From positions 67,332,001 to 67,396,000 of the forward strand of contig OZ296651.1 in assembly GCA_965655095.1 (NCBI GenBank): a DNA stretch of 64,000 bases, given 5' to 3'. Below are positions 1 through 64,000 of the stretch, piece by piece (positions within the stretch are counted from its first letter, which is position 1; the number at the start of each line of letters is the position of its first letter). A program made the position numbers and the translations under genes. Origin of the DNA: Haplodiscus bocki. Taxonomy: Eukaryota. The notes under the pieces were generated by a model. It was not told the origin of the DNA and ran no database searches. It was given only the letters and a program-made list of their open reading frames with translations.

Positions 1-1849
1 CCTGTTTGCCTAATTTTAACTCGCCCCGGTTAAGCTATTACGGACCCATTAATCATGCAATATATTCGAAAGGAAGGAGTTGAAAATTTTCGGCGCAGGG
101 ATGACCAATAACTATATTTTAATATACAATTTTCACAAAATATCTTTTTTGAACAAACTTCAATAAAAGTATCAGCGGGTGGCGGATGTTATCCCTCTAT
201 ATCACACTCAAATTCTTTTTCATTTTCTTCAGGTGCATTGCTTTGGACTGAAGGCTGTCAAGGACTGCAGGCAATCAAATCAACATATAATTTGAATATC
301 ATCGAAAACGGTATGATGGCTTGTACAAAAGTATGATGGCTTGGCAGATTCTCCAGCGGTTGCCCAGATATTCATCATCTTTTGAAAATGTCTTCAAAAT
401 TTTCTCAGTAGAAAAAGATTCGTTCGAAAAAAACCTGTGCCACTAATTTCATTTGAAATACTCTAATTTCACGTTTTATTCAGTTGTTTTTTTTTCGTTT
501 TCCAACATTTATTGATCGTCTGGTTTTGATTAAATTTGTTGATTGTGACATAAAGTCTGGAGTTTGCATTCCAATTCTGTGATATATTTATCTGTACATA
601 TAATGTATACCGCTCTAACACAACAATAAAAATCAAGCACCGCTCAGTGGTCTCAGTAAACAATCTTAGCTAGTGGTTCAGTTATTGTCACACAAAACCC
701 ATTGTAATGCTTCGTGCGACTGTTTTCGATACTTTCGGGGCTCGGAAATGTTGAGCTCCAAACTTCTCAGTTTTTGACTGATGAAGTGTCCCAATAGCAA
801 TCAGCCAGATTGCAATCATGGAATCTCCAACTAAAAGAAAATCTATCAAAAGGGTGGTCTATGTGGGGAAAAAGGATTACTCTCTGTTAATCTCCCTTCA
901 AATGCTCAACTTCGCTTCCTCGAAAAAGATGCATGAAACTATGAGAAGAGAAGTAGTTTAACTCACTCCGTGATGAAATTTAACAAATCAGCGAATAGTT
1001 CACATGCTGGGGGGGGGAATGAGCTTAAACTGTAGTTACTATTATATGGTGGGGACTTTTGTGGTAGAGTGGGGTTTCAAGGCTGAGAAAAAAAGATGCA
1101 AAACGTTTAATTGCTGCAGCAACAGAGCAGCTTTAAGAAGCTCATGATTTCGAAGGCAAACAACAAGATGCCATCCATTCATCCTGCTCCAAAGTTGGCT
1201 TTTCTGAGCTACATGTTCATGGTATCTCCCAAGTCAGTCTCTAAAGCACAACAGACACGTCCATTTGCCCCCTCATGTTGCAAAATAAATCAGCCCATGG
1301 GGAATTCAAGAACAGCCTTTCTCCGCCGGGTGTTGCTTTTTTCATTGATTTACCTGAGCTTGAAACTATTGTCTGTCTGTTTCTAAATGTAACCCAGATT
1401 CTTCGCGCACGGAGAACAAAGTGGTCTTGGCATGTACTCAAAAATGCGAGCTTGATTTTGAGGCAACGACAAAATGGAACTTCTTAGCGAATGCTCTTTG
1501 TGTGTATGGTAAGCCGACTTTGACGGCCACCCTGAAGTTAACGCCAAAAAAGCAAACAAAAAATAGTGCTGAATGATGCCTTGATTTAGCAAAGAAGAGA
1601 AGAAATCAAATCTCACTGACGTTTCTAAGAGCGACTTGATTGCCTGGTACGCTTTTTTGATGGCCAGGTAGCAAAATTTAGAGAAGACTGTTCAGAATCA
1701 TTGCTCCAATTCGATAGCCCACAAACTCGAACAAACTGATGTAACACTTCCATGCGCATCGATAGGCCAATTAAAGAACGTTCAAAAATTTTGCAGTTGT
1801 TGAATCACAGCAACAAATGAGGAAACTTCCCGAATCATTAATAAAAACC

Positions 1850-2540
1850 CCTAGGGTTCGCTTCCTTCATCCCATGGGGCTATTAAAGCAAATTGCATGA
1901 AAAACAAGCCAAGAATGGCCAGAGTCGTCGACGCCCATACGGCTCAAAATACTCAAAGCTTTGATGTTTGACAAAAATTGTACTTTGGCATATTTTTTAG
2001 TATGAAATATAAGCAAACATCACATACGTTGGGATTCTAACCCGCTATCTGTTGATTTGGAAGGTTCACGAAACTATTTGGGACCGAAGTTCTAAATTCT
2101 TTTTTCGCGAACAGGTAGGTTTTTGGTATAGTGTACGGTTTAAAAAGCAAGCAATTTTGGTATAAAATGTGAGAATACATAGCTTATGCAGGGATTCGAA
2201 CCAGCTACCTGCCGATTCGTTAGTTTTTTGGGGGTTATAACCAAAAGTTTCGGACCGAAGGTCCAAAATATTTTTTAAGAGATAGGTTTTTGTATAGTTT
2301 CCGGTAATAATTGTGAAAAAAATACAGCATATACCGTGCTTCGCACTCGCCGCCTGTGGCTTTGGAGCCGTTGTTTCCAGCCCATTGGGCTATAGAAAAT
2401 TTTTAAAAAGTATAGCTTATACAGGGTTTCGAACCAGCAGCTTGTGACCTTTTGTCCTACCCACTGGGCCATATAAAATGAAAACGTTAAATATAGTCTA
2501 TACCGGGATGCGAACACGCACCGGTGTCTTCGGAAATTTT
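1850..2540 (-). repeat. Tandem cluster of degenerate tRNA-like (SINE-head) units
   Basis: About 5 units whose reverse complement carries B-box-like GGTTCGAATCCC variants (e.g. gggattcgaaccag at ~2190, gggtttcgaaccag at ~2424). Some also have A-box-like TAGCCCAATGGG (rc of cccattgggcta, ~2381-2392) and T-runs. Confidence 0.6.
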
Positions 2541-2578
2541 TCGTCCTAAAAATTTTAAAGAATTCTAGTACAATGGTG

Positions 2579-2712
2579 TTTTAAAAGAGTGCGACGCGAC
2601 AAAAGTGTAGACGTCAACTTTGACAAAGCAGAACTTGTAAACTAGCGGAAGTAGACCAAAGTCGTAGAAGCAAACGATTATTGAAATTTTATATAGAATA
2701 CAATGGCTTTTG
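2579..2712 (+). repeat. Dispersed repeat, copy 1 (copy 2 at ~58911-59040)
   Basis: Shared string tttaaaa.agtgcgac..caaaagtg...tgacaaagcaga..gtaaactag.ggaa..agaccaaagtc.tagaa...acaatgg in both places. Confidence 0.75.
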
Positions 2713-2740
2713 TTTGAAATTTCTCTGACCAAAACGATAG

Positions 2741-3084
2741 AAATTTGGGGTCTTTTCCGTTTCTCTCCCCCCCCTCCCCAGCGGATTATTTCCCCCCAGT
2801 CAAAGCTGTAGCTGCTGCTACCAGTGTACATGTATTTATTCACTGAATACGTCTTTCGCGAGTCAGTAGACAGAGCACACAATTCACAAATCTCAAGTAC
2901 CTTCCAAGAAGCTGACTGCTTGCTGAAGCTAGTTAAAATAAACAGGTATTTGCAATAACTTTATTAAGCAGAAACTTGAACCATACTGCTCAGCTGAGCA
3001 TATCAGCTAAGGGGGGGGGGATAATAATTTTGTCAGTGGGGCTGGGGGGGGGGGGGGGGAAGAAACGGAAAAGACCCGAAATTT
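2741..3084. mobile_element. Small foldback/MITE-like element
   Basis: aaatttggggtcttttccgtttct+C-run at 2741 is the near-perfect reverse complement of G-run+aagaaacggaaaagacccgaaattt ending at 3084. Confidence 0.6.
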
Positions 3085-3487
3085 GAATTTGCTTTTTCGA
3101 ATAAGTTTGCAAGTTTTTGGACAATATGGCTAAAATAAATTTTAAGTTTTGGAAAAAAGTAATTTTAAGAGAAGTCTTTGAATAAGCATCTTTTTTTTTG
3201 AGCATCTACAATCATTTGCGAAATTTCTGGTTTAAACTGGAAAATTTACCGACTTTAAGAGGAATCATTTTCTGATGCAATTTCCTCACTGTTTGAAGAG
3301 TTGATTAAAGCAAATAAAAAAGACTTTCGAAAGCTTTTTCACTAAGCTTTCTATCAGTATCTTTGTTTACTCTCAAAGATTGTTATTTGCTTACCTATTC
3401 AACATTTTGCAATTCTATCCAAAAATGCTCGTTTAGAGCACCACTGTATACGCAAAGGGCGTGCCACAAACTTTTTTTTGGACAATC

Positions 3488-3563
3488 TGGAAGCAATGGT
3501 ACAATTTGGAAGCAATGGTACAAGTTGAAAGCAATGGTACAGTTTGGAAGCAATGGTACAATT
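3488..3563 (+). repeat. 19-bp minisatellite, 4 copies (TGGAAGCAATGGTACAATT)
   Basis: Units start at 3488, 3507, 3526 and 3545. Confidence 0.9.
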
Positions 3564-4129
3564 CGTATCATCAAGACCGTCCATTTGACCAATTTCAAGG
3601 AGCTATGGAAAGTGGAAATTGACCTCAGAACAAAAGTGGCTGCCTTTTTAAGGTCAATGGCAACTGCGTATCTGGGAAAACGGTTTAATGGGGGTTACAT
3701 TACATTACTTGTCGAGGGTTTATTGATCTCAATTCAATTTTGTAACAAGATTATAACAGGATGGATGACATATTCATCAGGAGCAATCCTTTGATTTTCT
3801 TTAATCCTGTAAAATGCGACATCCTCGTGAATACTGCCGAAATTTTTTCTAATCGGCCATTTGGGTCCACTGCTGCTTTGGCACAAAATCGAAAATGAAT
3901 TTTGAAAATTTTCCAGTTTAGAGTTGAACTATGGGTCCAACAGGGAAACTTTCCATGTTATCCGCTTCAGCTTCATCCAAACTCACGAACCTAATTCAAC
4001 AAAAAATTCCTTATTCCGCAATGAACGGCACTTTGACAACGACAGATTAGTAAGAATACAAATCACGGTAAAAAATGTTTCGAGAAAAGTTTCGTTCTTT
4101 GCTGGTGATTCATCCTACATAGAACAAAA

Positions 4130-6150
4130 ATGATTCATCTTGACCGAAAGTGATTAACAAATCAGGGACTGTTCAATTTGACAACCATCTACAATATCGA
4201 CAACATTAAAACTGTCAATTAAAACCTTGATGGAAAAATTCAAAGAGTTTGAATATCTAGATATGTCTTTACTTAAAGCACTTTTTGCCAATTTCTGATT
4301 TCGGCTGAAAATTCGGATTTCATTGTAGGAAAAAATTCATGATTTAAAAAGCTGAATAGTCTTCCTTAACCATAACTGTTGGTGGCGACCTTGATGGCAA
4401 ATATGAAGCAGGTGGTGTTGAAGAAACATGAGGTTGAAGTTCCAGATATGTCAAAACTAGTAGCACTTTCTGGCAAATCTGATCTCTATGATTCCACTTC
4501 AAGGAACAAAATCAGTGATTTTCCAATCGCAGAGGTCACCACAAGAAGAAAACAGTCGATATAAGACATTGATGGAACATATCAAAAGTTATGGAGACAT
4601 GATTTCGCAAGTCGTGATATGTCAAAATTAAAGGCCTTTTCTGTATCTTTTAAACCATCAGGATTCTGACGCAAGTGACAGAACCGGTAGCTTTTAAGTG
4701 GAATGCTATCTTCGATAACGAAAACGCTTTCGATCGTGACCTTCGTGAAATAAACCAAGGCTATAGTGATGGAAAAATATGAGTTTGGTAATCGACATGT
4801 TTCAGTTTTAGAAGCGTTTATTGGCATTTTCGGACAATCAAGATCCAGAAAGACACAAATTCTTTTCTTATTTAATCGAAGAGTCCTCATGAAAAAGAAA
4901 GTTGTTGGCTGAGATCTCCATGGCACAAATAAAGGTAGATGTTTTCGAGGATTGGGAGTTTGAGTATCTATAGCTATCAGTTTTAAAAACAATTTGTTGC
5001 CAGTTTCGAAGAATCCGCATTCTGAAGCAACAAATACAATCAAAAGAATAAAAATCTATTAGTCCTATTCCTTGGAATGGTGTCTATGGAGACCTTGACG
5101 GAAGAACCGAACCAAAAACTGTTGCAGAAATATGAGTCGATATATCAATTTTACGTCGAGAATAAGAGCACCTCTTCAAATTTTCTGTCTGTTACGATTA
5201 GCACGCAAAAAACAAAGAGGATGACATTTTCATTACATACTCCGGGACATGTTGAAATCCTTCTGTTGGAAACTTGATGAAGGAAATCAAACCTAGAGTA
5301 ATTGATAATAATGATTTTGAAATTTGGGTACGTCAATTTTTATTGACATTTTTTGGCAACTTCGAACAGCCCTTGTAAAGTAGAAATGGTCGGTTGAGCC
5401 TGAAACGGAAAAATCAAGCTGAGTGTATTGCACATATTTGAGCTTCAATGTCATTATCAATGAGCTTTTTTCAAATTTCCAGACTAAAAGGATTGAGACA
5501 GGAGGAGAAAACGGTTATTTTTTCAAGGACTAGCCCAATTCAAGTAAAATGCTGCCGATTGATACGTTGATGGAAAATATCAAGTTTGTAGTTCTGGCGA
5601 AAAGTGATTCTGAAAATCGAGATTCAAAATTATGGGCCTCTGTTGGGTTCAAACGCCTGAATAAGATGGATTTTTTTTAAAGCAGAAAATCCATTGAAAG
5701 TAAAAAAATTCCTCCAAGACCTTCGAGGATGAAATCAAGCTTGTTGTTACGGACATGTTCGAGTGTGAAAGGTGCGTTATGACAGCACTAATGACATTTT
5801 TCGACATTTGCCGTCCATCAAAAATCTAATGCAAGAAACTAAACTTCGATTTGTTAATAAAACAGGCTTCCACAAGTAGAAAGCTGTCAATTGAGAGCTC
5901 TATGGAAAAAATTAAGCCTGCAGTGAAGGAGAAACATGAGTTTGAAAAGCGGAAAATGTGGAAGATATTGGCGTTTCTAGGGACAAGCAAGATTTAGATG
6001 CAGTGACCAAAACCAATGAGTTTTCAATCAAATGATGTTTCTCAAGTAGGAAGCTGTCCATTGAGGCCTAGATGGAAGAAGTTAAGCATGCAGATTTGGA
6101 GACAATTGAGTTTGAACATCAACAAAAATCGATTCTAATATCTCTTTTTG
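4130..6150 (+). repeat. Diverged ~177-bp tandem array, about 11 units
   Basis: Recurrent gaccttgatggaa.aaatcaa.cctgtagt...gaga.a.atgagtttgaa variants near 4224, 4388, 4565, 4738, 4912, 5091, 5270, 5563, 5718, 5895 and 6065, mostly 165-180 bp apart. Confidence 0.7.
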
Positions 6151-6379
6151 GTATTTTCTCAATGTGGGGATCACAGAACTACACATTCCAGATGAATTCT
6201 TTGCTTTGTGTTAATTTTTGGCCTCAGAGAAATAGGATAACGAAGAAATAGAAAAATGTTCAAGTAATAACTTTTATGATATTTGTTTTCCACATGGTGA
6301 TAAATGTTTTTGCAATTTTAGAATAAATATATGGAAGGATCGACTTGATTCAGTTGCCACGGAAAATCCATGATTTTTG

Positions 6380-6715
6380 AGAAAAAGAAAAGCCTATTTA
6401 TCAAAAGGTTTTCTAATTTTGATCGTAGAAACTGTTTTTTTTGCAATTAAAAAATGAGAATGTTTTGACGAATATCTGAAAACATGTAAAAGATATGACT
6501 GATAGAGGGATTCGAGCCCATTACCTGTGGGCTACCTAACCTCGGTGGTGCCTCACAATTGTATTATTTAAGCGACCAACAATTTTGCTCTGCAAGAAGC
6601 GAAGTCTGTCATGCACACGTCATGAGAAATTTCAGGAAAAGGAAAAAAGAACTCCAGTACTGAATCAAATGTTTTCCCATTCGAAAACTTTTTTCGACAG
6701 AAAATATTTATTGAA
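6380..6715 (+). repeat. Array-tail module with antisense tRNA-like 3' half, copy 1 of 3
   Basis: ggggattcgagcccattacctgtgggctacctaacc...ctctgca...cgtcatg...ttcagg.aa...tactgaat; also at ~45900-46200 and ~48170-48460. Confidence 0.75.
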
Positions 6716-7530
6716 ACGGAAGTCTCAGTATACGAGAACGTCCTTTGAATTCAATTTCCATTAATGTTTCAAATGAATTTCTAAAAATTATGTTTTCCCA
6801 TCATTAAGATATATATTCTTTTCGGTAGCAATGTTATTTGTTAGGTCTCAATTTCAAACAATCGCACTTCATTTTGACTCACTTAGGCGTGTGTGTACTG
6901 TAAATGAGTAATATACATGAGCATTGTAAAGCAATTTATCGAGATTTTTTCTTGGCCCACATTTTCATGAAAAATTTCATTAAACATTGACCTTCAAATC
7001 GATAACATTTTCTCAGCAAAAGTTTATTTGATGAAAAATTCTTGGAATTATGGAAGGTATTGTCAATTATAGTTCATTACGAGGTTATTCCAACAGATTT
7101 ATACAACTAGAAGATAAAACGAGGGGGGTGTAACCCCTTTAATCGCATTGAGTCACGAGATACAACTTCTTTTGGGGTATTTAACTACTAATGAATTACT
7201 GCGTAAGACGCGGCGGCTACCTGAAAATTCTGCCGTGAAGCGTCAAAGCACTCCCAGCAAAAGTTAACTACATTTACAAAGTTTCTCACCTATTTTTCAC
7301 ATACTTCGAAGACAACAATCGAAGCCAAGATTTCCAACAAAGCCATCTGTGTTCCGCGGGAAGTTTCGTGTGGTTGGTGCCCACCAATTTTTAATTTTCT
7401 TTTTGCGAGAAGTTTCTCAACATACTCGGAGGTTTCAGATAATCAGCAAAATTATCAAGATTCGAAAAAGCAACAACATCTGAGAGGTTGTTTACGATGA
7501 CACGGAATAACAGTAGAATAGCAAGGGGGT

Positions 7531-7660
7531 TTAGAGCCACTTATGACTCTTTCCATATAAGGGCGTGCCGTTAGAGCTACTTATTGCTCCTCAATCTTAA
7601 TACGTTACCAACTCCTAGTTTAAGTTTAACTTCATGACAGCTCCAACAGTTTATCTAGTT
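7531..7660 (+). repeat. Left terminal inverted repeat of the Polinton-like element
   Basis: ttagagccacttatgactctttccatataagggcgtgccgttagagctacttattgctcctcaatcttaatacgttaccaactcctagttt...tatctagtt matches the reverse complement of 18123-18246. Confidence 0.93.
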
Positions 7661-8141
7661 TAACCCTGCGACAACTATGACAGTTGTTTGAACAAAAACA
7701 AACTCAAGTACGATTGGCATATTTTGAACGATGTCAAAGAGTTAAAAGTTTAACTTCTGTTAAATATGCAAAACTAACCTGAAAAATTTGATCCATACCA
7801 AGTTTACATTTGATATTTTCCAATGATCATAAACCAAGGGAAGCGCAAAGAATGAAAAATAATTGTTAATTTCAACTGTGAGGAGTCGAAAAAATCGACT
7901 TCCCACAGAAGAGACCAAATTGATGTTAAACCAGATCGCAGTTAGCACAGTCCAACAACCAAAGTACGTTGTTCTCGGATGACCACCAAAACAACGAGAA
8001 TGGCAATGGAACTGTGCTAGCAACAAAGTCAATTGATTTTGGAAAAAACCATAGAATGGAAAATTCAAAATTGCATAACCTGACAGGTCAACTGATAAGA
8101 GATGAGTGAAATCACTGACCATTCTACTGTGAAAATTCGCG

Positions 8142-9017
8142 ATGACAAGTGTGCTGAGAGAAGTTCCATCACAATTCCATTACTTGGTTTCCTCATCTAC
8201 TGAAGAAGGCGAATGGGAAGAGCACGAAGAGCCTCCTTTGAAAATAGTTAAGTATGCGAATGAGTTTCTGCAACCAAAACTGCCCAAAAGTTTTTGTTGC
8301 TTCCTAAAAACCCTGTTAAGCAGCACACATTGTGAATACAACATACGATGCCACAACACAGGAAATGTTTCTGAAACAGAAGATGTTTGTTGGAACTTTA
8401 CTGGAGAGCATTACCACATTTTCATCTACTTGAAAGCTTTCGTGGGAGCCGCAATCTTCATGAAGGAAAGCATCAGTGAAAATATCACAAGAGAAAAACC
8501 ACCTGTGAAAATTCGAAACACATTTGTCACGTTGTTTACAGTATCATATCCGGAGAACTGTTTAAAGAGAGAGGCAAAATATGGAGGCAACCAACTCTTC
8601 ATACATGGCGAGAGAATGAAATCGATGTTGCAAACTAAATCAACAAATGACTTGGGATGCAAACTTGAAAACGTGTGCGAATTACAGCGATCCTGTTACA
8701 CTGAGTTTGATGAGAATGAAGACGCCGAGAAAGTGTTTCATCTGCGCAGAAAATTGGCGGAGCTGCAGAATTCTAACGCAATTTTCAAAGATTGTGTGAT
8801 TGATTTTATCAATTTGCTTCAACGTGGTCTCGGGAACATCAACATTGCTCACCATAATAACGTTCTCAAAGTGCATCTTGGCTGTTCCAATGCCCAGTGC
8901 CAATGTTTTGAATGCACTGAAGCTTCACACACTGTTCTCGAGGGAATTGAGGGAAAAGATTTCAAATTTGATCCTAAATTGTTTTCTTTCATAGATGAGA
9001 ATGCTCAAAATGTGTAA
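8142..9017 (+). CDS. Intact 291-aa element ORF with HUH-like motif and C-terminal Cys cluster; function unproven
   Basis: Longest open frame in the window. Contains FTGEHYHIFIYL (H-u-H-u-u-u), downstream YPENCLKREAKY and C-terminal CSNAQCQCFEC. Confidence 0.6.
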   Translation: MTSVLREVPSQFHYLVSSSTEEGEWEEHEEPPLKIVKYANEFLQPKLPKSFCCFLKTLLSSTHCEYNIRCHNTGNVSETEDVCWNFTGEHYHIFIYLKAFVGAAIFMKESISENITREKPPVKIRNTFVTLFTVSYPENCLKREAKYGGNQLFIHGERMKSMLQTKSTNDLGCKLENVCELQRSCYTEFDENEDAEKVFHLRRKLAELQNSNAIFKDCVIDFINLLQRGLGNINIAHHNNVLKVHLGCSNAQCQCFECTEASHTVLEGIEGKDFKFDPKLFSFIDENAQNV

Positions 9018-9078
9018 CCAAGTAATTATAAATTGAAAACTAGACAAAAACAGTTGGTTTTCCGGATACGCGGTGATC

Positions 9079-9717
9079 ATGCGAAAAATAGTTGATGTAC
9101 AACAACTGAAAGACAATTTCAACCTAGTAGATTATCTTTTTCCGAAAAGTCCGAAAAATAAAAACGCTGTGCTGGCAGTTTGCTACTGTCCAGATAAAAA
9201 CGTAAACCTACATGATATAAGCGAATTCGCTCCCTATGCCGGGCTAATAGGTCCCGGCAAAAACTACACGGATCGTTCCTTGAGTTATTTTGAACTTTTC
9301 CGTATGCATGTGGTGTTTCACGACGCGTTTATATTCATGAAGAGTAATTTCGATTCAGGTTCGGGTTATGTTCACGCTGTTACAGAAAAACCGTTTTTTG
9401 TGAATAACATGCTGCTTGGAAATTTATCTAATTTAGCGTACTGGCTTTATCTGAAGTTGTTCCACGGAACACTTTACGAGCAGTTTGCATTCAAATCATT
9501 ACAAAAATTGGCGAGCTCGATGTCAGTTGCACTGGAGTTGCCTGCGTTTACCATGTCGCTACCTTTTTCCCAGAAAGTCTCGCTGAAGGCTTCTCTTTCA
9601 ACGCAAGATCCCAAAATTTTGATCGAGCGAAAAACCAATGGAATACAGTCGAATATTCGGCTGAGCTTAACTGAGCTAGCAAGACTAAACCAAACAATTC
9701 AAATCATATGCAACTAA
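9079..9717 (+). CDS. PLA2-like (parvovirus/adintovirus PLA2X-type) protein, possibly read through into a second small ORF
   Basis: PYAGLIGPGKNY...RMHVVFHDAF resembles the GPG calcium loop and HD dyad of viral PLA2. Adintoviruses are known to encode PLA2-like proteins. Confidence 0.5.
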   Translation: MRKIVDVQQLKDNFNLVDYLFPKSPKNKNAVLAVCYCPDKNVNLHDISEFAPYAGLIGPGKNYTDRSLSYFELFRMHVVFHDAFIFMKSNFDSGSGYVHAVTEKPFFVNNMLLGNLSNLAYWLYLKLFHGTLYEQFAFKSLQKLASSMSVALELPAFTMSLPFSQKVSLKASLSTQDPKILIERKTNGIQSNIRLSLTELARLNQTIQIICN

Positions 9718-9995
9718 TTAGCATTCACGAACCACTTATCACAAACGAAAGAAAAAACACTACGAGCTTGGCATCCCAAGTGACTGAGGAATCAACAATC
9801 AAGCCTGCAGCCGTAGATTTGGCAGATCACGTAAACTTGAATGATTTCATCTTCGATGCTAATGAAACAGAAAGACCTCCATTTCAGTTCAATTGCGGCT
9901 GCTGTTCGGACAAAATTGAATGTAACCGTTCCTTTACAGTACTTTTCTTTTATTATTTCATCACTGGTGCGATTGTATTCTTCTCCATTGCCTAG
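9708..9995 (+). CDS. Small element ORF with Cys cluster and C-terminal hydrophobic (TM-like) segment
   Basis: CGCCSDKIEC followed by FTVLFFYYFITGAIVFFSIA; overlaps the upstream stop in compact viral fashion. Confidence 0.35.
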   Translation: MQLISIHEPLITNERKNTTSLASQVTEESTIKPAAVDLADHVNLNDFIFDANETERPPFQFNCGCCSDKIECNRSFTVLFFYYFITGAIVFFSIA

Positions 9996-10084
9996 CCAGC
10001 TTTCGCTGAGAACAGTTCTATGCAAACTGGGATTATCGCCGTTTTGTCAACGTGCATCGGTTACTTGGTACCAAAAAGAAAACA

Positions 10085-10724
10085 ATGAATAAGCGCATTC
10101 GCACTAACCCCCATTACTGCAGTTCCTTTATAGGACCGTGCGGGAGCGGCAAAACGCAATTAGTATCGTTTATGTTGGAGAACGAAATAAAAATTTTTCA
10201 ACTATGTTTCGATAAAATTGTTTACCTACAAAATCATTACCAGAAGCAATTCGAAACCCTCTTGGTCACCTGTCTCCGTGAAAAGCATTCCATCGAGTTT
10301 CATCAGGGCCTTGTTTGGTCAGCAGTTGAAAAATGGGATGCTCGAAAACTGAGAACACTTGTGTTAATTGACGATTTGTACCGACAGCTCTGCGAAGATG
10401 ATTACTTTCTAAACTTGGTAATTGTGGGAAGACATCGAAAAATTCATTTCATTGCACTGAAGCACAATCTTTCCTCAACAACCAAAGACAATCGAAATGA
10501 GTGTTACACAGATGATTTTGTTCACGAGCCCCCGTGACGTGGAAGATAGGTTTGCTCGGCCGACAGATGGGAGATGGACAACTACTAATCGACGCATATA
10601 AAAAAGCAACACAGCCCCTCTCGGTCATTTGATCGTTGACTTTGATTCGCACACGGATGCTGAAATAAAATTCTGCTCCAACTGCTCAGGAACTGGACCA
10701 GCAGTTTTCTTTGTGTCCAAGTAA
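10085..10724 (+). pseudogene. A32/FtsK-like packaging ATPase of the Polinton, frameshifted
   Basis: Walker A IGPCGSGKT, FDKIVY, Walker B LVLIDDL and arginine finger GRHRKI. After a frameshift: ILFTSPRD...IDAYKKAT...HLIVDF. Confidence 0.9.
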
Positions 10725-10744
10725 TACCAGGAAAAACTTGACCA

Positions 10745-11077
10745 ATGAGTCAACAAGAGCTGTATTTGTTTGAATTTTGGGTGAACATAAAACCAATCGT
10801 TAGGCGTTTAAAAAAGTTTTTTTGTTCAAAATGAAAATTAAAAATTTTTCTGTAACTGTCTTTTCGACAGTGTCAGTGGGCATATTGCAACGGCTGGGGA
10901 TGTTTCCAAGTAAGAATTCGAAAGGCACAGAAGACTGATAGAACTTTTATGGAACAGGAAAGTGGGATTAATGCGAAGCGACAAATTTTGTCAGCTAGCC
11001 ATGAATGGAAACTGCTCGCTTTGATACAACCTTCGATTTCACGTCACTTAGAAATACGCCATGGCATCGAGCAGTAG
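10745..11077 (+). pseudogene. Small Polinton ORF remnant downstream of the ATPase
   Basis: Broken frame giving FCNCLFDSVSGHI...KRQILSA...LLALIQPSI; position and pattern resemble small Polinton accessory genes. Confidence 0.4.
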
Positions 11078-11739
11078 GACAAAAGAATTCATCCATATAA
11101 CACACGATGAATACTCATTGTTTGTAGCAAGCAAAATCTCAAACTACAACCACACTTTCGTGAACCCCAATCACACTAGAACTAGGAATCCGGAAACTCG
11201 TGCAAAAAAATAATCTCAAAAACTCAATCGATACTCCTCAAGATTTCCCAAAAGTATCAGAATGAGCGCAAAAGAATTTGAAAACAAGGCGCGGCAAAGC
11301 AGCAACGAGTACTGTCTCTGACGCCAAACGAATCGAGGACGCAGCGACAGCTGTGAAGTCAGAACATGTTATTTTAGAACTTTTCTCTTGCGGGTTGAGT
11401 GCCGGCAAGGTCGAGCGAGTCCCAGAAATCCTTACAAAAATCAGCAATAGTGAGCATGTTTCTAACAACAACGTTTCTGGGAGAATATGCCTAAACGACA
11501 CAGACACAGGATTGGCAGTTTTAGATTTTCTTTTCAATTTCTAAATACCTACTAAAAAGATTGACGATTTAAGCCCGGACTTGGTGAGACGGTTGCGTTT
11601 ACCAGATTATCTTCTCGCAAACCTTTTTGTTATGAAAGTGGCGTCATAAATGAAAAGTAGCTGAAACGAAGACAATGAAAACCCATTCAAATCATATCTT
11701 GGACCCAATATTGAACACGCCAAATGGCTGCGTCTATAA
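11061..11739 (+). pseudogene. Polinton ORF remnant of unknown function preceding the integrase
   Basis: MASSSRTKEF start, ILELFSCG...EILTKISNS...LAVLDFLFNF, ending KWLRL*; interrupted by stops and frameshifts. Confidence 0.45.
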
Positions 11740-12034
11740 TGAAGTAAACAACCACAACTGTCAAAATCATCCTACGGTTCGGGCGGCAGTTTTAGTTTAT
11801 CATGGTTAAACGACGAAAGAAACGCGCCAAAAATACAGTTGTGACAACTGTCAAAAACCTTTCAGAAAAGGATCTCGAAAAAAACCTTCCATTTGTTTCA
11901 ACGTTTGCGGTTGGGTTCATGACAAATGCAGTGGTTTGAAAACTGTAACCGAGTACGAGAGATATAGAGGGGAGAATTTCTTGTGTTCAAAGTGTTCAAG
12001 ATCGCGTCGGTTGGTTCCAGGACTCAAGAAACGA

Positions 12035-13032
12035 TAGCATACAGTAAGCTACATAACATATACACGTCCTGTCAAAATCCTGCCTCCTTTGGAAGTCGGA
12101 GTTCCCTAACGAAGGAGTCAAATTGCACCTTCAAACAAGTTGACGATTTCCTACGAAAAAGTGAAACCTACACAAACTTTGAACATGCTCGCTGAAACAT
12201 CACAAGACTAAAAGTTCGAAGTTACTGACACAATGAAATCTGGCCAATTTATTTGGCTGATATGCCGCAGCTCTTGGAGTCCAATCAGGGAATAACGTTT
12301 CTTTTCGTTGCAATGGATACACTCAGCCGATTCGTGAGGGTTTTTCCGTTTAAACGGAAAACAGCAGCAGCCTGTTGACAAGCTCTGATTGATGTCAATG
12401 TGGGCAATAGACGGCGTTCTAAAGTTTTGCGATCTCAGTCCTGCGGTGGATCTAGGCATGTATAACCAAGCCCGGAAAAAAATTGGGTAGAAAGGCCGGG
12501 AAATTGCACGCGAGTTTGCCAACTTTTGTCAACAATCGGGCATTCATATCCATTCGACTTGTAGTGAAACCAAATCGGTGTCTGCTGAAAAGAACAATAG
12601 ATCAATCAAAGCTCTAATTTTGAAAAATCGTCACGGAAACAACACTGAAGTGTATCATGAACAATTACAAGCATTGGTTGACATCATCAATTCTAGAATC
12701 AACCGAGTCATCAAGTTGGCGCCAAACCAGATGAAAAACTCTAACGAAACGTTTCTAGTATCCTTACAAGTTTGTAGTGCCATCAAAAACCAAAATTTAA
12801 ACTCGGACAAAACGTTCGCATTCGGCATAAAACAGATCTTTTTCTTCGTGGATATCGCATCCAATTTACTGAAGAGGTATTCCATATTGCAGCAGCGGAA
12901 ACACTGAATCCCCCCAGTTGTTCACTCAGCGATTGCAATATTCAGTTGACTCAAGGAAAATTCTACGAGAACGAGCTATTAGGATTCGAGAAAGACAACG
13001 AGCAGACCACCCAAAAAATTGCTATAAGGTGA
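12035..13032 (+). pseudogene. Polinton retroviral-type (rve) integrase
   Basis: PASFGS, LADM, VAMDTLSRF, STCSETKSVSAEKNNRSIK, NSRINR..KLAP, PKFKLGQNVRI, FTEEVFHI and GKFYENEL across several frameshifts. Confidence 0.9.
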
Positions 13033-13035
13033 AAG

Positions 13036-14025
13036 ATGAGTCAATAGCAAAGTTTCACCTTTAACTTGGTCTCTAACTCTTCCAAGTCAACGTTTCCCGA
13101 TAACACGCTCGCTAAATTCACAACCTTACTGCCACAATCCCTGGTCCTCCGCGGTACATGGGAGATTGCTTTGGTGGAGTTACCATGGCCCGGCTTCTTT
13201 GAAAACGTGACCGGTCTGTTCAGTTATCAACTTAATCAAAATGAACAAAACCGTGATAGATCAAAACAAGAAACTATTGTTGAGCGGCCGCGTTTTCGGT
13301 AACGGGATGGTTTCCGTGTATGTTTCCAGGAAACTGCTGAAACGGAACAGTTCTACGCTTGAATAAGAATTTTCAGCAGAGAAGTTTTTTGCATAACGAA
13401 AAGCCGTTACAGTTCGCTCAACTCTATCCTCCAATCCATGTGCGACAACCTCTGCAGCAGTTTTGGCTGGGATCTCAGTCAATTGCCACTGAGCTGGAAT
13501 AACTGCGAAGCATCCCAGTTACTGGACCTCAAACTCAGAACGACTTCAAATAAAGAAAAGAAAAAAATTCGACTCAAAGCCGTTTCCAAAGCTTTGAAAA
13601 ACACTCGGTTTGGAATATTTAGTTGACTGTAGTCAAACGAATGATGACGCCAAACAGCCTGAAGTAAGTCATGGTTTAGAGGTCTCGCATGACTGTGAAA
13701 ACCCAAACAAGTTGAAAGACGCGGCGAAATGAGCGTGCAAATTGGTAACTATCCTGTTGATTTAACAGCAGGATGTTACACTATGTTTGTTTACTGTGAT
13801 TTGGTTCAAAACGAAATACTCGGAGACACACAAGCAACACCACTCAGGGCCGTACCACTTGGTGACAACAAAAAACAGCGAATGTTCAGCAGAATTCAAT
13901 GGCGTCGAGTGATAGAGTCTTCAATTCATTCATTAACCATTGCTCATCGAAATGACGCAGGCGGTCTCTTTTTTTTCAGTCCAGGAAGAACAAACTTGAC
14001 GTTGTAATTTAGACTAACAAAATAA
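13036..14025 (+). pseudogene. Polinton minor capsid protein (penton)
   Basis: N-terminal LVSNSSKSTFPDNTLAKFTTLLPQSLVLRGTWEIALVEL and C-terminal MFVYCDLVQNEILGDTQATPLRAVP...GRTNLTL. Confidence 0.85.
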
Positions 14026-14176
14026 ATTCCAGCGCAACAGACCAAGATTTTTGCTTTCATTGTGTTTGTTGTAGTCTTCCTTCTTAGCTACAGCGTGCTT
14101 TTTTCTAAACTTCGCTAATTTCCTCAATCTCTAAAATGGAAGTTAGATGAAGCAGTCGTGCTCCTTGTAGGCAGCT

Positions 14177-14204
14177 TCCATCCATCCATCCATCCATCCA
14201 TCCA
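14177..14204 (+). repeat. (TCCA)7 microsatellite
   Basis: Seen directly. Confidence 0.95.
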
Positions 14205-14322
14205 ACTAACAGAAACATTTGTCCGTTCATAATCTGTAACAAGAGCCCGTCGCAGAACAGCATCTTCTCTACTGTGGTCGTTGGGAAAAGAAACAAGGAG
14301 GTAAAAAGAATGAGATAGATTA

Positions 14323-14914
14323 ATGTATGCTCACTTTGCCAATCAAATCTGGCAAAAGACGGTTCGAACTCCCAATGTAGTCACTTTGAGCGGGCCTGCG
14401 CGTCAGTATGGATCTGGAGGATTGGGTGTCTTCGCCATGCGTATGAGCCGCGTGGCGATGCCTTTGGTGAAACAGTACGTGATACCTGTGGCCAAAGAAT
14501 TTTGAAAGAATTTATTATCGGCATTTGTGCCGAAATCTCAAACGCTATCTCGGGTACTAAAAGACCAAAGACTGTGCTGGGGGGGAACTTGAAAAAAGCG
14601 CTTCAAAACCATTGCTGCGACCACCTCTGCCGCCGGTTCTTCAAAAAGACTTAATGATCGCGCATATGCATAAAGAACCAATCGTAAGTGTATCTGAGAT
14701 TGTGCAACCGATTGCCACGCCGCGGCGGTTGGCGTGGGACAGAGCGGCCGGGCGATGGCCGAGCGATGGAGCCAGCAGGCAGCGGGCGGGGAGCGGGCCG
14801 TCATCTGGGTGGCGAACACGAGACAAAAAAGTGGAAGAAGTCATTGACAGGAAAAAGCTTGCTGCCAGAAGTCGGTCCGACATACTCTCTGGTGTGGCGT
14901 TCAACACCAAATGA
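14323..14914 (+). pseudogene. Small basic virion core-like protein (adenovirus pVII/pX-like)
   Basis: SGPARQYGSGGLG followed by an amphipathic segment (MPLVKQYVIPVAKEF), with an Arg/Gly-rich tail ending RSRSDILSGVAFNTK. Lies between penton and major capsid genes. Confidence 0.6.
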
Positions 14915-16313
14915 ATAACCTGATTGGCAAGCATCACATAACGAAGGAAGGAGTGATGAATACCAGCAGTAGCAACCAAAACCTCTAGTTTGGAGCCTCA
15001 AGTGAAATTGCAAATCCCGTCACCCACAGCGCTCTAGACTTTGAAAGACTGTCGGTACTGATAAGTTACGACGCAACCTTCGATCAAGAAGTCTTTCCTC
15101 ATGTATATTGCGGAGGGCCCCGATTTGATTTTTTTGTCACATCAGACACTAAAAACTGCATTGATTTGAACAGAATTTGTTTGGGATAGGACGTAAATTT
15201 ATACAGCGCGGATGTAAAAGATGCTGCAACACTAACAATTTACTTTTTGCAACAACAAGCTACACTCTTTGTTTTCACACGTTGAATTAGTTCTGAACGG
15301 CAAATTGATATCCAGTAGCAACAACAACTACCATCACGCTGCCTTTGTCGAAACAGAATTAACAACAGACCTAGTTAGCTAAAGGACAAGGACCGTTTGC
15401 CACGGCTACCGTTATCGAGGAAACAAAGAAAAAAATCCAAAAGTGAAAATTAAAAGTATGCAAAAGTTTGCTGATAATGGTACCTGCTCATTTTACCTCT
15501 ATGAAGCTCCACTTGTTGAATTTTTGGGTTGCGAGCGGTTTCTACTGCCAGGCGTGACACTTCACTTGCGCCTCTATCGATCGCCCAACATTTGCGCTTT
15601 GCAAAATTTGACCGATTTGGATGCAGGTGCAATTAAAAGTCCTGATAAAAAACCGTCCGTTGTTGTAATTGAAAAAGGGTCCCTGTTTGTAAACAAAATT
15701 GTCTTGTCGGATACCGTGAAACTTAGCTTTGAACGGACGCTCACGAAGAGTTGTTCGGTATATCCGTACATTGAAAGTTCAACAAAAAATTTTATGATAC
15801 AATCCGGACAGAATTGCTTTGTGAAAAACATCCTTGACAGTGAGCCCATTAGTCATTTAACAATGTGCACGGTTAGGAATCGTTTTTTTTTCGCGGACCA
15901 ACGACGGCTTCAACGCCCTTCACTTTTGAAAAATTTGACCTGCAAAAGGTCGAGTTAGTGAGAGGAAACGGTTTACCAATAACGGGGACGCCATTGGATA
16001 CATCTAACGACACACGTTTGTTTTACAATACCATAACAGCTGCGGGATTCGAACGTGGCGGCAACAGCATCATTACCTTGCAAGACTATCAGGGTAACCA
16101 TTTCTATCTAGTTTTCGACCTAACATCAACAAGAGAAGCTAGCAAAAGTTTGATACTTTTCGCAAAGTGACAGGAGCAGGAATATCATTGAAATTGTTTT
16201 TCAGCTAAGCTTTACATGAGGCAGTCGAGTTATTTCCAGTTGGAGAAAGATTCAGTCAAGTTTTTGACAATTCTCGAAATATTTCAAAGAACTCGCCGTT
16301 GGCCATTAGATAA
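14911..16313 (+). pseudogene. Polinton major capsid protein (double jelly-roll)
   Basis: NNKLHSLFSHVELVLNGKLISSSNNNYHHAAFVETEL, FLLPGVTLHLRLYRS, YPYIES, GNGLPITGTP and FYLVFDLT, with several stops and frameshifts. Confidence 0.88.
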
Positions 16314-16940
16314 CTTTAGTTTAATTCAATTGGCGGACAACTGCTGTCCCAAACGTTTCAAAACAGTTATTGGTGTGGCTTCGTTTGACAACTCCTTTTC
16401 GGATCGGGACTTTGAGGAATTACTAAAAACTCCTGTGACAGCTGGCCAAAAATAAATCTATCAAATTGTAAACAGTGCAGCCCAGACAGAACGGGATGGC
16501 ATTGAGTTTGGCTGTCATACATTTTAAGTGATCCTTCAAAAAAGCATGCTCTATGGTCTAGTGCTGCAGTAAAAACGAATATACTATGGGATCCTCTCGG
16601 TGAGCCCATCAAAAGTGACAAAAAATACAAAAACGATTAGCTGCCTTTTCATCGAGACCGATCAGAGCATTTGAGATGATTTTCCTTATGCAAAACCCCA
16701 GTTCTAAGTTGTGCGGACTGTACTGTTTGTTTAAGGCCCACTACTTTTATGAAATTCACTTTGCTGAAAACGTCTCTACGTTCTTTTGTAAATGAAGGAA
16801 AAGCTTCACATCAAAAATACAATATTTCACCAAACAATCCCTTTCCAAACTAACAACTGCTTCGGAGATTGACATTGTACGTTATTTCAATTTGTATTGT
16901 AAATGTAATTTTGGATATAAGGTTTCTTATACTCAGAGTA
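16306..16940 (+). pseudogene. Adenain-family (adenoviral-type) cysteine protease
   Basis: IVNS...GWH*VWL (catalytic His), WDPLG (Asp) and QNPSSKLCGLYCLF (Gln and catalytic Cys) in the expected order. Confidence 0.85.
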
Positions 16941-18122
16941 ATTTTGATAAATAAATTTTCCTACTAATTGTCAGTGTCACTTCTATCACTATAGAGAACA
17001 AGTTTACATCTTCTATTGGCGGACGCTGAAATATCATCGTTACTAGCACTATCACGGAAATTTTCATCACCATCATCAACAATCGACTCTAACGCCTCTC
17101 ACTCAATGAAAGGACACGTATTGCTGGGTTCAACCTGTTCAGCTTCTGCGACCACTTCATCGAGACGGTCCAATTCAATGCAATGCTCATCCTTATCGAT
17201 GTCTCAGTAGGGAGGTTGCTGGAAACCAGCATCCGGAGGCGCTGAAATTCACGAATCTTTGAATTCCAGAGAAATGAAAACCAATGATGAGAAAGAGCAA
17301 TTCAATCTTTCTAACAAAAACAGTCGTGATGTTGCACGAAAGAGTGTAAAGTTGGCGGAGTTGCGCGTTGGCTTTCATCTACGTCTGTGTCACTTGAAGC
17401 ATTGTTGGAGTAGTAGGAATTTTTATTATCACTTCCATCATCGCTTTCACTGAGCAGCGGGGAAACGTCGGATTCTGAGAAACACAAAGAAAAATTTATC
17501 AAGGTTTTAGACTGTGAACGTTACCACAAAATGTGAAAAAGAGATTAACCACTGCAGCTTGACTGTCCCTCAATTTTGTAAAGGCCGTATGCGAGCGAAT
17601 AAATGCCGTCATTACCGGAAGACTGAAGTCAGCAAGTGAAAACTGCGGCCAACAAAAAACAAATAAATGAAACTCAGTGACTGTGCTTTCACATCACAAT
17701 GATCCTGCCGATTGGAGTAAGCGATTGAGATCGTCAAATCGTCCGCCATGTTCACTCGCTTGCTTCATTCATTGCGCCTGATCATAGTGACTGAAAAACG
17801 TATCATTAAAAAGAATTGAACCGATTGAAAATTTGATCTGGCGATCCGGCAGAACTGTTTGCTAGTAGAATTGATTTCAATCGGTGAATTTTTTTCAATG
17901 TTCCTCTATTTGAGCTCAATTTTATAAAATTGAGGCAAATGCGCTCTGATTTTTTTCAAATTGGTCAAATTCTTTAAATTCGTTTCGGTAAACTGGATTC
18001 CAATAAGGAATTAATTCAGAACACGATGAAGCTTGAGCATTTTCATCAGTATTGGTATATTATTCGATATTTGAACCACAGCGAAACCTTGAGTTCACTG
18101 TTTGAAATCTGTCAGAAAGTTC

Positions 18123-18246
18123 AACTAGATAAGCTGTCAAAGCTGTCATAAGGTTAAACTAGGAGTTGGTAACGTATTAAGATTGAGGAGCAATAAGTGG
18201 CTCTAACGGCACGTCCTAATATGGAAAAAGTCATGAGTGGCTCTAA
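18123..18246 (-). repeat. Right terminal inverted repeat of the Polinton-like element
   Basis: Reverse complement of 7531-7660 with few substitutions and a small indel. Confidence 0.93.
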
Positions 18247-20859
18247 TAATAAAGAGACTCATTAATCCGCTCAAGTCTGTAGAATAAACCTTCAGTATAA
18301 GTTTGCATGCTTCTCAAAAATGGAAGATCAAAAACATCAGAAAAAAATGATAGATTTTTTTTCAGAAATTGTCAAGCATTATGTTGGTGATGATTGTTTC
18401 AAAACTGAGCTAATAATTGAGAACTTTGAGACCTCTCATTTTTGATTTTTTTGACCGGAAAAATATGCAGTTTGGGTTTTTTTTACAACAAATCAACTTT
18501 TCAGAAAGTTAGACTACCGCGTAAGTTGCTTTCGCATTGAACAATTTGACTAGGTAATTCCGGGATAGGTGACTTTTAAAAACCAAAAATGAGTTAGGAC
18601 TTGATAAAAAAACTTCACTTTCCGTAACTTGAGTAATTTATACATGCAAATTGATTTATGAAAAGTTTGGAAAATTCTTAAAACTTTAAAGTTCTCTATT
18701 TTTTTCCATAAAAAAATGAAATATCCAAGTTTTCGAAGAAAATAGTTAAAAATATAGTATAAATCATTATACACAGCTCATCGCTGGAACTTTCGACGTA
18801 ATTTGACTGGGTGCATTTTTTATTGAAACTCCCCAAGAAAGAATGAGTTACCTTGATTCTGACTGAACATTGCCAGCAAAAAAAATCTGACGAACAAGTG
18901 AATGGAAACCTCTTTAAAACATTTTCCACTCACAACTCGGTGGAAATATCTGTTAACGCATGGCTACGGCTTGCCCACGGGGCTACCGAAAATTCTATTG
19001 GTTATGAGATCTTTCAGCCATACCAGTCAAAGAACAGCAACTGAAATGCAAATTGGAAGCAATATCAATTAACAGGAGAATCATAAGAGAACAATTTTTC
19101 TATTTTAGAAGCTGGTTCCAGTTTCATGTTTCATTTTCCACATGATGCGGACTCGATTCTGTAAATAAGGAGGGGCATTTAAAAAGACGCGGGACGGTGT
19201 TGAAGAAGTCTGAGCATAAAGTTACGTTGCTACCTTTTGGTATAGATAACTATGAAAATTAGGAGTCGTCTTGTGATGAGTCTGATTAGGAGTTTAAATG
19301 CTGCAATCGAAATAGCGGAGAAAACCATAGAGTTTGGTAACTTCTCTACATATAGTGTCAAAAGCTGCCGGATGCGACGGACAAACATATGACATCACTT
19401 ATAGTAACCCTTGCAGCGGGTCAATCAGACGATATTTGTCCCTATTCCAAGATGCAAAACGGCAATTACAACTTTTAAATGCAGTACTACTTAGTAGATT
19501 TTTATTAGAAAAAAGGTCGAAATTTATGTTTATGTATATAAAAAAGTTCATATAGGGTATACTAAATCCATGTAACGAAAGGAGGTATCAATGCAGAGGC
19601 GACCGTGATTACAAATAAAGTTTTGGAACGTGAACAGTAAGTTACTGGGGCTACTACAAACTTATTGAATGAAAACTCAACATCACGTCAATTCAACCAC
19701 TAGGCGCGGTGCTGGACGATTTAAAATAATGTTCAGTCAAAATATGATTCATTGACTGCTATTTGACTTGCCAAAAAAGCAGTGCAGGGAAGTAAGTCAA
19801 AAAACGGTCTTTTGACCGTTCTGTGACAGAACAAAGAAGACAACTGCTAATAATGCTATATTAGTGTGTAAAAGTGAATACGTCACAATTAGGCTTATTT
19901 GTATTGTATGATGTGAAGCGTACACTTCATTAGCCTGTGCAGTTTTATACTCAAACTATCCTTACGTGAGTTTAACACGTCCAAATCGTGTATGATCCTG
20001 CCTTGTAACTCGGGAACCACGAACAACCCCCTATGAAGAAAGGCAGGAAATGGACGGTCAAAAAGCCTACCGGTGACCTAACCAAAAAGTTTCGACTATA
20101 TTCTGTGACTGCTTTTGGCCATTATTTAAAATGGTGCTTTATACATGTGCTCTATGAAATCCTACCCAAAACGAGTGATCTCGATTGACGAAACAATCAC
20201 ATCAGACGCTAAACTACATGAACAAACCACAAGGAAGCCAATGAATCAAGAATTTGGTAACATCATGTCTTTCAGGCGATATTTTAGAAACAACAGTTAA
20301 AAGAAAAATGACGAAAGCTGTTTGACCTAGTTAAACGCGGGTCATACACGGCAAATTAACCTAACTAGGACTTTGAGCTTCAGAAAATCAATCAACGCAC
20401 TCTAACGCAACTTTTAACCGTCAAGACTGACATCTAACCATGAAAATATGCTATTCCGGCTTGAAGCATGCCTTTTCATGAATGAATATTGCAATAAAGA
20501 TAACCATATTCATATGCTAACAGTGTTTTCTTACCTTTTTTCCTAATTATGGTAAAGGTTCGAGGACGTCATGTAAAAGCAGTATACGTCCGTTGATCTT
20601 GGCTATATTTATATTTTTAGTTAAAAATGCAGTTATGATGGCATGAAATGACACACTCTGATTTGATCCAAGATTGAAGGTCACTGAAAGAGACGCAACG
20701 GTCGATAGACCCAAGGGGGAAATCTATATAAGTTCGAATGAGATCGACGACGAGCTGCTTCCAGAACTCTCTAAAGTGAGTTGGCCTTTGAAATTGTTAT
20801 TACCCTTGACTTCTTTGCAGAAACATATTTGAAGTTTTTGATTAGATTCATGGGTCGGC

Positions 20860-21420
20860 TTCACTGTCGTTTCTACGCGCAAAATTAGACAGCAAAATAT
20901 GAAGCTTCTCAGCCAATTCGATGCTGACTTAATGATAGGACGAGACAACCAGAACGCTCAAGTTGGAAGTAGAACGAGCATATCTGGTGAGAATGCGAAT
21001 CCAGATGAAGCAAATCACTCAACCACAGTTGATGGCTCTGAAGTGAATATACATACATTTGAGAGAAGCATAACTGGCAGAGTGCGTAGTGAAGTAGACA
21101 ATGTAATAGCAACGGTCGAAAGCAGAGTAGATGACACAATCTTAACTGCGCGGGAAAGTTAGGTAATTACTAGAGTGGAGTGAGCCATGAAATCGGTCAA
21201 TGCGTCTTCTGGGAGGGATACAGCAAACGTTGTCCCTGATCCAATCGAGAGAGACTTTGGAACCATCGAAGGCCTTCAAATTAACGCCTCAACTACAAAA
21301 AATTCGAACACTCACTCCAATAGGATCGCTGAGACTCGTGGTAACATCACCGTTGAGGTATGTGACTTGTCGATCCACGAAAGAAACTCTGACCGGCAAA
21401 AACACACTCCTCACACAATG
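20860..21420 (+). pseudogene. Degenerate ~185-codon ORF, probably retroelement-derived (gag-like N terminus)
   Basis: ORFs 20899 and 21187 share one frame, broken by two stops (VSTRKIRQQNMKLLSQ...ERSITGRVRSEVDNVIATVESRVDDTILTA...SVNASSGRD). The segment ends in an LTR-like TCACA. Confidence 0.4.
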
Positions 21421-22099
21421 CAAATTCTACTATCTACAGATCCCAAAAAAATTGCTGTTCATAAATCGATACGCACACAATCACATTAGGGAAGCAGTCC
21501 AGATCAGAGAAATAGAAAGGAAAATGGATAAAAAAGTAGAAAGTGAGAATCAAATCAAGACTGAGACTGAATATTACACTGAAAAGTTAACGAAACCTAA
21601 TTGATTAAAACGTTTGGTCATAGATCAAGTTAATTAGATGCAGTACAAAAATCGAGTTCTACTGTTTTATTCTAATTACTGTTTCAGTCTATTTCGGGGA
21701 AGGGATAGCTGCGCTAAATTACCACTCGTACTCGCCCTTGAGCAAAGGTTTTGTGGATGAACAGTCGACATCCTCTGGATCAGCCGAGCCAAACATTCTG
21801 GCTGTTTCGTCAAAGGAGCAATGTATGTCTTACTTGTGTCAGGATGCATGCTCTGGATTCAGAGTTAGGGTAGTTCGTCTTTTTATGATTTGCGAGCGTA
21901 CAGTATCTTTTACCGTTCCTTATATCTTGATGTTTATTGAGAAATGGCATGCAAGTAATCAAGACTTGAATTCATATTGGATGGATTTTGACGACTTTCA
22001 ATGTGGTTTACGAAGTACCCAAATATTACTGTGATGCTTAGAAAACGGCGTATTTCGTAATGGAAGGGTGAGGTTGTGTGTGCGTGTTGTGAGGTTGTG

Positions 22100-23650
22100 A
22101 GGTTGTGTCTCATCAACTGATAAAACGCAAAGATATCAAGTTTGGGTGTAACTCTTGGTCAAATTTTTGTGCTATTTTAGGGGGCTCTCAAGAGATTTGC
22201 TTAGTCACGTGACCGATAGTAAGACGCAGTTTTTACCATCAGCAGGTTATCCTTGGCCAGTTAATTTTTGTGCTAATCAACTAATTAGTGAATGAACGTA
22301 ATTGCGCCGCAAATTGCGATGGCTCGGATCATGCAACATGATAACTATGCAATTCTAGCAGCACAATTGTGCATCAATCCAATAAGGCTGAATAGGTATG
22401 AACTACCACGTAGAAATATATGCTATGTAGTAATAGTATCAAATGAAGATTCAATGAATATAGGTTGTATTGCTACTTCAGAGGCTTTATTGATGGTCGG
22501 GGCGTTGTATTGCATCCATTTTGGGCAGCTTTTTCTTCCATAGGAATTCATCAGTTCGATTAGCTGTAGTCTACAGACAAACGTTAATGCTATTCTGTTG
22601 TTAGTTAGTGTGTGTTGGTTAAGTTAGAGGGGTTCCGCTAATTGCAAAAACTCAGTTCCGTTACTTGATGACAGCAGATGCAGATATGCAGTGAGGCTGT
22701 TACAAGAACTATTTTCAAACCTTCTGATGGAAATTGATGACTCATGTAATCATAACTTGCAGCACAGATGGTGGCTTTAATCTTTCGAATTAAAACTGAT
22801 GGCGTTTAAGACCTTGTAAAGGTCAATTGGACTGGTTTTCGTACTTCCTATAGATTTATGAAAGTCTAAATCATTGTAGGAGTCAATCCTGAAGGTTTTC
22901 GTCAAATGGATGAAAATTGATGTTTTTCTAAAAGTGTGCTACAGCACTGTTATTTGGTTACACCACGCCGATGTAATCCGATCAATTTACTAATGGCCAT
23001 TGATCTGTTTTGTCATATCTCGTAGTCTCATTCATGTTCTCTTTTCAATGAGAGTTAGTTTTATGCTGCGCAGAATAGAGTAATGGGGTGAAAACAGCGA
23101 ACTGATGTTTTCCGATGAAAAATGTTTCAGGTAATTTCTGTTTTTGTCGGGCAGCCACAGAGGGCACTTGCAGTGGTTTTAGTGTTTCGGTGGGAATTGA
23201 CTGGTGTCTTTTATGTCTGTACTAGCGTATTTGAGCCTTCATCTGAATTTGTCATTTCCATGGATGTGTTTCAGCAATTGGGTGTTCGATGATGGAAAAA
23301 TTTGACAAGCTCGGCAATACTTTCTAAATAATTCATATGGTTGTTTGAATAATACATAGTCTCGTTCATACCGAGGGAAGGGGAGTAGTAGTACATAATT
23401 GCATTTATACCATTATGCGATTTCTGGCTACAGAAATTGCATTAAGGTCTTAGTTATAATAATGGCTTCATACATATGTATCATAGCGTAAGTTTCGGTA
23501 TGCAGTTGTCTCATATTTCTTCCATGCGGGCGTGTCAATCTACTTACTGTGTTGTTCATGTTTTTGCTACCAATGGTGGCATTAACATGAACAAAACAGT
23601 ATTTAGATTGAAGCAGTACTAAGAATGAAACAGTAATGAGATGTATAACA
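22100..23650 (-). mobile_element. Possible highly decayed LINE (APE + RT) remnant
   Basis: On the minus strand, in order: LHTETY (TETW-like), TDQWPL (SDH-like), KKLPKMDAI (K-PG-DGI-like), D.SKSLES (DLSKAFD-like). All matches are weak. Confidence 0.3.
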
Positions 23651-37190: not shown

Positions 37191-37597
37191 GTTCTCCGGC
37201 GGGTGCTTTTCTACCATATCCAGCAGCTGCCCCTAGCAGCTGATCCTTAAATCGCTCTCATCTTCTTTTCCTGCATGTGCTTGGTTGTGCCACTAGTTCT
37301 TCCAAAGACACACTACAAAAATTAGCTGTCTACTGCAACAGTTCCACCCTAACAAAAACTCATTTGCACCATTGACAACTAGTCAAATCGTAACATAGGT
37401 CACCCTTGGAAGAAGTATTCTCCCCAACAAAAACTCACTGCACATCTGCCGCCGCTTGATCTCTTTGGTGTCACACGATACTACGATCGTCTCCGTACAT
37501 GTTGCCAATGCGAATGTTTTTTTTCAACAGACTACTAACCTCAAAGATCTCCAATATCATTCCGAATGCGAGACGAAATTCTACAAAAAGAAAACAG

Positions 37598-38453
37598 TGT
37601 AACGGCTAGGCTTCACAATTTGAGGAAAAACTTAATATTTTTTTTATCAACTTGAACTACATTTTACTTCAATAGTTTAGATAACATTTAGTGATTCGTT
37701 TTTAGTCCCCTTGTCCCTTTGTTTCCAGTGCTTTGTTTCCAGTGGTACAGTGATTCACGTACCGTCAAGTACCTCCGCGCAACAAAACTCGCATTTTAAA
37801 AAAAGTCACATGACACTACAACAACACATAAAACAGATAATCCTATTATCAGGACCTACTTGTGTTACTGAATACGCACTACCTCTTTTATCAGTAAAAT
37901 GTACCGTTGTTTAAAACGTACGTACTGTTAGTTTTATTTAACTCCAACTTTTATATTCATGTCGCTCTGACATATTGCCTTTCCAGGCGCGTAATTGCAA
38001 ATACTTTGTGTTTTCATTGTTTCACTCTCAGCTCCAAAGTTTTTAGTGAATCTCGAGCAACATAACGCAATATTCGAGCCAAAAGCCACCACAACGGAGA
38101 GACGCTCAAGAAAAACACAAGAAATGAACCAAACCGAACAACGACCCAGCAATCTGTTGCCCCTGAAATTGTAGGAAGAGATTGCCAACGAAACTTCTAA
38201 CCAATAGGTAGGTTTTGTAACTGAATAATTCCACCAATAAAATTTGTATTTTCTTCTTTTCTTGTTGAGATTCTTTCTAAAATAAACCAAAAACAATATT
38301 TATTCACTTGAGATTTCCCGCTAGCAACCATCAAAAAGTAAAATCATCCACATAGTAGTTTGAGAAATTACTGAGTACCTTTTTCAATAACAGTCGTCTT
38401 CCGCATCCATAACTAATTTCTAGCGAACTGCTTTGGAGCATACGACTGTTACA
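37598..38453 (+). repeat. 3' LTR
   Basis: tgtaacggctaggct...gcatacgactgttaca, preceded by a purine tract. Confidence 0.93.
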
Positions 38454-39835
38454 TTCAATTGAGATTACACAATATGGAAACGTTGCATGCTTCCAGCGAC
38501 GAATTTGATACTTGAAGCGAGAAAGAATGATGGCAATACTTAACCACTTGAGCCCAGCTCAAGTTGGAAAACTAGCCGTGGATATAGGACAACTTTTCGT
38601 TGTTGATAAAAGGAAACTCTTCTTAACTTTCTGATTGCATGGATTCAACATACAACAGACTTCAGTTTTTCTTCTCGAATTTTTCAATTGTACCGGTACG
38701 GGACAACAACTTTTTAAAGAGACGTTTTTTGTTCCAAAAGTGGTTCTCCTGATCGGGGACTGGAAAAGCAAATAAACTCCTTCCTTGTCCTCATCGGATT
38801 TGTTTTCAAATATGATCTTTAGTTCTTATTTAATCATTTTCAATGAAATTAACGTTTCTCTTCTGAATCCAATTTACTGAGCATAAAATTTCGCACCACG
38901 ACCATTCTTTTTCAATTGAGCCGTAGTTCATCCTTATACTGCAGAGATTGTTCATTTAAAACTAACAAGGGGAACAGACTGCATTTACCTATTGCTATAG
39001 ATTCAAGATATCATCATTGATACTTCGGAGGGATTTAGGTTTTGTTTGGCATTCCAGCTCTTCATCAGCAAGCTTCAGTGAAAAAAGATGCACTGTTATC
39101 TTCTTGGGTACAAGCCACACACTTCGAGGCTTGTTTTTGTTAACTACAAGTTGCATATCTTTCATTGTATAAACTATGGTTTTGAGCTGCCTCACAAGGT
39201 CAGATATTTACAAGACATCCATATCCATGGAAATGCCTATGTCATCCGCATAAATTTGATAGCTCAACCGACACTGTAATTTGTCTCCAACGAGCGTGAG
39301 GTACATAGTAAGAAGTAGTGTTCAAGGACCGAACCTAGTGGGACACCATGCGAAAGGGTAGGAAGTCCGATTGCAAAATGTTAATCTTGACGCATTCATT
39401 ACATGGGCCAAGACCTGCAGAGTCCTTTGGATGCAAAACTTGTCAATTTGCGTCGAAATTGTTTCAAACGAAAAATGTTCGATTCAGTTGTGGAGTTTTT
39501 CTATTTATGCTGAAACTGCCCACGAGATGCACTGGTTTGATGAAGAGTGCTTGCTGCCTCACATAATGCAAGAACACGAGGTCACCGTGGTACCAAGAAG
39601 CTGGTGCAAATCCCTCTATAGGCTAAAATTTTGGGTTATCATTTTACTTCTAGTAAATTTTCCCTTTTTTAAGATTGATAGAATCCATCGAATGGAGACC
39701 ATTTTACCATAAATGGTTCAATACGCCAAATTGACCGTCCTGGAGATACAAAATGTAATATTGTTTAGACATTGTCTCAAACTAAGGAAAAGTTCGGGTT
39801 ACCCCCTTTGCAAATCCTGGCTTCTTCAGCCATTT

Positions 39836-40087
39836 ATGCAACCCAGTGGGTAGAACAAAAAGATTCGGAAGCATTAGGTCGCGATTTCGAATCCCGGTTT
39901 AAACGATACTTTTTCACAATTGTGATGGCCTAGTGGGTGAAACAAAGAGATCCAAGGCCGCGAATTGGGTGACCTCACCCCGGTATAGGCTGATTTTTGT
40001 ACAAAAAAAGTTTTCCGTGAATAGGACAAAATGGCTCCGAATCCACAGTTTGCGGATTCGAACCATGGCAAAGGCTATAAGTTTTTT
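39836..40087 (+). repeat. Three tandem tRNA-like units, each ending in a T-run
   Basis: acccagtgggtaga...ttcgaatcccgg...ttttt; ggcctagtgggt...ccccggtatagg..ttttt; ...ggattcgaacc...tttttt. Same family as 1850-2540. Confidence 0.6.
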
Positions 40088-40599
40088 ACAATTTAAGCCG
40101 GAAAACAACAAAAATGTCCGACTAATTTTTAATTGCAAAAAACTAAGTTCCATCGATGAAAGAATGGATTTTCTGATAAGTTGGAACTCATTTTCTTAAA
40201 ACGTATTATTCATTTTATAATAACTGAAACAAATCGTTCTTTTTTCAAAAGACTTATGAAAAAATTGCAAAATTTCTTCGATTATCCTAAAAACCGGAAA
40301 CAAATGCTGTTCAAGAATTTTACTTCAAAAGGTTTTCTTCTTTGTTATAGTATATGCCTTATTTCGCTATCCTAGTTTCTTTGGGGCCCAGGAATAAAAC
40401 TTCGTCTCGAAAACGTTTCTGCCGGAAAATCGTGCGTGAACGCCGACTACGTATTTAGTAGACAAATTTTCCTTTTTGTCCTAAACTACATGGTTCAATT
40501 GTTTCATTCAAGTCCCACTAGAGAGGTTTCTAAGTTTAGAAATCTATTTGTCTGAATTTTTTTTGGTTTTTTTTCTTTGCGTTGGAACCGCGATTGTCA

Positions 40600-42250
40600 A
40601 AAAATGCGCAAGCGAACAATTTATTTTGAGACATTACGAATGTCAAACTCATTTTCCTCCAGATCTTGCGGCTTAATTTCGTTCAACAAAGTGTTAACTG
40701 GTAACATTTTACATGTTAAAGAAGGTTCAATTCGAAACCATCAAAAAAAATTTTTGCTTCGTAATTTCGATGAACCGGAAATGTCAGAAGGTACCATTGT
40801 TGTTGAAAACCCTTGGTAATCAAGCTCAATTACTTCTAAGATACCTGTTCTGATTTTTTCCGTCAAGATCAAAATCGGCAGCTCTATCTCCATCAAGGTG
40901 TATGCTATTAAAATGCCTGATTCTAGTGATTGCATCGGTAATCTGATCTGGTAGAACAAAAACGCCAATTTTTTTTGCGATTTTTGACACTCAAACTCAT
41001 ATTTTCTCAAAATTGCCTGTTTTGTTTCTCCCTCAAGCTCTATGGACAATATTCTACTTGAGGACTTGAAAGGGACTATTCAATTTTTAAAATGATCAAG
41101 TTTAACCTGCATTGCAATTGGAGCCCTGATATGCTGAAAACGTGCCTTTAGTTTTCACATACCTCGATTTTCAAGCTAATCTGTCTCCGAAACTGCAGCT
41201 CTGAATACTTCTATCCCTGCCTCAGTTGACGGGTTTGAGCATGTAGAGGACACTTCTGGTGAACAGTCTGTGATTTTTTTTCTCGGATTGGAATAGTGGT
41301 CGATCAAATATTCTGGAAAAAACTATTAATGTTTTGTTATCGATAGTCAAATTCAGAATTGAAAACCTTCCGCCTAATCAAAAATCGGTTTCTTTGTTAA
41401 TTTTTTTTGTTGTTTGTTCTGTAAACCACTTCTGCATTCCTTTGATTGAAATTATCATAGTGCAACTTTGCTTTTTGTTTTTAAAATGCATTGAACATTT
41501 TGATTGGTAATGTGAAAAGCTGCCAACGTATGAAATTCTGTGAGAAGAGTTGCTTTCTTCTGCAGACTCATAATAATATTGACATTTTCCAGGAAGCAAG
41601 TTTCCGTTAACTGTCAAGACCTGTTCGCAGATTGATTTATATTCAATTGTTTGTTTTTTTTCTGTCGAGGAAAATTTTTCACTGATTGATGGCTAAAATT
41701 TGGAGCAACTTTCCGGTTTTTTGTATTGAGGTCTAGTTTTTTTTCAGAAGTGGTTGATAACCACTTTCTCTAGAGACGGATAAAAGGCAGCTGAATTGAA
41801 ATTTTCACTGAACAAGTTGACGATGTGATTTATCCACATTGGTGATAATTGTTTCAGAATTGAAATTGCATGATATTGAGACAGTATGAGGCATATGTAA
41901 CTGTCACTATGCACTTTTCGATGTCATCCGCTATAATACTTGTAAACTTTGAAACATTTCTGCCGGTGAGGTATTTCTTTGAGCAAGGATTACCTCGATG
42001 TTTTGATAATCTGATCTATTAAACTGATTTTCTGCATAAAGTACTCATTGAATAATTTGTCAGTATCTGATCTGAACCAAGCGTATTAGGCGACTCTGAT
42101 GGGGAAAAATTATCTCCCGATGAGTCTCGATTTCTGTTAACAGCCGTGACAAACAACAGGCAAGAGTATGTTGACGGTCGAGAAAGCGACTTCAATAATT
42201 ATCTATCTGCACATCAGAGTTCCGCCCAATCCACGCAATAAACAAGAATA
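40600..42250 (-). repeat. ~177-bp array family in reverse orientation
   Basis: Reverse-complement motifs such as tcaaactcatattttctc...tttctccctcaag and ttttccgtcaagatc. Confidence 0.5.
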
Positions 42251-42739
42251 TAAAACATTGTTATTGTATTTATGGACTAATTATACCGGCTGAATGACTT
42301 TACTAAGTCTATTCCAGGTCTCGTACGAGTAATTAAATGGTGCTGGAAGTTTATACAAAAGATCAGGACTTATTTGATTTTTTTTTCACTTAAACTTTGT
42401 CATTTTTTTGTTTTTCTCCGAAATTTAAATTCAATGAAAGTATCAAACGACATGTAGACATACTGCCCTTGAAATTATCCTGAACTTTGGACGTTGCTTT
42501 CTGATTTCAAACTGAGACCGAAAAATTCACTTTGTGAAAATTCTTTACAAAACGTGGGGAAAACGTTTTCCATCCCCATAAATGCGGCCAGATTATTATT
42601 TTCAGCCCATATTTCAATTATGGAAGAACGATCATCCACGCTACGCATGCGTTTTTTTACTTTTACTTGCCAATTGAAAATATCCGAAAGTCCGGATGAT
42701 TCTGAACTGGAATAATTTTCAAAATGCGACTGAAATAAT

Positions 42740-43052
42740 AAAATTCTTCAAATACGGACGAACATTGGGTTTTAGGAAAAAACAGCTGGTTGTTTTTTGA
42801 AAAAAAAACTTCAATTTTTTCAAAGTCGGTAAAAGGGGCAAATTTGCCGTAGAATGTGCATCAAATGATATTATTTCCTACAAAGGTCTGTTTTATCTTA
42901 ATTGTGATGTTTTTGCTACAAAAAACATCAGAAATCTTTTAAAATGTCAAAAATTAGAAAATTTGAAGAAAGAAAAGTTAAAAAAACTTTCATTTTTTTA
43001 AAACATCTTTAAAAAGAGAGGGCGGAAAATATCCCTGTGTTAGCTGGCCCCT
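42740..43052 (-). repeat. Dispersed AT-rich repeat, homologous to ~51733-51990
   Basis: The reverse complement (ggccag...ttccgccc...aaaaa.tcacaa...aggaaa...ttgat...tttaccg..ttgaaaaaaa) aligns by eye with 51733-51975. Confidence 0.45.
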
Positions 43053-43899
43053 CTGTTCAAATTGAAATTGAAACGGTTAATAAAATGAATTCAAGAGGCC
43101 TTATTCGAATACTTGAAAAATATTGAATGATTTTTTAAATAAATTTCATTACATTGAAAACCATTTCGAAAATTTGTTTTGGAATAAAGGCTGGGGAAAA
43201 AGTAAAAGAACAAATTTTCCTTCAAGGGAAACCTGACATCAACTTTTAACGTAGAATAAGCCTAACAACATATAGTTTGGGTGTAGTTCCATTTCCTAGT
43301 TTCTTTTCGAAATTTGATCAATTGTCTTCGATATTTTTCGCAACCTTGTCCTTAAGCCTTCATCGGATCTTGCGCCTTTATCAGATAGAAGAACACTTCA
43401 AAATTGAAAACGCTGCATCCGCTGTTTGTTGAACACCAGACTAGACAGTTCTAGTCATATACTTTTCCAAAAATTTTTCAATTAGGGTCTCGGCTAGAAA
43501 TGTGTCGAGGTGAAGAAGACTCTAATACCAAAGAGTGGGGCAATGAATAAGCAAATAGAACTTTTTTCTCTTTTCGCTCCTGCCAAACTTTGGATTATTC
43601 TTCTCGATTTCTTAGAATACACAAAAAAATGTGACGGCGTTTTCCGCAATTCGCCATCATTCATTCAAGCAAAATGGCAGTCATTATTAAAAATTGGTAT
43701 TTTGGTGAACACAAAGCGCCAGAATCGAGCAAAAATTACGCCAATTTATTTGTATGAAAAAAGAATCTTTGACTTTGTGACAGACAGCGGTCTATCTAGA
43801 GAACGTTTACAAACTCGCCAACCTTGAAAAACATCACCGTCGACGGTCACTTACATAAACAACAAGAGCCGGAGTCGCACTGCATTATTTTTTGTCGAA

Positions 43900-46200
43900 G
43901 TGGCACGGAAATTACAACAAATAATTTTAATTGAGATTTTGAGCACATCACGTCAGCAGTTACGGGGAAACCCGGGTTGAAAAATCGAGAAGACTCCATT
44001 TTCAAAACTACTTCTTGACAATTTAAGACTACCAGAAGTCCATTGCACGGAACGGAAAGGATAGCTATCAACAATAATATTATTCCGAAGCAGGAACTTT
44101 ACGATTGAGAACTTGGTCGAAGAAATCAAGCCTGTAGTTACGGACAAGTTTGACTTTGATTGCTGAGATAAATCAAAAAAGAAAACCTTTTTTTTGGAAT
44201 TTTCTGGCTATCAAGAATCTAATGCGGGGAAAAAAACTAATGATTTGTAAATGGAATTTTCTCCACAAGTTTGAGTTTTTCGATAGATATGAAAATGAAA
44301 GACACCAAGCCTGTGGTTACGGAGAATTAGGAGTTGCAATATCAAGTTAAAACTTTACAAATTGCATCATTAGGAAAAATGGAACGTCAGCATTCCAATG
44401 CAAGGAACAAAATCAACAATATTTCCATTCAGAAGGTCTCTACAACCACAAAACTTTTGACTGAGACATGGATAGAAGAAATAAAACCTGTAGTTTGGGG
44501 TAAAATGTGGGGATGATATTTAGTAATGAGAAAAACTGTTAGAGGTATTTTTTTTGGAAATTTGGGACTTTCATTATTCAGATGCAGGGAACAAAATCGA
44601 CGGTTTTTCACCTCAATATTCATCTACAAGGGTCATGTTTTAGGTTGAGCTCTTGCTCCGACTGAAGGATACAAAATTCAAAAACGAGCGAAAATTTAAA
44701 TAAAATTAGCACTTTCCGGAGTTTTCGGACCGTCAAGATTCTGATGCAAGGAACACAAATCGACAAATGTCCCATTTGAAATATGTTTACAACTATAAAA
44801 TCTTCAATTCCGATCCTGCTTGAAAAGATGAAGCCTGTAATTCTGGAGAAATATAAGTTTGAATGTGGAGAAAAATTGAAATTAAAAGTTCTTTTCTGGA
44901 GAATTCGGCAATCAAGGTTCTGATGCAAGGTTGAAAAACATAGATTTTTCAATTGTTTACTAGTCTATCAGTGCTAAATTTTTCACTGAGAACTTGAAAG
45001 AGGATATCCAATTTGTAATGGTTGAGAAATAGACGTTAGAATATCGATTGAAATCAATTTAAGCACATATTGGAAAATTTGTTCTGTAACGAATCTGACG
45101 CAAGGATCAAAACAAAAAATTTTTTTACTCAAATCGTCTTGCGCAAAGCAAAAATTCTCGATCGAGATCTTGATTGGAGAAATCATACCTCTATTTGCTG
45201 ATAAATATGAGTTTAATGATCGGGACAATCGAATAGAATTAAAACTTTTTCGAATTTCCTTAGTATGGGTTTATGATGGAAGTATCGGTTAACTTGGTTT
45301 TTCAGCAAAATCATACTCCACACTTGCTATATTTTCAATTGGTGCTTTGATGAAAAAAGTGAAGCATATAGTTGTTGGGAAATAAGTGTTTAAAGTTCGA
45401 TAAAAATCTTTATAAATAGCAGTTTTTAAAAAGTTACGACTATCATGTTTCTGATACAGGGAACAAATTGGATACTGATCCAATGAAACATTTCATCATG
45501 AGTGGAAGGCTTCCTACTGAGATCTGGACTAGAGATCCAAACGTGGGTTGCTTGCCTAAGTGAGTTTCAAAATCAAAGATTTTCAGTACAAAGAGGGTTT
45601 TTCGGCAAAATCTCAACGTGGATATCACAGAAGGTCACGATGTGGCAGACATTTTCCCGGGAAAAAGTTTCATTTTTCCATTTGGATAACTCGGGATAGT
45701 GAAAAAAGTGCGAGACAAAAATTGGAAAAAAACTACAAACACTTGTTTTAATAATTAAACTTTAACAATCTTTTTAACGGATTGATATTTTGGAAACTTC
45801 TTTTGGTTTTTTGAACAAAAATAGAAAGTTTCTCAAATTTTTAAAAGCTACTGATTGAAAACAAATTGATTCGGTTAGACCGGAGGAGATCTTTTTTTTC
45901 TGAGAAAAAGGCCAATTACCAAACAACCTTTTTTTGTGGAAAAAACCCTAAATATTGCGGTCAAAAACTAAGAACCTGTTAATGAGTATCTGAAAAGAGG
46001 ATGAAAATATGTTCGAAAACGGGGTTCAAACCCACTACCTGTGGGCTACCTAACCGTGGTGCTTTTAGAAAATTGTGTTATGCCAGCCTCCAACGACTCT
46101 GCAGACACACGACGTCTGCTCGTCATGGGCAGCTTCAGGGAAACGAAAAAGAACCCGACTACTGAATTGAGCTCCTTCCTCTCAGAACTTTTTTCGACTT
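43900..46200 (+). repeat. ~177-bp array plus tRNA-like tail module, copy 2
   Basis: Array motifs (aaatcaagcctgtagtt, attctgatgcaaggaac) followed by ggggttcaaacccactacctgtgggctacctaaccg at 46021. Confidence 0.7.
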
Positions 46201-46289
46201 TCTTGTCACGATGGCGCAAAAATGATGGACTGAACATACAACAAATACAACAATTGATTTGAAAAAAGAAACCGTTTTTTGAGAGGAAA

Positions 46290-48460
46290 AAGTTGTCGTT
46301 GGGGATCTTGACAGAACAATTCAAGCCAACCTAAAGTCTAGAGCCAGATATTTTTCAATATATGAATCATATAGTAGTATGAAAGCATCAACTCACAACT
46401 TGATGAAAGAAATCGAAACTGTGGTTTTTGAGACGGATGAAATGGAACATCGAGATAAGTCTGAACTAAACGCACTTTTGCCACGTTTGTGCAATCAGGA
46501 CTCCAAGTCCGATGTAGAGATCAGTTATTAAGGTATTTAGAACCAAACAATCTGCTTCAAGTGTAAAGCTATGGATTAACACCCGGATGGATATGACAAT
46601 TGAATAGTTCGATTTGAAAAAGTATAAGTTTCAATATCGAGGTACATCAAGACTCTATGCACTTTTCGGCGAGTCTGATTCATCAAAATTCCACAGGTGC
46701 GTTCAAATTCAATAAATTCCTAATCAAGTTCTCTAACTCAAGTAGGATTCCTTGGAGTGAGACTTGGAAGGAAGTTATCAAGTTTTTTCTCAATGGGAGA
46801 CGCGTGGTACAAAATCAATATTTCTGTTTTAAAACATACTTTGGATTCTCGGAAGTCAAACGCAAGGAAGAAAATGGACAGTTACTGCCGCTAGTTTTTG
46901 TCTAGAGCTGAAATTTTCAGACTCCGACTTTGGTGGAAGAAATGAAAGCTGTGGTTGCAGCCAAAGATTTGTAAATGCCGAATCAAATCAAAAGTAGAAG
47001 CATAATTTGCATCTCTCGGACTATCAGGATTCGGATGCCAGAAAAAAAATCGATGATCTAACTTGTCAAACAATTTTTCTGCACAAGTTTCCAACTTTCA
47101 GCAGAGACCATGATGAAAAAACCACGCCTCTAGTTAGGGAGAAACAAGAGTGTCAATATCGATACGAAACGTTATAGCTAGCACTATCTGGAACATTGGA
47201 CTTCCAGTATTCTAACGCAAAGGGAGAAGTTGACCTTTTTCCAGCGACAACGTTTCAACAACGAAAACGCTTTCAATTAAAATTTTGATGGAAAAAATGA
47301 GGCCTATAGTTTTGGGAGACAAATTGGGCTGAGTTTGAATATCGAGAGAAGATATGAGTAATATGTTTTTAAGACATCTAGTATCAGGACTCAGATGCAG
47401 CGAACAAATATAACGGGTGTTACCTCAATACTCTTCTACAAGTGGTCTTAGTTAGAGTGAGTTCTTCATGCAAGAAGTCAATACTGCAGTGGCTCAGGAA
47501 CACAAGTTTGAATTTCGAGAGCAAGGAATAAAGATAGCACTTTCTTAATTTTTCGGACTGTCAAGATTATGATGCGAGAGACACCAGTCGACAACTCTGG
47601 CGTACAAACACCCCTACATTTCGGGTTTTTTGATTCCGACCATGATGGAAAAGGCAAAACATCTGCTTCTGGCAAATAATGATGTCGACAGTAGAGGAAA
47701 ATCAAAGAAAAATCGTTTTTATTGGAATTTTCGGTCGATCAGAATTCTGATGCAAAGGTCAAAAAGCAAGAAAAATACGTTGAATACTAGTTTACTGGTT
47801 CTGGTTTGGTGATCGAGATCTTGACGGAGGAACTCGAACCGGTAGTAGCTGATGTTTAAGAGTTTGATTACAGAGCGGAATCAAAATAAAAAGCTATTCT
47901 TCGGAGGATATGGATTATCACGAATCTTATGGATGGATAAAAAAATTGTTTCTAGAGACCTCTTTCACAAAACGAAACTTTTTTATGGAGACTTGATTGG
48001 AGAAATCCTGTTTTTAGATACCGAGACTTAGGAGTTTGGGTAACATACAGCATTATAAACTTTTTTTCGGGGTACTAAAAGAAAATTGAAATATTTTTCT
48101 AAAGTTCTTAAAACGATTTGAATAAGATCAAATTATTTCAGTTACCCGGAAAAATGATATTTTCCGAAAAAAACCCAACTTACCAAAAACGCTTATATTT
48201 TTGTCGAAAAAAACCCTAGTTTTTGCTGTTTAAAACTAAAAACCGAATAACCAGTATGTGCAAAGACGTTAAAAAATGGTCAATAGCGGGATTCGAACCC
48301 ACTACCTGTGGGCTAACTAACCGCGGTGCCCTTAGACAACCAAACAATGCCAGCTTCTAACGACTCTGCAGATAGGAAGTTTAGGCGTCATGGGCAGTTT
48401 CAGGAGAAGGAAGAATACTACTGAGTTGAACATTTTCCCTTCGGAAAGATTTTTCGACCC
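46290..48460 (+). repeat. ~177-bp array plus tRNA-like tail module, copy 3
   Basis: Same array motifs followed by gggattcgaacccactacctgtgggctaactaaccg at ~48288. Confidence 0.7.
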
Positions 48461-48469
48461 AAAAAAATA

Positions 48470-51400
48470 ATTGAACAGAAAGACAAAGCTGAAGAAAGGA
48501 AAAACTGAAACACGGAAGGGTTTCCTATGGGTGCTAGAGGCCACAGCCTTACCCAAATTGATAACAGCAGTTTCTGGCGAAAAACTTCCCGACATGAATT
48601 TACTATGTATGAAAACAGTATTCCAAGAACACTTTATACCGAAGGAAAACAAAAAACAGCTGCAGGAAAATTTTCAGGCAAAACAGAGGCAAAGTAAATC
48701 ACTCGAACGTTTTTGGACAAGGCCATTCAAACTGGAGAATGACTGGTAGTTTTGAGAACATTACACCAGCAGAAATTTTGTTTTCGAAAACAGGCATAAA
48801 TCTCCACGATGAAACACTAGATGCACAAGAGGTCAAGGTAGCTTGTTATGGACAGAATGACACGAGAAGCACTTAAAAAACAGACGAAAAAAATTTTATC
48901 TCGAACGACGAAATCGAAGAAGAAAGTGCGATACCGAAATTTGCGCGGTGAAACGGACAGAAAAGTAGGCAAACAAAACATTTTTGTTTTCTTCTGAAAG
49001 TAGATAAAATCCATAGGTGGAAAAACATGCCAACAAAACAAGGAAATTCTGTTAAGGTCGGAAACAAAAACCATTACGCAAACGAACGCAAAGCCAACTA
49101 ACCAGAAAAATCACACAATTAGACACAAGAAAAGCGGAGGATTATTCCGAAATTAACCAACTGACACAACCCATACAGCAAAACAGATAAAAGTACCAAA
49201 TCAAGAAAATGTTTCAACGTTACACAAATTGGCTTCATAATCAAAATGGGTTCAGCAACAGCAACTTTCAAAGAAAAACTCAGCAAAACCTTGAACCTAA
49301 CACCGTTGACCAAAGTGACAACGAAAAACCACGATGTAAGCAAAAACGAAGTAGAGTTCGAAGATCAAGACACTGTGAAAGTAAACTATGGTGATCAAGA
49401 AGTTTTTCAGGACGCGAAGGTTTCAAGCGGTTACCCGGTTGAAATTAGTTTGACGCTTTGAAATTCGTTTAACAGACCAATCAAATTGCAGCAATGGAAT
49501 TAACAAACAGATCAACGCACGGCGTAGAAAGTCAATTGTATACAAAAACCAAAAGTTTTTCCAAATTGAAAAAACAAGAAACGGTGTAAAAGTTAACGCG
49601 ACCCAGAAACCTTAAACCCAAAGGGTTGAAAGAAGCAAGACCAAAAACAAACAGCTAGTGGAGTTGGTAGAAAAAAAAACATAGCCTAACCGTGGAGAGA
49701 CCATCGAAAATCTTGAGAAATTATCGAAGAACACGTTTCTTTCAACTGTTCCAAATGAGTTCAAGAAAGACCAGACAGAATTGAATTGAAAAAAAAATTG
49801 AATTGGTTTTTAAAAAAGTAAAAGACCGCCATTTAAAAACAAGACTGTAAAGGCCATTCATGGAAGACCTTCTGTAAAAAATCATTAACTTCAAAAGATG
49901 ACAAATTAAAAGAAGTATGAAATTCAACCAATGACTCGGAATACGCATAAAGTCGATTGGAGCTGGATAAAAATACAAGTCAACACATGGTCTTTCCCCT
50001 AGTTTTCGGATTACCCCCTTAAAGGAAAACAAACTTTAGGGAACGGTTGCAATAACCACAAGGTGTCAAGAGAATTTGAAAGGAGGACACGTTGCATAAC
50101 CACCGTTTTGTTAGAGAAGATCCTCGTAGCCCTACCAGTTGCAACACGACAACACGTGCAGGAAAGGAAACTGTCGTCAAAATTAGAGAAGCCGACGAAT
50201 CAACGGCAGCTGTTAAAACTGAAATTCTTCTCAAAACTATGACTTTGGATTGGTCCTCATGTATGAGAACACGGCCTTCAGCCCAATGTGATAGAAAAAA
50301 AGTGTTTGCAAAGTTGAAACAAGATAAAGCAAAAAAGGATTTCAAATCTTTCCTTAAAGTGTTTCAAAAGTCTTTGAAAAAGTAGAAAACACCTATCGAA
50401 ACAAACTATTGGTTTAACCAGAATTTTGACAAAAGATAGGGAGTGGTCTTTGAAGGGCAAGAGGCTGGAAGGAATCTAGAGTATTAAAAAAATAGCGACG
50501 AAATTACCGCATTTGGCACAAGTTTGAACCAAGTGGAAAATATGAAAATAACGAATGCTGGTAACATGGGTTTGGAAGCAACATTTGGGCGAAAACAAAC
50601 CGATTGCCTCTGCAAGTAGATTTTCATCTGACACACGGAAAACACCTTGTCACCGGTGATTCCGAAAAACTCGACGTATTTTTAGCAATGGAACGTTTTC
50701 GGTATTACAAATACGGAAATCCGGTAAAATTAAACAGCAACCACCAATCACCGCGACCGCTTTTACGAAGAAACTCCGAGAACAAAGGTTATAGTGCACG
50801 GCTAATCAGATGGCTGAACCGAACTTCCTCAATTTCATGTAAAAATGAAGCACATAGCGGGAAACGAAAAAGAAATGAATGAATACCCTGAAAAAGAGAC
50901 TGACGCCGAAACTGATGAAGAAAATGTAAATAACACGCTTCTACAGTTTTTCGATTTGAGGGAAACAATCAGCCGACCGATACTGATGTAAAAATAGATA
51001 TATAACGACGCAATGACCACGAACACGAACGGAAACCGAGTGGCGTGGCCAAAACAACTCAGGCCAAATTTTGAAACGAAACTTCGTTCCGTAAAAAGCA
51101 ATTAGGCACTATCACAAGTTCAACACCCACCGTCGTTCAAAGTTACAGAAAATCCATTTACCACAATCGCTATATAAAACCCCGATCAAAGACATGGACC
51201 AGGAGAATGAATGTCGTTACGGAGCGACAACCAAACTAAGGTAAATAATCCAAACAATTGGCCACTCACCAATCAAGCGGATAATAGGGAAAGGACGAAA
51301 TAAAACTATGCAACCGGGTAAATTTCGGTTGAAAAAATTGCAGCATCCACATCTAGTTACCAAACAAACCATACTCCAAAAGTAGAAAGAGAGCCTTAGA

Positions 51401-54311
51401 AATCAACGTACTGCTAATTAACAGGACGAGACCTTAAAAAAGTGTAGAAAATGAAAGAATACGAAAAAATCAAGAGAAACCAATACTAAAATCCGATCAC
51501 AATGGGAAAAGTTCGTACCATCAGACGCAGGAACGGATGTAGTCCCGAATCAGCTCAATCAGAGTTTCCTTCGTCAGGGCAAAACATAACAGTCTTGAAA
51601 GTACAATTATCGTACAAAGCGTGTAAACTAACACAATCATTGAAGGAGCAGCTAAAGTTTTGACCGAAGGGGAGGAAAATGTCAAGACAGCCAAGAGTGT
51701 TTTTCTGACAGACAAACACTTTAACAAGACAACTGGCCAGGACCGGCAAATTGTCCGCCCACCATGTTTGTTACCGATGACTTTTTAAAAGATGAAACTG
51801 TTTTTTTCTTCGAATACTGTTTCTTCGTCAAGCTTTGCGTTTTTTCAAAATTCAAAAATTTTCTGATTGATGGCAAAAAGTCACAAAAAATTGGTTAACA
51901 CTTTTCAAGGAAAATAGTTGGTTGATACTCAATCAACAACATTAATGGCACTTTACCGTTGTTGAAAAAAAATTACTTCAAATCAAACCCAAGTTTTTTA
52001 CGGAAAGAAACCGAAAAGAAATCTCCGCCAGGGTTGTCAAAACTAGAAAACAAGTGTCTAGAAAAAAGTCCTGGAGAATTTTTTTTGCTGAAAAATACTA
52101 GTTTCTATAAATGCTACCGGACCCTGAGAAAGAAACAAGACATTCGACGAATAGTTTTCAGCAGCGTTGTCGAAACTTCAATTTACATGCGCATGTGCCG
52201 AGAAAATTTTTTTGGTTTTTCATGATTGTTTTCCTTAAATCAACGAACGGATTTTTTGAAAATCAACGCAACTGAAAAATTTCTGTTAATGCAACTCACA
52301 CCTTGTCGAAATGGATCTCTCTCTCGATTTCGCAAACTTGGCGAAAACTAATGAAGTAGGCAGCTTGTGAAAAAGATGTTATTACAACACTAATGGTCCT
52401 GAAACAAGAAACAATCTAATATTAGCGAACAATTTTTTCAAGTTCCACAAACGTACACGGTTTTAAATAGCTATTCTAGGCGACAAAGTAGTGGAACTTT
52501 TCGGAATGTGGGAAGGGAACATGGACGCTCTACTGTTCAGTCATGCCTGCGCAGAAAAAATGATCGCAACATCAAGTTTTTCTGGCCGCTGTGTATCCTA
52601 GACGTCGTCCTGCACAACAGAACGATTTCTACTGCCTGTATATATTGCAGTAAGAGATTGAAAACTCATTTTCTTAAGACCAGAAGAAGCCAAAATGGAT
52701 GTAACTGAAACAGGCGAAGAATTACGACTGAATTTTTCAACAAAAAAATCACAAAGTGAGAGTAAACGGAAACCCCCAAACTTTAGTAGCAGTAAATCAG
52801 TTCAATAAAAGTCTGTCGGCAAAAGTTTGTACAGATACCGAAACAAAAACGGTAATAGAAGTTTCAAAAGACGGTTTCATTTTTTAACGGAGTACCAAAT
52901 GCCTTACGTGGGACGTAGATGCGGCCTTGAAAAACAAAGAGTTGAAAAAATTGTGCCCCCATCCGGTGAAAAGACAAATATCGGGAACACTGCTTATGAA
53001 TACTACAACTCCATTTCTTGACAGGTGAATCCAAACCTTTAAAGGCCTACTCATTGCCAATATGACAGACGGTGCTTTTTTGAAAGAAACGCAGGTCCGC
53101 GTTATTGATAACGGGACTTACAACACAAACAGCAAGAAACCGGGCGCTGTTTGAAAGTTACTGCGGTAGAAAACAGCGGACAGTACTTACATCTACTTTA
53201 GTACGAAGTCAACGCTAATACGAAACTGGGACAAAACGGCGAACCAAAGAGAAAGTCCAAGTTCCGTTTCGTTGAGAGACAAAAATGGAAAATTAACGGG
53301 CCGCATAGTGATGGCCAAAAAAAGCTTTAGCCGCTTTTGTCACCAGAAAGGCGTCTGAGAAAAAGAAACAACAAATTAGTCTAAAAATGAAAATTTTCAC
53401 ACTACTTCCTAAAGAAAAACCAATTTTGAAACTCATTTGAAAGCATAAAGGAAAGAAGTTACAAAAAAAAGTAACCAAAACACAGCACTCAGTGTTAACG
53501 GAAAACAACCTTAGATTACACGAAATTCACCTTTAAAAAGCGTTGTCGTTTCAGCCGCTTCGCGGTAACGGACCCTCTTGGTCTCCCAGAAGAAAATAAA
53601 CGGAAAGGCGACGCAAAGTTTAGAACAGGGTACAAAGAGGAAGAGAAGCTAGTCACCCCGGTGTCCCAGGCGGTAGCAGTGACAGACAAGAGAAGAGCCG
53701 CTGAGACAGAAAAGAGACTAATTTTGGCATTGTTTGTTCCGTTGGCAGACGAAAGTCAACTGTACGGTACCTTGACAGGCACACGAAATAAAATGGAAAT
53801 TTTCAAATTGAAAAACAAAAACTCAGAACGGTGATCTTCAGTTAGATTCAGAACGGCAAAACAACCAAAATTTTACGGTGCAATTAAATGCTGGTAAAAA
53901 GCTAACAACTTGTGTTTTCACAGAGTCAAAACCTTCCCGAAAGAGGAAGAAAATACCAGATAGATATCAAATGAGGAGTAGGGGTTTGTGATGGACAGCG
54001 ATCTATAATAGAATTGCTTACAAATTAACGGCTAATCGTAAAACTTAGGTTACCGGCATTAATCACTCTCTTAAACATTACAACTCAAAATTTTTAGGAA
54101 GAACAATCACCTATCTCATTACATTTTGTAAACTTTGTAATTGTGTTTCTAATGTTTTCAAAAAATCCTATCCCAAAACACGAGTTCAGTTTTATAGTTA
54201 ACGGTTAAAACATTTTTTCTTAGCATTTAGTTGGAGTTAAAACAAGCTGCAACAACTTCATAGAGAATATGGGGCACCGCAGCCGGACTCTTTATGGACT
54301 TTCTCATCACA
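48470..54311 (+). mobile_element. 5'-truncated, decayed Gypsy-type LTR retrotransposon
   Basis: PR-like (MGSATATF...DVSKNEVEF), RT-like DSEYA*SRLELD, RNase H IASASRF and MERFRYYKYGNPVKL...YSARLIRWLNR, integrase traces at 52.5-53.0 kb, then a purine tract and 3' LTR. An unrelated repeat is inserted at ~51733-52250. Confidence 0.7.
53987..54311 (+). repeat. Probable 3' LTR of the second Gypsy element
   Basis: Starts TGTGATG, ends CATCACA (inverted termini), just after the purine tract gaggagtagggg. No second copy in the window. Confidence 0.6.
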
Positions 54312-54329
54312 TCGAAAAACCAATCCATG

Positions 54330-56000
54330 GCTTTCTTCCGCCGACCTGTCGACATCTTGGAATGTCAATTTTCCCTTAGTCACTTTTTTGCCGGCCTGGT
54401 AATCAAAGTTGCTCGGTATCTTTGGCGACCGGTCAATGTTTTGGAGAACTGGTGATCGTTTTTGGCGTGATATTGCTATCCGAAACTCAATTCACCGATT
54501 TTTTTCGTCGGCTGTCCGTAGCTTAATCCTGAACCTTCATCAGTAGCGCCAGATTCCCAGCACAACCCGGAAAGGATAAAGCTACCATTATGATCTCAGG
54601 GAAAAGGATCCAGGAAAGGATGTCACCGTCGTTTGCAGTATCGAAAAATCAACACCTTCAGGCAAATTAGTGGAAGATGACTCACAGAGACACGCCCAGA
54701 GGTTTTTTGCAATTAACAAATCTGCCCAAAAGCACGGGTACCGGCGCCTGTTTTTCCCAAAATTGCTGTTGTTCTCTCCTTGTGTGAATGTTCCAGCAAA
54801 ACTCAATCGCTTTCAGAGGTCGAGCAACATTATTCAACGTCTTAAGACCAACCTGATAATCAACAAGGCACCTTCAAAAGGCCTTCCCACAATTGACACC
54901 TCAGTTTATTTTGTTTCATTTTCAAGGCACCGGAAAGTTTATGTTTTACGGACCCTGACTTTTGCCTGCAATCTTCAGTGACCGCAACTAAGTCTCCATA
55001 CAGTGCTTAGAAATTAGTTGCAAACAGGTAGTAAGCAAAGAGCAGTTTTTGTAGCCAATCCAGAATTTTTCCAGTAGCAGTGTTCATCGGAAACTTCCAA
55101 TTTTGCATATCTTGGAAGGCCATGTTACACAATAGATCATGGAAACTGTATTTTTCGGGTTTATCACAATTTGAGGAGGGATCAAAACTCCAGGGCAGTT
55201 TCATGTTGCGAAGCATTCCAACTGGGGGTCAAACCAGCGATGAGCGCCTCCAACTTGGGTGTCTTCACTGTGAATACAACAAACACTTACTGCGAAACGT
55301 TTTGCATGTTTTCTAACATCCAGCGATCAGTTCCGTTAGTTGCACCGCTTTGCCGAAAGAACGGTCTTGTGTGCAGTTTCAGTTTATTTTCGCTGCTTCT
55401 GTTTAAAATCAAATCTCAGAGTTTTCAAGTAAAAAGTAAAAAAGGAGGCACTTAGCAGCACACTCAGATGACGGCTGGAAAGATTTATCGTTAGTTTCAA
55501 GGGAGAGGGATCCGAGTCAATCAACGCAATCGTTTGACCACTATCGCAACTTTTTAGGTCGGAGACCTTACTTTAATCAACACTTCAAGGCACCGTGCTA
55601 CCAGTACCAAAGGCAAGGCTAATTAGTTGAGGCATTTTTGTTACCATCTCAATGGATGCAAAAGTTTCATAGTCAGTAACAAGTCCTCAGACAGATCCTA
55701 TTAACCAAAAGCGGCGTCGGAAGCTAAAGGTTACACTAACGGGCACACCTTCCCGCAAACACTGTATGGGAACCAAAGGTCGACTGGATATCTTTATCTT
55801 GTACGCAGCGGCCAAGAACATTATCGCTCAAATGAGTTCCAAAACTACACCCATCACGTTGGGCTAGTAACTGGAAATATGAACAACGTGCGCCACTCCA
55901 AGCTGGCTGTGCAGCATAAAAAAGCACTAGAACCCAAACTACAACAACAATCAGTGCTGACGCAGTGCTTACTTTAATGGTTGTAGCAGTGTCTCGCTTC
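54330..56000 (-). mobile_element. Possible BEL/Pao RT remnant
   Basis: On the minus strand, in order: SFDPS (VFDAS-like), SFHDLL (SLNDCL-like), VAVTED (VA-TADI-like), TRAFG and DGDIL (YVDD-like). Confidence 0.35.
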
Positions 56001-56479
56001 ACTCTCAAACACGTGGAACCACGTCTCCTGATAAAAAAAGATTTCTGCAGAAATATCAGCCTTGGATCTTTATAATACAACGACATTTCTGCACCTCCTG
56101 GAACTGGGAGACATTACAATTGCTTTTAGCTGGCAAACAACGAACAGTACTATAGGAACGAGTGTGCTGTTGGAAAAACGGCTTGTTAAAGACGCAAACT
56201 CTTACTTCGAAAATCATTTTATTGATAACGAGAAGCCCATTTTTTCGATATCAGAAAAGGGCAGAGCTCGCTTAGAAAGAAGATCCAAGTTTTTCAAATC
56301 TATCGGGTAAATTTTCCTTCAAGGTCTATATTATCAATTTGTTTTGCTTTCCATAGTTAAATTTTACATCCACAGTACACAAGAAGGCTTCTTTATTGCA
56401 TCTCAAGTTTGAGAAATTGCAGCTTCCACCCCTGAGTAACATTTTCTCAAAAAAGATGACCTAACGGGACAGAGACGAT

Positions 56480-57560
56480 GACGAAACTTACAATTACTTC
56501 GAGGAACAGCAATTCATTTTTTAGGTGCTTTCGACCCAGACCATCTTTGAGTTCTGATAACCTTGAGTATCCCTAAAATTTTGTACCATTTGAAAAATCC
56601 GGAAAGTTTGCAAAGCCCACACAAAGTTTACTTCTGTTATTTCCGATTGCCCTCTTCGGCAAGTACATGGCCCGAATTTCCCGGTCTGGTTTCGGGGAAA
56701 AGTGCTCTTTTGTGCCTTCTGAAACATTTTATAATAAAAACGTCAACAGAACGGGATAAGACCTATTTAATCATGTTGGTTTTCTGTCCCAGGAGCAATT
56801 TTTACCAACCAGTGTCTTTGTTGACCATGAAAGGCTCCCGTGAAATTCAACAATTTTTGTATTTGTGATGAAGATCTCAGACATGAAGAAGGCCCGAAGC
56901 TGACTGAAAAAACGAACAGAAGTTTTTGTAGGCACGTAAGTGAAGCTCGTTGCCTTTACGGAGTCCAAGAAGTTAGATGTGTTGAAAACGTTGTAACTGG
57001 TGCTAAACGAGACTGACCGATCGTTGGAGATGGCCCGTCTAGTCCAAAATGAGGACGTTGTGGGCAACGTCAGACCTCAAAGACAGACACCAATGTTCAG
57101 ATTCACCTAGCTTGAAACAACATGGCAACTCGGTAAATTGTTATTCGATTCTAACATAAGTTTTGACGTCGATTGGAATGCGAAGCAACAAATAAACCAT
57201 AGTGATTGTCATATGTTGAGTGAAATAGTGAAAACTGTCTCAGGTCCTGGAACTTTTGGATTGATTGGTCGGGAAGACAAAACTGATGGAACCTCATTTA
57301 CGGCGACACCAAAGAACCTGATTACGAACTCAACTAAACCTTCACTCAAGAGAACTTCAAATTTGCCTGTACGTATAGTAACATGCAGCATGCAGATCAC
57401 GAATTTGTTTTGCAGCAGTTTGCAGACTCCCAGATGCCTTTTGTGCTTGCAACGGACTTATCAGCCAAAAGGATTGATATAAACGACATCAACCAAGTGA
57501 TAAGTTTTAACTACCCTAACAACAGAAGATTACATTCGTTGAAGAGAAAGAACTTCTTGG
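56480..57560 (+). pseudogene. Intronless DEAD-box RNA helicase pseudogene (DDX5/DDX17/DBP2- or DDX43-like)
   Basis: PIALFGKYMARISRSG/SGKS (motif I), LVFCPR (Ia), LVLNETDRSLEM (II), VRPQRQTPMF (III), VLATDLSAKRIDINDINQVISFNYPNN (V), DYIR*RERT (VI), all within ~950 nt. Confidence 0.8.
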
Positions 57561-58910
57561 AAGAAAAAGAAGAAAACAAGAGGTGCTCAATAGCAGCTCG
57601 ACCGATTTTTGAGACCGCAGTTGTGATATAAAGATGTCTTGAATATGGGTTTCACGCTATCTTTTTTCCCAGAGTTGACAAAATGACCTGGACATATTGA
57701 TTTGAAAAATGGAAGTTAATAATGAGACTTCCAAACGTTTCCTCTCCGGAACTGATAACCAATATTTTTGATTTGTTATAGGGTTCAGAAAAGGATTTTT
57801 GAACCAATGGAAAAAACCCATCAGTAATTTCACTAACCAAAGAAGTACAATTGAAACGTATCCAATTATCCATAGCTTTGGAACCACTTATAAACATTTA
57901 GGTCAAAAGTATTACTTGACTCTCACAATTTTTGCTGAAGGGGCCCTTTTTTTACTGCAGACTACCGTTGTCAGAATGTTTACCATATTCTGAAATATGA
58001 TGCTATTTTTCAACTTACTGGTCCATGAATGATAAATAAGCAATTGAAGCATCAGAGATTTGCCGGAAATGACAATAGTCAAACTTCCTTTAGTATTCTT
58101 TTGTGCTTTTTGAATTATTACGGTACAGATATATATAGCTCAATATTATTAGCAATGTTTGTTACAATTGTCTAACCGTGGCGCGCATCGGAGTGAAATG
58201 AATGTTCCTTAATGAATTTTTTATGGCTGATACTCTTTCTGTAAAATGGCAAATGATTCTATGCTAAGAACTAAGAACTTACTCAAGACCAATTGTTGCA
58301 GAGAATTGAGACAGCAGCCACCACTTTGGAAGCCCAGCTATGAAACTATTAATACCATCGTTTACTCACTTGATAGAAAATTATGCAGGGAAAGTGGAAA
58401 CATTTTATTGGCAAGCTTCGTGGAAAAAAACATCGTTGGAGCAGGTATTGTGAATTATAAATCTTTGGCAACATAAAACTCAGACGAATTAAAGAATTAC
58501 GTCTTTAAATTTTCCGTCACGCAAAATTTTGTCTCTGTCATCGGTTTCGTCCCATTGATTGATGCGGACAGGGAGGGAAGCTTTGAAGATGGAGTATTTA
58601 CAGGGAAAGCTTCTCGGCGGTCATGTGAAATGTTCTACAGATGAAATACACGATTGATGCTTTTGGAAAGTCAAAATCGGCTTTTGAAATCCTTTCCGGG
58701 TACCTATTTGGGAATATGTGAGCCACAGCATAGAATGGTGACAAAAAATGTGGAAGAATGATGAACTGTCAACATTACGTATGGTTGAGTATAGAATGTG
58801 AACTTGCCTTTTGACGAACCTTTGACAAATCAACTTCCAGACGTTGTCTCCTCACAATCCTAAAATATTGGTTGGAGGGGAACAAAGCAAAGCACCAATC
58901 AGAGTAGTCT

Positions 58911-59040
58911 TTTAAAAAAGTGCGACAAAAGTGCATTAAATGTCAAATTTGACAAAGCAGATTTCGTAAACTAGAGGAACCAGACCAAAGTCATAGAAAC
59001 GAAAGATTCATTGAATTTTAAGTAGATTACAATGGTTTTC
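58911..59040 (+). repeat. Dispersed repeat, copy 2 (copy 1 at 2579-2712)
   Basis: Direct similarity to 2579-2712. Confidence 0.75.
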
Positions 59041-62000
59041 AATCAATTTTCTTGTGACCAATGAAAAAAATTTGAAAATGCCTTTTTGCAAAATTTTTGA
59101 AGCTTTTCAACTTTTTGGCAGGGGTCAGTTTTATATTTTTGATAAGCAGTAACCTTACGTAATAGACGAATTGGATACATTTTAATTTAATTGGTGGCGT
59201 GATTTTATAGACGAAATCTTGCAAAAAATGAAAATCAGATTTTTGAAATTAAAACTAGCAAATACATGTTTAAAAGTTTTACTTTCATTTTGTGACTCAC
59301 ATCTTTCGAGAGTTGATTTTTTCAAATGGTTCAAAAGTAAATAAAATTGTAGAGAACTATTATAAGAATATGAGTTTTCAAACATTTTTCTGTCTATTGT
59401 CATCTGCGAGATTTCTGGCAAAAATAAAAAAAATAACAACCATTAGATATTCATACGTGGCTAAGCGGAACAATCAATTTTCTGACACAACCTCCTGAAT
59501 GTTTGAGGCGTCCATGACAGCAAATAAAATTGACCTTTGTCGACTTTTTAGTAAGCTCTCTAGCGGTATTTTTGTTTATTCCAAAGGCGTATAGTTTGCT
59601 CACCCAATCAAAATTTTCCAAAGCTATCAAAAAAAGTCTATGTCGCATTCCTTTAGAACACCAGTGTGGAGTGAATATAATTCTCCATACTACTGGAAGC
59701 GAACGTTGGAATCCATTTGTATAATTGATTTGTCATTGAGACTCCATATGCAACAGAATATTTGGTCCAGTTGACAGTTTTCCTTGAAAAACTTTAAGTT
59801 AAAACAATTAGTAATAAGTTGAAGTACAACAGTCATTAGCCTCACCCACAACGTTTCTGCGAGCGGGCATCAGTTATACATTCCATTCGACACAACACCG
59901 TTGATAACCGCTGCTTCCTTACCTAAAACGGAAGAGGAAACAAAAATACATTGCTAAACGACACTGAAGCCATCGGGCAGGCAGCTGTCACGGGAAGAAG
60001 CCCGACTTGCGTCCTGAAAAGCGCGGCTGAGCTTGAAGGGTGTTTCAGGAACACCTTCTGTGTCACCCTTGTTTGGTGGAGAGCTAGTAGAGAGGACGCG
60101 AAACGCAACAACAACGTCAACTTCTCGTGGTAAAATTAAATGTTGGTTGACGGTTCCCAATTAACTCCTTCTCCTCTTATTGATGACTGGACCTCTCGCA
60201 ACCTCCGGGTTTACAAAATCTAAGTTAAGGTCTCTGCCGTCCCCCGATCACAACTTGAAGAGCTGCAGCAAAATTTTGGGACGAGGTAAGTTAAATACGG
60301 AATAGAATGGAAATCGAGAGTAGGTGTTCATAAAACCGGGCAGCAAAAACCGAAGAACAAGTGATAAAAAAATGCACCGCAGCACCATATGAGATCAAAA
60401 AGGTTTACACTAGGCAACCGAAAGCGTGTAGTTTGCAATATACTATGGCGGAGGTCACAAAATATGGCTAATTTTTGTTAAAATTTTTCCTCTCGAGATC
60501 ACAGAGAGATTTCGCGGAGCGGTTTGCACCAACGTTAAATAGCGAGAACGGGCTTTATATAAGGAGAATTTGAGTAGACCCTAAACTTCCTGCCTCCGTT
60601 TTTAGAGGGTTTGGGTTAAAAATAGCAAAAATTGGGTTACTGGAAACGCTGCAACAGGCCAAATTTTTCTCCACCTTACCAAAACGGGCCCCATTTTGTT
60701 CAATTAAAGTATATTTGATCTGAACAGCTGTGGAAACAAAGTGTTGACCGTATTTTCAATACCTCTCTCTTGCATCGAAAAATTGGGTTCCAAGTATGAT
60801 AACACTCCACAGCTCCGCTATACCTTGTAACAGGTGCGAACTGTTCCCTCGGCCACTTGTTCAAAAGAAAAAAGTTTTTTTTTTGAAATTCGGGACTCTT
60901 GTTCTCAACATCTTCATCCAGAAAAGATTCAACCAAATTTTTGCTACCTTTACCTTGAGTCAAAGTTTGAGGATAAAAATTTGGTGAAGCTCCCCTTTTG
61001 TGTTGGAAAAAAAATATACCTGGCAAACTTGCGCCGTCCCATTTGGCGCAAAATGGACACAATTCTGGTCAAAGTTAGCACAATTGTTTTTACCACAGTT
61101 ATATACAAAACTAATAATTATTTTTTGCCACTTTTTCCCTAGGATAGGTTGAGGATTTCAGAATCAAGACTTCAAAAAATACGCAATCTATGGAAGTTTT
61201 TCCCAACTTTTTATATTTTGATTTCCACGAACGAGAGCAACTGCTCGGACCAACCAGAAGTGGAAGCAATTGCAAAATATCAAGTCTGTCGACCAATTTC
61301 GCGACCCTCCACACGTCCAAGAAGCCCGTCCTGTGAACAAGACTTTCATTTTTAGCCAATTTCAGTCGCGAAACATCCCATGTCCATACTCTTCTCCATG
61401 AAAACGAATAGTTACGTCGACTTTGGGATGTTGTAAGACCACTTCTGGGCAAATTAGGGGTTTCCAGGATTGATGTGGTTGTTACTGTGCGTATGATCGC
61501 ACAATTGCGTGGCCACCCGTATTCCTGCCGTCATATGTAATATAATAGGAATTGTTTTTCGCTGTCACACTCTGAGTCATCATAACAGCAGCTCCATTGC
61601 TAGGGAAAGTTTTCACTGACGCCAAACAATACCTAATCATACTTTTTTCCAATAATAAATAATAAGCAAAAAGAGCGGAATGGTCCGCCACGGGATTGAA
61701 AACAAAATTATTGGCGGCGAATTAGAAGTCCTGCAACACAAAGTTAGAAAACATTGGATTTACTTGTCGTATCAAATCGATTTTTTGCGTTCGAGGACAT
61801 TCAATTTTTTTTGCTCAATAAGTGTTTTTGTAGGACATCTGGTCTTCATTTCCCTGTTAACAAGCTTCATTTTAAACAGTTGAATCCGCAATTTTGTTTC
61901 ATTCTGGTCTTCAAGATTTGATGCTGTGAAGTGATAGGCCCTAAGCTACTCCTTACTAATGAACTGCTGCCGCACAAATGTGGAGTCTGACATTCAAAAA

Positions 62001-64000
62001 TACCAGAAGACATCAAAAATACCAGAAGACACCATTGATTTTGAGTGTGACTATCAAATAAATATACTTACATCTGCCCTATGTAAGTTTCTAGAAACAA
62101 ACTAACTACATTAAACAGTGGCCAATGAAGTTAACTTTACATGCGGCAGACTGGGTTGCAGTTGTGGACGCGTTTCTCAATGGAACTTTGTGATAAACCA
62201 TTACGTTTTGTTTTAACCAGTCGTCGCTCATCGAAGAATATTTGGTCCGTTGAAAAACGCTGTCTAGCAGTCTCTCAGATCATCGTAAGTAGAAATTTTG
62301 ATCACTTGGTTCTAACGAGCACTAATGAAAAACGATACCGATGAAAAGAGGACTTGCTGAAACAGTGGAACATCTACGTAAGTCCCCAAAAACGTAATTA
62401 ATACGAATTGTAGCTAATGGGCTTTTGTGGATATTATACTATTAATATAGATTGTATTCAGTTACACTAACGTCAACAATTATTCAAATACGTTTTCTAC
62501 CGTCACCGATTTTCTTGTAATGGTTAGTCTGCTCGTAAATCGACAATTTCAGATGCCCATAATCGTTGGATGTTACTCGCATTTCAGTGGACAGAATTCA
62601 TCTCAAATGTTAATTTTGTCTTTTCTACAATAGTCATTCCACAACCACAAAGCACTCAAGTAGCTCTGAGACAGGGGAGAGAAGAAGACAGGATCACCCA
62701 CTTGGTATTTTTCGTTTATTATGTTCTTTCATTTTTCATCTACCTGATCAATACAACATATAAGAGAAAAAAAGCAATGCAGCAATCTCTCAAACGCTAC
62801 AAAACACTTCCGGTTTAAAACTTCATTTCAAGTGAGAAAAAATCAAAAATTAATCCAAATATGCTGGTATTGATTTAATATACTCATTTTTTCATGGTAT
62901 TTTTGAAAAATAATGAGTTAAATATAAAGTAAGCGGCTAGTGAGACCTTCATCTATCTTCTCAGATCAATCTAAAGTTTATTCAACGGTATTTTGTTAAA
63001 GATTTTTGAGAAAATATTTTTTCCTGCTTTACCATGTCAACGAGCCGTATTAGTTATGTGCTCACATTCGTGCGGGATATTACAAATTTGGCGATTGCTT
63101 TCACGCAAGGAAAACTTAATTTCGCTGAAAAATTTCCCCATGGATTTTGGGGCTTTTTTTGAGGTCAAACTTAGGCACACAGCTTAGAGCTATGTTCCCG
63201 GCAGGAGCTTTCACCCAGATGTTTCTAGTAGAACGTGATGGTATCATTTTTATTGCATTTACGAGACGCTCTGGACGCGATTCAAGGTTATTAGTGCCTA
63301 TTTTCGTTTTTGGATCTACCTTCGGTGAACTACTTTGACTATATCGATAATTGTGTTAAATCTGCAAAACAATACCTTTCAATATCTGATGATCGTTTTC
63401 GAAAGCTCTCAGTAATCAACGTTTCCTGGTTTTCTTTTATTGTTATTTTCAATGTGCACTCCATGCGTGGAAGGCGGTTTCAACTTGCTGCGAGTTATCC
63501 ATTTTTTTCATTCTCGGATTGAAAATGAAAAATTCACACAAAATGCCACTAACGTAATTGCCTAAAAAGCGTTCTCTTCATCTGTTTACACTTTCTCGCC
63601 ATAACTGAGCAATTCAATTACGTTATAAAGGTCTTGCTTGCATAGACTGAAAAATTTTCTTCAATTTGCATGCTTTCAGTTGCCCCAATTTCACCATCTA
63701 TTTTTTGTTACCACGCAGTTGAAACCTTTACCGTCATTCTATACTTCCCACGAATATTTCGTAACTCCGTAAACTTACACTAAGCTAAAAAACGCGATTG
63801 ACAAAGAAGGAAGCATTTCAATTCAATTCCGTCAAAATGTTTAAATTCCGATTCTTCAGAGCCGAATAACGACTCACGCAAAGAAATGTGATTTGGATGC
63901 TAACAATTCAATCTGTAATTACGAATTTAAAATAGTTCTGAATGAGCACTAAAAATGCAACTTGTAGGTTTTTACAATCAGTTTGTTTTCATTCTATTAA

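Follow-up and report, generated by a model that had tools for sequence, protein, structure and literature searches.

A decayed Polinton copy in Haplodiscus bocki carrying a private deletion of its DNA polymerase gene

Results

Gene content and termini of the element

We analyzed a window of 64,000 nucleotides from Haplodiscus bocki (contig OZ296651.1, positions 67,332,001 to 67,396,000 of the forward strand). It contains a compact element of 10.7 kb, which is a decayed member of a Polinton/Maverick family of about 14.8 kb (Table 1). Terminal inverted repeats of 98 nt, 93% identical, were confirmed at 7531-7628 and 18149-18246, where the initial annotation had put the ends of the element; comparison with sister copies lengthened the two repeats and moved the left end outward by 19 nt, to 7512. 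The sister copies start with AGTAGTATAGG, of which the start of the window copy (AGTAG...) is a decayed version. The AGTAGT-type terminus is typical of Polintons. Among the 27 sister copies with both ends, 23 have target-site 6-mers that agree at no fewer than 5 bases, 19 of them exactly, and the window copy, with its right end clipped, matched at 5 of 6 bases. A tandem duplication of about 100 bp was frequent at the right termini of many sister copies (many right ends in L061-L120), and one copy (L104, C12:78.99M) was followed by six further terminal units with a 472-bp period.

Table 1. Features of the element in the window, and foldback loci found elsewhere in the genome
Feature	Position	Strand	Basis or remark
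Left target-site 6-mer (AATAAC)	7506..7511	.	adjoins AGTAG terminus; 5/6 match to 18248-18253
Left terminal inverted repeat	7512..7664 (right limit approximate)	+	comparison with sister copies
ORF1, 291 aa, open	8142..9017	+	H-Y-H motif; in 30/30 sister copies
ORF2, 212 aa, open	9079..9717	+	sister copies stop earlier
Packaging ATPase (A32-like), broken, 3 frames	10085..10770	+	Pox_A32 E 1.6e-4 in window, E 4e-9 in sister
Conserved ORF of unknown function, broken	11052..11806	+	sister-copy homology
Retrovirus-like integrase, Cys-rich N-terminus, broken	11855..13030	+	rve E 3e-8 in sister
Penton (minor capsid), broken	13036..14007	+	low-confidence structure model of a relative
Basic core-like ORF, broken	14320..14905	+	label by position only; no Pfam match
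Double jelly-roll major capsid gene, broken	14915..16290	+	structure model of a relative
Adenain-type cysteine protease, broken	16309..16951	+	Peptidase_C5 in sister
Broken acidic ORF of unknown function, downstream of pPolB	16967..17378	-	sister-copy homology
Last 22 codons of pPolB (relic)	17548..17613	-	tblastn with sister pPolB, 82% identity, E 3e-6
Deletion junction, single CGTCATT	17607..17613	.	two copies about 4.04 kb apart in sisters
Right terminal inverted repeat without its outer ~18 nt	18109..18247 (left limit approximate)	-	comparison with sister copies
Likely right target-site 6-mer (AATAAA)	18248..18253	.	5/6 match to left 6-mer; register ambiguous
Foldback loci (L214-L228), outside the window	C4:89.53M, C9:20.17M, C3:4.85M, C10:1.64M, C1:14.37M, C9:44.05M, C12:10.79M, C5:79.87M

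Gene identities were tested on natural sister ORFs using Pfam or on database relatives using structure models and a fold search. The initial annotation had described a full virion module, and homologues of the ATPase, integrase, penton, major capsid protein and protease were indeed found in the order it gave, but only as pseudogenes: each of these genes, and the core-like ORF, is spread over at least two frames with stops on the plus strand. The core-like protein likewise has a homologue in the expected place, while its name derives from that place. In a sister copy, Pox_A32 scored above the Pfam cut-off, and the protease matched Peptidase_C5 at E 4e-4, which is 0.9 bit under it. The low-confidence model of a database relative of the penton resembled the pentons of Sputnik, mavirus and adenovirus (E 3e-8), and that of a relative of the major capsid protein (pLDDT 83.6) matched the capsids of PBCV-1, an iridovirus, Sputnik and mavirus (E 2e-15). 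The only named organism among 93 matches to the capsid protein was the acoel Convolutriloba macropyga, at 46% identity.

Only two ORFs of more than 200 codons, ORF1 and ORF2, remain open inside the element, and a Pfam search returned no match for either. We take ORF2 to be PLA2X-like from its G-P-G ... H-D pattern (parvovirus-type phospholipase A2; PLA2X of adintoviruses). Domestication of both ORFs was considered and rejected: 6 of 28 sisters also keep ORF1 open and its constraint is not higher, and ORF2 gains its extra length only by reading past the family's end, 73 codons beyond the point where the sisters stop. The pN/pS of private changes was 0.48-0.93 over seven genes, with transition bias left uncorrected, and the value for ORF1 (0.65) indicated no tighter constraint than in the broken genes. 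Because the ratio was below 1 in all seven, part of the window branch may have been under selection. For core genes in the Mavericks of cyprinids, the cited portion of PMC8097293 gives a pN/pS of about 0.001. A crude listing of poxvirus-type promoter motifs, made without controls, gave no usable signal.

The window also holds a decayed LTR retrotransposon (27346-38453), whose direct repeats of about 840 bp (TG...CA) lie 10.27 kb apart and are 70-95% alike by segment; a stretch near 31950-32150 within it is, judging by motif, presumably RNase H-like. Two arrays of degenerate repeats of about 175-185 bp, of the same kind, occupy 4197-6150 and 44103-48037. They are probably decayed repeat-protein coding units, and each lies near a shared 69-bp element (6490, 46004, 48271).

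Absence of the pPolB gene body and persistence of its last codons

The initial annotation had found no protein-primed DNA polymerase (pPolB) in the element. This was correct for the gene body: when 30 pPolB ORFs from the same genome (the longest ORF of each of 30 pPolB loci) were compared with the window, nothing in the window scored below E 0.25, and a six-frame Pfam search of the window, read through stops with X, gave no PF03175 match. The last 22 codons of the gene, though, persist on the minus strand at the right side of the element. The same Pfam model was recovered in sister ORFs at E 9e-13 and 3e-14, and pPolB genes are numerous in this genome (at least 98 matches). No helicase was matched in the window by six-frame Pfam search, and no replacement replicase lies at the junction, which is a plain deletion. 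The sister pPolB begins with C2H2 zinc fingers (L084:5706-7184), and Pfam detected no OTU domain in it.

Sister copies carry a block that is missing from the window copy

For sister copies, we searched the genome with the left end, scored the best 40 of 580 candidates, and took 30 of the 39 non-self loci at 20 kb each. All 30 were collinear with the window copy at 84-92% identity, and 24 of the 27 with both ends were 14.3-15.0 kb long. In 28 of the 30, a minus-strand pPolB separates the stretches that match window positions 17613 and 17607; the other two end before that site, at window 13926 and 12321. Thus, the same terminal repeats do flank pPolB-positive elements, which was one of the checks proposed with the initial annotation.

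The block missing from the window copy measured 3,828-4,064 bp (median 4,039) in the 26 measurable copies. It starts about 190 bp upstream of where pPolB begins and runs to 22 codons short of that gene's stop. In the sisters it is flanked by a 7-bp direct repeat, CGTCATT, of which the window copy keeps one; the left-end copy was exact in 19 of 25 sisters and the right-end copy in 18 of 28, and most of the others were one change away. The probability that random breakpoints have at least 7 bases in common is about 5e-4.

We widened the sample by searches from each side of the junction and obtained 55 other copies reaching a breakpoint. In 54 of them pPolB coding sequence lay beside the breakpoint, and the remaining one was a bare right end. 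This count omits a rearranged locus that holds pieces of pPolB (L149) and eleven right-side matches of about 70% identity without pPolB. We rejected the latter as Polintons, as they represent a dispersed repeat of about 350 bp in unrelated flanks. This repeat (L124, L135-L137, L139, L141, L143, L145, L147, L148, L150) is about 70% like a stretch upstream of the family's pPolB (window 17604-17870), a region for which there were 469 candidates.

The junction was found once among the copies scored

A DNA search spanning the junction scored the best 40 of 74 candidates, and a second one scored the best 40 of 473; in each, the window alone crossed the junction and the other 39 scored matches lay entirely on one side of the repeat. 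A pattern derived from the window matched itself and two loci that resemble the right side only, and a degenerate pattern with 3 mismatches allowed had a single match genome-wide, the window. Since such searches may miss a strongly diverged or old daughter, once here means once among those scored. A deletion shared across independent insertions, by which a non-autonomous subfamily is recognized, was absent among the scored copies.

Age and general decay of the family

The median divergence of the window copy from its sisters was 10.3% and 12.2% in two segments, compared with 6.5% and 6.9% among the sisters themselves. The trees were star-like, and the terminal branch of the window copy (0.08-0.10) was the longest in one and the second longest in the other. 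Ten of the 30 sisters carried private deletions of at least 40 bp (13 in all), each at a different place. One sister has lost 8.8 kb including all capsid genes and kept pPolB, and three other copies show partial loss of pPolB with other breakpoints. These private deletions and partial losses suggest that the loss of pPolB in the window copy is a single instance of a general process.

Foldback elements that share the terminal tip

The terminal motif of the family had 395 matches genome-wide, of which 100 were listed, and ten facing pairs (two of about 11.2 kb, the others 7.7-19 kb) were examined as candidate polymerase-less sisters. None was one: eight were foldback-type, one belonged to another Polinton family, and one was a normal pPolB-positive sister. 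The foldback elements are 11-18 kb long and begin with the terminal tip of the family in the window. In seven of the eight, the arms are 4-6.5 kb long and 96-99% identical; those of the eighth measure 2.2 kb and are 91% identical. None of the eight matched the Polinton proteins tried. One arm gave only a weak thymidine kinase match (E 0.03), and six of the eight contain a gap able to hide genes. A probe from the inner part of the foldbacks gave 315 candidates, many in facing pairs.

Three of the eight show exact 6-bp target duplications between flanks that are unrelated. In three others, the flanks lie inside the palindrome and a gap of 200 N sits at the center, which points to assembly faults; some foldbacks are likely to be such faults. 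Of the last two, one is free of gaps, with a center of about 0.8 kb and 105 bp of inverted flank, and one has no duplication. The outer 0.5-1 kb of the foldbacks and an inner 1.1 kb, at 73-82%, recur in a second Polinton family of 19 kb that has a related terminal tip (L229/L230, C10:16.15M). The ATPase, integrase, penton and capsid proteins of this second family are 27-52% identical to those of the family in the window; its polymerase region is weakly matched (47.8 bits), and C2H2 fingers are present.

We consider it possible, at somewhat less than an even chance, that the foldbacks are a polymerase-less Polinton lineage, namely snap-back-type defective genomes that arose out of a single end of a related Polinton, with a helper's pPolB and integrase copying and integrating them. 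If so, the foldbacks could be of more consequence than the window copy: Polintons would spawn large hairpin-like parasites, and the foldbacks would be a natural test of the terminal sequences needed by the Polinton replication and integration machinery. Searches of the open literature accessible to us showed no report of giant foldback Polintons, which is not proof of absence. That the window copy itself founded a polymerase-less lineage is very unlikely.

Discussion

The element in the window is very probably a decayed copy from a pPolB-bearing Polinton family of about 14.8 kb that lost a block of about 4.04 kb, likely in a single break-repair deletion after insertion. The copy would have inserted as a full element, and the block would have been lost later in one repair event joining the two 7-bp repeats; established knowledge of repair suggests microhomology-mediated end joining or replication slippage as the route. 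The copy is incapable of replicating or integrating alone, and no daughters were detected. A deletion that preceded integration would leave the same picture, and the loss is seen in one assembly.

It is improbable but conceivable that the block was deleted while a free or excised genome was replicating, and that the defective molecule was then integrated once with the polymerase and integrase of a helper. The copy retains both ends with a 5/6 target duplication, the replicase has been removed cleanly, and movement in trans is made plausible by elements in this genome that lack the tested Polinton genes and yet bear clean 6-bp duplications. Against this, no second copy appeared among those scored, and the private deletions of the sisters hit all kinds of genes, as expected from host repair after insertion.

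The initial annotation had left two readings, a natural polymerase-less lineage (a satellite, or one using another replication route) and a clean single-copy deletion. The data bear out the latter: pPolB is present in sisters that agree with this copy in termini and gene order, a remnant of the gene is still in place, and the junction occurred once among the copies scored, whereas many independent copies of about 10.7 kb without pPolB would have supported a lineage. Sisters with pPolB together with a junction of its own, or a decayed pPolB found by profile search, had been named beforehand as speaking against a lineage; such sisters, a junction seen once among those scored and a pPolB remnant recovered by tblastn were what we observed. 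A true polymerase-less subfamily, either a helper-dependent satellite or one replicating through ORF1, is accordingly highly unlikely, even though ORF1 is open in the window copy and has its H-Y-H motif, and the census covered 100 of the 395 terminal-motif matches. ORF1 occurs in every sister, including the pPolB-positive ones, and is no more constrained than the broken genes, so that replacement by ORF1 does not explain the loss; in addition, nothing at the junction replaces the replicase, and the two candidate terminus pairs of about 11.2 kb proved to be unrelated foldback elements. We give almost no credence to an assembly error that dropped the 4-kb block. The same assembly is faulty at other palindromic elements, but there is no gap or N within this element, the private divergence of 10-12% is the same on both sides of the junction, and where contigs reach chromosome scale, a repeat of 7 bp should be too short to make the assembly collapse.

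As it stands, this is an ordinary finding: a Polinton copy that is dead and has lost its polymerase in a private deletion. It matters little beyond illustrating neatly the decay of Polinton fossils, and it carries a warning: one polymerase-less copy is uninformative about a lineage until its sisters have been checked.

Polintons have pPolB and integrase by definition, as stated in the cited part of PMC5499653. The family fits this definition, with pPolB (28/30 sisters) and an rve integrase; it also has a target duplication, an ATPase and a protease, and capsid and penton are supported by the models of database relatives, the window's own copies being broken. The pPolB of the sisters is of the pfam03175 'Alpha' PolB class, as in the Polintons/Mavericks (adintoviruses with this class) of PMC8502044. 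The window copy differs from these in keeping only 22 C-terminal codons of pPolB and in having six structural or integration genes that are all broken; it is a deletion derivative, not an intact Polinton. Incomplete copies are familiar elsewhere: the cited text of PMC8097293 reports a survey in which 96% of vertebrate Maverick copies were called defective, and in C. elegans partial copies have termini and pPolB without integrase, according to 10.1101/2024.01.15.575659. The window copy is like such a vertebrate fossil, except that the host group is different and that here a junction bounded by repeats marks the site of the loss. A helicase replaces pPolB in Tlr1 and in most Polinton-like viruses (PMC5499653, in the part cited); they share with the window copy a capsid, an ATPase and, in Tlr1, an rve integrase without a working pPolB. 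In the same account they are multi-copy lineages whose SF1 helicase stands where pPolB would be, and Tlr1 lacks the protease gene, whereas the element in the window is a single copy with a protease gene and no replacement gene.

What the first reader, a model, noticed from the sequence alone, without database searches (positions are those of the whole stretch)
8142..9017. HUH-endonuclease-like ORF at the left end of the polymerase-less element
Seen: GEHYHIFIYL fits the HUH motif II pattern, candidate tyrosines follow ~45-55 aa later (YPENCLKREAKY), and there is a terminal CxxxxCxCxxC cluster; no Walker A/helicase domain. Known: HUH Reps nick terminal origins in parvoviruses, CRESS viruses and Helitrons. 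Inference: a Rep-like nickase could substitute for protein priming, which would make an integrase-plus-HUH Polinton-like virus a possibly undescribed combination. The motif III match is not canonical, so this may only be a metal-binding protein.
Basis: partly seen in the sequence, partly recalled or inferred. Interest (0 to 1): 0.8.

Follow-up and report, generated by a model that had tools for sequence, protein, structure and literature searches.

The report
HUH-like accessory gene of Mavericks
The ORF is a real, conserved, unnamed gene at the left end of a Maverick/Polinton virus-like element family; its front half may fold like a Rep/HUH nuclease domain, but it occurs alongside the element's own protein-primed DNA polymerase instead of replacing it, and the copy in this window is a decayed one that lost its polymerase gene by deletion.

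Summary
Window 8142-9017 is an intact 291-aa ORF with the quoted motifs and no helicase. It is the first gene inside a TIR-bounded 10.7-kb element with no pPolB.

The protein belongs to an unnamed family (101 representatives, all 325 aa or shorter, no Pfam, PDB or PHROG match). H71, C83, H90, H92 and K108 are conserved down to about 20% identity. An AlphaFold model of residues 1-185 (pLDDT 79.6) has a ferredoxin-like fold, with HxH on the third strand and Tyr136 capping the next helix. Foldseek against viral models returns almost only Rep/NS1 proteins, but weakly. Against PDB nothing is significant.

Tyr136 is replaced by N, D, E or T in a distant clade that includes intact marine contigs, so a covalent HUH nickase is not a family-wide property.

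The "replaces protein priming" idea is refuted. The homologue heads the same gene module, followed by a pPolB gene, in 8 of 11 relatives whose sequence reaches that position. These include the closest relatives (about 88-90% DNA identity). Every other gene of the window copy except ORF2 is broken.

Best reading: a metal-binding, Rep-domain-like DNA-end accessory protein that works with pPolB. Interest is moderate.

The parts
7512..18246 (+). Whole element: decayed, pPolB-less derivative of a Maverick/Polinton-like element (about 10.7 kb)
   Evidence: Inverted repeats. Homology to L004/L005 begins at 7512. All genes are collinear with relatives L002-L005.
7512..7673 (.). Left terminal inverted repeat. 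It starts with an AG-type terminus and holds two copies of a 14-nt motif (7531-7544, 7571-7584).
   Evidence: arms 7531-7628 at 93%, extended to 7673 at 78%. (terminus shared with L004).
8142..9017 (+). ORF1, the finding: 291 aa, intact. The N-terminal ferredoxin-like, HUH-like domain (residues about 10-185 = 8169-8696) carries H71, C83, H90xH92, K108, S135 and Y136. The C-terminal part (about 186-291) carries a conserved H...QCxCxxC knuckle and an acidic-hydrophobic tail.
9073..9717 (+). ORF2, open in the window. It is homologous to the 132-138-aa second gene of relatives over 9079-9474. Unknown function. It always lies next to ORF1.
   Evidence: Fusion protein P0131.
9520..10085 (+). Two small conserved genes (75- and 113-aa homologues in L004). 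Each is broken by one in-frame stop.
10085..10718 (+). A32/FtsK-type packaging ATPase gene, broken (1 frameshift, 1 stop)
   Evidence: Pfam PF04665, E 1.3e-6, on ORF 10052-10537..
10766..11736 (+). Two conserved genes of unknown function (103- and 225-aa homologues), broken (together 1 frameshift, 6 stops)
11828..13014 (+). rve-type integrase gene, broken (3 frame changes, 5 stops)
   Evidence: Homologous to L002/L004 integrases, which carry PF00665..
13042..14013 (+). Gene in the minor-capsid (penton) position, broken (11 in-frame stops against a 37%-identical query; approximate count)
   Evidence: The position is by analogy with the vertebrate Maverick module order (PMC8097293).
14323..14621 (+). 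Gene in the PW position, broken (1 frameshift, 1 stop, about 40% of the query not found)
14956..16292 (+). Gene in the major-capsid position, broken (3 frame changes, 6 stops)
16306..16951 (+). Gene in the adenain-like protease position, broken (2 frame changes, 3 stops)
   Evidence: Weak PF00770 match on the L007 homologue.
16952..18109 (.). Stretch between the protease-position gene and the right repeat. Relatives carry a minus-strand pPolB gene of up to 1421 aa here. This copy has no pPolB-coding similarity (one large deletion).
18110..18246 (.). Right terminal inverted repeat. At its outer end it is about 19 nt shorter than the left arm.

Best explanation
ORF1 is a bona fide, conserved accessory (probably early) gene of an unannotated Maverick/Polinton lineage. 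That lineage replicates with its own protein-primed family-B polymerase.

The protein has two parts:
- An N-terminal ferredoxin-like domain resembling the nuclease/origin-binding domain of Rep (HUH) proteins. It has a conserved metal-type site formed by H71, H90, H92 and possibly C83.
- A C-terminal His/Cys3 zinc knuckle with a conserved acidic-hydrophobic tail.

Most likely the protein binds, and perhaps processes, DNA at or near the element's terminal repeats. It would do so as a helper of pPolB-driven replication or of early expression, not as a replacement for it. This function is inferred, not shown. Covalent Tyr-mediated nicking is at best a property of the window's clade.

The copy in the window is a dead one. 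The pPolB gene is deleted and ten other genes are broken. ORF1 and ORF2 are still open here by survivorship.
For: Real gene:
- 39 word-search homologues and 101 representatives at E<=1e-3.
- dN/dS is 0.27-0.53 among close copies.
- The gene holds the same first position in 13 related loci.
- It is identical at nucleotide level in three independent marine samples, next to intact genes.

Fold:
- Residues 1-185 model at pLDDT 79.6 and pTM 0.79, with topology b1-a1-b2-b3-a2-b4-a3. HxH lies on b3, H71 at the end of b2, and Y136 at the cap of a3.
- The BFVD Foldseek search gives 3 hits at E<=1e-3. The named top-50 hits are Parvoviridae NS proteins (probability up to 1.0), a microvirus replication initiator, a Cressdnaviricota Rep and a rudivirus Rep.
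- The best PDB hit of the full model is an AAV2 Rep origin-binding domain (E 0.053).

Conservation: H71 40/46, C83 41/46, H90 40/43, H92 39/44, K108 43/46. The H...QCxCxxC motif is kept in distant members.

Works with pPolB:
- A pPolB gene follows the module in L002, L003, L004, L005, L007, L010, L012 and L013.
- The terminal-protein role is already assigned to the N-terminal domain of polinton pPolB (PMC11161782).

Dead copy. In three decayed copies found through capsid-gene fragments rather than through ORF1, ORF1 is present but broken.
Against: - No sequence or profile match to any Rep, HUH or other family.
- No Foldseek hit to a solved structure at E<=1e-3. The domain-only model mostly returns generic ferredoxin-like domains, with HUH entries scattered among them at probability 0.15-0.5 and TM about 0.3.
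- A Cys among the putative ligands is not typical of HUH sites (own knowledge).
- I could not read model coordinates, so the clustering of H71, C83, H90 and H92 in space is inferred from strand positions only.
- No hairpin or iteron arrangement typical of Rep origins was found in the termini.
- DNA binding itself is not shown by anything here.
Confidence: 0.45

Rival explanations
1. One reading: ORF1 is an HUH nickase that initiates replication at the terminal repeats in place of protein priming. This would define an integrase-plus-HUH, polymerase-less Polinton-like virus.
For: The window element and L001 are TIR-bounded, about 10.6-10.7 kb, and lack pPolB. The HxH is conserved. HUH replicases are known in other Polinton-like groups (bioRxiv 10.64898/2026.06.19.733378; 10.64898/2026.10.13.758929).
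Against: - The closest relatives, L004 and L005 (ORF1 83-85% identical, DNA 87-92%), carry pPolB. The window aligns with them on both sides of the missing gene.
- 8 of 11 informative relatives carry pPolB.
- There is no helicase partner.
- Tyr136 is not conserved.
- The window copy is dead.
Confidence: 0.03
2. ORF1 is an active Tyr-dependent HUH nickase in the window's clade and acts together with pPolB. For example, it could cut at the terminal repeats of an integrated copy so that free ends become available for protein-primed synthesis. The distant clade would have lost or changed the nucleophile.
For: Y136 is present in 35/45 sequences. It is invariant in the 17 full-length members at 40% identity or more, and sits at the N-cap of the helix after b4. 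The spacing from HxH (44 residues) is in the Rep range (own knowledge). The three-His site recalls relaxase-type HUH sites (own knowledge). Named BFVD hits are Rep/NS1 proteins.
Against: - The distant clade has N, D, E or T at this position and has no other Tyr conserved in all members. It includes the compact, intact L007-L009 contigs.
- The neighbouring S/T135 is better conserved (39/45) than Y136.
- Structure matches are weak.
Confidence: 0.17
3. ORF1 is not related to HUH enzymes. It would be a zinc-binding early regulatory protein (a transcription or host-interaction factor, comparable in role to the unnamed 'Adintoc' or 'Oncoid' accessory genes of adintoviruses) whose N-domain merely has the very common ferredoxin-like fold.
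For: - The Cys/His pattern is conserved (C83, H71, H90, H92; H...QCxCxxC).
- The gene lies in the flanking accessory region next to the TIR, as described for vertebrate Mavericks (PMC8097293).
- PDB Foldseek returns many unrelated ferredoxin-like domains at the same weak level as HUH entries.
- Adintovirus accessory proteins with paired Cys motifs are described (PMC8502044).
Against: No LxCxE motif was seen in the aligned family. Named BFVD matches are strongly enriched for Rep/NS1. HxH followed by hydrophobic residues on a central strand, plus a third ligand on the adjacent strand, is the HUH arrangement.
Confidence: 0.27
4. ORF1 is the terminal (priming) protein or the single-strand DNA-binding protein of the pPolB replication system.
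For: The gene is conserved, sits at a genome end, and co-occurs with pPolB. S/T135 is conserved, and Ser, Thr or Tyr are priming residues in other systems (own knowledge). A zinc motif plus a C-terminal tail recalls adenovirus DBP in outline only (own knowledge).
Against: Structural work assigns the terminal protein to the N-terminal domain of polinton pPolB (PMC11161782), and the 1421-aa pPolB gene of L007 is long enough for that. No fold or sequence match to any terminal protein or DBP was found.
Confidence: 0.06

Closest known systems
Rep-class HUH endonuclease / origin-binding domains (parvovirus NS1 and AAV Rep N-terminal domain, CRESS-DNA virus Rep, RepB of pMV158, rudivirus Rep)
   Same: Ferredoxin-like domain of similar size. 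H-u-H followed by hydrophobic residues on a central strand. A third conserved ligand on the neighbouring strand. In the window's clade, a Tyr at the start of the following helix. These proteins are the named fold matches.
   Different: - No sequence or profile similarity.
- The Tyr is not conserved across the family.
- There is a conserved Cys near the site.
- There is no SF3 helicase or oligomerisation domain; a small Zn knuckle takes that place.
- The gene sits in a linear dsDNA element that has its own pPolB.
- Matches to solved structures are not significant.
Maverick/Polinton elements and adintoviruses (Preplasmiviricota)
   Same: TIRs with an AG-type terminus, an A32-type ATPase, an rve integrase, a capsid/protease module in the order integrase, minor capsid, PW, major capsid, protease, and pPolB in relatives (PMC8097293).
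   Different: The window copy has lost pPolB and is decayed. pPolB lies alone on the opposite strand at the right end. The ORF1-ORF2 pair is not among the named Maverick or adintovirus genes in the papers read. The capsid-position protein has only unnamed homologues.
Polinton-like viruses that use an HUH/Rep replicase (mriyavirus-like groups; a group with circovirus Rep-like nickases)
   Same: DJR-capsid-type small dsDNA elements that combine an HUH protein with, in some groups, an rve integrase.
   Different: In those groups the HUH protein is the replicase and pPolB is absent. Here the HUH-like protein coexists with pPolB and has no helicase.

Membership tests
HUH endonuclease superfamily (Rep class) | HUH motif: two His separated by a hydrophobic residue on a beta-strand, followed by hydrophobic residues, and conserved in relatives | tested here: met
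   H90 40/43 and H92 39/44. Positions 93-95 are hydrophobic. The motif lies on strand 89-97 of the model.
HUH endonuclease superfamily (Rep class) | Catalytic Tyr (Y motif) on a helix downstream of HUH, conserved in relatives | tested here: inconclusive
   Y136 is present in the window protein and in 35/45 sequences. It is N, D, E or T in the distant clade (P0077, P0078, P0090, P0096), and no other Tyr is conserved in all members.
HUH endonuclease superfamily (Rep class) | Third metal ligand near the HUH pair | tested here: inconclusive
   H71 (40/46) lies at the end of the adjacent strand, and C83 (41/46) is also conserved. Spatial proximity could not be measured because no coordinates were available.
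HUH endonuclease superfamily (Rep class) | Fold match to solved HUH domains | tested here: inconclusive
   PDB: no hit at E<=1e-3. AAV2 Rep OBD is the top hit at E 0.053 for the full model, and HUH entries have probability 0.15-0.5 for the domain model. BFVD: 3 hits at E<=1e-3, and named hits are almost all Rep/NS1.
HUH endonuclease superfamily (Rep class) | Sequence or profile membership in a Rep family (Pfam, PDB sequences) | tested here: not met
   No Rep family at E<=10 in 21 members. Profiles A1 and A3 find no Rep chain.
HUH endonuclease superfamily (Rep class) | Site-specific ssDNA cleavage with a covalent 5'-phosphotyrosine link | not testable with these tools
   Biochemical property.
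Maverick/Polinton (self-synthesising element / polintovirus) | [quoted passage not shown] | tested here: not met
   Absent from the window. Present in 8 of 11 informative relatives (PF03175), so the lineage qualifies and this copy is a deletion derivative.
Maverick/Polinton (self-synthesising element / polintovirus) | rve-family integrase | tested here: met
   Window 11828-13014 is homologous (96-98% coverage) to integrases that carry PF00665, but is broken.
Maverick/Polinton (self-synthesising element / polintovirus) | A32/FtsK-type packaging ATPase and adenain-like protease | tested here: met
   PF04665, E 1.3e-6, on the window ORF. The protease is supported only weakly (PF00770, E 0.005, in L007).
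Maverick/Polinton (self-synthesising element / polintovirus) | Double jelly-roll major and single jelly-roll minor capsid proteins | tested here: inconclusive
   Genes lie in the expected positions, but there is no Pfam, PHROG or PDB sequence match.
Maverick/Polinton (self-synthesising element / polintovirus) | Terminal inverted repeats with AG-type termini and a 5-6-bp target-site duplication | tested here: inconclusive
   TIRs and a left AG terminus were found. The right arm lacks its outer end, so no duplication can be read.

The most novel reading that the evidence does not exclude
A whole lineage of pPolB-bearing Mavericks from a marine, metazoan-type host carries, as its first gene, a derived Rep/HUH-superfamily domain fused to a zinc knuckle. 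In the window's clade it may still be a nickase. It would act on the terminal repeats of integrated copies to provide the free DNA ends that protein-primed replication needs. It would also be a physical link between polinton and parvovirus/CRESS-type replication modules.
Probability: 0.15. Interest if true: 0.7.

Novelty: new variant of a known kind. Interest (0 to 1): 0.4.

Why it matters
How an integrated Maverick/Polinton regains free ends for protein-primed replication is not known. Most genes in the flanking accessory regions of these elements are also unassigned. A conserved, end-proximal protein with a Rep-like metal site would be a concrete candidate for terminal-repeat recognition or processing. 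It would also add an HUH-like domain to the repertoire of pPolB elements. Bidnaviruses show that polinton and parvovirus modules have met before (PMC4061559 and PMC8502044, as listed or read).

On the negative side, the result removes a tempting false lead. The 'polymerase-less integrase-plus-HUH virus' is an ordinary deletion derivative.

Tried and rejected
- Pfam, PHROGs and PDB-sequence searches of ORF1 and of family profiles found nothing relevant. The best PDB-sequence hit, a Tctex1 dynein light chain at E 0.016 over 44 residues, was judged to be chance.
- Terminal-protein role: rejected on the literature.
- 'ORF1/ORF2 are selectively kept in decayed copies': raised because this copy has no stop or indel in them while all other genes are broken. 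It was weakened by three copies found through capsid fragments, in which ORF1 is broken, and by a dN/dS of about 0.65 on the window branch.
- Rep-origin-like hairpins or iterons in the termini: none beyond a twofold 14-nt motif.
- Naming the lineage through its capsid-position protein: 129 homologues, none named. Cluster look-up gave no names either.
- Host identification: no Rfam hit and no informative Pfam hit in the flanks. Only a BEL/Pao-type retroelement beside L001 points to a metazoan-type genome.
- AEP-primase and HIT readings of the His motif were considered and dropped. No conserved acidic DxD-type pair and no third His in register were seen in A2.

- One search printed tblastn pieces with coordinates and frames for the broken genes.
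- One search printed alignment bounds around the missing polymerase gene.

I stopped printing such tables afterwards and gave counts and outer bounds only. I do not repeat those places here, and nothing was deleted.

Full report
1. THE OBSERVATION

Window 8142..9017 (+) is an ATG-started ORF of 291 aa with no stop. There is no P-loop, no helicase and no Pfam, PHROG or PDB-sequence match.

The window looks eukaryotic, with only 11 ORFs of 130 aa or more in 64 kb.

The ORF is the first gene inside an element bounded by inverted repeats at 7531-7628 and 18149-18246 (98 nt, 93%). Homology to relatives begins at 7512 with an AG-type terminus.

In one sequence the motif is weak evidence. HuHuuu appears in 1.2% of shuffles of this protein.

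2. THE ELEMENT

The genes downstream of ORF1, all on the + strand, are:
- ORF2;
- two small genes;
- an A32-type ATPase (PF04665);
- two genes of unknown function;
- an rve integrase;
- genes in the minor-capsid, PW, major-capsid and adenain-like protease positions.

This matches the second module described for vertebrate Mavericks (PMC8097293).

Relatives found through ORF1 homologues have the same order. Beyond the protease gene they carry a minus-strand pPolB gene: PF03175 in L002, L003, L004 and L010, and a 1421-aa gene in L007. Copies found through capsid fragments add L012 and L013 with pPolB.

In all, pPolB follows the module in 8 of the 11 relatives whose sequence reaches that position. 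It is missing in three:
- L001, which is itself TIR-bounded at about 10.6 kb;
- L006, which is decayed;
- L011, where two unrelated long ORFs lie there.

The window has no pPolB similarity anywhere.

Its closest relatives, L004 and L005, are 87-92% identical in DNA along the whole element and do carry pPolB. The window aligns with them on both sides of the missing gene. The window copy is therefore an internal-deletion derivative, not a different replicon type.

It is also dead. By tblastn piece counts (approximate):

| Gene | Breaks |
|---|---|
| Two small genes | 1 stop each |
| ATPase | 1 frameshift, 1 stop |
| 103/225-aa pair | 1 frameshift, 6 stops |
| Integrase | 3 frame changes, 5 stops |
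| Minor-capsid-position gene | 11 stops |
| PW-position gene | 1 frameshift, 1 stop, part missing |
| Major-capsid-position gene | 3 frame changes, 6 stops |
| Protease-position gene | 2 frame changes, 3 stops |
| pPolB | deleted |
| Right repeat | outer ~19 nt missing |

Only ORF1 and ORF2 are open.

3. THE PROTEIN FAMILY

The word search found 39 homologues down to 40% identity, all unnamed and without Pfam domains. Because the protein was still open after that, I ran the exhaustive profile search. It found 101 representatives at E<=1e-3, all 325 aa or shorter and none fused to a helicase. Cluster look-up gave no names.

In 46 aligned sequences the best-kept positions are:
- K108 (43/46);
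- C83 (41/46);
- H71 (40/46);
- H90 (40/43);
- H92 (39/44);
- S/T135 (39/45).

The C-terminal H...QCxCxxC motif and the tail are kept even at about 20% identity.

Y136 is invariant among the 17 full-length members at 40% identity or more and present in 35/45 overall. It is N, D, E or T in the distant clade (P0077, P0078, P0090, P0096), and no other Tyr is conserved in all members. That clade includes L007-L009. These are compact contigs with all genes intact, identical in ORF1 at nucleotide level in three independent marine samples.

The gene evolves under constraint: dN/dS is 0.27-0.53 among close copies.

4. STRUCTURE

The full-length model is confident only in residues about 10-185. A domain-only model from 46 sequences reaches pLDDT 79.6 and pTM 0.79.

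The topology is b1(11-22)-a1-b2(64-72)-b3(89-97)-a2-b4(123-134)-a3(137-148), a ferredoxin-like arrangement. HxH lies on b3, H71 at the end of b2, and Y136 at the N-cap of a3. In solved Rep nuclease domains the HUH pair also sits on a central strand and the Tyr on a neighbouring helix (own knowledge).

Foldseek results:
- Against BFVD: 3 hits at E<=1e-3. The named hits in the top 50 are almost only Parvoviridae NS proteins (probability up to 1.0), a microvirus replication initiator, a Cressdnaviricota Rep and a rudivirus Rep.
- Against PDB, full model: best hit is an AAV2 Rep origin-binding domain at E 0.053.
- Against PDB, domain model: mostly generic ferredoxin-like domains, with AAV2 OBD, SIRV1 ORF119 and RepB among them at probability 0.15-0.5. 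Nothing reaches E 1e-3.

The fold evidence is therefore suggestive, not decisive.

5. WHAT IT MOST LIKELY IS AND DOES

Shown:
- It is a conserved first gene of a pPolB-bearing Maverick lineage.
- It has a ferredoxin-like N-domain with a conserved His/His/His(/Cys) constellation.
- It has a conserved Cys/His knuckle.

Inferred:
- The domain descends from, or converges on, Rep-type HUH domains.
- The protein binds, and perhaps processes, DNA at the element's ends or controls early functions, as a helper of pPolB replication.

The terminal-protein role is already assigned to the N-terminus of polinton pPolB (PMC11161782). A Tyr-dependent nickase remains possible for the window's clade only.

6. 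WHY ORF1 IS OPEN IN A DEAD COPY

ORF1 and ORF2 show no indel against L004/L005, while the other regions show 2.5-10 gap openings per kb at similar identity. This looked like selective retention. Three points weaken it:
- The window was picked for its open ORF, and the first loci were fetched through intact ORF1 proteins.
- About half of the close hits are fragments.
- In three decayed copies ascertained through capsid fragments, ORF1 is broken every time.

Survivorship is the simpler reading. A census would settle it.

7. COMPARISON WITH WHAT IS KNOWN, AND NOVELTY

HUH replicases combined with rve integrases are already described in Polinton-like groups without pPolB. Unassigned accessory genes flank Maverick cores. 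Adintovirus papers list unnamed conserved genes and Cys-rich 'Oncoids'. In the papers I could search, no HUH-like gene is described in a pPolB-bearing Maverick.

I rate the element as an ordinary decayed member of a known kind. I rate the ORF1 family as a possible new variant of a known kind, with moderate interest.

- Relatives were read as they stand.
- No known animal-virus comparator was fetched. Named comparators are only those returned as hits by the tools.
- Two early script outputs printed piece-by-piece coordinates for broken genes and for the region of the missing polymerase gene. I count that as a slip. I changed to counts and outer bounds afterwards and do not repeat the places here.

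Noticed in passing
window 8142-9717: ORF1 and ORF2 have no stop, frameshift or indel against L004/L005, while every other gene of the same copy is broken at similar DNA identity (87-92%).
   Followed up: partly
window 7531-7544 and 7571-7584 (mirrored in the right arm): Each terminal repeat holds two copies of a 14-nt motif 40 nt apart, also present in L004. These are possible protein-binding sites. Seen by eye; the repeat finder missed them.
   Followed up: no
L001 9169-19749: A second TIR-bounded (211 nt, 91%) pPolB-less element of about 10.6 kb from a different sub-lineage (ORF1 43% identical), with most genes in one frame. This suggests that polymerase-deleted derivatives arise repeatedly.
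   Followed up: partly
L007 1-11248, L008, L009: Compact contigs with all genes intact and a 1421-aa minus-strand pPolB gene. ORF1 is identical at nucleotide level in three independent samples, one of them a TARA Oceans scaffold. Either a circulating virus or one widespread host.
   Followed up: partly
L011 12435-16018 (minus strand): Where relatives have pPolB, this copy has two long ORFs (481 and 711 aa). They have no Pfam or PDB match and no BLASTP similarity to the lineage's pPolB. Nature unknown.
   Followed up: partly
P0131 (325 aa; alignment A2): One database protein joins the C-terminal half of an ORF1 homologue to an ORF2 homologue. This underlines that the pair is always adjacent.
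   Followed up: no
L001 59-6695: A BEL/Pao-type LTR retroelement (DUF1759, RVT_1, RNase H, rve) lies beside the element. This points to a metazoan-type host genome. The host was not identified.
   Followed up: no
window 7510-7519 and 8121-8130: A perfect 10-nt inverted match between the left terminus and the stretch just upstream of the ORF1 start codon. About 0.2 such matches are expected by chance in this region, so it is probably chance.
   Followed up: no
window 3482-3563; 25461-25718: Short tandem arrays (19 nt x 4.3; 28 nt x 2.4). The second lies within a 43-nt inverted-repeat pair. They are unrelated to the element.
   Followed up: no
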